DNA of 64,000 nt from a bacterium (GTDB taxonomy: Bacteria > Patescibacteriota > Patescibacteriia > SG8-24), in assembly GCA_021824285.1 (NCBI GenBank), contig JAKAKZ010000002.1:1303-65302 (forward strand). The letters run 5' to 3'. The notes below the pieces were generated by a model. It ran no database searches, was not told where the DNA came from, and saw nothing but the letters and a program-made list of their open reading frames with translations. Shown piece after piece: positions 1-64,000 of this stretch (the stretch's first letter is position 1; each line of letters begins with the position of its first letter). The position numbers and the translations under genes are program-made.

Positions 1-368
1 TCGAGAAAGCGCGCGCCGCCGAAGATGCCATCCGAGACGCCGCAGGTCAGCACCGGTTTCCGGCGATACTCCGCGAAGCAGGCGTCCCAGACGATCTTGA
101 GCTCGGCCGGGTAGCCATGGTTGTATTCCGGCGCGACGACGATGAAACCGTCGGCCGCGGCCGCCGCCGTACGCCAAGGAGCCGTTTCCGGCACCGGGTC
201 CTTGGGACCGTGGGTCACCCGCGTGGCCAGCTCGCCGGCATCGAAAATCTCGGCTCGCCAGCCGCGCCTTCCGGCCAGCTCGCGGATCAGTTCCGCGACC
301 TTGGCCGATTTCCGGTCTGTCCGACCGGTGCCGAGCAGGATCGGGACGAAAAATTCCTGTGGTTCCAT
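1..368 (-). CDS. NADPH-dependent FMN reductase family protein (3' end runs off window start)
   Basis: Minus-strand translation MEPQEFFVPILLGTGRTDRKSAKVAELIRELAGRRGWRAEIFDAGELA...DGFIVVAPEYNHGYPAELKIVWDAC matches the flavodoxin-like NADPH-FMN reductase pattern (AD..vvatPeYN...lKnaiDw). ATG at 368. Confidence 0.6.
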   Translation of the reverse strand, partial: MEPQEFFVPILLGTGRTDRKSAKVAELIRELAGRRGWRAEIFDAGELATRVTHGPKDPVPETAPWRTAAAAADGFIVVAPEYNHGYPAELKIVWDACFAEYRRKPVLTCGVSDGIFGGARFL

Positions 369-511
369 AGAGATGATGTTCGGGATGATTCTACTCCTCT
401 CCCGCCGGAACGGAAATGGCCGGATTGACTGATCCCGGATTTTCAGGTTAATTTGGTCTGCCGTACCTTGACTTAAGGCCGAGATAGGCCGCCGACCGAA
501 AGGAGAGCCAC

Positions 512-1162
512 ATGAGGCGTCTGTTCAGACGGCTGGAAAAGGAAGGCGTGCTGGACCCTGCGGTCCAACGCGAGATCGACAGCCTCCGGCAGCACGGCAT
601 CTTCGCCATCGCGAGTCCGGATCTCCAGGAGGCCGTCATCGACTACCTGACCGAGTGCGCGCCGACCGGCTTCTTCACCAAGGGCGCCACCCGGACCGGC
701 AAGCATCACCCGAGCTGGCAGAACGGCCCGTCCGGCATCCTGCGCAACACGACGGAGTGCTGCCTGATCCTGCCGGGACTCGCCTCCTCGCTTCCGGACT
801 TCCTCGACGACGGCAAGCAGGTCCGCCTGGACATGCTGGACATCGCCTACGCGGCGACCATCGTCTCGGACTCGCTCAAATGGAACCGGCTGGGCGAGTG
901 GTCCACCGCACCGCACGAAATCGCAGGCGCGAAGGCCTGGACGGATTTCGCCCTGCCACGCGTCAAGCGGACCCGGCTCACGCTCGGCGAAGTGCTGGGC
1001 GTCGAGCAGGCCGTGCGCTGGCACCACGGCGTCTGGAGCGCCGACTTCCGCAAGGGGCAGGGCCTGACGCCGGAATCCTGGCTCGTGCACCTCTCGGACA
1101 CGGTCCTGGCCCAGAAGGCGCTCGAGAAGATCTACGAGCCCAAGCAACGTATCGACGACTGA
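512..1162 (+). CDS. hypothetical protein
   Basis: AAGGAG SD 7 nt upstream of ATG. High GC3 codon usage. Followed by hairpin-T terminator. No recognisable motif. Confidence 0.55.
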   Translation: MRRLFRRLEKEGVLDPAVQREIDSLRQHGIFAIASPDLQEAVIDYLTECAPTGFFTKGATRTGKHHPSWQNGPSGILRNTTECCLILPGLASSLPDFLDDGKQVRLDMLDIAYAATIVSDSLKWNRLGEWSTAPHEIAGAKAWTDFALPRVKRTRLTLGEVLGVEQAVRWHHGVWSADFRKGQGLTPESWLVHLSDTVLAQKALEKIYEPKQRIDD

Positions 1163-1165
1163 CCC

Positions 1166-1191
1166 AACCGCGCCTCCGCGCGGTTTTTTCT
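1166..1191 (+). terminator. rho-independent terminator (ccgcgcctccgcgcgg + T-run)
   Basis: GC hairpin followed by ttttttct directly after stop of 512..1162. Confidence 0.6.
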
Positions 1192-1212
1192 TAGGGAGGT
1201 CGGTAATAAAAA

Positions 1213-1236
1213 AGACCGGCGCTCTGGCCGGTCCGA
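1213..1236 (-). terminator. rho-independent terminator for minus-strand gene 1240..1644
   Basis: gaccggcgctctggccggtc hairpin with T-run on minus strand (aaaaag on plus). Confidence 0.5.
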
Positions 1237-1239
1237 AAG

Positions 1240-1644
1240 CTACTTCTTGTCCGGAGGCTTCGGGCCGCCCTCCTTGGGCTCCACCACGACCTCCTTCGAG
1301 ACCTTCTTGCCGCCGGCCTCGCCCTCGACCTTCACCTTGATCTCCTTCACGGCCTCGCGGCTGACCTGCTTGCCCGCGTCCTCCGTGGCCTTCTTGGCCG
1401 CGTCGAGCTGGGCGCCGGAGCCGTTGTCCTTCTGCTTCTCGACAGCCTCCTTCACCTGCTCCTTGAGGTTCTCCTTGACCTTCTTGGCGTAGTCGAGCTT
1501 GCGCGCGGTGTCGTCCTTGTCCCGGCCCTTCTCGGGCGTGACCGTGACGTGCACCTTCTCCTTCTCGAGCGGCGCCTTTTCCGGCGGCGGAGGCGGAGCC
1601 TTGTCCGGCGGCGGGGTCTTGCTGTCCTTCTGATCGTCGGCCAT
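1240..1644 (-). CDS. Lys/Pro/Glu-rich low-complexity protein (hypothetical)
   Basis: GGAGG SD then ATG (MADDQKDSKTPPPDKAPPPPPEKAPLEKEK...). Highly charged K/E/P-rich sequence, possibly disordered. Confidence 0.45.
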   Translation of the reverse strand: MADDQKDSKTPPPDKAPPPPPEKAPLEKEKVHVTVTPEKGRDKDDTARKLDYAKKVKENLKEQVKEAVEKQKDNGSGAQLDAAKKATEDAGKQVSREAVKEIKVKVEGEAGGKKVSKEVVVEPKEGGPKPPDKK

Positions 1645-1830
1645 GTCCGGCCTCCTGTTTTTGCGCGTAATCACGCGGTGCAATGAGCTGAACGGCTCAG
1701 GACGAGAATGCCATGGCCGCTTTCTTTTGGCAAGATGGACGCCTAGCCGCTCACGACCGCCGTGCAGACCAAAAAACGGCGCGCCGAGAGGCGTGCCGCT
1801 GCTGGTTTCGGGGCGACAGATGATAATCGC

Positions 1831-2535
1831 TCATTTGGCCAAGAGCCGAGCGATATCCGGATATTTGGCCAGGTAATCAGCCGGGCACTGCGTCTTGGTC
1901 GAGGAAGCGGACAGGTTCGGCACGCAAGCCGGCAGCCACCAATCGTCTCGACTGCTCGTGAACGGCCACAGGTTGTCGGCCTCTCCGCCATCCTTGAAGA
2001 ACAGCCGGACGCGGATGAACTTGGAGAGCGGCTTCTGGCGCTCGATGAGCACGGCCGAAAGCGGCCGACCGACGGCCTTGTAGTAATCGGTGGCCGGCTC
2101 GGAAACCATCGCCTGAATCAGCGCCCGATCGTTCGCGTCCGCGAGCGAGAAGACGAAAGCCGTCTTCTCCTCGGCTACCGGCGCGGGCGCCGAGGGAGGC
2201 GGCGGCGTATGGCGGCTCGAATAGTTCGCGCGCAGCAGCGAGTAGGAATCGGCCATGGCTTCCAACTGTCCTGACTGCCAGGTCACGTAGAACAGGTTGG
2301 CGATGCCGAGCGCCAGGATCGCCAAAATGGCCAACAGGCTGAGCAGGCCGATTTTCTGGCCGCGCCCAGACTGAAGGGTCGCGGTCGGAGCCGAGCGAGC
2401 CACTTCAATGCGCGGTACAGCCGCCTTGCGCGAGACCGGCCGTTTCCGGGCAGTTTTTTTCGGAGAAGCCGGTTGCGGCTTATCCTCCGTCGGCGGAACC
2501 GGTTGCAGCTCCTCGTTCTCCATAAGAATTGGCAT
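1831..2535 (-). CDS. membrane-anchored hypothetical protein
   Basis: Pro/Lys-rich N-terminal region, then single TM helix (IGLLSLLAILAILALGIANLFYV) and C-terminal domain. Start ambiguous (2535 or 2523). Confidence 0.5.
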   Translation of the reverse strand: MPILMENEELQPVPPTEDKPQPASPKKTARKRPVSRKAAVPRIEVARSAPTATLQSGRGQKIGLLSLLAILAILALGIANLFYVTWQSGQLEAMADSYSLLRANYSSRHTPPPPSAPAPVAEEKTAFVFSLADANDRALIQAMVSEPATDYYKAVGRPLSAVLIERQKPLSKFIRVRLFFKDGGEADNLWPFTSSRDDWWLPACVPNLSASSTKTQCPADYLAKYPDIARLLAK

Positions 2536-2646
2536 TACGGTTTATCGTACGCCGCAATTGTAGCAAACGCGGTGGGGGGTGCGCCAATCGGGTGGTTGAA
2601 AGTTCGGATTTTGAAGTTGCCCCGCCACATATCTCTGAATCAGAGA

Positions 2647-2682
2647 GGGCGGGGTCCCGCCTGAATGGCGGGAAAAGTTATT
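2647..2682. repeat. palindromic intergenic repeat GGCGGGGTCCCGCC-N6-GGCGGGAAAAG (copy 1)
   Basis: Same core found at 8388-8416 (inverted), 13119-13150 and 31965-31992 (inverted). Confidence 0.7.
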
Positions 2683-2760
2683 GAAATCGCGTCTGGAGGT
2701 ACGACTTCAACTGACCGATAACTCTCAACTTTCAACTTTTGAACTTTAAACCACCCCACC

Positions 2761-4053
2761 CTACTTCTTCTCCGTCAGCGTCACCGCCACCGTCTTCTCC
2801 TCGCCGCGGTGCAGGACCTTCAGCGTGATTTTGTCTCCGGGCGCGTATTTCGACAGCGCCTGATCCAATGGAAAATCCTCAGTGAGTTTCTGCCCGCTGA
2901 CCTCCAGAACGATATCGTTCTCCATGAGACCGGCCTTATCCGCAGGCGAGCCCGGCAGCACGGCCAGGTCAGTCTGCTTGTCGCCGCGTACGATGAGCGC
3001 GCCGTTGTCCACGGACAGCTGGTTGGCTTTCTTGATGTCCTTGTCGATCATCACGAAGCGGATGCCGAGGAACGGCCGGACGAGCTTGCCGCCTTTCCGC
3101 ACCGTCTCCACCGCCCGGCGCACGTCGTTGATCGGCAGCGCGAAGCCGATGTTCTGCGAACCCTGTACGATGGCCACGTCCACGCCGATCACCTGGCCCT
3201 TGAGATTCAGGAGCGGGCCGCCGGAATTGCCTGGATTAATGGCCGCATCGGTCTGGATGACGCCGAACAGGTTCTCCGACGACTGGCCGTCGGAGACGCC
3301 TTTGAGCGATCGCTGGAGCCCGGAGACGATGCCGGAGGAAACGGTGTTCCCGAACTCGCCGAGCGCGTAGCCGATGGCGATAGCGCGTTGTCCGACCTGC
3401 AGGGCATCTGAATCGCCATAAGCGAGCGTCGGCAGGCCAGTGGCCTCCACCTTCAGCACGGCCACGTCGTTCGACGGATCGCGCGCCAGGACCTTGACCG
3501 GGAACGTGCGGCCGTCGGCCAGGACCGCCGTGTACTCCGCGGTCTCGTCCGCCACCACGTGCCGGTTCGTGACGATATAGCCGTCAGCGGAGACGATGAA
3601 GCCGCTGCCCGCGCCCACTTTCTTCTTTTCAGTCCCCTTCTGCTGGTACTGCGGCACCTGGAACTGCGGTGAGTTGCCGAAAAACTGGCTGAAGAAATCG
3701 TTGTTGCCGAACGGATTCACCATCTGCTGCTCGTAGACCGGCATGTCCTTGCTGATGATGATGGAGACGACCGCCGGACTCGCCTTCTTCACCGCCGCGA
3801 TGGTCAGCTGCTCATCGGTCTGGACCTCCGGCTTCGGCGCCGCGGCTGTCCGGCGGATAAAAGCCGGGCCGGCGACGCCCCGGCCGTCGTCGCCCATCAT
3901 GGGCAGGAGCGAAAGCAGGTCACCTGGCACAGGGCTCGAGACGGCAAAAACACCGGCTAGGAAACCGGTTCCGGCGGAGAGGATGACGGAAATCAGGATG
4001 GTGAGGGCCGCCGTGGCGGAAGGCGGCAACGGTTTGTGCTCCGGCATATTCAT
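2761..4053 (-). CDS. htrA: HtrA/DegP-family trypsin-like serine protease with PDZ domain
   Basis: Motifs GSGFIVSADGYIVTNRHVV, GNSGGPLLNLKGQVIGV (catalytic Ser). C-terminal PDZ-like region. N-terminal signal/TM. Confidence 0.9.
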   Translation of the reverse strand: MNMPEHKPLPPSATAALTILISVILSAGTGFLAGVFAVSSPVPGDLLSLLPMMGDDGRGVAGPAFIRRTAAAPKPEVQTDEQLTIAAVKKASPAVVSIIISKDMPVYEQQMVNPFGNNDFFSQFFGNSPQFQVPQYQQKGTEKKKVGAGSGFIVSADGYIVTNRHVVADETAEYTAVLADGRTFPVKVLARDPSNDVAVLKVEATGLPTLAYGDSDALQVGQRAIAIGYALGEFGNTVSSGIVSGLQRSLKGVSDGQSSENLFGVIQTDAAINPGNSGGPLLNLKGQVIGVDVAIVQGSQNIGFALPINDVRRAVETVRKGGKLVRPFLGIRFVMIDKDIKKANQLSVDNGALIVRGDKQTDLAVLPGSPADKAGLMENDIVLEVSGQKLTEDFPLDQALSKYAPGDKITLKVLHRGEEKTVAVTLTEKK

Positions 4054-4167
4054 TGGTGCAGGCGCGCGAACGCGCGGCTCGATTGGATTTTACCATCGCC
4101 CCAAAGGGGCATACAACTTTAAATATACGCCAGTCGGGGCGGTTATCTTTCAAAATATAACGAGGCC

Positions 4168-4200
4168 AAAACTCAAAATCCGCCCCGGTTGGGGGCGGAT
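4168..4200 (-). terminator. rho-independent terminator downstream of nrdJ
   Basis: aatccgccccggttgggggcggatt hairpin with T-rich run on minus strand. Confidence 0.55.
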
Positions 4201-4210
4201 TTCGTTTACG

Positions 4211-7200
4211 CTAGGAGCAGCCGCTCGTCGACCCGCAATTTAGGCACTTGTAGCAGGCGCCATTCCGGACCATCATCGCGCCGCAGGTGTCGCACACCGG
4301 CGCGTCGGCCTGGTTGTCGAAGCTCATGGTCAGGGCGTTCGAGGTCCGACCGCGGTCCTTCTGGGCGTCAATCGTCAGCTGGGCGGCCGCGGCGGCGGAT
4401 ATGGCCGTTTTCGGCTCGTCCGGCAGGGGCGTGCAGGATGGCGTGCAGGATTCCGCAGTCGGCGGTTCCGGCGCTGCCATTGCAACCGGCGTCGGCGGCT
4501 CGAACGAGGCCTGACCAGCGTCGCCGATCGTCTGCACTTCGGTATTCACGCCCACGGCCTTCGCCTCTTCCGGCGACAGGAACTTCAGCGCCAGCCAGCG
4601 GAAGATGTAGTCCACGATGGACTTGGCGATGCGGATATTCGGGTTGTTGGTGAAGCCCGACGGCTCGAAGCGCACGTGCGCGAACTTGTTCACGAGCACC
4701 TTTAGCGGCACGCCGTACTGGAGCGCGATGGATGTCGAGGTGGCGAAGGCGTCGATGAGGCCGGCGATGACCGAACCGCCCTTGGCCATGCGGATGAAGA
4801 ACTCGCCCGGCGTGCCGTCGTCATACAGGCCGACGGTGATGTAGCCCTCATGTCCCGCCACCGAGAACTTGTGAGTGAGCGACTTGCGCTCGTCCGGCAG
4901 GCGGCGGCGAAGCGGGCGGTACTCGATCTTGACCTGCGGGGATTGGGTATTGGTGGCTGGTGGCCGGTGGCCGGTGGCTGGTGCTGTGGCTTCTGTAGAT
5001 TTGGTGGAAGCGGCTGGAGCAGGCTTCTTGTCCTTTTCCACGGAAGTCGTCAGCACCTGCTGCCCCTTGGAGCCGTCGCGGTAGATGGCCACGGCCTTGA
5101 GGCCCAGCTTCCAGGATTCGATGTAGGCGTCTTCCACGTCCTTGGGCGTGGCCTCGGCCGGCATGTTCACGGTCTTGGAAATGGCGCCGGAGAGGAACGG
5201 CTGGACCGCGCCCATCATGCGGATGTGGCCCATGTACGGGATGGAACGCACGCCCTTGGCCGGCTTGAAGGCGCAGTCGAAGACCGGCAGATGCTCCTTC
5301 CGGAGATGCGGCGCGCCCTCGATGGTGCCCTCGCGGTCGAGGTAAGCGAGAATGGCCTGTTTCTCCGCCTCGGGATAGCCGAGCGCGTCGAGCGCCAGCG
5401 GCACGGTCTGATTGACGATCTTCATGAGCCCACCGCCCACGAGCCACTTGAACTTCACGAGCGCGATGTCCGGCTCAATGCCGGTCGTGTCGCAGTCCAT
5501 GAGAAAGCCGATGGTGCCGGTCGGGGCCAGTACGGAAATCTGGGCGTTGCGGAAACCGCTTGCCATGCCGCGCTCGAGCGCCTGGTCCCAGGATTCGCGC
5601 GCCATGTCCTGCAGATCCTGCGGCACGCCAAGCGGCGGGATGGCATAAGCCTTGTCGCGGTGCATGCCGATGACCTTGAGGAACGGCCGCTCGTTAAGCC
5701 GATAGAAGCGGAACGGTTCGAGCGCCTCGGCGACGGCGGCGGACTGGGCGTAGGCCCGGCCGGACATGAGCGCCGTGATGGCCGCAGCGAAATTGCGCCC
5801 CTCCTCGGAGTCGTAGGCCAAACCGCGCGCCATGAGCAGGGCACCGAGATTGGCGTAGCCCAAGCCGAGCGGCCGGAAATCCTCGCTGTTCTGTTCGATG
5901 GCCGGTGTCGGATAGCTGGAGTTGGAGACCAGGATCTCCATGGCCGTGATGATCACGTCCACGGCATGGACGAAGGACTCCACGTCGAACCCGCCGTCCG
6001 GCAGGCGGAACTTCATCAGGTTAAGCGAGGCCAGGTTGCAGGCCGTGTCGTCCAGGAACATGTACTCCGAGCACGGATTCGAGGCGTTGATGCGGCCGGA
6101 GTTCGGCGAGGTGTGCCAGCGGTTGACGGTCGTATCGTACTGCAGTCCCGGATCGCCGCATTCCCAGGCGGCTTCGGAGATCTTACGCATCAGGTCGCGG
6201 GCGCGCAGGGTCTCGACCGTCTCGCCGGTCGTCACGGCGCGAGTACGCCATTCGCGGTCTTCGAGCACTGCCCGCATGAAGTCGTCGGTCACGCGCACGC
6301 TATTGTTGGCGTTCTGGAAGAAGACCGAGCCGTAGGCCTCGCCGTCAATGGAGCCATCGTAGCCCAGACCGACCAGCGCTTTGGCCTTCCGCTCCTCTTT
6401 CACCTTGCACATGATGTATTCCTCGATGTCCGGGTGGTCGGCGTTCAGGATCACCATCTTGGCCGCACGGCGCGTCTTGCCGCCGGACTTGATGATGCCG
6501 GCGAAGGCGTCGAAACCCTTCATGAAGGACACCGGCCCGGAGGACTTGCCGCTCGAATTGCCCAAATGCTCCTTGGACGAGCGCAGGGTGGAAAGATTGG
6601 AACCGGTGCCGGAACCGTACTTGAAGAGCATGCCCTCCGTCACCGTCAAGTTCAGGATGGAGCGCATGTCGTCGCGCACGGAATTGATGAAGCAGGCGGA
6701 GCACTGCGGCCGCGCGCTGACGCCCACGTTGAACCAGACCGGGCTATTGAAGGCCGCGTGCTGGTTGACGAGCAGGTGCGTCAGTTCGGTCTCAAAGGTA
6801 TCGGCGTCGCCCGGCGTCGCGAAATAGCCGTCATGGCGGCCCCAATCGGAGACGGTCTTGGCCACGCGGTCCACCATCTGGCGCACGGAAGTCTCCCGCT
6901 CCGGCTTGCCGATCTGGCCGCGGAAATACTTGGAGACGCAGATGTTGGTCGCCTGCTGGCTCCAGGATTCCGGCACCTCCACGCCGCGCTGTTCGAAGAC
7001 GTTCTTGCCCTTCTCGTTGGTGATGATGGCATCGCGCACCTCCCAGGTCATCTCGTCGTAAGGATGCACGCCATCGCGGGTGAACCAGCGATGGAAGCGG
7101 ATGCCGCGGGTGTGGCGCGGCGGGGCCGTCGGCACGTCAGCCGCCGTCAGCGTCGCGAAGTACCGTTTGACGGCGTAGGGCAGGTTATTGTCGATCAGGA

Positions 7201-7516
7201 CGCCGGCAATCGTCCGGGCGACATCGTCCGTGGTCGGTACGGCATGCCCGTCGAAATCGCGCTCCAGCCGCATCAGGGCCTGATGCGTGCAGCGCGCCAA
7301 GAGCTGGCTGTCGGAGAGCCCCACGTCCTTGAACGCCTGCGCAAAAGAAATCGCGACCTGGGCGGCGTCAAAGGGCGCCACGCTGCCGTCGCGATGCTTG
7401 ATGGTCGTGACTTTGGTCAATTCCGGGATCTGGTCCAAGATCGCCGCCACGACCTCCTTGGTGTCCTCGTGGCGTGCGCCGAAAGACGCGCGGGTTTTGG
7501 TTTCGGAATGCGGCAT
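4211..7516 (-). CDS. nrdJ: class II (adenosylcobalamin-dependent) ribonucleotide reductase with N-terminal ATP-cone
   Basis: GAGGAGG SD then ATG (MPHSETK). ATP-cone (VTTIKHRDGSVAPFDAAQVAISF). RNR catalytic core. C-terminal zinc ribbon CDTCGAMMVRNGACYKCLNCGS typical of NrdJ. Low-complexity linkers, no intein hallmarks. Confidence 0.9.
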   Translation of the reverse strand: MPHSETKTRASFGARHEDTKEVVAAILDQIPELTKVTTIKHRDGSVAPFDAAQVAISFAQAFKDVGLSDSQLLARCTHQALMRLERDFDGHAVPTTDDVARTIAGVLIDNNLPYAVKRYFATLTAADVPTAPPRHTRGIRFHRWFTRDGVHPYDEMTWEVRDAIITNEKGKNVFEQRGVEVPESWSQQATNICVSKYFRGQIGKPERETSVRQMVDRVAKTVSDWGRHDGYFATPGDADTFETELTHLLVNQHAAFNSPVWFNVGVSARPQCSACFINSVRDDMRSILNLTVTEGMLFKYGSGTGSNLSTLRSSKEHLGNSSGKSSGPVSFMKGFDAFAGIIKSGGKTRRAAKMVILNADHPDIEEYIMCKVKEERKAKALVGLGYDGSIDGEAYGSVFFQNANNSVRVTDDFMRAVLEDREWRTRAVTTGETVETLRARDLMRKISEAAWECGDPGLQYDTTVNRWHTSPNSGRINASNPCSEYMFLDDTACNLASLNLMKFRLPDGGFDVESFVHAVDVIITAMEILVSNSSYPTPAIEQNSEDFRPLGLGYANLGALLMARGLAYDSEEGRNFAAAITALMSGRAYAQSAAVAEALEPFRFYRLNERPFLKVIGMHRDKAYAIPPLGVPQDLQDMARESWDQALERGMASGFRNAQISVLAPTGTIGFLMDCDTTGIEPDIALVKFKWLVGGGLMKIVNQTVPLALDALGYPEAEKQAILAYLDREGTIEGAPHLRKEHLPVFDCAFKPAKGVRSIPYMGHIRMMGAVQPFLSGAISKTVNMPAEATPKDVEDAYIESWKLGLKAVAIYRDGSKGQQVLTTSVEKDKKPAPAASTKSTEATAPATGHRPPATNTQSPQVKIEYRPLRRRLPDERKSLTHKFSVAGHEGYITVGLYDDGTPGEFFIRMAKGGSVIAGLIDAFATSTSIALQYGVPLKVLVNKFAHVRFEPSGFTNNPNIRIAKSIVDYIFRWLALKFLSPEEAKAVGVNTEVQTIGDAGQASFEPPTPVAMAAPEPPTAESCTPSCTPLPDEPKTAISAAAAAQLTIDAQKDRGRTSNALTMSFDNQADAPVCDTCGAMMVRNGACYKCLNCGSTSGCS

Positions 7517-7537
7517 AGGGTCCTCCTCAGGAGTTAT

Positions 7538-7586
7538 GCACAATAGGTTGTATATTACGTTACCATCTTACCACTATAGGTTGTGG
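7538..7586 (-). promoter_or_regulatory. two NrdR-box-like palindromes (gcacaataggttgtat and ccactataggttgtgg, 33 bp apart) in the nrdJ leader
   Basis: Both resemble the NrdR box consensus acaCwAtATaTwGtgt and share ATAGGTTGT. They lie 22-70 nt upstream of the nrdJ ATG. Confidence 0.45.
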
Positions 7587-7761
7587 TGCATGAAATATGA
7601 TCTGTGGATAAATCCGCACCGGCTGGTTAGGCATTATCGAATTTTTTCTCATTGAAATATCGTTCATCCGCATGCCGCCGCATCGGCGGCAAAACGGCAC
7701 CGACCCCCACCAGCGGGGGCCGGCGAATCGGCCGCACTCGGGGACGCAGACGCCCCGTCCG

Positions 7762-8337
7762 CTAGAACGGCATCGTCAGGTTGATGGCCGCCTTCTGCGC
7801 CTGCGGCGCGAAATCGACCTTCACCGAAACGTCCTGCCCCATCCGATCCTTGTACTTCACCTGGCCGCTCTTAAGTCCGTACTCATAGACCTCCTTCGTG
7901 ACCTTCACGTCCTGCAGACAGTAGTCCCGCAGCTTCTGGAGTTCTCCCTTGCGGAAAAATTCAATCGCTTGCAGGCCGTTGCCGGATTTGCCGGTCCCCA
8001 GGCTGGCGTGCGCCACGTCGTCGAGCTTCACGCGGAACCCGATCTGCTTCTCGATGTCCTTCATGATGTCGAGCGTCGGAAATTTCATCAGGTCGCCGGG
8101 GTAATAGGTGTTGAGGACCTGGTAGTCGAAACCGAAAAGGTTGTAGCCGATGATCCGGTCGGCGGACTCCAGCAGCCGCCAAAGTTTCGGCAGGTCCGGT
8201 TCCAGGAACGAAAGATACTCATCGGTCCGGTACAGGTACAGTCCGACGAGCGACACCTGCAGGAGCGAAGGATCGTACTTGCCGACGTCCGCGAAGCTGT
8301 TCGCGGTCTCGATGTCCAAAACGACTTCGTTGCTCAT
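7762..8337 (-). CDS. DEDDy-type 3'-5' exonuclease (RNase H-like fold, PolB-exonuclease-like)
   Basis: Exo I VVLDIETAN, Exo II IIGYNLFGFDYQVL, Exo III YCLQDV motifs. Confidence 0.65.
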   Translation of the reverse strand: MSNEVVLDIETANSFADVGKYDPSLLQVSLVGLYLYRTDEYLSFLEPDLPKLWRLLESADRIIGYNLFGFDYQVLNTYYPGDLMKFPTLDIMKDIEKQIGFRVKLDDVAHASLGTGKSGNGLQAIEFFRKGELQKLRDYCLQDVKVTKEVYEYGLKSGQVKYKDRMGQDVSVKVDFAPQAQKAAINLTMPF

Positions 8338-8377
8338 AAGTTTCAGCAGAGGGCATCTGATTCCCAGGCGCCTCTGG

Positions 8378-8456
8378 ACTTCTAACTCTTCCCGCCATTT
8401 GGGCGGGACCCCGCCTCCTTTGACTAAAGATAAGTGGCGGGGGAACCCCTAAACCA
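8378..8456. repeat. composite intergenic repeat (acttctaac-cttcccgcc-N-gggcgggaccccgcc ... agtggcgggggaacccctaaacc), copy 2
   Basis: Near-identical composite at 31955-32041. Core palindrome shared with copies at 2647 and 13119. Confidence 0.7.
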
Positions 8457-8470
8457 GACAGATCGCTACC

Positions 8471-8618
8471 CTAGGCAGCCGCATTTGCAGTCCCGACCGT
8501 CGTGCGACGCATGGCCGCAATCCGGACAGAACTGTTCGACCTGCTGTTCCGCCTCACAGCCGCACGAGCAGCTGCCGTCATCAAGATGGTCGTGTTCGCA
8601 AACGTTGCAGAGTGACAT
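8471..8618 (-). CDS. small Cys/His-rich protein, 49 aa (putative metal-binding; not in supplied ORF track)
   Basis: Translation MSLCNVCEHDHLDDGSCSCGCEAEQQVEQFCPDCGHASHDGRDCKCGCL*. 10 Cys and 4 His. High GC3 codon usage. No SD. Confidence 0.3.
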
Positions 8619-8727
8619 AACGGTGATTTAGGGCCGATTTCGTCCGGCGTCTTCGCCGGAAAGATTGCTCCGTAGCATTGTCAGCTTAAGGTACGTGAGA
8701 GCGTTGCGCAATGTCCGGTCAAGAGCC

Positions 8728-9042
8728 CTAGCGGCCGGTCGCGCGCTTCAGGTCCTCGACCCGTAAACGAACCAGACGGGCCGCCTCCTCTTTCGTCCGG
8801 ACCCCATCGAGCGCCTGCGCCAATTCGGCATCACCCACGACTTCGCGCACCCATTTCGCCAGATCGTTCTTCGGCGGATTGACGTGATAGGCAAAGATCT
8901 CATCGCTGATCGACGCAAGGCCGGCGGCAAATTCCTCCAAATTGAAAGCGACCAGATGCATATGCAGCCAGAATCCCTTCCACTTGGGCTCCACGTTGCG
9001 CAGATAATACTCCGCGCTCTCGCGGCTGACGTCGACGCTCAT
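8728..9042 (-). CDS. conserved small protein of unknown function (paralog A of 26871..27248)
   Basis: Shares YL..W.AFW.H and E(I/M)FA(Y/H)HV..KND(L/I)A.W(V/I) motifs with the ORF overlapping the GH57 gene end. TATAAT 11 nt upstream of ATG with no SD (likely leaderless). Confidence 0.6.
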   Translation of the reverse strand: MSVDVSRESAEYYLRNVEPKWKGFWLHMHLVAFNLEEFAAGLASISDEIFAYHVNPPKNDLAKWVREVVGDAELAQALDGVRTKEEAARLVRLRVEDLKRATGR

Positions 9043-9144
9043 ACCACCAAATTATAGAAAGATAGCGGCCTGCTGGCAAACGGCATTGCTTTTTCCCAGC
9101 CAGACTGAAAAACTTAGTGCGCTCCTTAAACCTGCGAGATTCCG

Positions 9145-9519
9145 ATGTCCAAAAAGCAGAGCCGGCGCACACGCCGGTTCGCCAGGAAACTGGCCAACCG
9201 CTGCATCACGCTGCTCGAATCGGGGAAATGGCGGGTCATGTACATCGACATGGACGGCCGGCCGGAGGTCTGTCTCCCCTACGGTCTGGACCACAAGGCC
9301 GTCGGAACCTGCGACTACGCGAAAAAGACCCTGTTCATCGATTTCCGGCGTGACGTCATCAGCACGCTGGTCCATGAACTGCTCCACGCGCGCTTCCCGG
9401 ACTGGCCGGAGAGCCTGGTGGCCGAGCGGGAAAAGACCGTCATGGAGTACCTGAGCCCGCGGCAGGCCCGCAAGCTGCATTTGGCCATGGGCCGGTGGCT
9501 GGCCGTTCCCGGCGAATAA
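9145..9519 (+). CDS. small HExxH-motif protein (putative minimal zinc metallopeptidase)
   Basis: LVHELLHARFPDWPE motif in a 124-aa basic protein. Convergent with the Ubl gene. Confidence 0.5.
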   Translation: MSKKQSRRTRRFARKLANRCITLLESGKWRVMYIDMDGRPEVCLPYGLDHKAVGTCDYAKKTLFIDFRRDVISTLVHELLHARFPDWPESLVAEREKTVMEYLSPRQARKLHLAMGRWLAVPGE

Positions 9520-9528
9520 GACGATTCA

Positions 9529-9556
9529 CCCGATGCCCTCTTGGGCATCTTTTTTT
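9529..9556. terminator. bidirectional rho-independent terminator (gatgccctcttgggcatc + T-run)
   Basis: Hairpin flanked by T-run on plus and A-run upstream. Sits between the convergent genes 9145..9519 and 9632..9889. Confidence 0.6.
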
Positions 9557-9631
9557 ATTTATGCCCGCGTCGCGGGAAATGAAAAACGGCCGCGCAAGAT
9601 GCGCGGCCGCGAAGTCCTTGATGCCCGGCGC

Positions 9632-9889
9632 TTACGAGCCCCGGGGGCGCTCGGCGACCTCCACCTTGGCCTGCCGCGCGCGGGCGTCCACCTGGTCGCC
9701 CTGCTCGACGCAGACGTCGAGCGAGGCCGGCTGGCCGTTCAGCAGGATGTCCTTGTTCTCCGCCGAGATGCCGGCGGCCTTGAGGACCTCCCCGAGCTTG
9801 GCGCCCGTCTTCTTGACCTCGACCGTCTTGGTCGTGGTCCGGCCCTGGGTGGGCACCACCGTGATCGAGACCTTCAGAGTACCTGCCAT
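9632..9889 (-). CDS. beta-grasp ubiquitin-like (ThiS/MoaD-like) small protein, noncanonical C-terminus
   Basis: AAGGAGA SD 6 nt upstream of ATG. 85 aa. KVSITVVP...ILLNGQPAS...VEQGDQV pattern as in ThiS/MoaD-like Ubls. Ends ...VAERPRGS, not GG. 27 nt downstream of the E1 gene. Confidence 0.5.
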   Translation of the reverse strand: MAGTLKVSITVVPTQGRTTTKTVEVKKTGAKLGEVLKAAGISAENKDILLNGQPASLDVCVEQGDQVDARARQAKVEVAERPRGS

Positions 9890-9916
9890 CGTCGTCTCCT
9901 TGGTTTACTGCGGGGT

Positions 9917-10567
9917 TCAGTCGGCGAGGAGCTTCATCTCCCCGGCCAACCACTTCAGGTGCCGCCTGGTCTTACCATAAGTCCAGACGTTGGTCAACGA
10001 CATGACCGCCAGGGCCGTCGCCATCTTGGCCACCGGATCGAGCCCGTGCTCGCCGCACATCGGCCGCAACGCGGCCTCATCCGGGTAGAGGAAGTGCTCG
10101 TAGTAGGCGATGTCGTCCTGGTCGGACGGATTCACCGCGAACACCGAGACCAGCTCGATGGCCACGCGGGTATCCACGAGGATGCCCACGTTCGGGTTCT
10201 GGCGCACGGCCTCCCAGATGAGGCGCCGGGCGGCCATCGAATCCACGCAGGCGACGACCGCGTCGCGGAGCGGTTCGCCTGCGTAACGGCGCTCCTCCGC
10301 GACGATGTCCAGACCGCTCTGCTCGCGGACGATCTCCGCGAGCGCCCGGACCTTGTAGACGCCGAGATCAGCCGGCCGGTAGGCCGACATGCAGATGTTG
10401 TGCGACTCCACGCAGTCGTGGTCGAACACGCGGAGCCGCTCCACTCCGATCTTGGCGAGTGAACAGACGACCTGGCTGCCGACCGAACCGGCGCCGATGA
10501 CGGTCACCGGGCGGGCCGCGGCCGGATCGAAGATGTTGTCCTGCTGCGAGCGGTTGAGCGCGGTCAT
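9917..10567 (-). CDS. E1-like ubiquitin-activating enzyme (ThiF/MoeB family)
   Basis: Rossmann VTVIGAGSVGSQV. ThiF motif DHDCVESHN. VVACVDSMAARR. Candidate catalytic Cys in LRPMCGEHG. Start ATG overlaps upstream stop (ATGA). Confidence 0.8.
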   Translation of the reverse strand: MTALNRSQQDNIFDPAAARPVTVIGAGSVGSQVVCSLAKIGVERLRVFDHDCVESHNICMSAYRPADLGVYKVRALAEIVREQSGLDIVAEERRYAGEPLRDAVVACVDSMAARRLIWEAVRQNPNVGILVDTRVAIELVSVFAVNPSDQDDIAYYEHFLYPDEAALRPMCGEHGLDPVAKMATALAVMSLTNVWTYGKTRRHLKWLAGEMKLLAD

Positions 10568-11982
10568 GACGCCACCTCCGAAGTCAGCTGTGTTGCCGGC
10601 GGTGCCGCTTCGGCCGACTGCGCCTCCACCGGCCATTCCTCGATCTTTACCTCGGCCGACTCGGGCGAGTAGCCGTCGCGCAGCCAGCGCACCATCAGGC
10701 GGAACAGGTCCGCGATGCGCAGTTCGCCGGCCGCTTTCGCGATGACATCCGACGCGTTGCCGTAGCACGGCACGCCGTCCTTGGCGATGTGCGGGTGCGG
10801 CACGCCCTTCGGGTGCCGCGGCGCCTCGCTCCAGACCGCAACCGCGCCGTATTTGCCCAACCGGACCGTGAAACTGCCCAGCTGGTAGCGGCGGCCATCG
10901 TGCGCGATGACGATCGGCTTGGTCACGAGATGCAGGCCGTCGTCCAGGAAACGCATGTCAGCCAGATCCTGGTCGGCCAGCAAGGCCGCGAAATCCTCCC
11001 GTGGCCGGAACTTCAGCGCCGTGGTGAACGCCGGCGAAGTGAACTGCGCCAGCATCGCCTCGTAGATGCGCTTCTGGCGGTACGCCTCGGCCTGCCGTTT
11101 CTGCAGTTCTGCGAGGGTCTCCTCGATCTTCGCCAGCTCGTCGCGGAAGTTCTTCTCCACATAACCGCTCCAGCCGGCGACCGTCGCGGCGAAGTCACGG
11201 CGCGTCGGCCGACGGTGCCCGTCATTCATGACGAGCGCCGCCTGCCGCGCCTCCCAAGACTTGGCCAGGAGCTTGGCAAAAATGAGGTCGCTCACGTGCT
11301 GGTAATAGTGGCTGACCACCGGCACGAGCAGGTAGAAGTTCAGGCCCAGGGCCTGCACCACCGGCTTGCCGGCCTCGTCTTTCACCACCAGGCCGCGGCC
11401 ATGCGTCGGTCCGTTGCAGACCACGGCGTGACCGTCCTTATGCGGACACAAGCCGAACAGCAGCGCTTCATAGCGGCTGTTGGCGTCGCCGGGCGGCGTC
11501 GCGTTGGCGAAGAAGTGCGCGGTCGTGCCGTCGTCGGGGAACGGCGCGCGGACCGATCCGCCGCCGAGATGCACCGCTGCCTTCAGTCCGGTCAGCCGGC
11601 TGAACAGCTCAAGCGCCGGTTGGTAATAGCGCATGATGCGGCGGCGCTTTTCCAGCTCCGCCGGGTCGAGCTTATCGCCGTAATTGACCGTGGCCTTCTG
11701 GGGCGGCGGCAGGACAAGCGTCACGAGCCGGTCGCGGATCGTGCCCTTGAAAAGGCTTTTCCGCTCGACCGGGATCTTCAGGACCGAAGCCGCCCTGACG
11801 GCATCTAACGCCCCGAAAGGCGTGGCGTTGCCGAAGAGCAGGACATCGATGAAATAATCCTGTATCGCCAGGCGCGCTTTCCGGCCCTTGAGTCCGTGCG
11901 CGGCCAGCTCCGCTACCTTGCCAGCGGCCGCGTAAGCCGGGAAGGCCAGCGGACCGCGGTACTGCTCGGAACTTTTTTTCAT
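10564..11982 (-). CDS. 472-aa protein with C-terminal UBC-like E2 domain fused to an unknown ~380-aa N-terminal domain
   Basis: AAGGAGAGA SD then ATG at 11982 (MKKSSEQ). C-terminus ...AVAVWSEAPRHPKGVPHPHIAKDGVPCYGNASD has the same HPx-I-x3-G-x2-C spacing as the eukaryotic E2 HPN-loop and catalytic Cys (UbcH5 HPNINSNGSIC). N-terminal region has no recognisable motifs. Confidence 0.6.
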   Translation of the reverse strand: MKKSSEQYRGPLAFPAYAAAGKVAELAAHGLKGRKARLAIQDYFIDVLLFGNATPFGALDAVRAASVLKIPVERKSLFKGTIRDRLVTLVLPPPQKATVNYGDKLDPAELEKRRRIMRYYQPALELFSRLTGLKAAVHLGGGSVRAPFPDDGTTAHFFANATPPGDANSRYEALLFGLCPHKDGHAVVCNGPTHGRGLVVKDEAGKPVVQALGLNFYLLVPVVSHYYQHVSDLIFAKLLAKSWEARQAALVMNDGHRRPTRRDFAATVAGWSGYVEKNFRDELAKIEETLAELQKRQAEAYRQKRIYEAMLAQFTSPAFTTALKFRPREDFAALLADQDLADMRFLDDGLHLVTKPIVIAHDGRRYQLGSFTVRLGKYGAVAVWSEAPRHPKGVPHPHIAKDGVPCYGNASDVIAKAAGELRIADLFRLMVRWLRDGYSPESAEVKIEEWPVEAQSAEAAPPATQLTSEVAS

Positions 11983-12090
11983 TCGTCTCTCCTTGATTTT
12001 CAAGCAGCGGCCGCCATTCCAGGCGGACGCGCGACCTTAACACAAGGCGCCTGCTTTTTCAAGACCCTAAACGGCGGGGAAGATCGCGCG

Positions 12091-12118
12091 ACAAAAAAAC
12101 GCGCCTGCAGCGGCGCGT
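12091..12118 (-). terminator. rho-independent terminator after wHTH gene
   Basis: cgcgcctgcagcggcgcg hairpin with T-run on minus strand. Confidence 0.5.
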
Positions 12119-12119
12119 T

Positions 12120-12617
12120 TCAACGAAGTTCGAACCGTCCTTCCGTGAGCCGAATCGCCTTCCGACGGGCCAGACGACGACAGACATCCCATGCCTGCGC
12201 CGTCGGCATCTGAAGCAACGAGGCGGCCTCCGGAACAGTGAGCGAGGAAGCCAGCCGCAGGCCAAGATACTGGCCGTTCCGGAAACGCTTGGCCAGGTCG
12301 AGCATGGCGTCGTCCGGTCCCAGGGCCAGCCAATCGCGGCAGCAGTCCCGCGCCAGCCTCAGCCGGGTGTCCGCCATGACCGACTCCTTGGCCGCGCACG
12401 GCACGCCGGGGCTGACCTTCCGCCAGGCGAGCCGCGCGGACCGCCCGGTCCAGACAGTCTCGAAATCGCACTCGCAGAGCAGGTGGAAATCGGCGATGCC
12501 CGCCTGCTGGTTCTCCAGGCGTACGTGAAACACGGCGTGGCCGCGACGGGTCCAGCGGCACAGAACGCGGACGCGGCAGTTGCCGATGGCAACGCCGTCC
12601 TTCAGGTTGAGGGGCAT
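12120..12617 (-). CDS. hypothetical protein with C-terminal winged-helix/HTH-like region
   Basis: AGGAG SD 6 nt upstream of ATG (MPLNLKDG). C-terminal LTVPEAASLLQMPTAQAWDVCRRLARRKAIR resembles HTH recognition helix region. Own terminator. Directly upstream of the E2/E1/Ubl operon. Confidence 0.45.
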   Translation of the reverse strand: MPLNLKDGVAIGNCRVRVLCRWTRRGHAVFHVRLENQQAGIADFHLLCECDFETVWTGRSARLAWRKVSPGVPCAAKESVMADTRLRLARDCCRDWLALGPDDAMLDLAKRFRNGQYLGLRLASSLTVPEAASLLQMPTAQAWDVCRRLARRKAIRLTEGRFELR

Positions 12618-12744
12618 CACGGCTCCTGCGGTAAAAGGGCTGACGCCAATATAGCCGACGGTCGGCTGCGGTCAAGCGGCGGCCTCGACCGGCAGCGCCG
12701 TTCCATGTTAAACTTTCTTCAAGAATCAACCTAATCATAATCAT

Positions 12745-13065
12745 ATGGGCAAGAAAGGACTGGTCACCGGACTAGCGGCCGGAGCGCTGCTCGGCGCGGT
12801 CGCGGCGCTCGTCATGAAGATGAGCGACAAGGAGCGCTCGGCGAAGATGAAGGCCGTGGAGAAGGCGGCCAAGGACATCTCGAAGAAAGTCGTGAAACAC
12901 GCCAAGACCCTCGGCCAGGTCTCCAAGTCCGCCTACCACCAGATCGTGGACACCACGGTCGCGGAATACGGCGGCGCCAAGTCGCTTTCCGCGAGCGACC
13001 TGTCCGCGCTCAAGAAGGAGCTCAAAGCCGACTGGCAGCGGCTGTCGAAGATCCTGAAGGGCTGA
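12745..13065 (+). CDS. small Lys-rich membrane-anchored protein (YtxH-like)
   Basis: N-terminal TM (LVTGLAAGALLGAVAALV) then K/A-rich helical region. Confidence 0.5.
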   Translation: MGKKGLVTGLAAGALLGAVAALVMKMSDKERSAKMKAVEKAAKDISKKVVKHAKTLGQVSKSAYHQIVDTTVAEYGGAKSLSASDLSALKKELKADWQRLSKILKG

Positions 13066-13118
13066 CCGGCGGCTCAAAAGTTCGGGGTTGCCCCGCCCGC
13101 CATCTTCAGTCAAAGAAA

Positions 13119-13150
13119 GCGGGGTCCCGCCTAAAGAGGCGGGAAAAGTT
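13119..13150. repeat. palindromic intergenic repeat GGCGGGGTCCCGCC-N-GGCGGGAAAAG (copy 3)
   Basis: gcggggtcccgcctaaagaggcgggaaaagtt, near-identical to 2647..2682. Confidence 0.7.
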
Positions 13151-13163
13151 GAAAGTTACCGCA

Positions 13164-13190
13164 AAAATCGCGCCTTCTGGCGCGATTTTT
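13164..13190. terminator. conserved hairpin aaaaatcgcgcc-ttct-ggcgcgattttt (bidirectional terminator-like, family copy 1)
   Basis: Perfect 8-bp GC stem flanked by A-run and T-run. Same stem sequence at 24536 and 47931. Confidence 0.6.
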
Positions 13191-13238
13191 CATTCTCCAG
13201 ATTCCAACCCCGACGGTTACCCCGCTACCTGATTTATA

Positions 13239-14777
13239 TTATTTCTCTCCGCCATGCATGGCCCTAATGAACGCGATGGCCTGCTCATGGTCGTTAACCT
13301 GACCGTTGAGCTGCGCCTCGTGCAGCTCGGCCAGAAAATGGCCGACTTCCGGGCCGGGCCCCGCTCCCGTGATCGCCATCACATCTTCTCCGGAGGCCAA
13401 TCGGGACGGCTTGGCGGCCGCTGCGCCGAATTCCCGCTCCAAGGCCGTGACTGCGGCCAGCGTGGTCTTGAGATTAGTGAGATCTGGCCGGCCATTCTCC
13501 GGGATGCTGGCCGAGGCGTCGGCGAAAGCCAGATGGAGCAGCTCGCGCCCGAGAGTCCGGTCGGCCAGAAAATGCCGCGCCAGGGTGGACTTGCGGGCGT
13601 TGACCGCATCGATCATGTTCGGAAAAAGGTGCAGCCGGACCAGCTCCGCCAGGCGCTGTGTCTCGACCGCCAGCCCATCGACTGAGGAAAATTTCAATCT
13701 ATTGGCGATCTGCCGGGCCGTCTCCGCGCCACGCTCGGGATGCCCGTAGAAGGTCGCCTTGTCGCCGTTCCAGGCCGCGGTCTGCGGCTTGGCGATGTCG
13801 TGGAGCAGGACCGCCATGATCGCCTCTGGGGTCGGCCGCTCGCCAGGGAAGAAAGCGGCGAATTCCGGCGATACGAGATTGGCGACCGCCAGCTTCGTAT
13901 GAGTCCAGACGTCGCCCTCGCTATGGTGGTTCTTCGGCTGACGGCAGCCGCGCAGCGGCAGAAGCTCGGGGATCAGCCGGAAAAGCACGCCGCTCTCCTC
14001 GAACAGGTCGAGCGCGCGGACCGGCTCGGCGGCGAGCGCCTTCAGGAATTCCTTGGAGGCCGTTTCATACGGGACGACCCGCTCCTCTCGGGTGCCGATT
14101 GCGCGCACGTCATCAAGGTGCGGCATGACGCGCACCAGTGCCTCCCAGGTCTGCGGTTCTATCTGAAATCCGAGTTGACAGGCAAAACGGATGGCGCGCA
14201 GCATGCGGGAATAGTCCTCCTGGAACCGTTCGGCCGGCACGCCGACCGCCCGGATGACTCGGTGCCGCAGATCGTCCAGGCCATGGAACGGGTCCGTGAC
14301 CAGCCCGGCGCGCAGGTCGAAGGCGATGGCGTTCACGCTGAAATCGCGGCGCGCCAGATCGCGTTCAATGCTCAATGCCGAATCGGCCTGTACGCGAAAA
14401 TCGCGGTAGCCACCGCTCTTGCCGGCTATTTCCGTCCGCGGCCAGGCGACGTCCACGGCTCCGTCGCCCGGCAGCCGATCACCGGCGGTATATTTGAGCA
14501 CGCCAAAATTGCGGCCGACCAGATCCACCCGTCCGGTCTCACCGAGCGCGGCGGACAGCTCGTCAAGATCGACCTGCCGCACCACCAAGTCGAAATCCTT
14601 CGTGGAACGGCCCAGTATCGCGTCGCGCACCGCACCGCCGACAACGTAGAATGAAGCCTGGGGGAACCGCTTGCTCAAGGGCTTAAGGAACGCCAACTGG
14701 CGCTCGCCCGCGAAATACGCGGCCAAATAGCGCTCCAGATCTTCCTTGTTCAACCGCTGAATGTCTTCTGGCTTCAT
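13239..14777 (-). CDS. cca: CCA-adding tRNA nucleotidyltransferase with C-terminal HD domain
   Basis: YVVGGAVRDAILGRSTKDFDLVV class II nucleotidyltransferase head. HD motif LLHDIAKP. Start uncertain (14777 vs upstream 14909). Confidence 0.8.
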   Translation of the reverse strand: MKPEDIQRLNKEDLERYLAAYFAGERQLAFLKPLSKRFPQASFYVVGGAVRDAILGRSTKDFDLVVRQVDLDELSAALGETGRVDLVGRNFGVLKYTAGDRLPGDGAVDVAWPRTEIAGKSGGYRDFRVQADSALSIERDLARRDFSVNAIAFDLRAGLVTDPFHGLDDLRHRVIRAVGVPAERFQEDYSRMLRAIRFACQLGFQIEPQTWEALVRVMPHLDDVRAIGTREERVVPYETASKEFLKALAAEPVRALDLFEESGVLFRLIPELLPLRGCRQPKNHHSEGDVWTHTKLAVANLVSPEFAAFFPGERPTPEAIMAVLLHDIAKPQTAAWNGDKATFYGHPERGAETARQIANRLKFSSVDGLAVETQRLAELVRLHLFPNMIDAVNARKSTLARHFLADRTLGRELLHLAFADASASIPENGRPDLTNLKTTLAAVTALEREFGAAAAKPSRLASGEDVMAITGAGPGPEVGHFLAELHEAQLNGQVNDHEQAIAFIRAMHGGEK

Positions 14778-14963
14778 ATTATTATAGCTGCCATCAGAAT
14801 ATCGCAGGGTGGCGTACTGGGGCAAATCTGATCGGACGGTCGAGAGTCCAAAGTTGAGAGTTGAAAGCAATAGCCGCCGACTCGCAACTTTCAACCGACC
14901 GATTGACACTCCGCGCGATTTCCCCTACGTTCCAGCCAACGACAGCCCAGGAGGCTCTTTCCA

Positions 14964-15827
14964 ATGCGCGACCGTAAATGCGAAAAGCGGGCCGAAGCAG
15001 CGGCCAAAAAGATCAACCAGCGTCTCGTCACGCGCGGCACCAAAATCGGCATCGTGCTCGGCACGGGCTGGGGCGACCTTCTCCCCCTGGAGCGGAAGCG
15101 CGAACTGGAGTTCGCGGAAATCCCCGGTTTCACCGAGCTGCGCGAGCTGCCGGGCCACGCCCGCCGCGTCGCGGCCGGCGAAGTCGGCGGGGTTCCGGTC
15201 GTGGCGCTCCGCGGCCGGATCCACCTGAACGAGGCCCCGGTCAGCCGCCGCCTCGCCGAAATGGCCCGTCTGCAGATCGAGATGCTGCTCAAGACCGGCG
15301 TCGACACGCTCATCCTGACCTGCGCGGCCGGTTCCGTGAACTACCCGCCGGGCATCGGCGACGTCTGCGTCGTGGACGGATTCGTCACCCTTTTCGCGCC
15401 GGAAATGCCGCTCTACGCCGGCGAGTTCTGCTCGCCGGAGGACACGCTCGACCGCGGCCTGCTCCAGCTGGCGCTCGAGGCCGGCCGGCAGATACCGCTC
15501 GACCGCCGCGACGTGCCGCAGGGCGAGAGACCGTTCGTCTGCCGCGGCGGCCACGCCATGGTGCGCGGTCCCTTCTTCGAAGGGCGCCGCTACGACAAGA
15601 ACTTTCTGGCGCAGACCGGCGCCCGCGTCGTCGGCATGAGCGTCCTCCCCGAGGCCTGCGTGGCCGCGCTCTATCCAGGCACGCGAGTGCTGGCCCTGGC
15701 CTTCGTGACCAACGGCCCGTCGGAAGTCCACTCGCACGAGGAGAACCTCGCGCGGTCCAAGGCCGCGGCCGCCACGCTCGGCGGCTACCTGCAGGACATC
15801 ATCACGAAAATCAAGTCAACTTCCTGA
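14964..15827 (+). CDS. purine nucleoside phosphorylase (PNP/MTAP family)
   Basis: GGAGG SD. IGIVLGTGWG and VVGMSVLPEA motifs typical of PNP family. Confidence 0.8.
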   Translation: MRDRKCEKRAEAAAKKINQRLVTRGTKIGIVLGTGWGDLLPLERKRELEFAEIPGFTELRELPGHARRVAAGEVGGVPVVALRGRIHLNEAPVSRRLAEMARLQIEMLLKTGVDTLILTCAAGSVNYPPGIGDVCVVDGFVTLFAPEMPLYAGEFCSPEDTLDRGLLQLALEAGRQIPLDRRDVPQGERPFVCRGGHAMVRGPFFEGRRYDKNFLAQTGARVVGMSVLPEACVAALYPGTRVLALAFVTNGPSEVHSHEENLARSKAAAATLGGYLQDIITKIKSTS

Positions 15828-15875
15828 CGCGCTACGGCGCGTCTTTTTAGTCCCTGGCGGCAGGTTCCGACAGTA

Positions 15876-15906
15876 TTGACTACATGCAAATCGATTTGCA
15901 ATAATA
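15876..15906 (+). promoter_or_regulatory. zur promoter with perfect 16-bp palindrome TGCAAATCGATTTGCA (putative Zur box) between -35 TTGACT and -10 ATAATA
   Basis: Palindrome at 15885-15900. The -10 is only about 8 nt from the zur ATG, suggesting a leaderless transcript. Confidence 0.5.
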
Positions 15907-15913
15907 CCTCCAT

Positions 15914-16279
15914 ATGACCGCCGCGGAACTGAAGACCAGCCTGAAAAAAAGCGGTTTGCGCTCCACCAAGGACCGCTGCCGGATCCTGGAGCGCTTCGCC
16001 GAACAGCGCACCTGGACCGTGCCGGAGCTTTACCAGACGCTCCGCTCCATGGACCTCTCGACCGTCTACCGCAACGTCCAGAAGCTGGCGGACAGCGGGC
16101 TGCTCGCCGTAGCCCACCTGCATGACCGCCAGCCGCACTACGAGCTGACCGACCGCTCCCACCACGCCCACCTGATCTGCGAACGCTGCCGGACCGCGGA
16201 GTGCGTCCCCTGCCCGATCGACCGGCTCGGCACGCGGCACGAACTCGAACTCAAGGGCCTCTGTTCGGCCTGCAGTTAA
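15914..16279 (+). CDS. zur: Fur-family transcriptional regulator (zinc uptake regulator Zur-like)
   Basis: Fur-family DNA-binding helix and C-terminal CxxC...CxxC. Immediately upstream of znuACB. Confidence 0.8.
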   Translation: MTAAELKTSLKKSGLRSTKDRCRILERFAEQRTWTVPELYQTLRSMDLSTVYRNVQKLADSGLLAVAHLHDRQPHYELTDRSHHAHLICERCRTAECVPCPIDRLGTRHELELKGLCSACS

Positions 16280-16301
16280 CATAACTATCCCGCACCAAGA
16301 C

Positions 16302-17195
16302 ATGAACACCAGCAAAACGGCTGTCGCCGGCCTCGTGGCCTTCGTTGCGCTCGCCGCTCTGGCGATCGCGATCGCCCTGCGGCCGACCGGCCTCCCAGTC
16401 CCATCCGCCGCCGAACGGAAGGTCGCGGCCACGATCTTCCCGCTCTACGACATCGCGCGCCACCTGACCGGCGAGGGAATCGAGGTGGTGCTGGTCACGC
16501 CGCCCGGGGCGAATCCGCATACCTTCGAACCGAAACCGTCACTCATCCGCGACCTGCGCGGCGCAGTCTCGCTTTACGCCATCGGTCACGGGCTGGACGA
16601 TTGGATCGACCCGGTGCTGGCCGCCGAACCGAGCATGAAAAAAATTGTCGTGGACCGGGGCATCAGCCTGCTCGACTCCACGGAAGACGAGGGAACTGAC
16701 CCGCACTACTGGCTTGATGCCCAAAACGGACTTCTGATCGCCGAAACCATCGCGGCCGACCTGACGCTCTCCTTCCCCGACCGGTCGGAGGAAATACGCC
16801 GCAATCTGGCCGCCTATGAGGATGCGCTTCGCGCCGCCGACACGGAAATCAGAAAAGAGCTCGAACCGCTGGCGAAGCGCGACCTGGTGACGCTCCATGA
16901 CGCCTGGTACTACTTCGCCGAAGCCTATGGCCTCCACGTGATCGGCTCGTTCGAGCCGTCGCCGGGACGCCAGCCGTCGCCGCAGTATATCGCCGCCCTA
17001 CGCAACGCCATCCGCCTCAGCGGCACCAAAACCGTGTATACTGAACCGCAGATATCCGCTTCCGGACTGCAATCCTTTATCCAAGATAACGGCCTGCGGC
17101 TCGTCGAGCTCGATCCCTTCGGCGGGATCGGCAATCGCCAAAGCTATATCGCCGTCTTACGCTACAATGCCGAATTCATCCTCCACAACCAATAA
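16302..17195 (+). CDS. znuA: zinc/metal ABC transporter substrate-binding protein (ZnuA/TroA-like)
   Basis: Signal peptide. ATIFPLYDIARHL...PHTFEPKP...HYWLD typical of cluster-9 SBPs. Confidence 0.8.
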   Translation: MNTSKTAVAGLVAFVALAALAIAIALRPTGLPVPSAAERKVAATIFPLYDIARHLTGEGIEVVLVTPPGANPHTFEPKPSLIRDLRGAVSLYAIGHGLDDWIDPVLAAEPSMKKIVVDRGISLLDSTEDEGTDPHYWLDAQNGLLIAETIAADLTLSFPDRSEEIRRNLAAYEDALRAADTEIRKELEPLAKRDLVTLHDAWYYFAEAYGLHVIGSFEPSPGRQPSPQYIAALRNAIRLSGTKTVYTEPQISASGLQSFIQDNGLRLVELDPFGGIGNRQSYIAVLRYNAEFILHNQ

Positions 17196-17982
17196 CGGTC
17201 GCCCGTCGCCGGAACACGAAGAGCACGGCCACGAATCGCACGCTCACACGCGCGCCCATGCCGACATCCTGCCGGCCGTCAGCGTCCGTAACCTGTCCGT
17301 CTCGTTCGACCGCCAGAAAGTGGTTTCGGACGTGAGTTTCGAGGTGCCCCAAGGCGACATCCTGGCCCTGCTCGGGCCGAACGGTTCCGGCAAGACCACG
17401 CTGCTGCGGGCGATGCTTGGACTGATCCCCTACACCGGCGAAGTCCGCATCTTCGGCAAGCACCTGCATGCGGTCCGCGAACTGATTGCCTACGTTCCTC
17501 AACGCTTCGACTTCGACCGCAACTTCCCGATTACCGTGCGCGAGTTCATGGACTTGGCCCGGCACCGCCATTCCCCACCCGGACGGGTCGCCGTCCGTCT
17601 GCAGGACGTCGGCCTGGCGCCGGAGATCCAATCCGCCCGGCTCGGCAGCCTGTCCGGCGGCCAGCTCCAGCGCGTGCTCATCGCGCAGGCCCTGATCAAC
17701 AATCCGTTGGTGCTCTTCCTCGACGAGCCGGCGGCCAACATCGACATTACCGGCGAGGCGACGCTGACCGGCCTCTTGGAACAGCTGCGCGACAAGACCG
17801 ATGTCACCATCGTCATGGTCTCGCACGACATCGCCATGGTATCGGGACTGGTCGACAAGGTGCTCTGCCTCAACGGCCAGATGATGTGTTTCGGGCCGCC
17901 GGAGACGGCGCTCACGGAAAAGTCCATCAAGGAGATCTTCGGCGACAGGAAACGCCTCTTTTCCCATGGACACCAACACTAA
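17167..17982 (+). CDS. znuC: metal ABC transporter ATP-binding protein with His-rich N-terminus
   Basis: Walker A LLGPNGSGKTTLL. ABC signature LSGGQLQRV. N-terminal EHEEHGHESHAH metal-binding-like tract. Confidence 0.8.
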   Translation: MPNSSSTTNNGRPSPEHEEHGHESHAHTRAHADILPAVSVRNLSVSFDRQKVVSDVSFEVPQGDILALLGPNGSGKTTLLRAMLGLIPYTGEVRIFGKHLHAVRELIAYVPQRFDFDRNFPITVREFMDLARHRHSPPGRVAVRLQDVGLAPEIQSARLGSLSGGQLQRVLIAQALINNPLVLFLDEPAANIDITGEATLTGLLEQLRDKTDVTIVMVSHDIAMVSGLVDKVLCLNGQMMCFGPPETALTEKSIKEIFGDRKRLFSHGHQH

Positions 17983-18835
17983 TATGGCCGCCTTCTTCCT
18001 CGAGATGTTCTCCTATCCCTTCATGCAGCGCGCCTTCGTTTCCGGTGCGCTCCTAGCCGTCCTGCTGGCCGCCCTGGGCGTCTTCGTCACCGTACGCAAG
18101 ATGGCCTTCTTCGGCGACGGCATCGCGCACTCGTCGCTCGCGGGCATCGCCGTCGCAATGCTCGCCGGACTCGCTCCGCTGCCGGTCGCCCTGGTCTGGG
18201 CCCTTTTCGTGGCGCTGCTCATCTGGCGACTGGAACGCTCCACCCGCCTGCCTTCCGATACGCTCATCGGCGTCTTCTTCACGGCGAGCATGGCTCTAGG
18301 CGTGGTGCTCATGAGCTTCAGCCGCGGTTACCAGCCGGAACTGCTCTCCTACCTGTTCGGCTCCATCCTGACTATCCAGTCTGGCGACCTGCTGGTGACC
18401 GCCGCCCTGTCGCTCGTCATCATGGGCTGGCTGTTCCTCTCGTTCCGCAGCCTGACCTATATGTCTCTCGCGGAAGACAGCGCCGCCGTCGCGGGGACCG
18501 ACGTCCGCAGCCAGACGGCCGCGCTCTACGTGGCGCTGGCGCTCGCGACCGTGCGCGGCGTGAAAATCCTCGGCATCATCCTAGTTTCCGCGCTCATCAT
18601 CCTGCCGACGGCCGCGGGCCGCATGCTCGCCTACTCATTTCGTTCGTACGTCATCGGCTCCCTTTTCCTTTCCGAACTGATGATCCTCTCGGGACTCACG
18701 GTCTCCTACCGTTTTGATCTGCCGTCGGGCGCGACAATCGTCCTTGTCGGCGCGGCCATCTTCTTCTTGGCCGCGGCCTGGAAAACCATGGATGGCGCCT
18801 TCTCAGTCCGTGCCGTGGGCAGACAACCGCGCTGA
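17966..18835 (+). CDS. znuB: metal ABC transporter permease
   Basis: Polytopic membrane protein homologous to ZnuB/TroC. Confidence 0.8.
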   Translation: MDTNTNMAAFFLEMFSYPFMQRAFVSGALLAVLLAALGVFVTVRKMAFFGDGIAHSSLAGIAVAMLAGLAPLPVALVWALFVALLIWRLERSTRLPSDTLIGVFFTASMALGVVLMSFSRGYQPELLSYLFGSILTIQSGDLLVTAALSLVIMGWLFLSFRSLTYMSLAEDSAAVAGTDVRSQTAALYVALALATVRGVKILGIILVSALIILPTAAGRMLAYSFRSYVIGSLFLSELMILSGLTVSYRFDLPSGATIVLVGAAIFFLAAAWKTMDGAFSVRAVGRQPR

Positions 18836-18851
18836 CGCCGCGGACCAGCAT

Positions 18852-19682
18852 ATGGAAATCGTCAAACTCAACGGTCAACGGGTCAAATACGATCGCGGCC
18901 ACATCCGCGAGACGTTGTTGCGCGTGAAAGCCAAACCTGAACTGGTCGATCACATCATGCGCAACGTCGAACGGCAGATGTACGACGGCATGACGACCGG
19001 CGAGCTGTTCGCGCTCGTACACCGCGAACTGCATAAGGAAAACCGCTGCCTGGCGCACCGCTACAATCTCCGCGCCGGCCTGCTCAAGCTTGGCCCGGCG
19101 GGTTTCAACTTCGAGAAATACGTGGCTTCGATCCTCCAGGCCTACCAATACGACGCGCGCCTGCCAGAAAAGGAACTGCCTGGCCTCTGCGTGAACCACG
19201 AGGTCGATGTCATCGCGAACAAGGGCCATCATTGCATCATGATCGAGGCCAAGTTCCGCAACCGTTTCGACGACACCGTCACGCTCAAGGACGTCATGGC
19301 TACCTGGGCGCGCTACCTAGACCTGCGCGAGGGACTCAAGAACGAGGACACCTGCCCGCGGTTCAATGAACTCTGGATCGTCACCAACGGCCGCTTCTCC
19401 GACCGTGCCCGCCAATTCGGCGTCTGCAAGGGATTGCACCTGATCGGCTGGAGCGCCACGGAGTGGTCCCTGGCCCAGATGGTGGACCACGCGGCCCTTT
19501 ACCCCATCACGGTCATCGACGGACTGCGGCAATGGGAACTGGACCGCTTCGCCAAGGCTGGACTGATGCTTTGCCGCGAGGTGGCTGACAAATCTCCGGA
19601 AGCGGTGGCGCGCATCCTGGGCGTGCCGCCGGAACGGGCCGCCAAAATCCGTGACGACGCCAAAGAGGTCGTCAGCCTGTAA
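18852..19682 (+). CDS. ATP-cone domain fused to PD-(D/E)xK restriction-endonuclease-like domain
   Basis: N-terminal ATP-cone (MEIVKLNGQRVKYDRGHIRETLL). Nuclease motif HEVDVIANKG...CIMIEAKF (D...ExK). Confidence 0.6.
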   Translation: MEIVKLNGQRVKYDRGHIRETLLRVKAKPELVDHIMRNVERQMYDGMTTGELFALVHRELHKENRCLAHRYNLRAGLLKLGPAGFNFEKYVASILQAYQYDARLPEKELPGLCVNHEVDVIANKGHHCIMIEAKFRNRFDDTVTLKDVMATWARYLDLREGLKNEDTCPRFNELWIVTNGRFSDRARQFGVCKGLHLIGWSATEWSLAQMVDHAALYPITVIDGLRQWELDRFAKAGLMLCREVADKSPEAVARILGVPPERAAKIRDDAKEVVSL

Positions 19683-19702
19683 CTGCGGTTCCGAACTGAA
19701 AA

Positions 19703-19730
19703 ACGCCGTATTACCGGCGTTTTTTCTGTC
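19703..19730 (+). terminator. rho-independent terminator
   Basis: aacgccgtattaccggcgtt hairpin + ttttttct. Confidence 0.6.
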
Positions 19731-19775
19731 TCAAAGAGATACCGTCTATCCACCGACAGCCGTACCGATCCCCTG

Positions 19776-21929
19776 TCAGGCCGTCGGCCGGCGACGCACG
19801 AGCAGAAACCAGACCGCCCCGCCGGCCAGAAGAACCACCGCCAAAGTTCCGAGCAGGTAGGCGTACTGCATCTGTTTGACCGGTTCGGCCGCCACCGCCG
19901 GCACGGTATTCATGAATTCGCTCACCGTCATGGCCTCGGCTCCTTGGACGACGAAGGCCAGCGGCTCGCTCTTCGAGACGACTCTTCCCTGCTGATCCGC
20001 AATCGTAACGTAAGCCGTATGGTTGCCGTCCGTCAGGCCGCCGCTCAAGTCATACGTGTAGTTGCCGTTCGCGTCCGCGGTCGTAGTCAGCACGAGCGGA
20101 ATGTAGCTGTAGATGAAGATGGAAACCGTGGAACCAGGCACCGCACGGCCCGAAATCCGGCTTTGCGGCCGTGCGCCGGTACCGCTAGGCTCCGCCGCGC
20201 CCGGCGTTTTCCGGCCGCTGACCTGGATGGTCAGCGACTTGTCCGTGCTTCCGTAGCCGCGAGGCTGTTCGAGCGGCTGACCGGACACGAGAGCCCGATC
20301 GAGTGGCGCCAACGCGCCGACGAACGAAGATCCTGCCGTGGCCTTGCCGAATACGGCGGTCAGAATCGCGTAAGACGCCTTGAGGTCAGGTCGGCCGTCG
20401 AGGTTCAGGTCGACGTCATAGAGCGGCCTAGCGTAGGCCGCGGCATCGCCCGGCAGATAAGATATCGAGGGATCGTACTTTTTGAGGCCCAGTATCGAAC
20501 GGTCATCGTTGACGTGAATCAAGCTGTCGATAATCGCGGCGAACTGGCCTTGCTGCGGCTTGTCGCCCTTCTCGAAGAACTGGCGGAGAGCTTCGCGTGA
20601 CGCCTTCGCGCCGGTTGCCCCGGCAAAATCCGGTTTGGTCGGATCGGTACCGAGCCGCCGCTCCAGATCGTCCGATAGGCCGTCGTGGTCGCTGTCCATC
20701 ACGACCAGGCCCGGAGAAATGTCCAGCTTGTCGCCGGTAGCCGCAGGATACCAGGCGGCGTCCTTGGCCTCCTGCTCGCCGACGGCCATCATGCCCTGCA
20801 CGGCGGCGGCAAAATCCGCGACCGTGGCGCGTAGCATGGCCTCGTCCGCCTTGCGCTTCTCTTCCCCGGACATGTAGCCCATGGTGGACTTCTCCTGCAG
20901 GTCACGGCATTCGGCATCACTCTTGCCGGTACAGCCGGGGAACTGGCCGCCGGACCGCTGTTCCAGCCAGGCGACGCACGATTCCTTGGTCAGCCGTCCG
21001 GCGTCAGCGCAGCTGCGATCGGAAAATTGCGCCTCCAGCCAGTCCTGGCAGCGCTCCGGCGACAACTTACGGGCAACGCAGGCCGGGTCGAGCGCGGACG
21101 AAGCGCCGCTCGACGAAGCCATGGCGTCCTTAAGTTCCTGTAAGGCCTGACGTGAGCCGCCTTCCGGTTCGGACGGCGTTTCCCGGGCGGATTGCGACGC
21201 GGCTGACTCAGAATTCGCCTGGAGCTCCGGCGCCGCAGCTGTCGGCGGCGGTTTCTGCGGCTCGCGGTCCGGCTGCTTGGTTTCTGATTGGTTGCTCTCC
21301 GATGGGGCGGAGATGGGCGTCGCGATTACCGGAGGTGACGGCGGTTGAGCGGCTTCGGGCTTCGGCTCTACCGGCGGCGTGCACTTCTGTTCAGTCACCG
21401 GCGATGGCGTCTGCGCGGCCGGACAGTCCGTCGTCAGCTTGCAGTCGCGGACCTGGATGCCGTCAGCCGAACACCGCCCCCAATCGCCGCAAGCCCAGAC
21501 GTCGGCCGTACAGGCGGGCGCCTTCGTCTCGAAATCCTTGATGTCCGAAATCAGCGCGATGCCGCTGGCATCCGTCGAACGCACCCGGAAATAATAGTGC
21601 GTGCCCGGTTTCAGCTCCTGAAGCACGACCCGATGCGTCAGCGTCATCTCGTCATTCATCTGGCCGAGCGTGTCGCCGAAGACCTTATTGGCCTGCTGCA
21701 GGCCCAACGCCGAAGTTGCGCCGTACTCCACCACCGAACTCGCTTCCAGCGTCGTGTACCAAAGGACCGTGGCGCTCGTTTCCGTAATGCCGTCCGGATT
21801 AACGTAAGGCAGTCCGGCGAAAGACAGCGCCTGTGCCTTGGCGAAGCGCTGCGGCAAGAACGGCAGCGCGGCCAGGACAACGGCCAAAAGGAATAGGACG
21901 CCATGTCGGGACGATAATTTCTTGGTCAT
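19776..21929 (-). CDS. large secreted/surface protein (FN3-like domain, Cys-rich and Pro-rich linkers, Asp-rich Ca-binding-like motif, C-terminal TM anchor)
   Basis: Signal peptide MTKKLSSRHGVLFLLAVVLAALPF. TETSATVLWYTT...HYYFRVRSTD FN3-like. DSDHDGLSDD. C-terminal hydrophobic helix then RRRPTA. Confidence 0.6.
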   Translation of the reverse strand: MTKKLSSRHGVLFLLAVVLAALPFLPQRFAKAQALSFAGLPYVNPDGITETSATVLWYTTLEASSVVEYGATSALGLQQANKVFGDTLGQMNDEMTLTHRVVLQELKPGTHYYFRVRSTDASGIALISDIKDFETKAPACTADVWACGDWGRCSADGIQVRDCKLTTDCPAAQTPSPVTEQKCTPPVEPKPEAAQPPSPPVIATPISAPSESNQSETKQPDREPQKPPPTAAAPELQANSESAASQSARETPSEPEGGSRQALQELKDAMASSSGASSALDPACVARKLSPERCQDWLEAQFSDRSCADAGRLTKESCVAWLEQRSGGQFPGCTGKSDAECRDLQEKSTMGYMSGEEKRKADEAMLRATVADFAAAVQGMMAVGEQEAKDAAWYPAATGDKLDISPGLVVMDSDHDGLSDDLERRLGTDPTKPDFAGATGAKASREALRQFFEKGDKPQQGQFAAIIDSLIHVNDDRSILGLKKYDPSISYLPGDAAAYARPLYDVDLNLDGRPDLKASYAILTAVFGKATAGSSFVGALAPLDRALVSGQPLEQPRGYGSTDKSLTIQVSGRKTPGAAEPSGTGARPQSRISGRAVPGSTVSIFIYSYIPLVLTTTADANGNYTYDLSGGLTDGNHTAYVTIADQQGRVVSKSEPLAFVVQGAEAMTVSEFMNTVPAVAAEPVKQMQYAYLLGTLAVVLLAGGAVWFLLVRRRPTA

Positions 21930-22143
21930 AAATGGGAGGTAATGGATCGGCTGAATGATACCATTTTTCGCGCAGCAGGTCGCCGCGAGCGCAAACGGCG
22001 AGTGGCAGCCGTGACGCACGGCCTGACGGCCGAAATGCGCGCCCGCCATGCCTTGACACGCGGCAACCCTCTGATAAGCTCGGACCAGCTCATTTCAGCC
22101 GCGAATCCACGCGTCTGGCGCCCGACAAAGAGGAGATGCACGA

Positions 22144-23006
22144 TGAGACCGGGTAAAATCTCTCTGCTGTACGCGGCCATCGCGGCAGTCCTCCTGGGTC
22201 TGCCGGGCGTGTCCGCCGCCGATTCGATGACGCCGCTCCAGAAGAAGCTCAACGCGGCCGTCGTCATCCTCGCCGGCCAGACCGAAGACGGCGGGCTCAA
22301 GATGCTCTGCACGGCCACCGCCTTCGAGCGGAAGGGCGACATCTACCGCTTCATCACGGCCGCCCACTGCGTGGCCGACGACGACACGGATCACAAGCGC
22401 GTCTCGGTCGCCCAGACCAACTGGTACGTCACCTTCGACGAGGCCGGGCTCAAGGAGTTCCATCCGGCCAAGATCCTCTACGTCGGCTACCAGAGCCGTG
22501 GTGACGACTTCGCCATCCTGGAGGCCGAGCTCAAGCGCGAGATTCCCGTGATTCCGCTCGCGGAACGCGACGGCGAGAAGGGCGAGACCATCGACAACGT
22601 GGCTGCCCCGCTCGCGCTGGGCAAGCAGCTCTTCGACGGCCACGTCAGCCTCGAGGATCTGGACCGGCCCGTCATCAAGGACACCATCAACTGGTGGCAC
22701 GCCATGCTGCTGCAGGTGAACGTCGGCCCCGGTTCGTCCGGTTCAGCCGTGGTCAGCCGTAAGCAGGAGGCGATCATCGCCGTCCTGGTCGGCAACGTCA
22801 GCTTCCGCAGCTCGCCGAACGTGGTCGCGATCCCCGTCTCCAAGCTGCGCCGGTTCCTCAAGGCCGTGAAGTGCGGCAAGTACGAGTGGTTCGACGAGGA
22901 CGGCGCTGGCCGCTCCACGAACGCCGCCCCGACCGTGAACCAGCTCTACCAGAAGGTACTCAACCGCTTTGAGAAGCCTCTCGAGATCGAGCCGCTGGCC
23001 AAGTAG
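22144..23006 (+). CDS. secreted trypsin-like (S1 family) serine protease
   Basis: GAGGAG SD. Signal peptide. Catalytic His TAAHCV, Asp in DDFAIL, Ser in GPGSSGSAV. Confidence 0.75.
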
Positions 23007-23012
23007 TTCTTC

Positions 23013-23040
23013 CGCCCCCTGCCGGGGCGGTTTTTTCATC
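23013..23040 (+). terminator. rho-independent terminator
   Basis: ccgccccctgccggggcgg + tttttt. Confidence 0.6.
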
Positions 23041-23081
23041 TAAAAAAGCGCCCCAAGGCGCAGGCGGCAAGCGGCCGCCGC

Positions 23082-23642
23082 TCACTTCAGCGGCAAGAAG
23101 ATATCATCGCAGTCGTAGGCGTTGATGCCCGCGCCGTTCGGACCGAACGACTGGACTACGACCTGTTCGCCCTGCACGGTCTTGCTGGGGCAATGCTGAT
23201 ACGGCACGTAATCGGGATCGAAATAATAGTCGTGGCCCCACGGATCCTGGGTGACGCTGACATAAGGCCCGTTCCACTGCGCGATGGTCTGGTCAGTCCA
23301 GAAACAGCCCGTCCCCTGGTCGCCGACCGCCGGCCGCTGGGTCAGCCCGGCCTGTGCAGCGTAAAGATCGACTTCCGGATTGGCCGAAGCCCAAGGCGCG
23401 CAGCCGTTCGGCCAGCGACCGGTATCCTGCTCCAGGAGATCGATGGCGGTGCGCAGCTCCTTGAGGTCGCCCTTGGCCTTGTTCTCCTGGGCAAGGACCT
23501 TGGCCCTCTGTGAGCTCATGGCCGCAAGCGTGGAGAGCACGCCGATGATGGCCACGACCACCAGTATCTCGATGATGGTAAAGCCGCGCCTGGGGCCGGC
23601 ATACCGCTTGGGTCGATTTAGGGCCATATTGTCCAAAATCAT
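23082..23642 (-). CDS. prepilin-type N-terminal cleavage/methylation domain protein (T2SS pseudopilin / type IV pilin-like)
   Basis: GFTIIEILVVVAIIGVL class III signal. Start may be 23627. Confidence 0.75.
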   Translation of the reverse strand: MILDNMALNRPKRYAGPRRGFTIIEILVVVAIIGVLSTLAAMSSQRAKVLAQENKAKGDLKELRTAIDLLEQDTGRWPNGCAPWASANPEVDLYAAQAGLTQRPAVGDQGTGCFWTDQTIAQWNGPYVSVTQDPWGHDYYFDPDYVPYQHCPSKTVQGEQVVVQSFGPNGAGINAYDCDDIFLPLK

Positions 23643-23739
23643 AGCATAACCGCCCTCTGAACGACAGTTCCATCCGCCACCCGACGGACCAAGGTTTGAT
23701 CTCCCAATACACGCTAAATATCGGCTCCTGCCGCGGGCC

Positions 23740-23768
23740 GGACGACCATTGACCGGATCGGGTCAGAT
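23740..23768 (+). promoter_or_regulatory. sigma70-like promoter (TTGACC-N17-TTTAAT) for 23837 gene
   Basis: Consensus-like hexamers with 17-bp spacing, about 65 nt upstream of ATG. Confidence 0.4.
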
Positions 23769-23836
23769 GTGCTTTAATCATCGACACGGCCTTCGGGCCG
23801 CCGTACCTTCTCATCTCATCGCGCAAGGAGACGGCC

Positions 23837-24460
23837 ATGCTCGCGGAAAAAGAGAAAATGGCGCTGTTCCTGCAGAAGCTCGATGCGACCGCGGCCCCCG
23901 ATGTCATGCGGGGCCTCAAGCCGCTGTTTCGCTTTGCCGAGACCAACGAGCCCGTGACGCGACCGGAGCTGTCCGAGGCCGCGCTGGCCGATGCGTTCCG
24001 CAACGCGACGTTGCGGACCCCGGCGAATATCACGCTCATCGAGATGCGCCGGCTCGCGCACATCAGCGAGCAGCAGGCGGCGCTGCTCTGGGAGCGGACC
24101 CGCCAAGGCATGCGGCCGCAGCCCGGCTGCAGCCAGCTCGAGGGCCCGATCTTCGACCGGGCGCGCGCCAGCGCCGCCGATCTGCTGGGCCTGCCGCACT
24201 GGCATGCCCTGCGCCGCGTGATGCATGTCCTGGTCTTCCGCCGGATTCCGGCCTGGGAGATTCCGGAGGCCATCTACAACATGTTCGAGGTCGCGACCTG
24301 CTGGACCGCCTTCGCCATCCGAAGGCAGCAGCGCGCCGCCGACACCATGGGTCCGCTCTTCCGGATCGTCAGCCGCCTGCCCTTCGTCGTCACCTACGCG
24401 AACGAGTGGAACGGCACGCCGGAGAACATGCAGATCTCGCTGACCTGCCTAGTGCACTGA
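23837..24460 (+). CDS. hypothetical protein
   Basis: AAGGAG SD. Two terminator hairpins downstream. No recognisable motifs. Confidence 0.55.
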   Translation: MLAEKEKMALFLQKLDATAAPDVMRGLKPLFRFAETNEPVTRPELSEAALADAFRNATLRTPANITLIEMRRLAHISEQQAALLWERTRQGMRPQPGCSQLEGPIFDRARASAADLLGLPHWHALRRVMHVLVFRRIPAWEIPEAIYNMFEVATCWTAFAIRRQQRAADTMGPLFRIVSRLPFVVTYANEWNGTPENMQISLTCLVH

Positions 24461-24476
24461 ACAGGCAGAAAGACTC

Positions 24477-24507
24477 CAGCCGACCGCGCTTGCGGCCGGC
24501 TTTTTTT
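24477..24507 (+). terminator. rho-independent terminator
   Basis: agccgaccgcgcttgcggccggct + ttttttt. Confidence 0.55.
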
Positions 24508-24535
24508 ATTTAGTTTGGCGCGTGAATAAAATATA

Positions 24536-24561
24536 AAAATCGCGCCAAGGCGCGATTTTTG
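24536..24561. terminator. conserved hairpin aaaaatcgcgcc-aa-ggcgcgattttt (family copy 2)
   Basis: Same stem as 13164 and 47931 copies. Confidence 0.6.
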
Positions 24562-24615
24562 CGTTAACTCCAAACTTCACCCTCCAAACTCCCCACTCCC
24601 CCATCCCCGCTTCCG

Positions 24616-26598
24616 CTAATGGCACGGCAGACAGGTATCGCAGATGCCGAGTTCCGTAACCTTGTTCAGGTAATCCATCACCGTCATGACGAAGGCCGCG
24701 TGGCTCCAGGTAAGCGGCGCCGCCGACAGCTGCAGGCCGTTGTCCGGATGAAGCTGTTCGGACAGGATGCCGGAGGGCAGCGCGCGGGCCGCGGTCCAGT
24801 CCAGCAGCTCGCGGGCCTCCTTCAGGTCAGCCGCTGTTTTGGCGCGCCGAATAATGTACTGCGCCTGCCAAAGCGTGCAGATGATCCAGGCGTTGCCCGT
24901 ATCCTGGCGCTGTCGGAAATAGTTGTCGCCCTGATAGCGGGTGATGCCGCCGATGGCGCCCGGTACCCACAGCAGCTCCCGCGTCTTGGCCATGGCGGAA
25001 ACCAGGCGCTCGTCATCCAGGCCGAGGACGCCGAATTCCATGACGCCGAAGGCGCTAGAGGCATCCATCGTCTCATCGCGCGTGTAGACGCCGTTCTCCG
25101 ACCATTTCACGGACTTCGCGAAGTAGCCGCGGTCCGGGTCCCAGCAGTGCTCGAGGATGCCGGCGCGGACCTCAAGCGCAGCTTTCCGCCATTTGCCGGC
25201 GGCCTTGGACTTGCCCAGCAGTTCCGCGAAATAAGCGCCGGCCATGAGTCCGCCGTAAACCGAGGCGGCGGTGTAGGTAAAGACCGCCCGCTGCTCTTCC
25301 CAGAGGTTGTAGGACGGGCGCGGCAGGCGCGTCCTCTCGTGGCGGTATTCGTCGAGGAACGTCGCCGCCGGTTTGATGAAGGAATTGTAAATCGATTCGA
25401 TGAACTCCAAGTCGCGGTTGCGCTCGTAGTGCAGCTTCAGCGTATGGAGCACCGTCGCCGTCTCGTCCTCCTGAATCGGCAGGTGCGGGTCACCCGCCGG
25501 GCCGACCCACGGGTGCCAAGACGAACCGAACGACTTGTCGCACATGTATTTGTGCAGCAGGTAGCCCTCCGGCATGATTACCTCGTTGCAGAACTGGTAG
25601 AACTGGTGCGTATTCTCCGTGTAGCCGGCCGAATCAAGCGCCTGCGCCACGAAGGCCCCGTCGCGCGGCCAGACGTAGGCGTAGGTGTCGCGGCCATGCT
25701 GGAGGAAGTCGGAATCCGCCGAGGCGATGATGCCGCCCAGGCTGTCCACGTGCGTGCGCACCACGAGCAGCGAGATTTCGAACAGCCGGATCACGTCGTC
25801 GGAGAGGCCCCAGAAATCATAGCGCCGGGAGCGCACCCATGCCCGCCAAAAGTCGGAGGTGGTGTCGAGCAGGTGCTGCGGTCCGCGATCCTGGATGTAG
25901 GCGTCGAGCGCGCGCGCCTCGACCAGGCTCCGGCCGCAGGCGATCCAATAGAAGACCTGTTCCTCGCTCTGCGGCTCGACATGGAAATGGAAGGAGATGA
26001 CCGAATCCACCGAGCCGTGGTCGACCGGGTTCTTGGAAAGCACGCCGTCTTCGGCGTCGCGCCAGGTGCCCTCGAGGCCGCGGAAATGCGTCGTACCGAC
26101 GGCATAATCGCGCAGGCCCTCGTTGCCCACGCGTCCGCTCACGAGGAATACGCGACGGCCGCGATAGTGCACCACGACATTGCCCTGCGGTTCGTAGAAG
26201 GCGCTGTTGCCCGTCGCCGTCTCCGCCACCTGGAACTCCTGGGCAAAGAACAGCCGGACCTCACGGCCGCTGTCGCGCTCATTGCGGATCGTGACCTTGC
26301 GGACGAAGAGGTCCTTTTCGTTGTAGACGAAATCATTGAACTCGAGCGTCAGGCCCAGTCCGGCATGCCGGGCCGAGATATGCCCGACCATCGTATCCTC
26401 GCGGTACTTGACCTCCCGCTGCCAAGCCGGGTCGTCCAGCCAGACGAACGTTCCGTCGGCCCAGACTCCGATGTGGTGCCGGTGCCCGCCGACATGGTTC
26501 TCCTGCCCGACATGATAGTAATAGAGATCGCGAAGAATGCCGTTGCTGTCCAAACAGACCAGCAGGCTTCCGTTACCGAGCACTAAAGGTCGCGACAT
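24616..26598 (-). CDS. glycoside hydrolase family 15 (glucoamylase/glucodextranase-like)
   Basis: N-terminal beta-sandwich plus (alpha/alpha)6 region with SYNLWEEQRAVFTYTAASVYGGL signature. Confidence 0.8.
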   Translation of the reverse strand: MSRPLVLGNGSLLVCLDSNGILRDLYYYHVGQENHVGGHRHHIGVWADGTFVWLDDPAWQREVKYREDTMVGHISARHAGLGLTLEFNDFVYNEKDLFVRKVTIRNERDSGREVRLFFAQEFQVAETATGNSAFYEPQGNVVVHYRGRRVFLVSGRVGNEGLRDYAVGTTHFRGLEGTWRDAEDGVLSKNPVDHGSVDSVISFHFHVEPQSEEQVFYWIACGRSLVEARALDAYIQDRGPQHLLDTTSDFWRAWVRSRRYDFWGLSDDVIRLFEISLLVVRTHVDSLGGIIASADSDFLQHGRDTYAYVWPRDGAFVAQALDSAGYTENTHQFYQFCNEVIMPEGYLLHKYMCDKSFGSSWHPWVGPAGDPHLPIQEDETATVLHTLKLHYERNRDLEFIESIYNSFIKPAATFLDEYRHERTRLPRPSYNLWEEQRAVFTYTAASVYGGLMAGAYFAELLGKSKAAGKWRKAALEVRAGILEHCWDPDRGYFAKSVKWSENGVYTRDETMDASSAFGVMEFGVLGLDDERLVSAMAKTRELLWVPGAIGGITRYQGDNYFRQRQDTGNAWIICTLWQAQYIIRRAKTAADLKEARELLDWTAARALPSGILSEQLHPDNGLQLSAAPLTWSHAAFVMTVMDYLNKVTELGICDTCLPCH

Positions 26599-26870
26599 AG
26601 TACGGGCTCTGGATAGATACCGGCATTATAGCATGGAAAGGGCCCGGGCAAGTGAATAAACCGGGGGGGGCGGCTTAAACTTAAAACCAGCCCCAGAGGC
26701 CGAACTTTTTTGCGCGTAATAAGATCCAGTACCAAAAACGCGGGACCGAAAACAATCCCTTTATTGGCGGCAACCTGGCCCGACGGCTTCTTCTGCCTTC
26801 GACCCGGGCACCTGGACCGGTACCCGGGCGTCATGGCTATTTCCAAACCGCAGGGCGGTCAGGCTGGCGT

Positions 26871-27248
26871 TCAGGCGATTTTCTTTTTGGTGCGGGCTGA
26901 CGTCCCGTTACGCGTCGGGGCCACCTTCGGCAGCACCGCCAGGATTCCCTCCAGTTCCTTGACCCGCAAACCCAGGATTTCGCACATCGCGGCCTGGGCC
27001 CGGGCCTTCGCCAGATCAGCGGCCAAAGTCTGGTCGCCGATGACGTCGTCGATCCACGCGGCGATGTCGTTCTTGCCGCCGGCCACATGGTGGGCGAACA
27101 TCTCCGGCGAGACCTTCGGCAGGGTGGCGGCCATCTGACTAAGACTGCGCACTACCGGTCCGTTGTGGAACCAGAAGGCTTTCCAGGCCGGCGACGCTTC
27201 AGCCAGATAGCGCTTGGCTTCGAGCGGTCCGATTATCTGTTTAGGCAT
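26871..27248 (-). CDS. conserved small protein of unknown function (paralog B), translationally coupled to GH57 gene
   Basis: AGGAGG SD inside GH57 3' end. ATG 2 nt after the GH57 stop. Paralog of 8728..9042. Confidence 0.6.
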   Translation of the reverse strand: MPKQIIGPLEAKRYLAEASPAWKAFWFHNGPVVRSLSQMAATLPKVSPEMFAHHVAGGKNDIAAWIDDVIGDQTLAADLAKARAQAAMCEILGLRVKELEGILAVLPKVAPTRNGTSARTKKKIA

Positions 27249-28455
27249 AAGTCTCACCTCCTTCCATGGCGAGACGCGCGCGCATGTCGGCGAGCGCGTT
27301 CATGTAGCTCACGTACGCCTCATAGGGCGATTCGTAAGGGTTGAAATAAGCGTGCACGTCACCGTCCGCGAACCACTTCGTGCACATGTAATAGAAATGA
27401 TCGGACGTCAGGAGCTTGCCCCAATCGTCGATCAAGGTCGCCCGGCCCGAAGCCTTCACCGGCTGTTCGAGCGCGTAAGCCGCGGCCAAGGCGTCGTCCT
27501 GCAGCGGATTGCCCTTCCAGGCCGACAGGTCGCGCTCTATGTCCGCCCACGACACGTAGTCGGGCACGTCCATTTCGGCGAGCGGCTGGTGCGCGGCCAC
27601 GAGTTCCGAAGGCGTCGCGAAGGAGTTGCCTGGATGGCGCAGGATCTGGTCGGGCAGGTGCCGCAGGAACTCGAAGATGCCCGTGTCCTCCCACTGATGC
27701 TCGCCGAACGTCTCATAGTCCATGAAGAGATTGACGCTCACGCTGTGACTGTCCACGGCATTAACCCAGCTGGCGAACTTGTCGGCCGTAAGGGGCCAAT
27801 CGTTCCAGGCGCGCGACGAGAACCGGAAGGCGATATCGTCCGAAAGGCGGTAATTCTTGAGCAGCAGGCTGATGCGGCGCGTGCCCGCGGGCCGGTAGAC
27901 GAAATTCGGGCTGCGCCAGCCGAGCACGCGATCAGCCCCCTCGGCGATGATGCCCTTAAACCCGAGCGCCTCCGCCTCCTGGGCCACGGCGTTGGAATAA
28001 ATCAGTTCCGTGTTACGGAAGACCTTCGGACGGACGCCGAAATGGCGCCGGACCGCGTCGCGGTGCAGGGCCACCTGGCGGCGGAATTCGTCCCGAGAAA
28101 AAAGGAAGGCCAGCGAATGGTGGTAGGTTTCGCCCAGAACCTCGGCCCGGCCGGTCTTGACGAGCGCCTTAAACGAGGCGAGGACTTCCGGCGCGTAGGC
28201 CGCGGCCTGCTCGAGAAAGGTCCCGGTGAAGGAATAGGAAATGCGGAATTCCGGGTGGCGTTCCAGCAGTTCCGCCATGACGCGGTTCGCCGGCAGGTAG
28301 CACTTGCGCGCCACCTTACGGAAAATCTCGGCGTTGTTCAGGTTGCCCTGCGCCTCGGTCGAAAAATAGTCGTGGTCCTGGCCGATGCGGAAATGCGAAT
28401 ACTGCTTGACCCGGAAGGGCTGGTGCACCTGGAAGTAAAGGCAGATCTTCGGCAT
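27241..28455 (-). CDS. glycoside hydrolase family 57 alpha-glucan-active enzyme
   Basis: N-terminal KICLYFQVHQP...YSFTGTFLEQ and catalytic region typical of GH57. Confidence 0.8.
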   Translation of the reverse strand: MPKICLYFQVHQPFRVKQYSHFRIGQDHDYFSTEAQGNLNNAEIFRKVARKCYLPANRVMAELLERHPEFRISYSFTGTFLEQAAAYAPEVLASFKALVKTGRAEVLGETYHHSLAFLFSRDEFRRQVALHRDAVRRHFGVRPKVFRNTELIYSNAVAQEAEALGFKGIIAEGADRVLGWRSPNFVYRPAGTRRISLLLKNYRLSDDIAFRFSSRAWNDWPLTADKFASWVNAVDSHSVSVNLFMDYETFGEHQWEDTGIFEFLRHLPDQILRHPGNSFATPSELVAAHQPLAEMDVPDYVSWADIERDLSAWKGNPLQDDALAAAYALEQPVKASGRATLIDDWGKLLTSDHFYYMCTKWFADGDVHAYFNPYESPYEAYVSYMNALADMRARLAMEGGETYA

Positions 28456-28459
28456 AGGT

Positions 28460-29692
28460 TCATTTGCCGCCGGTGCGGCTGACCACGGAATCGTAGAGGT
28501 TGCGGAGCTTCCGGCCGGTATCGCGCCAACCGCTCCGCTGGGCGTCGCGCCGCCCCTCCTGCCGCAGCGTCTCCTTAAGCGCCGGATAATTCAGGACCGC
28601 CAGGATTTTCGAGGCGGTCGCGTCCACATCCCAAAAATCGGCTTTGAAGCAGTGGCGTATGACCTCGGCTACGCCGGATTGGCGGGAAACCACGGACGGC
28701 AGGCCATGCGACATCGCTTCGAGCGCCGTGAGTCCGAACGGCTCGGAAACCGAGGGCATCAGGTAGACATCGGCCAGGCGATAAGCCGCGGCCAGCTGCC
28801 CATCGCGCAGGAAACCGGCAAAGGCGAACTTCCCGTCGAGACCGGCCTCCCTGACCTCGCGGCGCATCTGTCCTTCCATGTCGCCGGAACCGGCCACGAC
28901 GAAGTGCGTGTCCGGCCGTTCATTGGCGATCCGCCGCGCGACTTTGACGAACCAGTCCGGGCCCTTCTGTAGCGTCAGACGGCCGACGAAAAGCACGATT
29001 TTCTTTTCCGCGGCCTTCAGTTCGGCGATGCAGAACGGGGCTTCAGCCGCGTCCAGCGGCGGCTCTCCCGCATTATGGACCACCGTGACCTTGGCCGGGT
29101 CGACGCCGTAGTGCGAAATGACGGACTGCCGCGTGAATTCGCTGACGCAAATCACCTGATCAGCCGCGTACATGCCGGCCTTCTCGATCTCGTAGACCTC
29201 GCGGTTCGGCTGGCCGTTGCCCGTGCGGTCGAATTCCGTGGCATGCACGTGGACGACGAGCGGCTTACCGGAGACCTCCTTGGCCGCAAGACCTGCCGGA
29301 TAAGTCAGCCAGTCATGCGCGTGGATCACGTCGAAATCGTCGTCTTTGGCGATCTCCGCGGCACGCAGGGCGTACCAGACGACGCGGTCGATCAGGGACG
29401 TGCCGGGAATGGACGGAAAACCGCGCTGCTTGCCGCCGCGTAATCTGACGGCCCGCCAGCGGATCGGGCTGAGATAGGGGTTATATAATGAAGCGGCGTC
29501 GCCAGTGAGCGGGGTGTGCGGGTCGGCGAAACGCACGTCTTTGAGCGCATCGCCGGTATCCATGAGCTGCGGCAGAACGAAAATGACATCAACGCCCTCC
29601 TGCGCGAGACCGGTCACGATGCCTTTGCAGGCCACGCCGAGACCTCCCGAATTGTGGGGCGGAAATTCCCACCCGAACATCAGAACACGCAT
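28460..29692 (-). CDS. GT4-family glycosyltransferase (glycogen-synthase-like)
   Basis: MRVLMFGWEFPPHNSGGLGV N-terminus and C-terminal GT-B nucleotide-binding region. Confidence 0.8.
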   Translation of the reverse strand: MRVLMFGWEFPPHNSGGLGVACKGIVTGLAQEGVDVIFVLPQLMDTGDALKDVRFADPHTPLTGDAASLYNPYLSPIRWRAVRLRGGKQRGFPSIPGTSLIDRVVWYALRAAEIAKDDDFDVIHAHDWLTYPAGLAAKEVSGKPLVVHVHATEFDRTGNGQPNREVYEIEKAGMYAADQVICVSEFTRQSVISHYGVDPAKVTVVHNAGEPPLDAAEAPFCIAELKAAEKKIVLFVGRLTLQKGPDWFVKVARRIANERPDTHFVVAGSGDMEGQMRREVREAGLDGKFAFAGFLRDGQLAAAYRLADVYLMPSVSEPFGLTALEAMSHGLPSVVSRQSGVAEVIRHCFKADFWDVDATASKILAVLNYPALKETLRQEGRRDAQRSGWRDTGRKLRNLYDSVVSRTGGK

Positions 29693-29831
29693 TGGTTGAG
29701 TGCGCCGCCCGCCTTAACGCCTGAACAAAATCTCAAGTTATCCACAATAACAGCCCGAGTCATGCGCAGACGAATCGGTCGGCGACCTAATTATATTCCT
29801 ATGGTATAGGCTTGAAAAGAGGCGAACCCGG

Positions 29832-29858
29832 ATGTCGGCAGCCGTCCGCGCGACGGCT
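29832..29858. other. strong intergenic stem-loop (cggcagccgtc-cgcgc-gacggctgccg)
   Basis: 11-bp perfect stem in the 5' region of the CYTH-kinase gene. Confidence 0.4.
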
Positions 29859-29986
29859 GCCGCGCAAATCCCGCAATCCGCTGTTTGCTGGACCGTAAAT
29901 AGATAAAAATCGCGCGCGAAACATCGATTGACTTTCCCCTGCCCGCCGACTAAGCTCGACTCGCGTTCCTTAACTGGGAGAATGGC

Positions 29987-31078
29987 ATGGCCAAAGAGAT
30001 CGAACGGCGTTTCGTCGTCACGGGCATTGATCCGGACGTGCGCCGGTATCCGAGCCACGAGATCGTACAGGGCTACATCGACACCACGCCCGCGCAGAGT
30101 TTCCGGGTGCGGATCATCGACGACGTCCGCGGCAAGTTCACCAATAAGACCGGCGTCGGACTCGTGCGCGAGGAAGAGGAGGACGACTGCTGCCTCAAGG
30201 ACGCGCGCTTCATCATGAAGTGCTGTCCGCACAAGCTCAGCAAGACGCGCCACCTGCGCGAAGGCTGGGAAGTGGACTTCTTCCACGGACCGCTCGCCGG
30301 CCTGGTGCTCGCGGAAAAGGAGATGGCTTCGGTCAATGAGATCGTCCGTCTTCCGCCCTGGATCACCGGCGCGTACGAGGTGACCGAGTCGGTGACCAAC
30401 CAGCATCTGGCCTGGCTCGCCACCGAGCTCGCGTCCCTCGCCGAAGCGCGGCCGGATTCTCCGGTGCGCGACCTGCTGACGAAGCGTCTGCCCCGCATCG
30501 TCTTCACCGGCGGTCCCTGTTCCGGCAAGAGCACCGCGCTCGCCGCCGTGGCCAAGGAGTTCGCCGCGGCCGTGCACTGCGTCCCGGAGGCCGCCACCAT
30601 CGTCATCGCCCAGGTCGGCGCCAAGCCGCCGGTCGGCGATCCGCTCGGCATGCGGCAGTTCCAGCGCACGCTCATGCGCACGCAGGCGAACTTCGAGACC
30701 GTCTCGGAACTCCAAGCCAGCCGCGACCTGAAGCAGGCGATGATCGTGGACCGCGGCACCGTGGACGGCGCCGCCTACCTCGACGGCGATCTCGAACGGT
30801 TCGCGGCTGTCTGCCAGACGACTGTCGCGGCCGAGTACGGCCGCTACGACCTGGTGCTCTGCCTCGAGACGCCGCCGCGCGACGTCTACGACCGGATGGC
30901 GGGCAACAATGCCGCACGGTCCGAGCCCTACGACGCCGCGGCGCTGCTCGGCGCGCGGCTCCAGGACGTCTGGGCCGGACACCCCGGCTTCCGGCTCGTC
31001 CGGAACGGCGCTTCCTGGGAGGAGAAGCTCGACTCCGTGCGGCAGGCAATCTCCGATTTCCTCGCCGGCAAACGATGA
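29987..31078 (+). CDS. CYTH-domain (triphosphate tunnel metalloenzyme) fused to NadR-type ribosylnicotinamide-kinase-like P-loop domain (AAA_28-like)
   Basis: CYTH head EIERRFVV. P-loop IVFTGGPCSGKST resembling the NadR C-terminal kinase domain. Confidence 0.6.
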   Translation: MAKEIERRFVVTGIDPDVRRYPSHEIVQGYIDTTPAQSFRVRIIDDVRGKFTNKTGVGLVREEEEDDCCLKDARFIMKCCPHKLSKTRHLREGWEVDFFHGPLAGLVLAEKEMASVNEIVRLPPWITGAYEVTESVTNQHLAWLATELASLAEARPDSPVRDLLTKRLPRIVFTGGPCSGKSTALAAVAKEFAAAVHCVPEAATIVIAQVGAKPPVGDPLGMRQFQRTLMRTQANFETVSELQASRDLKQAMIVDRGTVDGAAYLDGDLERFAAVCQTTVAAEYGRYDLVLCLETPPRDVYDRMAGNNAARSEPYDAAALLGARLQDVWAGHPGFRLVRNGASWEEKLDSVRQAISDFLAGKR

Positions 31079-31082
31079 ACTT

Positions 31083-31108
31083 GGCGCCCCCGTACGGGGG
31101 CGTTTTTT
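31083..31108 (+). terminator. rho-independent terminator
   Basis: ggcgcccccgtacgggggcg + tttttt. Confidence 0.6.
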
Positions 31109-31133
31109 GTTTCCAAAAGAAAAAGAGGGGCGT

Positions 31134-31799
31134 TCACCCCTCCGCATCGTCGGTGCCGTCGCTGGACGGCGATTTCTGATCACGGCTGACGCCCGGCGAC
31201 ATTCTGGTCACGCCGACGGTGACCGTCATCTGCCCATGCGGCATCGCTGCCGTAGACGTACCGTCGTTCTTTGCGGCCTCGTCGCTGGCCCGGCCCAGGG
31301 CGTCGAGCTTCGGGCGGCTGGCTTCCTCGCGGTGACGGCGATAGGTGTCCGCCCAGCAGCGCGGCTCTTCGTCCGGCTCCATGCGCACACCGTAGAACAG
31401 TTCGATGTCGGCGTTGAAGGCCGCGGCCATCTCAAACATCTTCCAGTGCACGGCCCGGTAGCCACGCCGCACGTACTCGCGCTCCCAGAAGGTCCAAGAG
31501 TCGAGCAGCCGGTCAAAGCCGATGCCTTCGCCCATACAGGGCACGAAGCTCTCCGCATAGCCGAACCGAAGTCCGGCATGGATGTAACGCTTCAGCACGA
31601 AGCTGTCGGAAGCGAGCCGCACCAGCCGGGCCGCCAGGCCGAATCGACGGTCGTCCGTCCCGTCGCGCTCCGGCCCTTCGTGCCACCAGGCGACGATGAG
31701 CAGCAGCAGGATAGTGGCCGCGGACAGGACGGACAGCGCCAGCAACACCTCAAAGACGGCTTTGGCCATTGCCGAATAATAAAGAGCGGTGATGTCCAT
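31134..31799 (-). CDS. membrane-anchored hypothetical protein
   Basis: N-terminal TM (VFEVLLALSVLSAATILLLLIVAWW) plus soluble domain. Confidence 0.5.
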   Translation of the reverse strand: MDITALYYSAMAKAVFEVLLALSVLSAATILLLLIVAWWHEGPERDGTDDRRFGLAARLVRLASDSFVLKRYIHAGLRFGYAESFVPCMGEGIGFDRLLDSWTFWEREYVRRGYRAVHWKMFEMAAAFNADIELFYGVRMEPDEEPRCWADTYRRHREEASRPKLDALGRASDEAAKNDGTSTAAMPHGQMTVTVGVTRMSPGVSRDQKSPSSDGTDDAEG

Positions 31800-31954
31800 G
31801 TGTTTTCTCCCGAAAGAGCCGCGCTGACCCTAGCGCTTTCGAAGCGAAAAGTCAATTTGGATGGTTTAACGGTTTAGGGGTCTAAGGGTCTAGAAGTGAA
31901 AGTAATAAAACCGCGCCTGATAAGGGTGCGGTTTTGATGTCTGAACGGCACGGC

Positions 31955-32041
31955 CCCTAAACTTCTTCCCGCCTTTCGGGCGGGACCCCGCCTTCCATGA
32001 AACAAAGTCAAGTGGCGGGGAAACCTCTAGACTTCTAAACC
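31955..32041. repeat. composite intergenic repeat, copy 4 (same as 8378..8456)
   Basis: cctaaacttcttcccgcctttcgggcgggaccccgcc ... agtggcggggaaacctctagacttctaaacc. Confidence 0.7.
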
Positions 32042-32071
32042 CAACGGCCATTCGGCCTCTCCACTTCCGCC

Positions 32072-33445
32072 TCACGGAAACAGTGCCTCCGTCAGCTTGG
32101 CGTGCATGTCGCGGCCAGGAACGAAAGCCAGCTCCGCGGCCGCCGTACGGCTCATGCGGATACGTATCGACCGCACGATACCCTTGCCGCTGCCGTCCAC
32201 ATAGGCCCGTACCGGGCGTTTGACCGGATCAAGCGATTCGATCAGCAGTTCCGCTCCGAAGGGAAGATGCGCTGATTTCCAGCCGGTGGGTTCGGCCACA
32301 TTCGAACCGACGACCAGGAAAGCCCGCGCGTCCGCCGGCAGCGGAGTCGCGCCCATGGCCTTGGCATAGGCCGTGGAACCTACCGCCGTGGACGCGAGCG
32401 CGCCATCGGCGACCAGCCGACCGATACGGACTTCGCCGTCCACGGTCATGCGCAGCCAAGCCGCCTGGCCGCCGGCCCGCTCGACCCAAGCGTCGTTGAT
32501 GGCGTAGTGCTGCGTGATCCGGCCGGACATGTCTTCGGTCTCCACGTACAGCAGCGGCATCAGCTGGACGTCCAGTTCGCGTGCCAGCGCGGACGGGCCG
32601 GAAAGCGCGCCGGGGTCGTTCAGCAGATGGCCGCGGTGGCCCACATTCAGGCCGATGAACGGCAGACGCAGCTTCCAGTGCTGGCGCACGGCGCGGATCA
32701 TCGTGCCGTCGCCGCCGGCCACCAGAACGCAGTTGGCCGCCTCCGGACCGACCGATGCGAACCCGCCGGCCAGCCGGCGGGCCTCCGGATTGAGTTCGTC
32801 GAAGACCGCAAGCGGCCGCGGCTCGGAAAGCGAGAACGGTTTCGGCCGGACCGGGGCCGCCGCGTGATACAGGCCATGGCGGTCGACATAGGAAGCCACC
32901 TCGGGCGTCAGCAGCTCATCGTATCGCGTGCCGCGGAAAATCCGTTCCCGCACTTCGCCGCTGGCGCCGCTCTGTCGTGTGGGTACGAAAAGATGCCGCG
33001 GCGGTAGATCGGCCTCCTCGAGGCCGTAGCCGTCGCGCTGGATGACCGCGAAGTTCAGCTTGCCCCAGAGTTCGCGACCGCCTTCCCAGGAGCCGTGGAC
33101 GAACGACCGTCCCGCACCGCCGCCGCGCAGCATGTCCGTACCGACCGCGTGCCAAACCTCCCCTTCCTGACCGTAACGTTCCTCCAGGATGTGAGTCCGC
33201 GTGAAACGCGCGTGCTCCAGATCGGAATAGTCGACTCGCACCCCGGGCAGACCGCGAAAAGCCAGATCCGCCATCACCGCGCGGTGCAGCGGATCGATGA
33301 GCCCAGGCACCGGGCGGTCCGGCCGCGGTCCGCCCGGCACCACGATGATCTCGTCGAACAGGCGCAACAAAGCCTCCACGGCGGCGCGATGGTGCCGTCC
33401 CGGAGGGTTGAACGTGCCGCTGAAGATGGCCAGTCGCTTGGACAT
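32072..33445 (-). CDS. bifunctional NadD-like nicotinate-nucleotide adenylyltransferase / NAD kinase fusion
   Basis: N-terminal GTFNPPGRHH (GxFxPxHxxH). C-terminal GGDGTMIRAV and DGALASTAVGSTAYAKAMGATP NAD-kinase motifs. Confidence 0.7.
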   Translation of the reverse strand: MSKRLAIFSGTFNPPGRHHRAAVEALLRLFDEIIVVPGGPRPDRPVPGLIDPLHRAVMADLAFRGLPGVRVDYSDLEHARFTRTHILEERYGQEGEVWHAVGTDMLRGGGAGRSFVHGSWEGGRELWGKLNFAVIQRDGYGLEEADLPPRHLFVPTRQSGASGEVRERIFRGTRYDELLTPEVASYVDRHGLYHAAAPVRPKPFSLSEPRPLAVFDELNPEARRLAGGFASVGPEAANCVLVAGGDGTMIRAVRQHWKLRLPFIGLNVGHRGHLLNDPGALSGPSALARELDVQLMPLLYVETEDMSGRITQHYAINDAWVERAGGQAAWLRMTVDGEVRIGRLVADGALASTAVGSTAYAKAMGATPLPADARAFLVVGSNVAEPTGWKSAHLPFGAELLIESLDPVKRPVRAYVDGSGKGIVRSIRIRMSRTAAAELAFVPGRDMHAKLTEALFP

Positions 33446-33628
33446 GATTGCGAATCGGGATATCCGATATCAGAGTTCGGAAGGCAGAAAGCGCATATCG
33501 CCGCTGGGAGCGCCGCTGTCCTCCCGCTGAAAAAATATCCTAATCGCAAAACGCCGCAAAAGCAACCAAGGGCCCGCCGATATGCAACATCGATTGTTTG
33601 GTCTCTGATATCCGAATCCGCCCAATAC

Positions 33629-34585
33629 CTACTTCAGCCCGCACCGCGCCTGCACTGCGGCGATATCGCCGGCCGACAGCGCACCGGTCAATCCCTCGTT
33701 CAGGCGGTACATGACGTCCGTCTGATTCTCCGAGTGCTCCAACCCCAAGGCGTGCCCCAGCTCATGCATCAGCACACGGACCAATTGGGTGCGGTCATCG
33801 AACTCGTAGATATCGATATGGTTGCCTTCCGGTGCGCTGACGTACCGGCCCTCCTGGAACTCGCCGCCGCGCTGGCCGACGATGTCGTTGTAAGCGGACG
33901 CGGTCTTATTCAGCTTTGCGCCCAACCGATTTAGTGTGGTCACCATGGCGTTCATCTGGTCGACTTGGGCGTTCAGCTCCAGCGCCCGGGCATTCAGCCC
34001 ATCGGCCAACGTCCGCAGAAACGCCTTCTCCTTGTTGAGCTGCACGAAATCATCCTGCGGCGCGCCGCCTTTGGCGTTCCAGGACGCGACTTCCGCTTCG
34101 TACTGCGACTTGCGGGCCTCGAAGGCGGCGCTGTCGCTGCGGTAGGAAGCCACGGCGGCATCATGGGCCGCCTTCTCCGCGTCATAGCGCGTCTTCAGCA
34201 AATCGTAACTGGACCCGTCATCCTTGAAGGTGATGCCTAAGGACTTCAACTTGTCGGTCGCGGCCTGGCGCTCGTCGTAAATCAGGTTGATCTCCAGCTC
34301 ACCGCCCGCAGCCGGGCGGAACAGCTCCCGACCGGTCGGCCCGTCCCAAGCCCGCACCGCTTCTGCGACGGCAGCCTCAAACTCGCCGCGTCCCAGGCCG
34401 AACCGGCCGTCAAAAGTCGCGACCGAATAGGTAATCGGCTGGGCGCACGGAAAGTAGCGGTCCTGCAGGATGTGCAGGCCGCGCCCGATCGGCAGGCGGT
34501 TGGCGTATGCGAATACGGCGACGGCCGCGAGCAGGGCGACCTCGAAGATGACTGGCAGGTAACGGCTGAAAATATTACGTTCCAT
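33629..34585 (-). CDS. matrixin-like (metzincin) zinc metalloprotease with long coiled-coil insertion
   Basis: HELGHALGLEHS (HExxHxxGxxH). N-terminal TM. About 130-aa Ala/Gln-rich helical insert between the N-terminal subdomain and the active-site helix. Confidence 0.7.
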   Translation of the reverse strand: MERNIFSRYLPVIFEVALLAAVAVFAYANRLPIGRGLHILQDRYFPCAQPITYSVATFDGRFGLGRGEFEAAVAEAVRAWDGPTGRELFRPAAGGELEINLIYDERQAATDKLKSLGITFKDDGSSYDLLKTRYDAEKAAHDAAVASYRSDSAAFEARKSQYEAEVASWNAKGGAPQDDFVQLNKEKAFLRTLADGLNARALELNAQVDQMNAMVTTLNRLGAKLNKTASAYNDIVGQRGGEFQEGRYVSAPEGNHIDIYEFDDRTQLVRVLMHELGHALGLEHSENQTDVMYRLNEGLTGALSAGDIAAVQARCGLK

Positions 34586-34597
34586 GGTTTTATTCGA

Positions 34598-36363
34598 TCA
34601 ATGCGGCAATTCTCCGGTCGCGGGCTGCTCGGCGCGGTCGCCGGCCATAGCCGCGTATCTGGCGGCCGAATCGGTGTCCCCCTGACTGCGGGCCAAGGCG
34701 GCCAGTAGCCGGAAGACATCGGCCCGGGCCGCCGGATCCGCCAGGCGGCCGGCGAGCCGCTCAAGAGTCTGGCTGGCCTCGGCTGGTCGGCCGCTGTCCA
34801 GATAACTCGCGGCCAGCGACTTATAGGAAAACAGGAAATTCGGATCGAGTTCCAGGGCCTTGCTGAACGCCGCGACGGCCTTCTCCATCTCGCCGCGCTG
34901 CCGCCACATGGTACCGATGTTGTGGTAGGCCACCGGATTGCCGGGATCCAAGGCGATCGCCCGCTCATAGATCGGCAGGGCCTCATCATAGCGTCTGGCC
35001 TCGTCATAGGCCATACCGAGGTTGTTGAGGACGCGGTAAGACGGTTGGGCGTGCTCCAGAAGCTGATTATAGAACGTTATTGGATCGTGCCACTCGCGGT
35101 TCCGCAGCACGGTACGCGCCGAAAGGAGGGCCAGAAACAGCACGGCCAATCCCACGCCGAGGCGGCGCAGCATCAGCCCGGAAGCCGGCCGCCGGGCGGC
35201 CACCCAGGCGCAAGCGGCCGCGAAACCGCCGGCGACCGCGAAAAACCACCCCAAGAGCGGCGAGTAAAGCCAGTGTTCGTAGAGCAGGGCGCTGTTCGGT
35301 ACGAGCAGGTTGGTGTTCGGCAGGATGCGGATGAAGAACCAGGCGATGCCGAAAGCGGCCTCCGGCAGGCGTTTCCAGGATGCGACGGCCGCGGCAAGCA
35401 GCGCGGCGCAGAGCAGGGCGCCGCCAGCCACGTCCCAGGACCAGAACGACAGGGCCACCGGCACGGCCCGTTCCATGTATAAGGTGACGGGCGCGACGAG
35501 CAGCGCCGCATAGACCGTCATCACCCGGAAGAAGGTGAACAGCCGCACGTGGAAGTTCTCGGTGAAGGGCGTCTCCCGGCCGTAGAGGTTGGTGATGTGG
35601 TTGAAATTCAGGGCCGTGAGCCGCAGCAACGCGTAACCGCCGAGCAGGACCAGGAAGGGCCAGGCCGCGCGGAGGATGTCGATGGCATAATTCTTCAATG
35701 ATTTACCGCGGCCGTTCGCAAACCAGTCGCAGAGCACGATGAGCGCCGGCAGGGCGATGGCCGTCTCCTTGGTGAGCAGCGAAAGCAAGAACAGGAAGAT
35801 CGACCCCCAATAGATCGGATCTTCTGCCTTGGGGTCGCCCTCGTCCCGGTGCCGCAGGAACAGCAGGATGCTGCCGAGCATCAGTAGGATGGCCAGCGGA
35901 TCGCCGCGGCCAGAGACGTAGGTGACGGCTTCGGTCTGGAGCGGATGGACCAGGAAAACGAGGCTGGCAAAGAGCGCCAAGCCGCGCCGCGCGAACAGCC
36001 GATCCAGGAGGGCGTAGGCCAAGATGGCCGCCGCGATATGGATCAGCGTGCTGACGACGTGATAGCCGAACGGCGCCGCGCCCCACAGGTGCCATTCCGT
36101 GGCGTAGAGGATGAGCAGCAGCGGGCGCCAGTAGTTGCTGACCAGGCCAGAGCCGGCGATGAGGTTCTCGCTGAAGAACTTGGGCAGATTCGCCCAGTCG
36201 CGGATGAAGACGTTGTTGAGAATGCCGTCCTGATCGTCCCAAAACAGCTGGTTGCCGAAGGAATTGGCGTACAGCGCCAAACCGAGGACCAAAAAGGCCA
36301 GCGCAACGATACGAAAAGCGAACCGGCGGTCATGCAGAAAACGGTCGCGCAGTGCGGCGAGCA
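34598..36363 (-). CDS. polytopic membrane protein with C-terminal TPR repeats (PMT/ArnT-like GT39-type N-terminal domain)
   Basis: Multiple TM helices. C-terminal TPR (YRVLNNLGMAYDEARRYDEALPIYERAIALDP...). Start chosen at MLAAL (36363). Track ORF extends to 36469 through the (GA)n repeat. Confidence 0.6.
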
Positions 36364-36420
36364 TATATGGGAAGTATACATCGGCAGGGTCTGGGAGTGT
36401 AGGAGCCGGGTTAAGAGGTC

Positions 36421-36444
36421 GAGAGAGAGAGAGAGAGAGAGAGA
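36421..36444. repeat. (AG)12 dinucleotide microsatellite
   Basis: agagagagagagagagagagagag, followed by partial inverse ctctttctctctcc. Lies in the divergent region between 34598..36363 and 36487..36798. Confidence 0.9.
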
Positions 36445-36486
36445 GCGTCGTCGCTCTTTCTCTCTCCATCTCCAGATCTTCTCAAT

Positions 36487-36798
36487 ATGCTATACTCCAG
36501 CCATATGCCCCACCAGGAAACGCGGTCGCCGAACCCAGGAGAACGCGACCTGTATATCGCCGGCGAATACAAGAGAAACTACATCATCGTCCAGAAGGAG
36601 ATCCTGCAGGATCTGCCCGACGACGACGCGCGGCTGAAATGGATCGAACGCTATGGCCGGACATTCCACGACCTCGCGGCCGACAACGGCAAGTTCCACG
36701 AGCTGCTGACGGCGGAGAAGCCGGACCTGAAGCAGATCCGCGGCCTCGTCGAACGTACCGCCGACGCCGAGCGGCAGGAGCGCGACCTGCTGCATTGA
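36487..36798 (+). CDS. small hypothetical protein
   Basis: ORF with high GC3. Possible start at 36505 (MPHQ) preceded by TATACT. Confidence 0.4.
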   Translation: MLYSSHMPHQETRSPNPGERDLYIAGEYKRNYIIVQKEILQDLPDDDARLKWIERYGRTFHDLAADNGKFHELLTAEKPDLKQIRGLVERTADAERQERDLLH

Positions 36799-36950
36799 GG
36801 TTGCCGCCCCTTGACCGCGCGGCACGGCTCAGGTTATCATCAGGCGCACGCGCGACTGCCGGCTGACCGCCGCAGGAGACGTGAGAGTCAAAAATTTCTT
36901 CAACCATTAACGCTTCGCGGCCGAACGCCGACGATCGCGGTTCGACGGAA

Positions 36951-38309
36951 ATGAAACGGAACTCGAGACGCCTTTGGAAACTCGCCAAAGAAGAGTGCAA
37001 CACGCAATACTACGACGCTTCGCCCAAAGGCGAGCTGATCGCCAAGGAGGGCCATTACCAATACAACATCCGCGACCTCATTCGCCGCTACGGCAGTCCG
37101 CTGGAGATCGTCTTCCCGCACATCGTGGAGCAGCGCGTCCGGCACCTCACGGGCCTTTTTGACGCCTACATCAAGCTCAACGACTACAAGGGGAGGTTTT
37201 TTTATCACTATCCGATGAAGGTCAACCAGGGCAAGGAGGTCGTCCTCTCCCTCGTCTCCGAGGGCGCCAACCTGGAGACCTCCTCGGCCAACGAGCTCTG
37301 GATCGTCAAGCGCCTGGCCGAACAGGGCAAGGTCACGCCGCGGCTCCGCATCCTCTGCAACGGCCCCAAGACCCTCAAGTACCTCAACCTCATCGACGAG
37401 CTCGACCGCAAGGGCGTGATCGTCACGCCGATGATCGAAGAGGCGCATGAGCTCGACTACTTCCGCCGCTACAAGGGCGAAGTCGGCGTGCGCGTCAACC
37501 TGAACATCAAGATCGATTCGCATTGGGACAAGAAATTCAACCGATTCGGCTTCCAGGAGGAGGAGCTGCTGGAGCTGGGCAAGATCCGCAATCTCGGCGT
37601 GCTCTCCTACCACATCTCCAGCCAGATCGAGCGGGTCGAGGGACTGACCGCGCCGATCCGCCGCGCTTTCCAGCTCTACGCCAAGATGCGGACGCTCAAT
37701 CCCCAGCTCGACACCATCAACATCGGCGGCGGCGCCGGCGTGCCCTACGAGAAACGACGCTTCTATACAGCGAAGGCCGCGGTCGGGCTGATCGTAAAAA
37801 CCTTCAAGAAGATGGCCCGCGAGCTGAACGTCCGCGAACCGAACATCATCTGCGAATGGGGGCGCTACGTCGTCGCGCCGGCGCAGATGACCGTCTTCCA
37901 GGTGCTGTCCGAGAAGACAGTGACTAACGGCCACAGCAAGAAGTGGTATACGGTCGACGGCAGCTTCATCACCGACCTGCCCGACACCTGGGGCATCCAC
38001 CAGAAATGGCACATCGTGCCGGCCAACAACATGGATTCGCGGCGCCTGCAGAAAGTCTGGCTGGCCGGCTCGACCTGCGACAGCGACGACAAGTACACGG
38101 CCGGCGGCGGCCACATCCTCCTGCCGAAGCTCGAACCGGGCGATGAGCAGTATATCGCCGTGCTCGACACCGGCGCCTATCAGGATTCGCTGGCTAATCG
38201 CCATTGCCTGCTGTCCCGTCCCGTGAAACTAATCGCCCAGAACGGGGACGTGACCGTGGTCCGCAAGCGCGAATCACCGGAGGACGTGGGCCGGAAATTC
38301 GGCTGGTGA
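36951..38309 (+). CDS. type III PLP-dependent decarboxylase (Orn/DAP/Arg decarboxylase family)
   Basis: TIM-barrel alanine-racemase-like N-domain motifs (YPMKVNQ, GANLETSS) and C-terminal beta-domain (CDSDD). Confidence 0.7.
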   Translation: MKRNSRRLWKLAKEECNTQYYDASPKGELIAKEGHYQYNIRDLIRRYGSPLEIVFPHIVEQRVRHLTGLFDAYIKLNDYKGRFFYHYPMKVNQGKEVVLSLVSEGANLETSSANELWIVKRLAEQGKVTPRLRILCNGPKTLKYLNLIDELDRKGVIVTPMIEEAHELDYFRRYKGEVGVRVNLNIKIDSHWDKKFNRFGFQEEELLELGKIRNLGVLSYHISSQIERVEGLTAPIRRAFQLYAKMRTLNPQLDTINIGGGAGVPYEKRRFYTAKAAVGLIVKTFKKMARELNVREPNIICEWGRYVVAPAQMTVFQVLSEKTVTNGHSKKWYTVDGSFITDLPDTWGIHQKWHIVPANNMDSRRLQKVWLAGSTCDSDDKYTAGGGHILLPKLEPGDEQYIAVLDTGAYQDSLANRHCLLSRPVKLIAQNGDVTVVRKRESPEDVGRKFGW

Positions 38310-38323
38310 GCGAACGATAAGGA

Positions 38324-38350
38324 AAACGGCCCGCCGGCGGGCCGTTTTTG
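38324..38350 (+). terminator. rho-independent terminator
   Basis: aaaacggcccgccggcgggccgttttt. Confidence 0.65.
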
Positions 38351-38444
38351 GTCTCCGCGCCTGCAGCTGCCGCGACGGAGGTTGACTTTACGCCGTTTTC
38401 CTGTCTAACTGCGGCCATTGACCTTTACCACGAAAGGGAAATCG

Positions 38445-38969
38445 ATGCGCCACATCGCGCTGCTGGCCGCTCTCCTGACGTTCGCGGTCCCCGCCGCGGC
38501 CCAGGCCGACAAAGACGGCGTGGAATTCGAGATGGCCTTCTCCGTCGGCTTGGGGCAGGACAGCGTGCCCAACCACGTCATCGGTGGACTGCTCGCCGGC
38601 GGTCGCCTACGCTTTGACCGGCGGTTTCCGTTGGGCCTGCTGGCCGAGGCCTACATCCCCTGGGGCGCAGGCGGCGGCGCCCTCATCGACCTCTACCGCG
38701 ACAAGGCGATCCGACTCCACATCAACGCCGGACTGTGCGGCTACTGGGGCGGGGGCGGCCGCATCGCCGCAGCGCCGGGCGTGGCCTGGGGTGGCTTCTT
38801 CGGAGCCGGCCTGGAGCTCAAGTTCGGCGAAAGCGGCGCCCTGCTCATGGATGCCCGCGCCTACCTGCCGGAACCTTCCGGCTGGCTGGCCACGGACCAT
38901 GCCGCCGAATCCTTCGGCGCGTCGCTCACGCGCACCCAATTCTTCCTAGGCTATGGCCGCCGTTTCTGA
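38445..38969 (+). CDS. secreted small beta-barrel-like protein, paralog 1 (C-terminal ...YGRRF)
   Basis: Signal peptide MRHIALLAALLTFAVPAAAQA. Gly-rich alternating pattern. Terminal aromatic residue. Confidence 0.5.
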   Translation: MRHIALLAALLTFAVPAAAQADKDGVEFEMAFSVGLGQDSVPNHVIGGLLAGGRLRFDRRFPLGLLAEAYIPWGAGGGALIDLYRDKAIRLHINAGLCGYWGGGGRIAAAPGVAWGGFFGAGLELKFGESGALLMDARAYLPEPSGWLATDHAAESFGASLTRTQFFLGYGRRF

Positions 38970-39115
38970 ACGGCCGCCGGACGCCGACGCGCCGCCCCGC
39001 ATGGGACGGCTTTTCTGTCTGTCCGGAGAGGCAGAGCCGATCTACGTTGACGCTTCGCACCAGAAGGCGTAAGCCTGTGAGGTGGTAATCCGCCCTTCGG
39101 CCCCCAGCCGACGGA

Positions 39116-39685
39116 TTGCGCACGTTCTTTTTAATGAAAGCCGGGAGGTATCCCTTGGGCCACAAGCTCTCGTTGGCCATCCTGCTGATGTCGCTCACTG
39201 CCGGGACGGCGGCCGATGCCGTCGAATTCGAGGCCCAGACCGCTTGCGGTTTGGGCGGCAATCCGTTCGGCGACCAGATGCGCCTCGGCCTCTTCTGCAC
39301 CGAGCGCCTGCGCCTGCTGCCCGTCACCCCGGTCGCGCTCGAATTCAGCGCCTACCTGCCGTACGGCGTGGGCGCCGGTCTGACGTTCGACCTGTTCCGC
39401 AGCCAACACCTGCGCGTCCACTTCGGCGATCTTGGTGTCTTCCTGCCCTTCGCGCCGGAGCTGCGAATTGCGCATCCGGAAGTGCCGCGCGTCTGGGATC
39501 TGACTGTCGGCGCTGGAGTGGAGTGGCTCGTGACGGAGAACGGACCGATCCTGCAGCTCGACTGGCGGGCCTTCCTGCCCGACCCGACGACGGTACCGTT
39601 CTACTACGGCGGATTCAGCGAGCGCTTCTACCTCGATGCGCTCAAAGGAGGTCAGATATGGCTCGGCGTAGCCTGGCGCTTCTGA
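39116..39685 (+). CDS. secreted small beta-barrel-like protein, paralog 2 (C-terminal ...VAWRF)
   Basis: Shares AVEFE..GLG..LR..PLGL/VALEFSAYLPYGVGAG pattern with 38445..38969. Confidence 0.5.
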   Translation: MRTFFLMKAGRYPLGHKLSLAILLMSLTAGTAADAVEFEAQTACGLGGNPFGDQMRLGLFCTERLRLLPVTPVALEFSAYLPYGVGAGLTFDLFRSQHLRVHFGDLGVFLPFAPELRIAHPEVPRVWDLTVGAGVEWLVTENGPILQLDWRAFLPDPTTVPFYYGGFSERFYLDALKGGQIWLGVAWRF

Positions 39686-40191
39686 TCGCGTTCGCGGCAT
39701 CCGGCTGCGGCCGCACCGATACCCCGACGGTCTACTACGTCGAGGACCGGTGGACCGATGAGGAGATTGTCGTCATTCGAGCGGCGGCCGATAAGTGGAA
39801 CGACTTGGCCATGACGCAGCTGCGGTATCCGACGCCGCTGCTCGAATACGGCGGCCGAGTCCACGACCGCTTCCGGGAAGACGTCTTCGCCGACGACCGC
39901 CACGTGGTCTACCGCATCAGCTCGGCTGAAGAGTGCCCGTTGCTCTTAAACCCGGAGGAGCTCGGCGGCTATGCCACCATGCAGGACGTGCTGCTCTTCA
40001 GCTACAACCTCTACGGGGGCACGAACTGGTATCCGGAGTACCTCTACTCGGTGACGTTGCACGAGTTCGGCCACTTCATCGGCCTGCCGCACTTCGAGAA
40101 CCGCATCGGCATCATGAATCCGCTGGTCAGCGCCGACGACCTGCGGCCCGCGGACATCGACCAGTTCTGCATCGCCTACGAATGCAAATGA
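39658..40191 (+). CDS. lipoprotein matrixin-like zinc metalloprotease
   Basis: Lipobox LIAFAASGC. HEFGHFIGLPH (HExxHxxGxxH). Overlaps end of previous gene by 28 nt. Confidence 0.65.
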   Translation: MARRSLALLIAFAASGCGRTDTPTVYYVEDRWTDEEIVVIRAAADKWNDLAMTQLRYPTPLLEYGGRVHDRFREDVFADDRHVVYRISSAEECPLLLNPEELGGYATMQDVLLFSYNLYGGTNWYPEYLYSVTLHEFGHFIGLPHFENRIGIMNPLVSADDLRPADIDQFCIAYECK

Positions 40192-40222
40192 CTCCGGCCT
40201 CTTGGCCGGAGTTTTTTTGTTC
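40192..40222 (+). terminator. rho-independent terminator
   Basis: ctccggcctcttggccggag + ttttttt. Confidence 0.65.
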
Positions 40223-40231
40223 CCAGTCGAA

Positions 40232-40786
40232 TCAGTGCAATCCGTCCACTGACGGCGACCGCGCGTCCCGCGCCAGATGCCGCGGCAGCTGTATCCAGAA
40301 ATAGTACAGGAAGAACGCATCGATCAGCACCATGAGGGCCCCGGACCAGCTGAATGACAGGAACAGGCGGTACAGGCCATAGACCGCGAACGCGCCGAAA
40401 ACCGCGACCGCAACGATGCGGGTCTCTTTTACGCGATACCACAGACCGGCGGCCAGCATGATCTTGATGGTACCGAAGGCCAGCACCAGCCAAGCCAGAT
40501 GCATGGAGGTGTCGTGGCTGATGCGCGGAAAATGGCCAGCCACCCAATTCAGGAACATGTCCTGCGGGTCTTCCTGCAGCTCGCGCAGGACGAACTCGTT
40601 CAGGGAACGCAGCGGCGCGACCCGCCAAATGCCCGTGATGACGAGCAGGGCCGTCAGCGCGACCACCGCATTGATGAGTCCGGAAACGGCCTCATAGGCC
40701 ACGAGTGCGGCCAAAGCCCAAGGACGCCCCCAAATGTGGACGTCTCCCGGATGGCCTCGCTGTCCGATGGTGAATATTTTCTTCAT
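40232..40786 (-). CDS. polytopic membrane protein (hypothetical)
   Basis: Four predicted TM helices. No motif. Confidence 0.5.
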   Translation of the reverse strand: MKKIFTIGQRGHPGDVHIWGRPWALAALVAYEAVSGLINAVVALTALLVITGIWRVAPLRSLNEFVLRELQEDPQDMFLNWVAGHFPRISHDTSMHLAWLVLAFGTIKIMLAAGLWYRVKETRIVAVAVFGAFAVYGLYRLFLSFSWSGALMVLIDAFFLYYFWIQLPRHLARDARSPSVDGLH

Positions 40787-41031
40787 GTCACGCTACAAAA
40801 TGCGCCTTTGGCCGGCTGCTGTCAATGACCTGCGGCCCGCAACAAATATACCACCGCCAGGCCGCGCCACCAAAATAACAGGCACGGGTTTGCTGCCGCG
40901 AGCGCATCCGGTGCCGCCCGCCGAGCGGCCTAGGCAATAACTGGTCTGAATTGCGGGAGCTGGCAGAAGGCCGGAACGAAAGGGCCCGGCCATACCGTGC
41001 CGGGCCCGATCTCATCGCCTAAAATCTACGG

Positions 41032-41979
41032 CTAGCGGCCAGAGGCCTGACCGGTGCCGGACTCGCGCGGCGTCTTTATGTCTTTCTGCGCGTCGGAGGT
41101 CGCGTTCTGTCCGGAACGAGCGGCCTTACGGGCGGCTTCCTTGGCCGCGCGTTCAGCTTCCCGCGCGGCTTTCGCCGCCGCGGCCGCGGCGTTTTTGGCG
41201 GCCTTCAGCTTAGCTTGAGCATCCATGATGGCCGCGTGGAAGGTGGTGTTGGCGGCCTTAACGGCGGCCTGGGCCGTCTTGCGAGCAACCGTCATCGTAG
41301 ACCGGAACTGCGCAAAGGCGGCATCGGTCGAAGCGACGAAGGACTTGCGGGCCGTCTCAATCGCGCTGCGGAACGCCTTATTCGCGGCCTTAATCTGATC
41401 GGCGCTGCCGCCGCAGGTGGACTTCCAGGTCGCCAAAGCGGCATCGACGGCCGCACGACGCGCGGCAATCGCCGCATCCACCGCATCGCGACGGGTGGTC
41501 AAGGCCGCGGACTGGGTCTCCTTGAAGGTCTGATGGGCCGCTTCGACAGCGGCCTTGCGGACCGCGGCTGCGGCGTCGACGGTCGCCTGATAGTCGGCAA
41601 ACGCCTGAGCCAACGCCGGGTTCTTGTTCGCCTTGACCTGGGCCGCGGCGCGTTTCCCTTCGAGATTCTTTTCCCGCTCGGCCTCGTTGGAATCCAGTTT
41701 TGACTGGCGATCGGCCGTCTTTTCCTGCAGTTTGTTGTCCTGATCATCCCGCTTCTGGGTCAACTTGGCCTCCTGTTCGAGACGTTTGGCCGCGAGCACG
41801 TCGCTACCGCCCAAACGGCGCAGGTCACACGTCGCCGGAGCCGCAGCCGCCTGGCCGGACGCGCCGTCATAAAGCGTCGGCACCGCTGCTGTTCCGTCCG
41901 TCGTCTGGGCCAAGGCCGGAACACCCAGAGAAAGGGCGAGCGAGGCGGCAATGACTGCACGCGCGTATCTTTTCTTCAT
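41032..41979 (-). CDS. secreted Ala/Lys-rich coiled-coil protein
   Basis: Signal peptide MKKRYARAVIAASLALSLGVPALA. Long A/K/Q-rich helical repeats. Confidence 0.5.
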   Translation of the reverse strand: MKKRYARAVIAASLALSLGVPALAQTTDGTAAVPTLYDGASGQAAAAPATCDLRRLGGSDVLAAKRLEQEAKLTQKRDDQDNKLQEKTADRQSKLDSNEAEREKNLEGKRAAAQVKANKNPALAQAFADYQATVDAAAAVRKAAVEAAHQTFKETQSAALTTRRDAVDAAIAARRAAVDAALATWKSTCGGSADQIKAANKAFRSAIETARKSFVASTDAAFAQFRSTMTVARKTAQAAVKAANTTFHAAIMDAQAKLKAAKNAAAAAAKAAREAERAAKEAARKAARSGQNATSDAQKDIKTPRESGTGQASGR

Positions 41980-42122
41980 AAGTCTTTGGCCGCGAATGCG
42001 GCTGGTGAATCAGGCCATCAGGCCGTTAATCTATCTATCTATATAACGCGTTTCCCGCCAAATTCTTTCACGGCAGCGCTCCTATCATGGACGCATGGTA
42101 GCACAAAAACGGTCTGAACCGA

Positions 42123-42158
42123 AAAAAACTAAACCGCACCCCGTTTTGGGGTGCGGTT
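42123..42158 (-). terminator. rho-independent terminator after lytic transglycosylase gene
   Basis: aaccgcaccccgttttggggtgcggtt with T-run on minus strand. Confidence 0.6.
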
Positions 42159-42184
42159 ATGGCTATTGCGTCCTGTACGGCGGC

Positions 42185-42737
42185 TTATTTCATAGCCACT
42201 GCCTGCGCGTCCTCCTTCGGCCAGAGCAGCTTGCCGTTGCGGATGACCGACGCGGCGTAGCCGTTATTGGCGCCGCAGCCGTTATGGCACTGGATGGCGT
42301 ACTTGGGATTCTTCGGGTAGCCGTTGTACTCCAAGTAGGAGATGGTCCAATTCGCGCTGCAGCGCAGGTCCTCGGCGCAGGACAACGAGACCTTATGCAT
42401 CTTATAGTGGATCTGGAAGTAGCCGCGGGCCTTGCCGTTGTCGCCGATGGCCGTAGCCACGAAGCGGGATTCCTTGTAGGCCATTCCTAGGAGCGTCCGG
42501 GCGCAGTCCTCGTCGTAGCCGCGAGACTGGCAGACCTCCAGAAGGACCTGGTGGATTGGCGGCGGCACCGCGGGACCGAACGGTTGGGCTGGCGCGGCCG
42601 AAACGACCGAGGCGTTGCCCGCCGCGACGATTTCGCCAGCGGCCCCGCTCGTCAAATCCTGGGCCACAGCCGGCTGGACGGTAAAGGCCCGCACCGCCAA
42701 AGTGAGCAATCCGCCCAAAAACACCCAGTAGCGCATG
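42185..42737 (-). CDS. secreted lytic transglycosylase (SLT domain)
   Basis: GMAYKESRF...GYFQIH matches the SLT catalytic E-S...G-(L/Y)-(M/F)-Q-I signature. N-terminal signal/TM. Confidence 0.65.
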
Positions 42738-42900
42738 TCCCCACTTAATAGGCTAGTCGACAAATTTTTGGCTAATTTCTGCATAGAATCTAAATGATCG
42801 CCTGAGCGATCAACATCGAAATCTAGCAGTTTTTGGTCTTTTTGTCAAGGGTTTCACCCAATAAAAGCCGATAATTTAGCCAAGAAAATGGAAATCGAGC

Positions 42901-42930
42901 TTAAAAAGAGCCGGGGCGACGAGGCCCCGA
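42901..42930 (-). terminator. rho-independent terminator after RnfD-like gene
   Basis: gccggggcgacgaggccccg hairpin with T-run on minus strand. Confidence 0.5.
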
Positions 42931-42972
42931 TCCTTTCCTTTCTGATTTTAGACTTACGACCCTTCCAGTCGG

Positions 42973-44340
42973 CTAATCGTCGTAGCCGCCTTCCTCCTCA
43001 TCATCGCCGTTACCCAGCACCTTCAAAGTCTTGACCGTGACCGTATCCCCGGTCCGTTGCCCGACGACCGTGCCGAAAGCGGCTCCGCCGATCCGGAACT
43101 GGCCGCACGCCACTTCACGGTTGCCCAAGAAACAGCGGCTGGACGCGGCGAATTCCAGGGTCAGAATCCTCTTCTGGCCGTTCTCAATCACCTGTATGCC
43201 CAAATCGCGCGCCAACCGGTCCGGATTGCGCTTCAAGAGCAGGCCGGACGCGTCATAGACTTCGCCACGCCAGACCTTCGGCTCTGCGGCCGGTGGCGTC
43301 ACGGGCGCTTGATTCGTGCCTTCGGTCGGTGCTGTAGTCTCCGGTGCCAAGCTTGGTACCAACGGCTCTCCCACGTCTGCCGGCTGGACAGGAGCCGAAC
43401 TCGGTACGGTAGCGGGGAAAAGCGGCGCGGCTTCCTCACCACGGCGCACCAGACCGGCGTAGTAAGTTGCTCCCGCGACCGCAAAAAGGGCGGCCAATAT
43501 GATTGCCACGATCTCCGCGCGCAGAAACCACGGGACGGGTTTCGGCGGCTCCGTCGGTACCTGCTGCGGCGCATGCAGCGCGCCCTTCGTCAGGTCATGA
43601 TGATTCAGGTAAATCGTCATGAAATTGGCGAACAGCAGGCCGGAAAGCAGCGTGGAGGCGGAAAAGGAGAAGTACGACAGGAAGGTGCCAAGAGCGGACA
43701 GCAGACCGAACATCGGCAGGGAGCGCGGCATGATCGGCGACGTCCGCGGATCCGTCAGCATGAAGAAGACGAAATACGTCTGGTAGAGGATCAGCGCGGA
43801 CATGACGTTCAGGATCGGCCGATGCAGTATGGCGGCCTGCAGGACCGCGAGCAGCATCGAGCTGCCGGTATAGGCGGCAACCAGCTTCCAGCGGCCCGGC
43901 AATTTGGCCAGGACGATTGAGCCCAGGATGATGGTCAGGATGTCCTCACTGCCGGCCCACCAGGAGAGCTGGACCTTGAAGAAGGCCGCGCCGACGAACA
44001 GCGCCAGGGCCGCGGGATTGAAAACAGGCCGCCCGTCGTGCCGGACGAGATGTTTGACGAGCATGGCGCCAGCCGCCAGACCGCCCGCGATGATCGGGCT
44101 CGTCGCCGGAGCCACGATGGAACCGATGATCACGCCGGTGATGGCCGCCCCTGACGTGACGATGAGCCGGCGCTTGCGCAGCAGTTCGGCGACCGTGTCC
44201 ACGGCCAGCGCGCCGGCGACCGCAGCCGCAAACATGGGCAGGGTCTCCCCCGCCGTATAGCGCACCACGTGGGAACCGGCCAGCGTCAGCAGGGCCAGCA
44301 GGGTCCATTGTTTCGGATTAAGTCGGGGTAATAAACTCAT
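42973..44340 (-). CDS. RnfD/NqrB-like polytopic membrane protein with C-terminal soluble extension
   Basis: FMLTDPRTSP motif characteristic of the NqrB/RnfD family. TSGAAIT possible flavinylation-like site. Pro-rich linker. C-terminal domain unknown. Confidence 0.6.
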   Translation of the reverse strand: MSLLPRLNPKQWTLLALLTLAGSHVVRYTAGETLPMFAAAVAGALAVDTVAELLRKRRLIVTSGAAITGVIIGSIVAPATSPIIAGGLAAGAMLVKHLVRHDGRPVFNPAALALFVGAAFFKVQLSWWAGSEDILTIILGSIVLAKLPGRWKLVAAYTGSSMLLAVLQAAILHRPILNVMSALILYQTYFVFFMLTDPRTSPIMPRSLPMFGLLSALGTFLSYFSFSASTLLSGLLFANFMTIYLNHHDLTKGALHAPQQVPTEPPKPVPWFLRAEIVAIILAALFAVAGATYYAGLVRRGEEAAPLFPATVPSSAPVQPADVGEPLVPSLAPETTAPTEGTNQAPVTPPAAEPKVWRGEVYDASGLLLKRNPDRLARDLGIQVIENGQKRILTLEFAASSRCFLGNREVACGQFRIGGAAFGTVVGQRTGDTVTVKTLKVLGNGDDEEEGGYDD

Positions 44341-45206
44341 GCGTTTACGCGATTGACGAAAAGGGTGCGCATCACCGAGCTCATGAGCACGGTACCGCGC
44401 GGATCGACGGCCAGGACCGCGCCGCCCTGCCGTTCGACGAACTCCATAGCCTCCTGCGTCGGCATAAGGTAAGCGGCCGTGGACCAGGAATCGGCCTGGA
44501 CCGCGGTGGGCGCGATGACGCTCAGGCTCAAGAACTCGCGGCTCGAGCCCACCAGGTGTTCACGGCCTTCAGCCGCAACCATCCGGCCGCGCAGGTATTC
44601 GCCCGAGGTGCAGATTGCCCCTCCCTGGAGCGGCAGCACGGTCACGATCCGATGCGGATCGCGCGGGTCACGGATGCCGATGTCCCAACGGTCCTTGCCG
44701 GGTGGGAGCGACCGGACGGCCATATCGCCGCCGGCTTCAATCATCGCCGGTTCGTCGCCGCCTAGCGCTTCGAGCGCCTCATCGATGGCCGCGCCCTTCA
44801 CGACCGCATTGAGGTCCAAAGCGGTGCCCGGCGGCAGTCGGACGGTTCCGGCGACAGCGTCATGGTCGATGTCCCGCCAGGTGGCTCCGACGTTGACCAC
44901 GCGGCGCCCAGGCAGGGTCCGCGCGCCGACAAGCGGATCGAACGCCCCGTCGCTCGCGGCGGCCACCGCCAGGGCCTTGCCGAGAACATCATTGAAATTT
45001 TCTGAAATGTTGACGGACAATCCGGCCCGCAGATTCACCGAGGTCAATTCGGAATCGTGCCGGAAGCCGGAAAACCGCCGCTCATACTCGGCGAAGACGC
45101 TGAAAGCGCGCCAAGAACGGGCGGCAAGCGCCGGAGTGTCTGGAGCGTAGACGCTCACGGTCACCCTGGTGTCCATGTGTTTTTCCTCGAACCGGACCGG
45201 CCGCAT
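44337..45206 (-). CDS. apbE: FAD:protein FMN transferase
   Basis: ApbE family. CTSGEY (TSGxY) motif. Overlaps downstream gene start by 4 nt. Confidence 0.75.
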   Translation of the reverse strand: MRPVRFEEKHMDTRVTVSVYAPDTPALAARSWRAFSVFAEYERRFSGFRHDSELTSVNLRAGLSVNISENFNDVLGKALAVAAASDGAFDPLVGARTLPGRRVVNVGATWRDIDHDAVAGTVRLPPGTALDLNAVVKGAAIDEALEALGGDEPAMIEAGGDMAVRSLPPGKDRWDIGIRDPRDPHRIVTVLPLQGGAICTSGEYLRGRMVAAEGREHLVGSSREFLSLSVIAPTAVQADSWSTAAYLMPTQEAMEFVERQGGAVLAVDPRGTVLMSSVMRTLFVNRVNA

Positions 45207-45209
45207 AAC

Positions 45210-45812
45210 TCAACGCCGGGACCTGGAAACGATCTGAGCCAGATCGTCGCGGAAGGCGTAAGAGGTATAGGTCGCGCCGGAAACGCCGTCAATAGCGTCG
45301 GATTGGGCGGCAAGCGCCTGCTGTGCCAGCACCGGCGCGGCATACTCCGATGGCGGAGAGTACGGCGTCTGAACCGGTTCAACGGCAGTCCAGTGGCCGC
45401 CTTTCACGGTCACGCTCACCACCATGTCGCCCCACGGAGTCGAGGAGGAAGCCGAATAGAGTCCATCCTTGTACGGACCGGACGGGGCCGGAGCCGGCTG
45501 CGGCGCTGGTGCAGGGGCTGGTGCGGGAGTTGGAGCCGGAGCGGGAGCTGGGGTAGGTTGAGGGGCTGGTGTTGGGACCGGAGCCGGAGCCGGCTGCGGC
45601 GCTGGTGACGGCGCTGGAGTCGCGGTTGTCTCCTTCACTGGTGCGGCCACCGGTTGCGGCTGGGGCTGCTCTGGAGCCTGCGGCAGCTTAACTACGGCCG
45701 GCAAGTTCGCCGCCGTCAGACGCTGCAGAATGGTCATCAGGGCAAAAAAACTCGCTCCGCCGACCAGGCTGGTCAACCATGGCCGCAATTTTACCGGTAT
45801 AGGATTATTCAT
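45210..45812 (-). CDS. FMN-binding domain protein (flavinylation substrate) with Pro/Ala-rich linker and N-terminal TM
   Basis: DAIDGVSGATYTS matches the ApbE flavinylation motif D-x-x-S-G-A-T. TATAAT 12 nt upstream of ATG (MNNPIP), no SD. Confidence 0.65.
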   Translation of the reverse strand: MNNPIPVKLRPWLTSLVGGASFFALMTILQRLTAANLPAVVKLPQAPEQPQPQPVAAPVKETTATPAPSPAPQPAPAPVPTPAPQPTPAPAPAPTPAPAPAPAPQPAPAPSGPYKDGLYSASSSTPWGDMVVSVTVKGGHWTAVEPVQTPYSPPSEYAAPVLAQQALAAQSDAIDGVSGATYTSYAFRDDLAQIVSRSRR

Positions 45813-46008
45813 AACGGTGATGATTATACCACAAAAACGGTTTAGGCTTGGTGGATTGTTTTTCAGGCATATATGGTCAGGGTGTCGGTCGGTAATACGC
45901 TTAAAAAGACATATATTTCCACGTAATGCCCCGATGGCCGCACACCGATTCGCCCTTGACAATAAGCCAGAATAATGGTTGTCTACTCGCACCACAGGAG
46001 GAACAGCG

Positions 46009-46485
46009 ATGACCTTTACCTTACAGCAAGCGCGCGACCTGGTCCGCTGTGCCAAAGCGGAGAACCAGCAGCAGATCATCTCTTTGGGGCGCTCGGAAAG
46101 CCGCATCAAGCGGATGCGGCAGCTCTACGAGTTCGAAGAGTGCCTCAAGCACCTTTCCCTCCCCGACCCCAACCGCCGCTGGACGGCCGTGCGCCACTGC
46201 GAATTCGTGGGGCCGGCGGACGGCGAAGAGCTGTTGCGGGTGGACGGCATCGTCCCGTTGCGGCTGCTGGACTTCGTGGCGCCGGAAACGGCCGCGACGC
46301 TGGCCGAACGCGGCGAGGGCACGGCGAACGACGCCATGCACCTCGACTGTCCGCGCTGCGCCAAGCTCTTTCCGCTCGTGGCGCACCGCACCCCGGCCGG
46401 AAACCCGGACCAGACGGAGTTGATCACGGTCTCCGTGATCTGCCTGAACTGCCTGGAACTCGCTCCGGTCGGCATGAGCGGCTAA
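46009..46485 (+). CDS. hypothetical protein with C-terminal CxxC...CxxC zinc-ribbon-like motif
   Basis: GGAGGAA SD 6 nt upstream. CPRC...CLNC. Confidence 0.5.
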   Translation: MTFTLQQARDLVRCAKAENQQQIISLGRSESRIKRMRQLYEFEECLKHLSLPDPNRRWTAVRHCEFVGPADGEELLRVDGIVPLRLLDFVAPETAATLAERGEGTANDAMHLDCPRCAKLFPLVAHRTPAGNPDQTELITVSVICLNCLELAPVGMSG

Positions 46486-46492
46486 ACGTCTT

Positions 46493-46521
46493 CCGCCCGT
46501 CCGACGACGGGCGGTTTTTTT
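46493..46521 (+). terminator. rho-independent terminator
   Basis: ccgcccgtccgacgacgggcgg + ttttttt. Confidence 0.65.
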
Positions 46522-46647
46522 ATTTAGCGGCGGTTCGAAAGATGCGAAGTTGCGGAGATGCAAAGGCGCAAAGACGCAAAATAGGAGGTCATAAATTTAT
46601 CCCCCGCTTTGCGTCTCCGAATCTCCGCAACTCCGCAACTGGCTATT

Positions 46648-46675
46648 AAAAAAATCCCCGCTTCGGCGGGGAAAG
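46648..46675 (-). terminator. rho-independent terminator for 46684..46953
   Basis: ccccgcttcggcgggg hairpin with T-run on minus strand. Confidence 0.55.
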
Positions 46676-46683
46676 ACCGGCTT

Positions 46684-46953
46684 CTACTTTACACGCCGGG
46701 CATCCGGCATGGGGACGGTCTCGATGACCGCCTGGCGCTTCGTGGCCGGCTCGCGCCTGATGACGAAAGAGCGGCGCTTCTGCCGCGGCAGCGGCGCCGT
46801 CTCGACCTTCAGCTGGTCCGTGGGGACGATGAGCGACTGGTCGGGAACCGAAGTCGCGTCGGGAGCGGCGGCACCGCGCGGTTCGTCGGCCGCCGCCGGA
46901 CCGAGGCTGAACAGACAGCCCAGGAGCGCGAGAACAAGGAACGAATGGCGCAT
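46684..46953 (-). CDS. small secreted protein (hypothetical)
   Basis: Signal peptide MRHSFLVLALLGCLFSLGPAAA. 89 aa. Confidence 0.45.
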   Translation of the reverse strand: MRHSFLVLALLGCLFSLGPAAADEPRGAAAPDATSVPDQSLIVPTDQLKVETAPLPRQKRRSFVIRREPATKRQAVIETVPMPDARRVK

Positions 46954-47102
46954 ATCTCCTCCGTTGGGGATAGACTACGGCCGCCAAGAGCATACCGCCG
47001 CCGGCTCCAGCCATCAAGATGGGCACAAACTGCTACCGCTGCCTTAGGCGCGCCAGCCAAAACGAAAGTCCGTCCAAAACCAGCGATTCGCGGCCAAAGG
47101 AT

Positions 47103-47131
47103 TGACTTTTTTGGCTTTTTGCGCCTAAATA
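47103..47131 (+). promoter_or_regulatory. sigma70-like promoter TTGACT-N17-CTAAAT
   Basis: Consensus-like hexamers about 30 nt upstream of the GGAGGG SD of 47161 gene. Confidence 0.4.
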
Positions 47132-47160
47132 AAGGTGTTCATTAAACATTCGGAGGGTAA

Positions 47161-47902
47161 AATGAAAGCCCAAACCGCGCTTCTCGCAGTCATGCTGTCA
47201 ATCCTGCCGCCAGCGGCAAGGGCGGAGGTGGGGGCGGATACGCCAAAACAGGAAAGTCCCAGGGTTCGGTTGCAGCCGCGCTTCTGGTATCACCTGGCCG
47301 CGTTTCCGGCCTACTCGCTGGCGGCCGACGTGACGCACGAGGGCGCGCATGCGCTCATGGCCCTGGCGCTCGGCAAGGGCATCAGTCGCTTCGAGCCCTA
47401 CCCGCACGTCACGGACGTCGGCGACGGTCAACAGAGGTTCGTGTTCGGCGTGATGGCCATGAGCGGTCCCAGCTCGCTGACCGAGGACGCTCTGATGCTC
47501 GCCGCCCCATCGCTCATGGACCTGGCGCTCTTCTCCGCGGCGGACCTGACGCTCTCGTATACCGATCCGCAATCATGGTATGCGCCGGTGCTCTGGTTCT
47601 CCTGTCTCCTCTGGCCGCTCATCGACTGGACCTACAACATGAGCAATTTGGGCGCCTTCAGCGACGTGACGCGGGTTTCCCGGATACTCGGCCTCAACCG
47701 TGTGGGCGTCGCCGTGGTCGGCGATGTCCTGGCGGCCGTCGGCCTGTGGCGCGTGGTCCATCATTTCATCAGGATCTTCCTGGTGATCGATGCGGTTCCG
47801 GACGCGGAAAAGATATCCGGCCTGTCCGTGCTCGATTCCCTGAACGTGACACCGGCCCTGAGCCCCTCCTTCACCGGCCTGGCGCTCACCGGCCGCTTCT
47901 GA
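47161..47902 (+). CDS. membrane protein with HExxH motif (putative zincin-like, DUF3267-like)
   Basis: GGAGGG SD. Signal/TM. THEGAHALMALALG HExxH in first hydrophobic segment. Confidence 0.5.
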
Positions 47903-47930
47903 CCCCACTTCGGTGGGGTTTTTAAATGCT

Positions 47931-47955
47931 AAAATCGCGCCACGAGCGCGATTTA
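47931..47955. terminator. conserved hairpin aaaatcgcgcc-acga-gcgcgattta (family copy 3)
   Basis: Same stem as 13164 and 24536. Preceded by the ccccacttcggtgggg + T-run terminator at 47904-47925. Confidence 0.6.
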
Positions 47956-47983
47956 TTTGAACTTTAAACCCTAAACTCCAGCC

Positions 47984-49441
47984 TTACGCTTCACCGTTCC
48001 TGTTCCCCTTCTCGAAATACTCCTTCTCCGCGCCGATGGAATCCAGATCGAAACGCCGACCTTCCAGCACGGCCCGCGCAGCCAAGAAACCCATTTCCAA
48101 CGAGTGGTCCTGATTGGTGTACTTGAACCGACCAGGCCGGCCGACCCACTGCAGGTTGGTGAAGCCGTCTAGATAGTCCCTGACGACCGCCAGATTTTTT
48201 TGGTAATCAAGGTCGTAGATCGGGTAGTCCTTACCACCGGGAATACGGTAGTAGTGCCGCACCTCCTCTCTCCGAAAGAAGCCATATCTCTCGAAGCGCG
48301 GCGCCACGAGCGCGAACAGCTCCTCGGCCGTGGCGCGGTGCGTCGCATCGCCTTCATTGCAAAAAAATTCTATAAATAGCGAGGTCTTACCCGGCGGCGA
48401 CATCCGCGCGCTGAAATTGCGCATCTCGGACGAGCGCGCAAAAGGCAAATCGCGCTCCGGAAAATAGATCCACTGGTCGTCGGTGACCTTCGGACGGTCC
48501 AGGGTGATGAACAGATGGACCTGGCTGCGCCATTTGAGCCCGCCGGCGGCGGCCAGTACGTCGGCCGGCGGCGCCGGTTCCAGGAGCGACAGGAATTCAG
48601 TCACGGGCACCGATTCGATCAGGTTGGAGCAGCGCAGTTCGCGCTCCCCTGCCGGCCCGGCGAGCGTCACGGCTTCGATACGGCCGCCCGCGTGGCGGAC
48701 GCGCATCGGCCTGGTCTCAAGCGAGATCTTGCGGCCGTTCTGCCGTAGATTCTCGGCCAGCTTTTCATATAGAAAGCCGGCACCGAGGTCGGGATAATAG
48801 AACGTATCCACGAGCGACTTCGGCTTCTCCTTCTGCTTGGCCGCGAACAGCCGCGCCGCGGCGTTCTTGACGAGCGCCAAGACGTTCAGCCCGGCGATGC
48901 GCTGCTGGGCCCAATCGAGATGCAGCCGCTCGGTCGGCACGCCCCAGATCTTCTCCGTGTAGTTGATGACGTTGAACTCGGCGAGCGGCCGGCCGAAGCT
49001 GGCGTAGGCCCAGTCGCGGAAATTTCTGATCGGCGACTTGAGCCAGCGGTAGCGCACGACCGCGGCTGCGTACCCGACCGCGCAGCGCAGCACCATGGCC
49101 GGACCGAGATTGCGCATCGCCTGAAAGGCATTGATCGGGTAGTCGAAGAATTTCCCGGCGATGTACTGCCGGGTCTGCCGCTTCACCGAAATCCAGTGTT
49201 CGCCCAGCACCTCGCCGATCAGGCCGTAAAGACGCCGATTCTTGGAAAAAAAACGGTGCGGTCCGTTGTCCGTGCGGAACTCCAGGTCGCCTTCGCGAAA
49301 AACATAGGTCTTGGCCAGGCCGCCGACCTGCGCAGACTTTTCTATTATCTCAAAATCCCGTCCCGCGCGGTCGAGTTCCAGCGCCGCGGCCATCCCGGCC
49401 GGTCCGGCACCGATTATGAGGATTTTCCTTTCGTTAGACAT
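47984..49441 (-). CDS. FAD-dependent oxidoreductase (amine-oxidase/UDP-galactopyranose-mutase superfamily)
   Basis: N-terminal KILIIGAGPAGMAAALEL dinucleotide-binding motif and ...EKSAQVGGL. Confidence 0.65.
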   Translation of the reverse strand: MSNERKILIIGAGPAGMAAALELDRAGRDFEIIEKSAQVGGLAKTYVFREGDLEFRTDNGPHRFFSKNRRLYGLIGEVLGEHWISVKRQTRQYIAGKFFDYPINAFQAMRNLGPAMVLRCAVGYAAAVVRYRWLKSPIRNFRDWAYASFGRPLAEFNVINYTEKIWGVPTERLHLDWAQQRIAGLNVLALVKNAAARLFAAKQKEKPKSLVDTFYYPDLGAGFLYEKLAENLRQNGRKISLETRPMRVRHAGGRIEAVTLAGPAGERELRCSNLIESVPVTEFLSLLEPAPPADVLAAAGGLKWRSQVHLFITLDRPKVTDDQWIYFPERDLPFARSSEMRNFSARMSPPGKTSLFIEFFCNEGDATHRATAEELFALVAPRFERYGFFRREEVRHYYRIPGGKDYPIYDLDYQKNLAVVRDYLDGFTNLQWVGRPGRFKYTNQDHSLEMGFLAARAVLEGRRFDLDSIGAEKEYFEKGNRNGEA

Positions 49442-49456
49442 GAAAATATGTGTGAA

Positions 49457-49671
49457 GCTGAGATTGCTTCGCTCCGCTAGCGCTACGCTCGCAATGACAA
49501 TAGGCGAGATGCATCATGCACTCACTCACCCCCCTAAAATCAACGCCCGTCATGCGGGCGACCCCATCCCCTTCCGTCATCGCGAGGAGGCCCGTCCCAT
49601 TCTGCTATTACGAGGCGATCCATCTTTTTTGTCATTGCGAGGAGGGCCGCGCCCGACGAAGCAATCTCAGC
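49457..49671. mobile_element. MITE-like element: perfect 15-bp terminal inverted repeats (gctgagattgcttcg / cgaagcaatctcagc) flanking about 185 bp with three gtcat(t/c)gcgagga motifs
   Basis: TIRs at 49457-49471 and 49657-49671. Internal repeated motif at about 49493 (inverted), 49575 and 49630. Followed by a C-rich tract 49672-49725. Confidence 0.4.
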
Positions 49672-49705
49672 CCCACCCACCCCACACCCCCAAAACCCCC
49701 AAACC

Positions 49706-50596
49706 TCAACACCTAACCCACCCCTCCGGAACGATGCCGCTCGTGCGGAAGCGCCAGTCGCGGAACCACCGCCGAGGCGCCACCACAATCTTGTCCGGCC
49801 GCGGGTCGAGCCAGGCGCCCCACCAGCTGAAGGAGCTGTTCGCGAGAATATGATGCCGACAGCGGCTCATGAGTATGAGCTCCTCGACGTCGGAGATGCC
49901 CGGCCGAGAGACATATACGGCCGGGCCGCCATACTTCAGGTTCTCCTTGGCCCAGGCGATATCGTCGGAAAAGACGAAACAGCGCGGCGCGGCGACGCGC
50001 CGGGTGACGATTCGGGAGGCGGCCCGGTAATAGGCCAGATCGACCGTACCGAACGCGCTGCGCACCGCCTTATTGGTCACAAAATCGCCGCGGCGGACAT
50101 GTATGGAAACCGAGGCCTCGGCTTCGGTCCCTTGGACATGGGCCGCATCGGCAGATTCGATCTGCTTCAAGATGGCGGCTGCAGCCTGAGAAAGCGGCGC
50201 CTTGAGAGAAAATTCGCGGCGGATCTCGTCCGCCATGTCGGCGAAATAACGCTCGCTCTGCCAGAAGCCCTCGAGATAAGATCCGTCACGCGCGTAAAAG
50301 GCGCGCGGATCGTAGCCGTAATTTGCGCCGATGAGCTTGCGGAGGGCTTTCTGCGCCAGCACCGCCAGCCGGCTCGGCCGGCGCGCGTCGCGCAGCTCCT
50401 CGGCCGTCGCCAACTCCCCGGCAATATTGAATTTTTCCAGCATGAACTGCCGCGGCGCGTCCGAGCCGAAATCCGACTTGGCGTACCAGGACGCATCCAA
50501 CTTAACCGGCAAACCGCGCCGCCGCGCCAATGCGCGCGCGAACGCGTACTGAAACATCTGGTTGCCGAGGCCGCCGATCAGCCGCACGACGAACAT
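49706..50596 (-). CDS. GT11-family alpha-1,2-fucosyltransferase-like glycosyltransferase
   Basis: N-terminal RLIGGLGNQMFQYA hallmark of GT11. Confidence 0.75.
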   Translation of the reverse strand: MFVVRLIGGLGNQMFQYAFARALARRRGLPVKLDASWYAKSDFGSDAPRQFMLEKFNIAGELATAEELRDARRPSRLAVLAQKALRKLIGANYGYDPRAFYARDGSYLEGFWQSERYFADMADEIRREFSLKAPLSQAAAAILKQIESADAAHVQGTEAEASVSIHVRRGDFVTNKAVRSAFGTVDLAYYRAASRIVTRRVAAPRCFVFSDDIAWAKENLKYGGPAVYVSRPGISDVEELILMSRCRHHILANSSFSWWGAWLDPRPDKIVVAPRRWFRDWRFRTSGIVPEGWVRC

Positions 50597-50599
50597 AGC

Positions 50600-51580
50600 C
50601 TATTTGCCGGCGCTCGCCGCCACCTGCGCGGCGATCCACCGATAAGTCTTCTCCATGCCTTCGCGCAGCGGCCGGCTCGGCGTCCAGCCGAGCTTCTCGC
50701 GGATCAGGTGGTTGTCGGAATTGCGGCCGCGCACGCCGAGCGGACCCTCGATGTGCTTGAGGCCAAGCTTCTTGCCGGCGATCTCCATCGCCATCTCCGC
50801 CAGGCCGTTGATTGAGATCATCTCCTCGGAGCCGATGTTGACCGGCCCGGTGAAGTCGCTGTCGACCAGGCGCCGGATGCCATCTAGGCACTCGTCGATG
50901 TAAAGGAAGGAACGTGTCTGCTTGCCGTCGCCCCAGACCTCAATTTCGCTGCCCTCCGGCGACTCGGCCACCTTGCGGCACATGGCTGCCGGCGCTTTCT
51001 CCTTGCCGCCGGTCCAGGTCCCTTCGGGGCCGAAAATGTTGTGGAAGCGCGCGATGCGGACCTTGAGGCCGTAGTTGCGGTGGAACGACAGGTACATGCG
51101 CTCGCTGAACAGCTTCTCCCAGCCGTACTCGCTGTCCGGCTCCGCGGGATAGGCCGAAGCCTCGCTGCACTTCGGGTTGTCCGGATCGAGCTGGTTATAG
51201 GCCGGGTAGATGCAGGCCGAAGAGGAATAGAAGATGCGGCCGACCTTGTGCTTGTTGGCCAGCTCCGCGACGTTCAGGTTGATGAGCGCGGAGTTGTGCA
51301 TCACGTCCGCGTCGTGCAAGCCGCTGAAGATGTAGCCCGCGCCGCCCATATCCGCCGCGAGCTGGTAGACCTCGTCGAAGGCGCGGTCGAGCACCGCACG
51401 GCAGACCTGCTGGTCGCGCAGGTCGCCGACGACGAAATCGTCGGCCGTCGTCGCCGAAAACTCCGGCTTCTTCAGGTCCACGCCGCGGACCCAGAACCCT
51501 TCGGACTTGAGCCGATTAACGAGATGGTGGCCGATGAATCCTCCGGCCCCGCAGACGAGAGCTGTCTTCTGGTTGGGCAT
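50600..51580 (-). CDS. GDP-mannose 3,5-epimerase-like NAD-dependent epimerase (SDR family)
   Basis: ALVCGAGGFIGHHL Rossmann. Extended motif RIARFHNIFGPEGTWTGGKEKAPAAMCRKV closely matches the GDP-mannose 3,5-epimerase signature (RIGRFHNIYGPFGTWKGGREKAPAAFCRKA). NIGSEEMISINGLAEMAMEI also matches. Confidence 0.75.
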   Translation of the reverse strand: MPNQKTALVCGAGGFIGHHLVNRLKSEGFWVRGVDLKKPEFSATTADDFVVGDLRDQQVCRAVLDRAFDEVYQLAADMGGAGYIFSGLHDADVMHNSALINLNVAELANKHKVGRIFYSSSACIYPAYNQLDPDNPKCSEASAYPAEPDSEYGWEKLFSERMYLSFHRNYGLKVRIARFHNIFGPEGTWTGGKEKAPAAMCRKVAESPEGSEIEVWGDGKQTRSFLYIDECLDGIRRLVDSDFTGPVNIGSEEMISINGLAEMAMEIAGKKLGLKHIEGPLGVRGRNSDNHLIREKLGWTPSRPLREGMEKTYRWIAAQVAASAGK

Positions 51581-51581
51581 A

Positions 51582-52523
51582 TCAACGTCGGATAAGTTTG
51601 AGTAAGGCAGCCAGACGATTCAGGACCTTCCTGGCCGGACTGACGTAGAATATCTTGTAGTGCGTGCGGCGGTCGGCCTCGGCGTCCGGCGCCATGATGG
51701 CCGGGTGCGTGAGAGGAAACGAAATGGCTTTCGTGCCGAGATCGGCCACGTCGCTTGCGCCCGTCGTGTGCGTGGCGTCCGCGCCGAAACCGATGTTGGA
51801 GATGAGGTTGACGTTCGGCAGGATGCACAGTCCGTTCTGCGCCAAGATAGCGTATTCCCACTGATAATCCCAGGTGTTGACGGCGCCGGCGTGCGCCCGG
51901 TCGAAGATGCGACGCCAATATCTCCGCTGGTCGGCATCCGACCAGACGCCGGCGAACATGCTGCGCTGCCGGAATTCCGGATACGTCTTCATCACCAGAT
52001 CGTAGTGTTGCCAGGCGCGACGCCAAGTGGCCCAACCCCAGACGTGGTTATAGCGCGAAAAATAATAGCTGGCCCCGCCGACCTTGCGGCCGTCCTGAAA
52101 GTTGTCGCCGCTCACGTGCATGACGCGCTCATCGTCGCGATACCGCTCCAGCATCTCGCGGCAGAACGGGAAGAACGACGGGTCGGGCAGGCAGTCATCT
52201 TCCAGGATGATCCCCTGTTCGACGTTCTCGAAGAACCAGTCGATGGCCGTAGCCACGCCCTTGCGGCAACCCAAATTCGACTCGCGCAGCAGCGTCTTTA
52301 CCTCGCAGTCCCAGTCGATTGCCTTGAGCGTCTCCTCGCGTACCTGTGCACATCTGGCCGCGTCCGAGGCGTTGCCCGGCCGCGGGCCGTCTGCCGCAAT
52401 GAAGAGCCGCGTCGGCTTCAGCTCGCGCAGGCGCGCCAGCACGACCCGCGCCGTGTCGGGACGGTTGAAGATGATGAAGAGGATGGGGACGTCGTACGGC
52501 TGGCCCGCTGGCATACGGCTCAA
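51582..52523 (-). CDS. GT-A fold glycosyltransferase (GnT-I/GT13-like)
   Basis: DVPILFIIFNRPDTARVVLARL pattern similar to GnT-I (PILVIACDR...). Confidence 0.5.
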   Translation of the reverse strand: MSRMPAGQPYDVPILFIIFNRPDTARVVLARLRELKPTRLFIAADGPRPGNASDAARCAQVREETLKAIDWDCEVKTLLRESNLGCRKGVATAIDWFFENVEQGIILEDDCLPDPSFFPFCREMLERYRDDERVMHVSGDNFQDGRKVGGASYYFSRYNHVWGWATWRRAWQHYDLVMKTYPEFRQRSMFAGVWSDADQRRYWRRIFDRAHAGAVNTWDYQWEYAILAQNGLCILPNVNLISNIGFGADATHTTGASDVADLGTKAISFPLTHPAIMAPDAEADRRTHYKIFYVSPARKVLNRLAALLKLIRR

Positions 52524-53506
52524 TAATAGACCAAAGTGGCGTATTTATCGAAGAAGAACCGGTCTTGGCCGCGGTAATATTCCCAATCCACGCCGCCTTT
52601 CCGCAGGGTGATGAACGGGATATTGCCGTAATAGGCGGCAATCGGGCCGAACGTGCTGTTCGAACCGATAATCAGGTCGCAGGCGGCGAGCAAGAACAGG
52701 TCCTCCATGTACGAACGGCCCGGCTGGCTGACGTGCAACCCAGGAAATTTCGCGAGATCGATTGTCTCGTCCGAACAGATCAGGAACGCCGTCGTCGCCG
52801 TATCCACGCCGAACTTGGCGACGTATTCGCCGAGCGCGGCGTTGACTTCTTCGGCGGAAAAGCAGTGTTTGGCGGCATCGGGATCGCCGCGGTAGTCGCC
52901 TTGCCGGATGTGCACGCCGATGACTTTGCGGTAGCGGCTCCGCAGTTCGGACATCTTCCGCCCTATGCTAGCCGCCACTTCCGGCTTGGGACCGAACGCG
53001 GCGACGATTTCCTTGCGGTACTTTCCCAAGCCTACGGGATTCCGGAACAGCCAGCCGTGGAAATAGACCGTGCGGTGCGGCGCGGCTTCCTGGGCCAGAA
53101 CCTCCGGCGAAGCGTCCGGCGTCGGCGGCAGGTATTGGATCTTCGGCACAGGCTCCATGGGCGCGTAGATGACCTGCTTCCGGCAAAGCTTCTCCACCAG
53201 TTTCACATAGACCTTATAGAGCTTGCGAAACAGGTTATCGTGCGGGTCGCGAAAAAAGACTTTCGAAAAGTGCCGTTTCAGGAAATCATGGGTCCGGTAG
53301 TAAAGCAGCTCGATCGCGCGGTTGTTCGGCCGCAGATTGAAGTGCCGCGCGTACTCGAAGAAGCAGTGGTTCTCCAGCCGGTAGCCGCGCTCCAGGCAGT
53401 AGGCGTAGATGCTCATGTACGGCCAGAGCTGGTTGGCCAGCCGGCCGCCGTTGTGCCAGAGGAAAACGATGCGTTTTTGCCGCCCAGCCATGATGCCGCA
53501 GATCAT
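52520..53506 (-). CDS. second GT11-like fucosyltransferase-family protein
   Basis: HIRQGDY (GT11 motif I HxRRGDY) and SNSTFG motifs. Confidence 0.6.
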   Translation of the reverse strand: MICGIMAGRQKRIVFLWHNGGRLANQLWPYMSIYAYCLERGYRLENHCFFEYARHFNLRPNNRAIELLYYRTHDFLKRHFSKVFFRDPHDNLFRKLYKVYVKLVEKLCRKQVIYAPMEPVPKIQYLPPTPDASPEVLAQEAAPHRTVYFHGWLFRNPVGLGKYRKEIVAAFGPKPEVAASIGRKMSELRSRYRKVIGVHIRQGDYRGDPDAAKHCFSAEEVNAALGEYVAKFGVDTATTAFLICSDETIDLAKFPGLHVSQPGRSYMEDLFLLAACDLIIGSNSTFGPIAAYYGNIPFITLRKGGVDWEYYRGQDRFFFDKYATLVYY

Positions 53507-54387
53507 TGCCCCTGGGGCTTTTCCCAGGTGGCCGCAATGAAGCAGCGGCCGTCCGTTTCCTCCTTCAGCAGTTCCAGCGAATAGCCCATCCCGCGCAGGA
53601 ATTCGCCGACCTTGAACATGTTGAAGATGGAATGGATCTCCATAAGCAGGATCGGGTGGTGCTTAGCGAGAGTCTGCCGCGCGCCCTCGAGGACCGCGGA
53701 CTCGGCGCCTTCCACGTCGATCTTCATGAGATACGGCGGATCTTTGATGCCCAGTTCGGCGAACGCATCGATCGGATGGGTTTTGACCTTGGCGCGCCGA
53801 AAGCCGCGCTCCCTTTCGTAACTGCCCTTTTCGAAAAACGTGTGCGACTGACCGAGAAAGCTGCCGCTGCTGGCGCCCCCGTCCACGTCATAGCTGAACA
53901 CGAAGTCCTCCTCGCCATGCCGGTCGGCCACCGCAAAATCGTGCAGGCGGATCACGCGGCCCAAATCGCGGTTCTCGGTCATCAGCAGATCGAACCTCTC
54001 GCGGTTGAAGCCGTTCGGCTCGAATGCGTGGACCACGCCGGTCCCTCCAACAAGTTGCGCGAAGCACATGGAGCTATAGCCGAAATGCGCCCCGATATCA
54101 TAGACGGTCTTGCCGGCGAGCGGCAGGCTCTCTAGGTAGGACACGAAAAAGGCGTCGTAATCGCCCGTGACCATTTCCTTCCAGGGGCCGTCCGGGTCCA
54201 CGAAAATCCTCCGGCCTTTCAGGAGCCCGCCAGTCACAACGCACCACCGGGCAGCCAGACTGTTCTTCAGATGGCGGTCCGACCAGTTCCGGACGCGGCC
54301 ATATAGCCGCGTTTTCTTGATGGCCTTAAACGCGGGGGCCGGAATGATGGACTGCGCGATCCGGTATATCTTTCCTTTGGTGAGCAT
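53503..54387 (-). CDS. FkbM-family methyltransferase
   Basis: VYDIGAHFGYSS...VHAFEPN SAM-MTase FkbM pattern. Confidence 0.7.
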   Translation of the reverse strand: MLTKGKIYRIAQSIIPAPAFKAIKKTRLYGRVRNWSDRHLKNSLAARWCVVTGGLLKGRRIFVDPDGPWKEMVTGDYDAFFVSYLESLPLAGKTVYDIGAHFGYSSMCFAQLVGGTGVVHAFEPNGFNRERFDLLMTENRDLGRVIRLHDFAVADRHGEEDFVFSYDVDGGASSGSFLGQSHTFFEKGSYERERGFRRAKVKTHPIDAFAELGIKDPPYLMKIDVEGAESAVLEGARQTLAKHHPILLMEIHSIFNMFKVGEFLRGMGYSLELLKEETDGRCFIAATWEKPQGQ

Positions 54388-54423
54388 ATTAATCGCTGAT
54401 TCAATGTTGCCGAAATGGTGCCG

Positions 54424-55629
54424 CTATCCGTTACGCGGCTGCAGGAACGGGCCGGCGATGTTAAGCAGGAATTTCTTGAACTTGCTCATCCTGATTTTTT
54501 TCAGCGTCATCGAGCCGATCAGATCGGCGACACTGTTTTCGACCTGCGCTGGTTCGCATTTTCCCGACAGGCCGACCGATGCCCGCAGGAGATCGTAATG
54601 CAGTACAGGAGTGGCGTAACCGGTAGCCAGGATGCCCAGGATCAGTTCCGCGGACCTGCCGTATTCGCGTTTCCTGTAGGCATCAACGGCCCGACAGACC
54701 GCCTCCTCCGGCGAGACGGCCGAATCAGGCAAATTGCCGACGTAGGCCGAGAGCCCGTCAGGTCGGCGGTACGCTTCGTTGCCGGGCGCGAAGAACACGC
54801 CAGGCGCGGACCGATATATGGCCCGCACCGCAGAATGCAGGTCATTCTCCGCGAGTTTGCTCTTGCCGAAAATGTCGTACTCCAGGATCGCGCGCCGGAC
54901 CGCCGGCGACAGGAGATGGAAGATCTCCTCATAAATCAGGTAAAAATTCCTGGAGAACTCGCCGTTCTGATAGACGCGCTGGAAATACGAATCGTGGCTG
55001 CGGCTCAAACGGTGATAAAAGACCGTGCCGGGACAGGTATAGACGCTCTGCCCAGCCGCGAGATAACGGACCTCGAAGCATTGGGTATCGAAACCGTGGT
55101 GCTCCGGGTAGCCGCCGGCCGCGGCCCACGATACCTTGGTGAACAGGAAGTTGTCGAGCAGGGTGCCGCTCTCATCGAACAGGTGTTCCAGCTTGACCGG
55201 CTGCCCGACGATCTTATTGACGTGGGTATTCCGGCGGTCGTGCGGATGGTCCATGAAGAACTTCCGCCGTTCGAACTGTACGCCGTCGCATTTTTTCTCG
55301 TCGAGCAGGGCGGCCATTTTCGGCAGCACGCCGTCGCCCAAGATGTTGTCGGAGTCCAGACAGAAGACGAGATCGCCGGAGCATTCGCGGATCCCCGTGT
55401 TCCGGGCCGCTCCCCCGCCGCGGTTCTTCTCATGGTGCAGTACCCGCATCTCCGGATGCTTTCCGGCGAGCGTCGCCAGAAGTTCCCGCGTCCCGTCCTT
55501 GGAGCCGTCGTCCACAGCCACAATCTCGAAATTGCCGGCAAATCCCTGGCGGTAAACCGAATCAACGGCCTCCTCCAGGGTGGCGGCGCAGTTATAGCAC
55601 GGGATGACGATGGAAAACTTATGGGTCAT
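54424..55629 (-). CDS. GT2-family glycosyltransferase with C-terminal extension
   Basis: FSIVIPCYNCAATLEEAVDSV...VAVDDGSKDGT. Start at MTHKF (55629) chosen over 55665. Confidence 0.75.
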   Translation of the reverse strand: MTHKFSIVIPCYNCAATLEEAVDSVYRQGFAGNFEIVAVDDGSKDGTRELLATLAGKHPEMRVLHHEKNRGGGAARNTGIRECSGDLVFCLDSDNILGDGVLPKMAALLDEKKCDGVQFERRKFFMDHPHDRRNTHVNKIVGQPVKLEHLFDESGTLLDNFLFTKVSWAAAGGYPEHHGFDTQCFEVRYLAAGQSVYTCPGTVFYHRLSRSHDSYFQRVYQNGEFSRNFYLIYEEIFHLLSPAVRRAILEYDIFGKSKLAENDLHSAVRAIYRSAPGVFFAPGNEAYRRPDGLSAYVGNLPDSAVSPEEAVCRAVDAYRKREYGRSAELILGILATGYATPVLHYDLLRASVGLSGKCEPAQVENSVADLIGSMTLKKIRMSKFKKFLLNIAGPFLQPRNG

Positions 55630-55630
55630 A

Positions 55631-56560
55631 TCAGCGGCGGCCGACGGCGCGGGCCGCATCTTCAATCATCTTGCGCCATGGCGCAAACATGGTGTGCGGG
55701 TCGTCAAAGCCAGACTCCAACGCGAGATACATCTCAGAAAGTTTTTTTTCGTCCCAAGCGGCCAAATCGCGCCAATCGTCGATGAGAACCAATGGCAAGC
55801 CCAGACCCAAGAAATGCTCGTTCATGATGTTCCGCTTGACGATAGGCACCGTGCGGAGCAGCAGGGCTTCCCAGGTGCGGATACAGTCGATGCCGTTGCC
55901 CGGCGGCGAGGCCACAAACTTGTAGCCGTGTAAAACGCGCGCGTATTCCGGCGGAATCGGCCAACCCTCTAGGCGGTCCGCGCTCGCGCAAGTCGACAGA
56001 GCATCCAGCGCCGGCTGCCGCTCGGTCGGGTTCGTGGCGACCGTAAAACCGTAAAGGATCCGATTCTTTTTCGGCGTGGCCGCACGCCTTAACCGGGCGA
56101 AAATCCGCGGCAGGCCGTTGTTGCAATAATAGCGGTTCTCCAGCCCAATGGGTATCGGCCTGATTTTATCGTGCCGGACAGCCACGTTCTGCGCGAACCA
56201 GGCCGCAATACGGTCATCAAGCTTAGCGGCGAGAGCGGCGTCGATATTCCGGTCGCCGTTGTGGGTGATAAGCACGTATTTCGCTGCAATCTTCGGATGC
56301 GCTTCGGCGAAATAGCGGTCAATCATCTTCACGTCAACGAAAATGACGGCGCCGGCCCGCACCGCCTCCGGACGGAACTCGCGGCCATTTTCATATATAT
56401 GATCGGCCATGGCCCGAAACGTGTCGCCGCTCACGAAGGGAAGGCTATCCGGCCGCGGATTCGGCGTGAATGGCAAAAGCCGCCGGCACAGGCCGCGCCG
56501 CAAGCGAAAAGCTAATTCCTTCAGGCGGTGCGTGCCCATATGCCGGAGAGGCGTTTCCAA
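55631..56560 (-). CDS. exostosin-like (GT47-like) glycosyltransferase
   Basis: YKFVASPPGNGIDCIRTWEALLLRTVPIV resembles the exostosin C-terminal motif (FcL.P.G....RL.EAl..GCIPVI). Confidence 0.5.
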   Translation of the reverse strand: METPLRHMGTHRLKELAFRLRRGLCRRLLPFTPNPRPDSLPFVSGDTFRAMADHIYENGREFRPEAVRAGAVIFVDVKMIDRYFAEAHPKIAAKYVLITHNGDRNIDAALAAKLDDRIAAWFAQNVAVRHDKIRPIPIGLENRYYCNNGLPRIFARLRRAATPKKNRILYGFTVATNPTERQPALDALSTCASADRLEGWPIPPEYARVLHGYKFVASPPGNGIDCIRTWEALLLRTVPIVKRNIMNEHFLGLGLPLVLIDDWRDLAAWDEKKLSEMYLALESGFDDPHTMFAPWRKMIEDAARAVGRR

Positions 56561-58068
56561 ACCAAGAGGCCAAAATCGCGCAGGGCGATCCTGTCTTCAA
56601 CCTCAAAGAAGCCGAACAGCAGATACAGCAGATAATAAAGCGCTACGGCAAAGCCGAATACCGGCAGGAGAGTCCAGAGGCTCGAGATGAGGCCGAACAG
56701 AAAGTAATGTGCCACCACCGCCACGACCGCGCCGCAGACCGCGTTCTTGAGAGCCAGATGCAGCCAAGCGCGGGCACGCCCCGCGAGACCGAGCACGTTC
56801 TTCTCCGCGAAACGGAACAGGCCCAACACTGGCAGGACCGCCACGAGATAGGCCCAGGCCGCACCCTCGATGCCGTAACGCGGCAAGAACGCCGCAAGCG
56901 CCGCAACGTTGATACCCAGCATGATGAACGAATACTTGGCCAGAATGCGCACCCTCCCGAGACCGAGCAGGAAGCTGTTGAGCGGCCCGTTCAGGGACAG
57001 GATCAGGTAAGTCGCGGCCAGAATAACCATGATCTTCCAGGAACGCTCGGCGAAATCGTCGTTCAGCCAATAGCGCAGGATGGGCTTGGAAAATATCGCG
57101 ACCGGCACGGCCAGACCGGCGGCCACGACCGCAAGCAGGCGGAAAGCGCGCACGTACATCTTCTTGAGGCGCTCCGTGTCGCCGCTCCCCTGCAGGGCGC
57201 TGGACATCGGGAACAGGATGCCGGCCAGGCCGCCGTTCACGCCCTGGATCTTCGTGGTCACGTTGCCCGGCAGGCTGTAATAGGCAAGTTGGGCCGGACC
57301 GAGGAGGAACGGGATGATGAGACGATCTAGCTGGATGAGCAAGGAGTTCGCCCAATTGCTCATGAAGTGCACGGACCCGAACTTCAGGCAGCGCAGGAAT
57401 TCGGTGCGGTCCCAAACGAACCGGAAGGAGATGCCCGGCAATAGGCGGCGCGCGACGCGACGGAAAGCAAGAAGGAACACGGTATCGTAGAAAAGCGTCG
57501 AGGACAAGACCGCAACCAGCCCGAAACCGGACAGGAGCAGGGCCAGAATCGTCATGTTGTTGAAGAAAATCTTGAGCATCCCCAACTTATTGCTGACATC
57601 TAGCCGCTGCAGGGCGGTGGGGACGGCCAGGTACACGCTGGCCGCGACGTTGACGAAAAAAATCGCGGCGGCGAGCGCAAAACATGCCGTGAAGTAGGTG
57701 TACCCGAGGCCTGCGCCGAGCGGACCGTAGGCGACGGCACCAATCGCCAGCATGGCCGCCGCGCCGGCTGTCGCGGTTCCGACAAAAAAAAGACCGGCCG
57801 TACCAGTCAGTCTTGCCGCGGCCTTGCCGTCGCCGGCGCCGACGTATTCGGCCAAAAATTTGGTCATGGCCGTACTGACGCCGATGTCCAAGAGCCCCAA
57901 CAGCGAACTGACCGTATTGAGGAGCACGAAAAAGCCGTAGTGCTCCACGCCCAACCGGAACACCACGACCGGCGTGACGAAAATCGCGAAAATGACCGGC
58001 CAGACGTAGCCCAAAAAGCCGAAAGCCGCGTTTTTGAGGGTTTTGTACGTTGGAGAATCGGTCTGCAT
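56521..58068 (-). CDS. oligosaccharide flippase (Wzx/MOP superfamily)
   Basis: 14-TM polysaccharide biosynthesis protein. N-terminus typical of Wzx. Confidence 0.7.
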   Translation of the reverse strand: MQTDSPTYKTLKNAAFGFLGYVWPVIFAIFVTPVVVFRLGVEHYGFFVLLNTVSSLLGLLDIGVSTAMTKFLAEYVGAGDGKAAARLTGTAGLFFVGTATAGAAAMLAIGAVAYGPLGAGLGYTYFTACFALAAAIFFVNVAASVYLAVPTALQRLDVSNKLGMLKIFFNNMTILALLLSGFGLVAVLSSTLFYDTVFLLAFRRVARRLLPGISFRFVWDRTEFLRCLKFGSVHFMSNWANSLLIQLDRLIIPFLLGPAQLAYYSLPGNVTTKIQGVNGGLAGILFPMSSALQGSGDTERLKKMYVRAFRLLAVVAAGLAVPVAIFSKPILRYWLNDDFAERSWKIMVILAATYLILSLNGPLNSFLLGLGRVRILAKYSFIMLGINVAALAAFLPRYGIEGAAWAYLVAVLPVLGLFRFAEKNVLGLAGRARAWLHLALKNAVCGAVVAVVAHYFLFGLISSLWTLLPVFGFAVALYYLLYLLFGFFEVEDRIALRDFGLLVWKRLSGIWARTA

Positions 58069-58143
58069 GCGGGACAGCGGTTGCGGCTTTATTGGCCAAC
58101 TATAGCACCTAAACTAGCAATAATCACGCCCCGGCCCAACGGC

Positions 58144-58842
58144 TCACGCGATTTCCTTTTTCAACCTAACGGAGAAGGACATTGTCCGCTTGATGAACTT
58201 CCACCGGTCGCCCCAACCGCGGTTCCAAGTGGACTCGCCGTGCAGGCGTTTTGGGAAGATCACCGGGAAGCGCAGGACGCGCAATCCCCGCTTCCGGGCC
58301 AGATAGAGTGCGTAGAGGTCCAGCGCGAAATCCGTCGGCGGATCCTGCCAAGCCTCGAAGAATGTGCGGTGGAAAATATTAGGCTGGCCGTTCACGTCGA
58401 AAAGGGCGCGGCCGAAGTAGAGCGTCTCGAAGAGACCCATACCAAGCGTGAACACCGTATCCGTGAACGGCCGTCCGTGCCGGAAACCCTTCGCATAGAC
58501 GTCGGATTTGTTGCCGTCCTTTTCAATAATCTCCAAGGCGCGCAGCACGTCCGCCGGCGGTGTCTGCAGATCGCCATGCGTCCAGCCGAGGTAATCTCCC
58601 TTGGCGGCACGCAGGCCGGCGAGCACCGCGGAACCGTAGCCCGGACGCGACTCGAAGACCGAGCGGGCGAACCCGTATTTCTGGAGCAGTTCCTTAAGCA
58701 CGGCTGCGGACTCGTCTTTGGAGTTGTTATCCACGATGACCACCTCGATGTCTGGCCGCCCAAGCACGGCGGCAAACCGCTCCAAGATGAGGGGAATGTT
58801 CTTGGCTTCGTTGTAGCATGGAACGACGATGGAAAGTTTCAT
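58144..58842 (-). CDS. GT2-family glycosyltransferase (Dpm1/polyprenol-phosphate sugar synthase-like)
   Basis: KLSIVVPCYNEAKNI...VVIVDNNSKDES. Confidence 0.75.
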   Translation of the reverse strand: MKLSIVVPCYNEAKNIPLILERFAAVLGRPDIEVVIVDNNSKDESAAVLKELLQKYGFARSVFESRPGYGSAVLAGLRAAKGDYLGWTHGDLQTPPADVLRALEIIEKDGNKSDVYAKGFRHGRPFTDTVFTLGMGLFETLYFGRALFDVNGQPNIFHRTFFEAWQDPPTDFALDLYALYLARKRGLRVLRFPVIFPKRLHGESTWNRGWGDRWKFIKRTMSFSVRLKKEIA

Positions 58843-58890
58843 GGGCGTGGATGTTCATCGATGGAGATATGACATTCGCTATTTGAGCCG

Positions 58891-60042
58891 CTACTGCAGA
58901 TAATCCTTCAACCGGTCAATCAGGAGTTTCTTGCCGATGACGTTATAGTGCGTGTCACTGGGGTAATATAGCAAAAGGTCGGGGCGTTCGGCGTGCATCT
59001 GCCGCTCGACGGAATACATGTCTATATAGTCCACGCCGCGTTTTTTCAGCGCGGCTTGCAGCTGCGGCAAAAAACCGTCATAGGACTCAACGTCGGGCAG
59101 GTAGTCGCGGTAGACCGTATATTTGTCCGGCATGACCGCCAACACCATCTTCAGACCGTATTTTTCCCGCAGCGTCTTACCGGCCATATCGATGCGGTCC
59201 GCAAGCCGGTCCATCTCCGCCTGCGTCAACTTGGCCGCATCGCGCGCAAACTCGACCTCGTCGCGGTAGAAGAACATCTGGTGTGCCGAAGAGTAGGCCC
59301 CGATATTCGTGTCGAGATCGCCGAAATATCGGAAAGCGATCTCTTTCAGCCAACGCCGGAACGGATCGACGAAGCGGTTCCGCTTGATGAAATACTCAAC
59401 CTCGGCCTGCCCCAATCCCTGATAGAAGGCCCCACTGACCCAAGAGCGCAGCGTGACCAGCAACGGGCTGCCGCGGACCGCCTGATCGATATTCGCCTGA
59501 CCGAAACTGGCCGGTTCCGTGCCGTCCAGCGGACCGGAGAAACCGTCCTTGTCCAGATTGCGGAAGATATTGCGCTCCACGGTCTCGACTACGGCGACTT
59601 TGGCCTGGTGGTGCTGGGGGTCGAATGCATGGCTGCCAAGATAGTCGGTGAGCCAGAAATCAGCCGCGCCCGCATTGAAGGTCTTGATACCCGAGGCCTT
59701 CTCCAGCTCGAACGGCAGTGGCCGAGAATCCATGCCGTAAGTAGTGAAGGAATCGCCGAACATCAGGACTTGGGCATCATTGATGCCGGCGTCAGAGGTG
59801 GCGTCGTTCATCATCTTGATCGGACGCGGCAAAGGCCCGACCTCGGCGTAGCGGTACAGATCGCCGTAAGTGAAGCCGTCGGTCGCGTAACCGTCCGGAC
59901 CGTGGGCGTTCGCCTGGTCCTCGATGAACCGCCGGCCGAACGCCCTGTCCTTGGATCCCCACAGGAAAAAACACGCCGCCAAGCTCGCCGTCCCAAGGAG
60001 CGTCAGTACCGCGATTTCCTTTGGTTCCTTCCGCAGCCGCAT
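58891..60042 (-). CDS. AlgX/AlgJ/DltD-like SGNH-fold protein (polysaccharide O-acetylation partner of MBOAT)
   Basis: Signal anchor. MFGDSFTTYG block. C-terminal YYPSDTHYN (DxH) block. ATG 2 nt after MBOAT stop. Confidence 0.6.
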   Translation of the reverse strand: MRLRKEPKEIAVLTLLGTASLAACFFLWGSKDRAFGRRFIEDQANAHGPDGYATDGFTYGDLYRYAEVGPLPRPIKMMNDATSDAGINDAQVLMFGDSFTTYGMDSRPLPFELEKASGIKTFNAGAADFWLTDYLGSHAFDPQHHQAKVAVVETVERNIFRNLDKDGFSGPLDGTEPASFGQANIDQAVRGSPLLVTLRSWVSGAFYQGLGQAEVEYFIKRNRFVDPFRRWLKEIAFRYFGDLDTNIGAYSSAHQMFFYRDEVEFARDAAKLTQAEMDRLADRIDMAGKTLREKYGLKMVLAVMPDKYTVYRDYLPDVESYDGFLPQLQAALKKRGVDYIDMYSVERQMHAERPDLLLYYPSDTHYNVIGKKLLIDRLKDYLQ

Positions 60043-60044
60043 AA

Positions 60045-61460
60045 TCAGAATTGGAAATAGATGAACTGGGTGTTGGCGAAACGTCCGAAGATCAGGACCG
60101 CTGTTAGTGCCAGAACCGTGAGCGCCGGTCGCCAAATCAGCGGGCGCATCGGCTTAAACCGCACGGCGCCGCCGCCGAATGCCAGCCAATCGCAGAAGCA
60201 GAGCAGGCCGATGAATACGGCAACCAAGGTCAGGTGCATGGAATTGGACAGTACATAGGGGCGCAGGGCCGCCCAATCCAGACCTTCGCGCGCTATACTG
60301 CTGAGCACACGCATCGCGTCAGACAGCGAGGCCGCCCGGAAGAAGACCCAAGTCAGGCAGACCAACACGAAATTGACGGCGACCGCCCAAACATGGGCCA
60401 CCCTGACGCGGAACCGCTCACCCAAGTATTTCTGGGCGATCAAGTAAAGGCCATTCAGGGACCCCCAAATGACGTACGTCCAATTGGCGCCGTGCCAGAG
60501 ACCGCTCAACAGGAAAGTGACGAACAGATTGAAATAATTCCTGGATTGCGAGACGCGGTTGCCGCCCAGCGAAATATAGACATAATCACGGAACCAGGAG
60601 GACAGCGAGATATGCCAACGCTGCCAGAACTCAGAGATAGAGGCGGCGAGGTACGGCGCGCGGAAATTGCGCATCAGTTCGAACCCCATGGTGCGAGCCA
60701 AGCCCCGAGCGATGTCCGAATAACCGGAAAAGTCGCCGTAGATCTGGAAGGCGAACAGCACGGTCGCCAGCAGGTAATGAGAACCGTGATATGCGGACAG
60801 ATTGCCGTAGATCTGGTTCACGAACACGGCCGCCCGATCGGCAACCACGGTTTTCTTGAAGAGACCCCACATAACCAGCTGCAGGCCGCTAACGAACTTC
60901 GCGTAATCAAAGTCGTGCCGTTCGTGGAACTGCGGCAGCAGATTCTGCGGCCGCTCAATCGGACCGGCCACGAGCTGCGGATAGAACATGACGTAAAGCG
61001 CGAAGATACCGAGATGACGCTCTGCCTTTTGCCGTCCGCGATAGACCTCGATGACGTAGCTCAAGCTCTGGAATGTATGAAAGGACAGGCCGATCGGCAG
61101 GATAATGCTCAAGTAAGGTATCGGCATGTTCCAGCCAAGCGCTTCCGCGGCCTGGTGCAGGTTTTCCGAGAAAAAATTGAAATATTTGAAGAAAAACAAC
61201 ATGCCCAAATTGGACACGATACTCATGACCAGGAACATCCGACGCCTTTCCGGTCGGCACGACTCCATGACGCGGCCGGCCACGTAATCGATCAAGATGG
61301 TAACCGCCAAAATCAGGATGTATTTAGGCACGAAAAACATGTAGAACAGGCAGCTGGCCGCGAGCAGCCAAAACCAGCGCCATTTCCAGGGCAGCATGAA
61401 ATAGCCGAAGGTGACGATCGGAAAGAAGACGAAGATGAAGTACAGCGAATTGAAAAGCAT
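60045..61460 (-). CDS. MBOAT-family membrane O-acyltransferase (AlgI/DltB-like)
   Basis: Characteristic MBOAT N-terminus and conserved His region. Confidence 0.8.
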   Translation of the reverse strand: MLFNSLYFIFVFFPIVTFGYFMLPWKWRWFWLLAASCLFYMFFVPKYILILAVTILIDYVAGRVMESCRPERRRMFLVMSIVSNLGMLFFFKYFNFFSENLHQAAEALGWNMPIPYLSIILPIGLSFHTFQSLSYVIEVYRGRQKAERHLGIFALYVMFYPQLVAGPIERPQNLLPQFHERHDFDYAKFVSGLQLVMWGLFKKTVVADRAAVFVNQIYGNLSAYHGSHYLLATVLFAFQIYGDFSGYSDIARGLARTMGFELMRNFRAPYLAASISEFWQRWHISLSSWFRDYVYISLGGNRVSQSRNYFNLFVTFLLSGLWHGANWTYVIWGSLNGLYLIAQKYLGERFRVRVAHVWAVAVNFVLVCLTWVFFRAASLSDAMRVLSSIAREGLDWAALRPYVLSNSMHLTLVAVFIGLLCFCDWLAFGGGAVRFKPMRPLIWRPALTVLALTAVLIFGRFANTQFIYFQF

Positions 61461-61488
61461 GTGAAGTGGCCAGCAACGGCCGGTTCGG

Positions 61489-63762
61489 TCACTTTATATC
61501 GCTTGTCCGGTAGACTGTAAACTGTCCGCCATCGAACGCCGCGACCTGGCCCGCAAAAGACTTATTGCGGCCTTTTTCTATGATCACGTAGTCCAGCCGG
61601 TCGAGCTCGGCGATACGGCGAAAGTCAGCAGGCTCCAAACTGCGGTAATGCTCGACGGTCCAGGTCCAATAGACGCCGCGGCTTTCAGGCGGTAGCTTTT
61701 CCCATTCTGCGTAGCTGCCATAAACCTCGTCCTTGCGCCGGTCGAACTCGACAAAATCGTCCTCACGGAACGGGAAACCGTTTCCCGCAAACACGGCCCG
61801 TCCGAATGCGAGCGGCAGTTCGTGCGCCAGATTGGGCAAATCCGTGACAAAGACATCGCCCGGCCGCGTCGCGGCGCTGACCCAGGCCGCAAAGGCCGGA
61901 TTCGCCGTCCGGATTCTGCCGATCGGATCGTCCTTGGTGGCGAAGGAACCGGCCAACCAGACGAGAGCCAAAACTGACGCGACGGTCTGGATGCCGCGGC
62001 GGCTGACCGACCAACGGCCGCACGCCAGTATCGGCGCAGTCTCGTGACCCAACGTCAGGGCTGACATCCACGCCGCCGCAAAAGCCAGCATCCAGTATCC
62101 CAGAGCGGTAAAACGAACCGGACCGAGCACGGCCATCGCCTTTACCGGATGAAGCTCCACGAAAAGCCATTCCAGCAGGACACTGCCGGCATAGGCCGCA
62201 GCGAACAGCGCCGCCACGAGCGCCGCGTCACGAGACCGCCTGCGCCAGGCAAAAACGGACAGCGCCGCGAGCGTGCCGGCCGTGCCAGCAAAGACCACCC
62301 ACCAGGGAATTGAGCCGACGGAGGTGAAGCTCGATGGGAAATAGTGGAAGACGTGATTCTCCTTGATGTAGTGGTAGACAAAATCCGCGGCGGAAAGCGG
62401 TGCCTTCGCGGGAAAGGCTGCGACCAGTGCGGCCATCGGCAAAAGAACTCCGAGGAGGGCCGAGCGCGCGTAATCTTTCCAGCGGCGCTGGTCCGCGTCC
62501 GCCAAGACGTAGAAGACGAATACTGTCAGGCCCTTCACCGGATGAAACATGACGGACACAAACCAGGCTGCATTGCCCAACCATGACCAGACCGCGCAAT
62601 TCCGTCCGAGCGTCGACAGCAAGGCGGCCAAAAACCCGAAGAATAGCGCAACAGCTTCGGCGTCCGGCGTCAGCTGAATCGGTTTCCAGAGCGCAATCGC
62701 AAAACCGTCCACCACCGCCGGCCACAGGACAGCCGCCGTAAACAACCAGAGCGCAGCTTGGGCCACGGCCAGAAGGCGATGCTCTTTGAGCTTCCGGTCG
62801 AGCTGTGCGGAGAGCGCCAAGAAGATGATCGCCGGTGTCGCCATCACCAGAAAGGTCTTCAGGAAAAAGACCGTGGTGTACCAATCGGTATGGAATAGGC
62901 GCGTCAGACCGATGACGGCATAGCCGAAAATCCAGCGCGGGTTCGGCTGGGAGCTGGAATCGGTGAAAAAGTCGTTGGATGCGAATGTGGGGTCGAAGTG
63001 ACGTGCGAAAAACGGTCCCATGTCCATCGCCGGCCAGTCGAAGGCCGACGGCCCGTGCCACATGAAAAGCGCCAGTGAAATGACCGACAGCGAAGCCGCC
63101 GAGACCAATCGCTGGAGTGCGAGGAAGCGCTCCAGGCCGGCCGCGTCTACTGGGGCCGCCGTCTGATCAGCTCGGCGCGAAAGGAACGTCAGGGCGAGAA
63201 CCGCGGCTAGGGCGGCAAGGAGCGCCAGGCCGAACGCCAGCCGGGCGGCCATAAGGCCGCGCGCCAAAACGCGCCAATCGCCGGGCCAGTTCATCAGGTT
63301 GCGGAATGGCGGCAGGAGCGACGTGCCGGAACGGATATCCCGGGCGGTCACCAAACCGGGCGCGGGAACGCCCTCCGCGCTTCCGGGAACGGAAAGCTTG
63401 CGGCTGAAATCCATTTCCCGTCCGCCGACCGCGACCGTCAAAGAGGTCAAGTCAGCGGCTCCGGCACCAGCCGTGAATTTCACGCCGGAAAACCAGCTGT
63501 CTCCTCTATATATAAGGCAGTCGCCATCCGCCACTGGCGACAAGGCAATTTCCGCCTTGTTGCGCGTGACCTGCAGGACCTGAAGTTCCTCGCCGACAGG
63601 CGCGACGCTCCAACAGGCCCGCACCGTCACCTGATCGGCAACCGCCGAACCGCGTGCGATGTCGCGAAGCGCTGCTCCACACCAAACCGCGACGGCAATC
63701 GCAAATGCCGTCAGGATGCGGGACCGCAGATCTTTCGCCGGAATCTGGAGCATGGGCATCAA
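61489..63762 (-). CDS. large polytopic membrane protein (hypothetical; glycan-locus-associated)
   Basis: 757 aa, more than 12 TM helices plus soluble domains. No motif recognised. Confidence 0.55.
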   Translation of the reverse strand: MMPMLQIPAKDLRSRILTAFAIAVAVWCGAALRDIARGSAVADQVTVRACWSVAPVGEELQVLQVTRNKAEIALSPVADGDCLIYRGDSWFSGVKFTAGAGAADLTSLTVAVGGREMDFSRKLSVPGSAEGVPAPGLVTARDIRSGTSLLPPFRNLMNWPGDWRVLARGLMAARLAFGLALLAALAAVLALTFLSRRADQTAAPVDAAGLERFLALQRLVSAASLSVISLALFMWHGPSAFDWPAMDMGPFFARHFDPTFASNDFFTDSSSQPNPRWIFGYAVIGLTRLFHTDWYTTVFFLKTFLVMATPAIIFLALSAQLDRKLKEHRLLAVAQAALWLFTAAVLWPAVVDGFAIALWKPIQLTPDAEAVALFFGFLAALLSTLGRNCAVWSWLGNAAWFVSVMFHPVKGLTVFVFYVLADADQRRWKDYARSALLGVLLPMAALVAAFPAKAPLSAADFVYHYIKENHVFHYFPSSFTSVGSIPWWVVFAGTAGTLAALSVFAWRRRSRDAALVAALFAAAYAGSVLLEWLFVELHPVKAMAVLGPVRFTALGYWMLAFAAAWMSALTLGHETAPILACGRWSVSRRGIQTVASVLALVWLAGSFATKDDPIGRIRTANPAFAAWVSAATRPGDVFVTDLPNLAHELPLAFGRAVFAGNGFPFREDDFVEFDRRKDEVYGSYAEWEKLPPESRGVYWTWTVEHYRSLEPADFRRIAELDRLDYVIIEKGRNKSFAGQVAAFDGGQFTVYRTSDIK

Positions 63763-63774
63763 GTCGCTTCGTCA

Positions 63775-64000
63775 GCGCTTCTTGAATACGTAGATGTCGT
63801 CGTTCTGGCCGACCAGATCGTACGGAAGCCCGCCCTGAAGCAGCCTCTCAACCAAGTCGGCGGTATGCCGACAGGCGTCCTGGTCGCGCAGCAGGCCAAG
63901 CCGCGACGTATCGATGAACGGCTCGTTGCGACGCAGGACCACGAAATCCTTGGGCTTGAACGACTTCAGAAGTTCCGCCGGACTCTTCGCGTCGCCCCAA
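63775..64000 (-). CDS. C-terminal fragment of a protein (possibly glycosyltransferase); 5' part beyond window
   Basis: Minus-strand ORF ending ...DIYVFKKR* at 63775, continues past 64000. Confidence 0.35.

Follow-up and report, generated by a model that had tools for sequence, protein, structure and literature searches.

A conserved Gly-Ser end in ubiquitin-like proteins encoded with a ThiF-type E1 and an E2-like protein, mainly in candidate-phyla-radiation bacteria

How could a ubiquitin-like protein be put to use that ends in Gly-Ser instead of Gly-Gly? The question is raised by a short open reading frame in a 64,000-nucleotide stretch of patescibacterial DNA (the window), for which a preliminary description had proposed a beta-grasp ubiquitin-like protein (Ubl) without a terminal Gly-Gly. 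The fold and the ending ERPRGS were both borne out here (family profile, AF2 and Foldseek), but the reading of the tail that came with them was not. The same description had missed the two upstream genes, one for an E1 of ThiF type and one for an E2-like protein, which form the real functional context of the Ubl (Table 1).

Table 1. Positions of the features discussed, in coordinates of the window
Feature	Position	Strand	Remarks
Ubl open reading frame, 85 aa, ends ERPRGS	9632..9889	(-)	ubiquitin-like beta-grasp protein
Variable insertion DARARQAKV, residues ~68-76	9662..9688	(-)	past the GDQV turn, ahead of the conserved C-terminal segment
C-terminal motif E80-R-P-R-G84-S85 (codons)	9635..9652	(-)	family-wide conservation
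Intrinsic terminator	9586..9610	(-)	11-bp stem with 9 GC pairs, then T-run; 22 nt past the Ubl stop
ThiF-type E1 adenylation enzyme, 216 aa	9917..10567	(-)	single adenylation domain; Pfam ThiF
472-aa protein	10564..11982	(-)	N-terminal domain of unknown fold, long coiled coil, C-terminal E2-like domain
E2/UBC-like domain, residues ~338-455	10618..10971	(-)	HPH-x7-C motif
HPHIAKDGVPC motif, residues 396-406	10765..10797	(-)	candidate catalytic Cys406
HExxH open reading frame, 124 aa	9145..9519		convergent

The Ubl open reading frame is a real gene, with a GGAG Shine-Dalgarno sequence 6 nt upstream of its ATG, and its product is predicted to fold as a ubiquitin-like beta-grasp protein. Searched as a single sequence, it gives weak matches to SAMP2 (PF21965, 24.8 bits, below the cutoff of 27), Ub-Mut7C (21.3 bits, below the cutoff of 23) and ThiS; the NCBIfam models score far under their cutoffs, and none of the curated Ubl-family models is reached above threshold in this search. 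A profile of 72 family sequences, however, detects the solved SAMP2 structure 5lda_B with E=5e-7. The AF2 model shows a beta-beta-alpha-beta-beta order (pLDDT 73), the beta-grasp pattern whose absence from a structure prediction had been named as a refutation, and its top matches in a Foldseek search of the PDB are Caldiarchaeum ubiquitin, SUMO, TtuB and SAMP1 (best E 3e-4, probability 1.00).

Measured against SAMP2, the C-terminal part of this copy is long, with 18 residues after GDQV vs 9 in SAMP2, and with a distance of 33 residues between the NG turn and the C-terminus, where the family mode is 24 and equals the SAMP2 distance. This excess had been taken for about 20 additional C-terminal residues; it turns out to be a nine-residue internal insertion that precedes the conserved V-x-V-x-E-R-P-x-G-S end. 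The insertion site is a gap in most family members (MAFFT alignments), the insertion ranges in length between 0 and about 25 residues among family members, and the AF2 confidence is lowest here (pLDDT <50, residues 74-78), within a low-confidence tail formed by residues 72-85. In short members the pattern GD-x-V-x-V-x-E-R-P-x-G-S comprises GD and 11 further residues, as in SAMP2 GDFVEVIPVVSGG, and the alignment of the Ubl profile to SAMP2 is contiguous until two residues short of the SAMP2 end. The GS end of the short members is thus in register with the Gly-Gly of SAMP2, and not one residue past it.

An alignment of homologues had been suggested as a way to reveal a conserved Gly followed by a variable tail, and it reveals the reverse: the last six residues, E-[R/K]-x-x-G-S, are the best-conserved part of the Ubl family in at least 113 clusters. 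Of 113 curated family tails, 108 finish with Ser, 3 with Gly and 2 with Ala, so homologues ending at a conserved Gly-Gly are not what the family consists of; Gly occupies the second-last position in 106 (94%), Arg or Lys position -5 in 107 and Glu position -6 in 107. Short profile matches end in GS in 100 of 114 cases, and the C-terminal motif is invariant in the 4 closest homologues and present in the Ubls of the distinct loci. A single GG member (L012, with an E1 that is 50% identical) is nested in the clade and ends RPQGG at the same position. Homologues of 30% to 86% identity end alike, which rules out that this copy is a GG protein altered by a frameshift or an extension. By these alignments the Gly-Ser ending is no defect of this copy but the conserved mark of a family that had not been described before and is mostly found in candidate-phyla-radiation (CPR) bacteria. 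The residues seen at the very end of the family (Ser, Gly and Ala) are the three smallest residues only.

On the minus strand the E2-like gene is followed by the E1 gene, the Ubl gene and a strong terminator. These three genes form a translationally coupled operon with the Ubl gene last; the start of the E1 gene overlaps the stop of the 472-aa gene (ATGA), and a gap of 27 nt, with a Shine-Dalgarno sequence, separates the E1 and Ubl genes. The three genes are colinear in all related loci whose length permits a judgement, about 45 in number, which come from metagenome contigs and from metagenome-assembled genomes (MAGs) of CPR bacteria. Of these loci, 12 were obtained by looking up the proteins, in metagenome contigs and one MAG, and by a genome-bin scan, and 35 further metagenome loci are colinear wherever the contig extends; the E1 gene is directly upstream of the Ubl gene in all loci where the contig allows. 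Clustering of the neighbours in the 21 triad loci with long flanks yields neither a fourth conserved gene nor a peptidase, and no conserved rhodanese, cysteine desulfurase, ThiG, MoaE or TtuA-type partner. A DUF5752-like 104-aa open reading frame and a 166-aa one upstream are ruled out as partners, as both are confined to contigs of this organism. The hosts are mainly CPR bacteria, with a few bins carrying other taxonomic labels; the distribution is sporadic, and the genomic neighbours are housekeeping genes. The base composition around the operon gives no signal of recent transfer, and an Rfam scan of the window returned no RNA families.

The E1, for which the gene call in this organism's own contig (L004) is 216 aa long, matches Pfam ThiF with 1.7e-14 and 54 bits (cutoff 28.1). 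Its best solved relatives are UBA5 and Cap2, with the similarity to UBA5 limited to the nucleotide-binding half (residues 16-94). The E1-E2 models of PADLOC match it as well (best 6.6e-13), with their E1 part only, over residues 71-190 of a 283-aa open reading frame (about 4-123 in the 216-aa numbering). Over 12 loci GxGxxG, DxD, K72, C107-V-D109, R114, D132-T-R134 and C171-G-x-H-G are invariant, and the Gly-rich loop, the Mg-binding Asp and the Arg/Lys phosphate ligands are all present. Cys171 in C-G-x-H-G, invariant in 12/12 loci and near-universal in the wider set, is a candidate catalytic residue; it lies ~62 residues past the Mg-binding Asp, like the crossover-loop Cys of ThiF and UBA5.

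The 472-aa protein has no match among Pfam, NCBIfam, PADLOC and PHROG models. Its homologues occur only beside this E1 and Ubl, and a further profile search added one homologue only. The motif HPH[IVLM]-x6-C is found in all complete distinct homologues (the one in L038 is truncated by the contig end), and its His-to-Cys spacing is the same as in HPNINSNGSIC. The tentative assignment of the C-terminal domain as E2-like comes from this motif, from a hhalign comparison with 5 eukaryotic E2s that places HPH..C on HPN..C (probability 65.5%, E 5.8e-5), and from a Foldseek search of the PDB in which E2s (UbcH7, UBE2L6) make up 7/11 of the top matches, at non-significant E values of 0.075-0.4 and with a low-confidence model. 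In this AF2 model (pLDDT 57) the predicted beta-meander, loop and two helices of the C-terminal domain fit the E2 fold; HMM searches gave no match of the protein to any E2 of Pfam or the PDB. Its N-terminal ~330 aa have no sequence match in Pfam or the PDB, and a BFVD fold search with them, for which the AF2 model is poor, was uninformative. Not one Cys, His or Ser in this part is invariant, so nothing obvious marks it as a peptidase.

The open reading frame under study very probably encodes the Ubl of an E1/E2-type cassette. The explanation I favour, at a probability of roughly one half, is a minimal E1-E2-Ubl conjugation system in which the C-terminal Ser of the Ubl is retained without processing and activated. 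The E1, which is probably homodimeric as are ThiF, MoeB and UBA5, would bind the conserved tail V-x-V-x-E-R-P-x-G-S and directly adenylate the carboxylate of the terminal Ser, which takes the position of the last Gly in SAMP2, ThiS and ubiquitin. The Ubl may then pass via the crossover-loop Cys171, would be handed as a thioester to the E2-like domain, at Cys406 of its HPH-x7-C active site, and would finally be joined to a target amine. The target would be chosen by the N-terminal domain and the coiled coil of the 472-aa protein, which could thus combine E2 and E3; a processing protease would not be needed, and the neighbouring HExxH gene would be unrelated. Noncanonical chemistry, with an activated residue other than Gly, is now the favoured reading. 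In its favour are the GS end in the register of the SAMP2 Gly-Gly, the nested GG member L012 that ends at the same position, the RGG or SGG ends of JAB-less phage triads with the same gene order, the restriction of the last residue to the three smallest, and the linkage of the triad without a fourth gene or peptidase. A precedent for a non-Gly activated terminus exists in the CD-NTases ending in Ala that are conjugated by Cap2 (PMC10097602). However, in E. coli CBASS a change of the terminal Gly to Ser abolished thioester formation by Cap2 and conjugation (PMC10097602), which counts against direct activation of Ser.

The main rival, which I hold to be possible but rather unlikely, is that the terminal Ser is a one-residue cap, removed by an unlinked peptidase, upon which the exposed Gly84 would be activated canonically and enter the same relay from E1 to E2. 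The E1s characterised so far all activate a terminal Gly, or Ala in CBASS. Human Ufm1, the substrate of the best solved E1 relative UBA5, is made as a G-SC precursor, and further analogues of a cap are known from Atg8 (G|R) and from JAB-processed bacterial Ubls. The 94% conservation of the second-last Gly is also what would be expected if Gly were the mature end, and thus speaks against Ser activation. Yet five Ubl clusters have Ser, Asn or Asp at the second-last position and still keep the terminal Ser, and Gly as the activated residue is hard to reconcile with these. The cap would moreover be Ser in 96% and never longer than one residue, while removable caps normally vary. This is apparent even in distantly related four-gene modules, in which a JAB gene is added between the E2 and E1 genes, the Ubl gene comes first and the Ubls end VRGS, VSGS, VKGA, VAGA or VKGE. 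These modules point both ways: their Ubls look one-residue capped, which argues against Ser activation, and their presumed caps are S, A or E. Their tails extend one residue beyond the SAMP2 register, whereas the Gly-Ser end of the triad family does not. In small CPR genomes, finally, a cap peptidase would have to be encoded away from the triad, as none is linked to it in the 21 loci with long flanks.

Improbable, in my estimation, is the alternative that the Ubl serves as a sulfur carrier, adenylated and thiocarboxylated like ThiS, MoaD and TtuB for cofactor or tRNA thiolation, or is a mere binding partner, and that the 472-aa protein is non-conjugating. Such a role would agree with the small beta-grasp proteins of the SAMP2, ThiS and TtuB type being the closest sequence families of the Ubl, with the minimal single-domain E1 of ThiF/MoeB type, and with the housekeeping genes around the triad. 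It is at odds with the lack of conserved sulfur-transfer partners near the triad, and with the invariant partner that is found instead, which carries HPH-x7-C aligned to the E2 active site. The sporadic spread of the triad does not track a cofactor pathway either. Known sulfur carriers all end in Gly-Gly and differ in this from the Gly-Ser found here. Iyer et al. 2006 (PMC1779556) can be compared on this point. The Ubl has no constant neighbours except the E1 and the E2-like protein, and with no conserved thiazole synthase, molybdopterin synthase or sulfurtransferase as a neighbour, membership in a ThiS/MoaD pathway is rejected.

Very improbable, and by the comparative data already largely refuted, is the proposal of the preliminary description that the convergent HExxH protein cuts off an about 20-residue tail and exposes an internal Gly before conjugation: the gene is about 110 nt from the Ubl stop, residues 72-85 of the Ubl are modelled as a low-confidence tail, and the HExxH protein faintly resembles putative metallopeptidase families (DUF6782, E 0.03; WLM, E 0.06; no significant match in family searches), but it occurs in this organism's own contigs only (L004-L006) and in 0 other triad loci, it forms a separate transcription unit with its own terminator, the strong conservation of the last six Ubl residues is the opposite of a discarded propeptide, and upstream of the insertion no Gly is conserved except in the GD turn inside the fold. 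Its co-occurrence and separate transcription rule it out as a partner of the Ubl. The absence of a JAB, which had been noted alongside this proposal, is confirmed, as no genuine gene in the window contains a JAMM motif and the matches to the pattern are shadow frames or chance.

The cassette can be set beside known systems that share parts of it. Archaeal sampylation and the TtuB-TtuC pair of Thermus resemble it in combining a small beta-grasp protein with a single-domain MoeB/ThiF-type E1, and SAMP2 in particular by profile-level homology and by an equal distance between GD turn and C-terminus; these systems end in Gly-Gly, however, and work without an E2, whereas the present Ubl ends in Gly-Ser and comes with an obligate E2-like partner, and sulfur-transfer partners are absent. 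The eukaryotic UFM1-UBA5-UFC1 pathway resembles the proposed system in its minimal single-domain E1, its one dedicated E2, and a Ubl that, as first translated, has one Gly with Ser after it. It differs in that UfSP cysteine proteases, for which no linked counterpart is found here, mature Ufm1, and in that UFC1 is without an HPN motif, in contrast to the HPH-x7-C of the E2-like domain.

Among bacterial systems, Type II CBASS (Cap2/Cap3) resembles the conjugation system proposed here in its E1 and E2 chemistry and, in some members, in a non-Gly (Ala) activated terminus, and the E1 is similar to Cap2 structures (7tsq, 7tsx). CBASS has a fused E2-E1, a cGAS-like substrate in place of a beta-grasp Ubl, the JAB Cap3 and a defence operon with an effector, and its Cap2 is intolerant of the change from Gly to Ser. 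Membership is rejected, as there is no CD-NTase and no JAB, and only the E1 half matches the PADLOC E1-E2 models; neither the E2-like protein nor the Ubl is matched by any PADLOC model. Operons of the Bil (Type I/II) and Bub (6E, Type I/II) kinds combine a beta-grasp Ubl with E1 and E2 homologues that conjugate proteins, as proposed for the triad, but both use a terminal Gly. A Bil assignment fails on the lack of a JAB/JAMM BilC in the triad or the flanks of the 21 loci and, following the definition in a bioRxiv preprint (10.1101/2024.11.21.623953), also on the E1, with its 216 aa and one adenylation domain. Bub has Ubl-E2 or E2-E1 fusions, a Cys-less E1 and a Cys-less E2 that work through oxyesters, and a DUF6527 serine protease, and is rejected here on the separate genes, an invariant Cys in the E1 as well as in the E2-like domain and the lack of a DUF6527 match. 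PRTRC is rejected too, with TIGR03736 (PRTRC_ThiF) at 46.7 bits against a cutoff of 144.75 and no PRTRC matches for the other proteins.

The bacterial ubiquitination-like pathways (CBASS Cap2, Bil and Bub) were characterised only recently, and all act on a terminal Gly, or Ala in CBASS. The triad adds a fourth, compact architecture, in which a separate minimal E1 goes with an E2-like domain that bears the classical HPx-Cys signature and is joined to a large domain of unknown kind, and a peptidase is absent. In the phylogenetic setting, mainly CPR, the literature searched had no report of such a system, and searches for it in Patescibacteria/CPR or in jumbo phages returned nothing specific. The Ubl may, tentatively, be the first natural one to be activated and conjugated via a C-terminal Ser, by a minimal E1 and a eukaryote-like (HPx-Cys) E2/E3 hybrid. 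Ultra-small bacteria with reduced genomes would then own a real protein-tagging system, and an E1 active site would have evolved to take a side chain with a beta-hydroxyl. The near-invariant Gly-Ser end hence poses a sharp, testable question on E1 specificity: should the Ser be activated directly, the accepted substrate rule for E1s widens and the conjugates gain a natural mass tag, for this copy a diagnostic GS remnant after trypsin; if Ser is a cap, an unlinked maturation protease must exist in these reduced genomes.

Relatives borne by phages, of which the literature searched has no description, are naturally suited for comparison, with GG-ended triads on the one hand and the JAB modules on the other. 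Their E1s are 26-36% identical and their E2-like proteins have the same HPH..C motif. Two of them (L083 and L090) keep the order E2, E1, Ubl without a JAB, and the Ubls of such JAB-less triads in jumbo phages end RGG or SGG. The residue after the Mg-binding Asp of the E1 (CVD-x-M) is never Asn in Ser-ended systems, whereas Asn is found at this position in UBA5 and in the E1 of the one GG-ended clade member. Covariation of this residue with the Ubl end was nevertheless rejected as a clean signal, since the GG-ended phage triads carry Ser or Thr there.

The 85-aa open reading frame codes for a ubiquitin-like beta-grasp protein (Ubl) that ends in Gly-Ser instead of Gly-Gly. The preliminary description, which had called it ThiS/MoaD-like and without Gly-Gly, was right in both respects. 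The near-threshold family scores of the single sequence (SAMP2, PF21965, 24.8 bits against a threshold of 27; Ub-Mut7C and ThiS slightly under threshold) are joined by a match of the family profile (72 members) to the SAMP2 structure 5lda_B at E=5e-7, by an AlphaFold2 model (pLDDT 73, built on the 72-member alignment) with the beta-beta-alpha-beta-beta order of a beta-grasp, and by Foldseek, whose top PDB matches are Caldiarchaeum ubiquitin, SUMO-2/3, TtuB and SAMP1.

The variable tail of about 20 residues that was proposed to follow the fold is not borne out; I find a conserved terminal motif preceded by an internal insertion. Only four close homologues exist in a collection of 5.8 billion proteins, all ending in ERP[RQ]GS, and searching 1.84 billion cluster representatives with the profile brought up 139 relatives. 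Among 113 curated tails of the family, the last position is Ser in 108, Gly in 3 and Ala in 2, and the one before it Gly in 106 (Ser 3, Ala 2, Asn 1, Asp 1), while position -5 is Arg or Lys in 107 and position -6 Glu, likewise in 107. Short members read GD-x-V-x-V-x-E-R-P-x-G-S and have as many residues past the GD turn as SAMP2 (GDFVEVIPVVSGG), and their Gly-Ser is therefore in register with its Gly-Gly. The Ubl of the window carries nine additional residues (approximately 68-76) ahead of this segment, an insertion whose length differs among family members, between 0 and about 25 residues. AlphaFold assigns the last strand to residues 66-71 and has low confidence for 72-85, whereas in the MAFFT alignment KVEVAE falls on the final strand of short members; under either assignment the extreme C-terminus is the best-conserved part of the protein and not a disposable tail. 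The observed end is real, and of more interest than one odd gene, for reasons that differ from those first put forward.

Positions of the genes, signals and related loci (window coordinates, unless preceded by the handle of a related locus, L)
Feature	Position	Strand	Remarks
E2-like protein gene, 472 aa	10564..11982	-	first in operon; family searches without match
ThiF-type E1 gene, 216 aa	9917..10567	-	second; ATG overlaps upstream stop as ATGA
Ubl gene, 85 aa	9632..9889	-	third and last, 27 nt downstream of E1 gene; GGAG Shine-Dalgarno 6 nt 5' of ATG; C-terminus ...KVEVAERPRGS
Operon terminator	9610..9586	-	11-bp GC-rich hairpin and T-run, 22 nt past Ubl stop
Region between HExxH and Ubl genes	9529-9610		two terminators
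HExxH ORF, 124 aa	9145..9519	+	convergent to Ubl operon; own terminator 9532..9549
166-aa ORF	12120-12620	-	promoter-like TTGACC-16-TATATT at 12648-12675
50-aa ORF	8466-8618	-	
B12-dependent class II ribonucleotide reductase	4211..7543		
457-aa fusion protein	32072-33445	-	
Triad with RPQGG-ending Ubl	L012:5851-8209		MAG labelled uncultured Gammaproteobacteria
JAB-less phage triads	L083:3508-6173; L090:3167-6090		E2-like 491 or 587 aa
Four-gene JAB modules	L059:1782-4615; L068:1812-4633; L072:1845-4639 (= L088 sequence); L063:421-2844; L084:2566-5582; L086:2633-5630; L089:2430-5741		

The Ubl gene closes a cassette of three genes, the triad, whose order is kept in 12/12 loci obtained from protein look-ups (metagenome contigs and one MAG) and a genome-bin scan, and in another 35 metagenome loci as far as their contigs reach. 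The genome bins carry the labels Candidatus Uhrbacteria (two), Paceibacter, Saccharibacteria and Parcubacteria, with one Baltobacteraceae bin and two labelled uncultured Gammaproteobacteria. All-against-all clustering of the neighbouring open reading frames of the 21 loci with long flanks leaves only the triad in common, the flanks being housekeeping genes that vary by lineage. A mechanical listing gives the E1 as 283 aa (9917-10768, GTG start, 205-nt overlap with the upstream gene); the shorter form starting at 10567 is backed by homologue alignment and public gene calls. Directly upstream, on the same strand, lies a 166-aa frame that has neither a family match nor a homologue in any other triad locus, and that may be co-transcribed with the triad. 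Downstream, the two intrinsic terminators stand back to back, each with its own T-run.

Catalytic-type residues are conserved in the E1, of which UBA5 and Cap2 are the closest solved relatives. Invariant are the Gly-rich loop, DxD, K72, C-V-D109, R114 and D132-T-R134, as well as Cys171 in C-G-x-H-G, which lies some 62 residues past the Mg-binding Asp, the position of the reactive crossover-loop cysteine in ThiF and UBA5. The E2-like protein consists of an N-terminal region, a long coiled coil and a conserved C-terminal domain, predicted as a beta-meander, a loop (P-H-P-H-I-A-K-D-G-V-P-C) and two helices. The motif HPH[IVLM]-x6-C occurs in all complete distinct homologues (that of locus L038 is truncated by the contig end) and has the spacing of HPNINSNGSIC in UbcH5. 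This domain is probably an E2, though short of proof: hhalign against five eukaryotic E2s aligns strands 2-4 and the HPH motif at 65.5% probability, the E2s among the Foldseek PDB matches of a low-confidence model (pLDDT 57; 7 of the 11 top matches, UbcH7 and UBE2L6) have E-values of 0.075-0.4, none significant alone, and no match came from HMM searches of Pfam and of PDB sequences. The N-terminal region is poorly modelled; its invariant residues (D106, P147, P163, G165, R196, G197, Q210) include no conserved nucleophile.

I consider it about an even chance (0.5) that the E1 activates the terminal Ser directly, since the triad has no linked peptidase, since Ser is 96% conserved and its only substitutes, Gly and Ala, make up with it the three smallest residues, since five clusters drop the second-last Gly yet keep the Ser, and since the end is in the Gly-Gly register, with GG-ended members and relatives in existence. 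Choice of the conjugation target would fall to the large N-terminal domain of the E2-like protein. It is possible, though rather unlikely, that the Ser is instead a cap which a peptidase not linked to the triad takes off: the second-last Gly is 94% conserved, the Ubls of JAB-type relatives end in G-X, known E1s all accept Gly or Ala, and Cap2 loses its activity when the Gly of the activated terminus is changed to Ser (PMC10097602). A sulfur carrier or another non-conjugating role is improbable. That the HExxH protein trims the tail, as proposed earlier, is hardly credible: its gene is not part of the system, being convergent, separately terminated, present solely in the contigs of the same organism (L004-L006) and next to no other triad. 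The reported lack of a JAB holds, as a rough search of the window for JAMM motifs turned up three matches, none genuine, of which two are in frames opposite real genes (an NAD kinase fusion and an MBOAT) and the third is within a helical 104-aa DUF5752-like protein.

In locus L012, nested within the candidate phyla radiation clade, the Ubl ends in RPQGG, uniquely in the close triad clade. Its E1 has CVDNM following the Mg-binding Asp, as in UBA5, whereas every Ser-ended system has CVD[S/T/R/G]M, and by this comparison the residue after the Asp may determine specificity; however, GG-ended phage triads carry Ser or Thr there.

These phage triads (L083 and L090, IMG/VR contigs of 140 kb and 238 kb) lack a JAB, keep the order E2-like, E1, Ubl, and have Ubls ending in RGG (...GRGG) and SGG (...ASGG). 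They represent one of two gene layouts among distant E1 homologues (26-36% identity). The other, on many phage-like contigs, has the order Ubl (73-96 aa), E2-like protein (with HPH..C and in some cases a Cys-rich tail resembling a zinc finger), JAB/MPN+ peptidase (HTH...S..D) and short E1, and its Ubls end in VRGS, VSGS, VKGA, VAGA or VKGE, one residue beyond the SAMP2 register. It looks like a distinct family, and no description of it was found in the literature searched. Several profile-search relatives of about 205-225 aa (P0035, P0044, P0067, P0070, P0071, P0075, P0092, P0130, P0138) contain three beta-grasp stretches matching the Ubl profile and end in KGN, KGNK, KGC or similar, a Gly with a variable short extension. 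Gong et al. (PMC11601603) have described triple-beta-grasp Ubls of the Bil/Bub type, to which these probably correspond. The sporadic distribution and phage-borne relatives of the triad hint at a conflict-related function; its flanks hold no defence genes.

Although the Ubl is homologous to SAMP2/ThiS-class modifiers and probably alike in working, it fails their defining Gly-Gly, and the triad, although it probably works like an E1-E2 cascade, fits no described bacterial family. It matches neither type II CBASS (fused E2-E1, CD-NTase substrate, JAB), nor Bil (JAB, large multidomain E1), nor Bub (fusions, Cys-less enzymes, DUF6527 protease), nor PRTRC, as the TIGR03736 score is far below cutoff. 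The nearest analogy is the eukaryotic UFM1-UBA5-UFC1 pathway, with its minimal E1 and Gly-Ser-containing precursor, which differs in relying on UfSP proteases and in an E2 without the HPN motif. The literature searched contained no description of the cassette or of a Ser-ended Ubl. The triad is a variant within a known type of system, and the question it poses is whether its E1 activates Ser.

Elsewhere in the 64-kb window, none of the Rfam families scored as high as its gathering cutoff, so that there is no tRNA, rRNA or riboswitch by this measure, including upstream of the ribonucleotide reductase. The 50-aa frame has no Pfam match; its very high content of Cys and His (MSLCNVCEHDHLDDGSCSCGCEAEQQVEQFCPDCGHASHDGRDCKCGCLG) suggests metal binding. 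In the 457-aa protein, NAD kinase domains (residues 232-379) follow a cytidylyltransferase-like domain (7-151), an unusual fusion.
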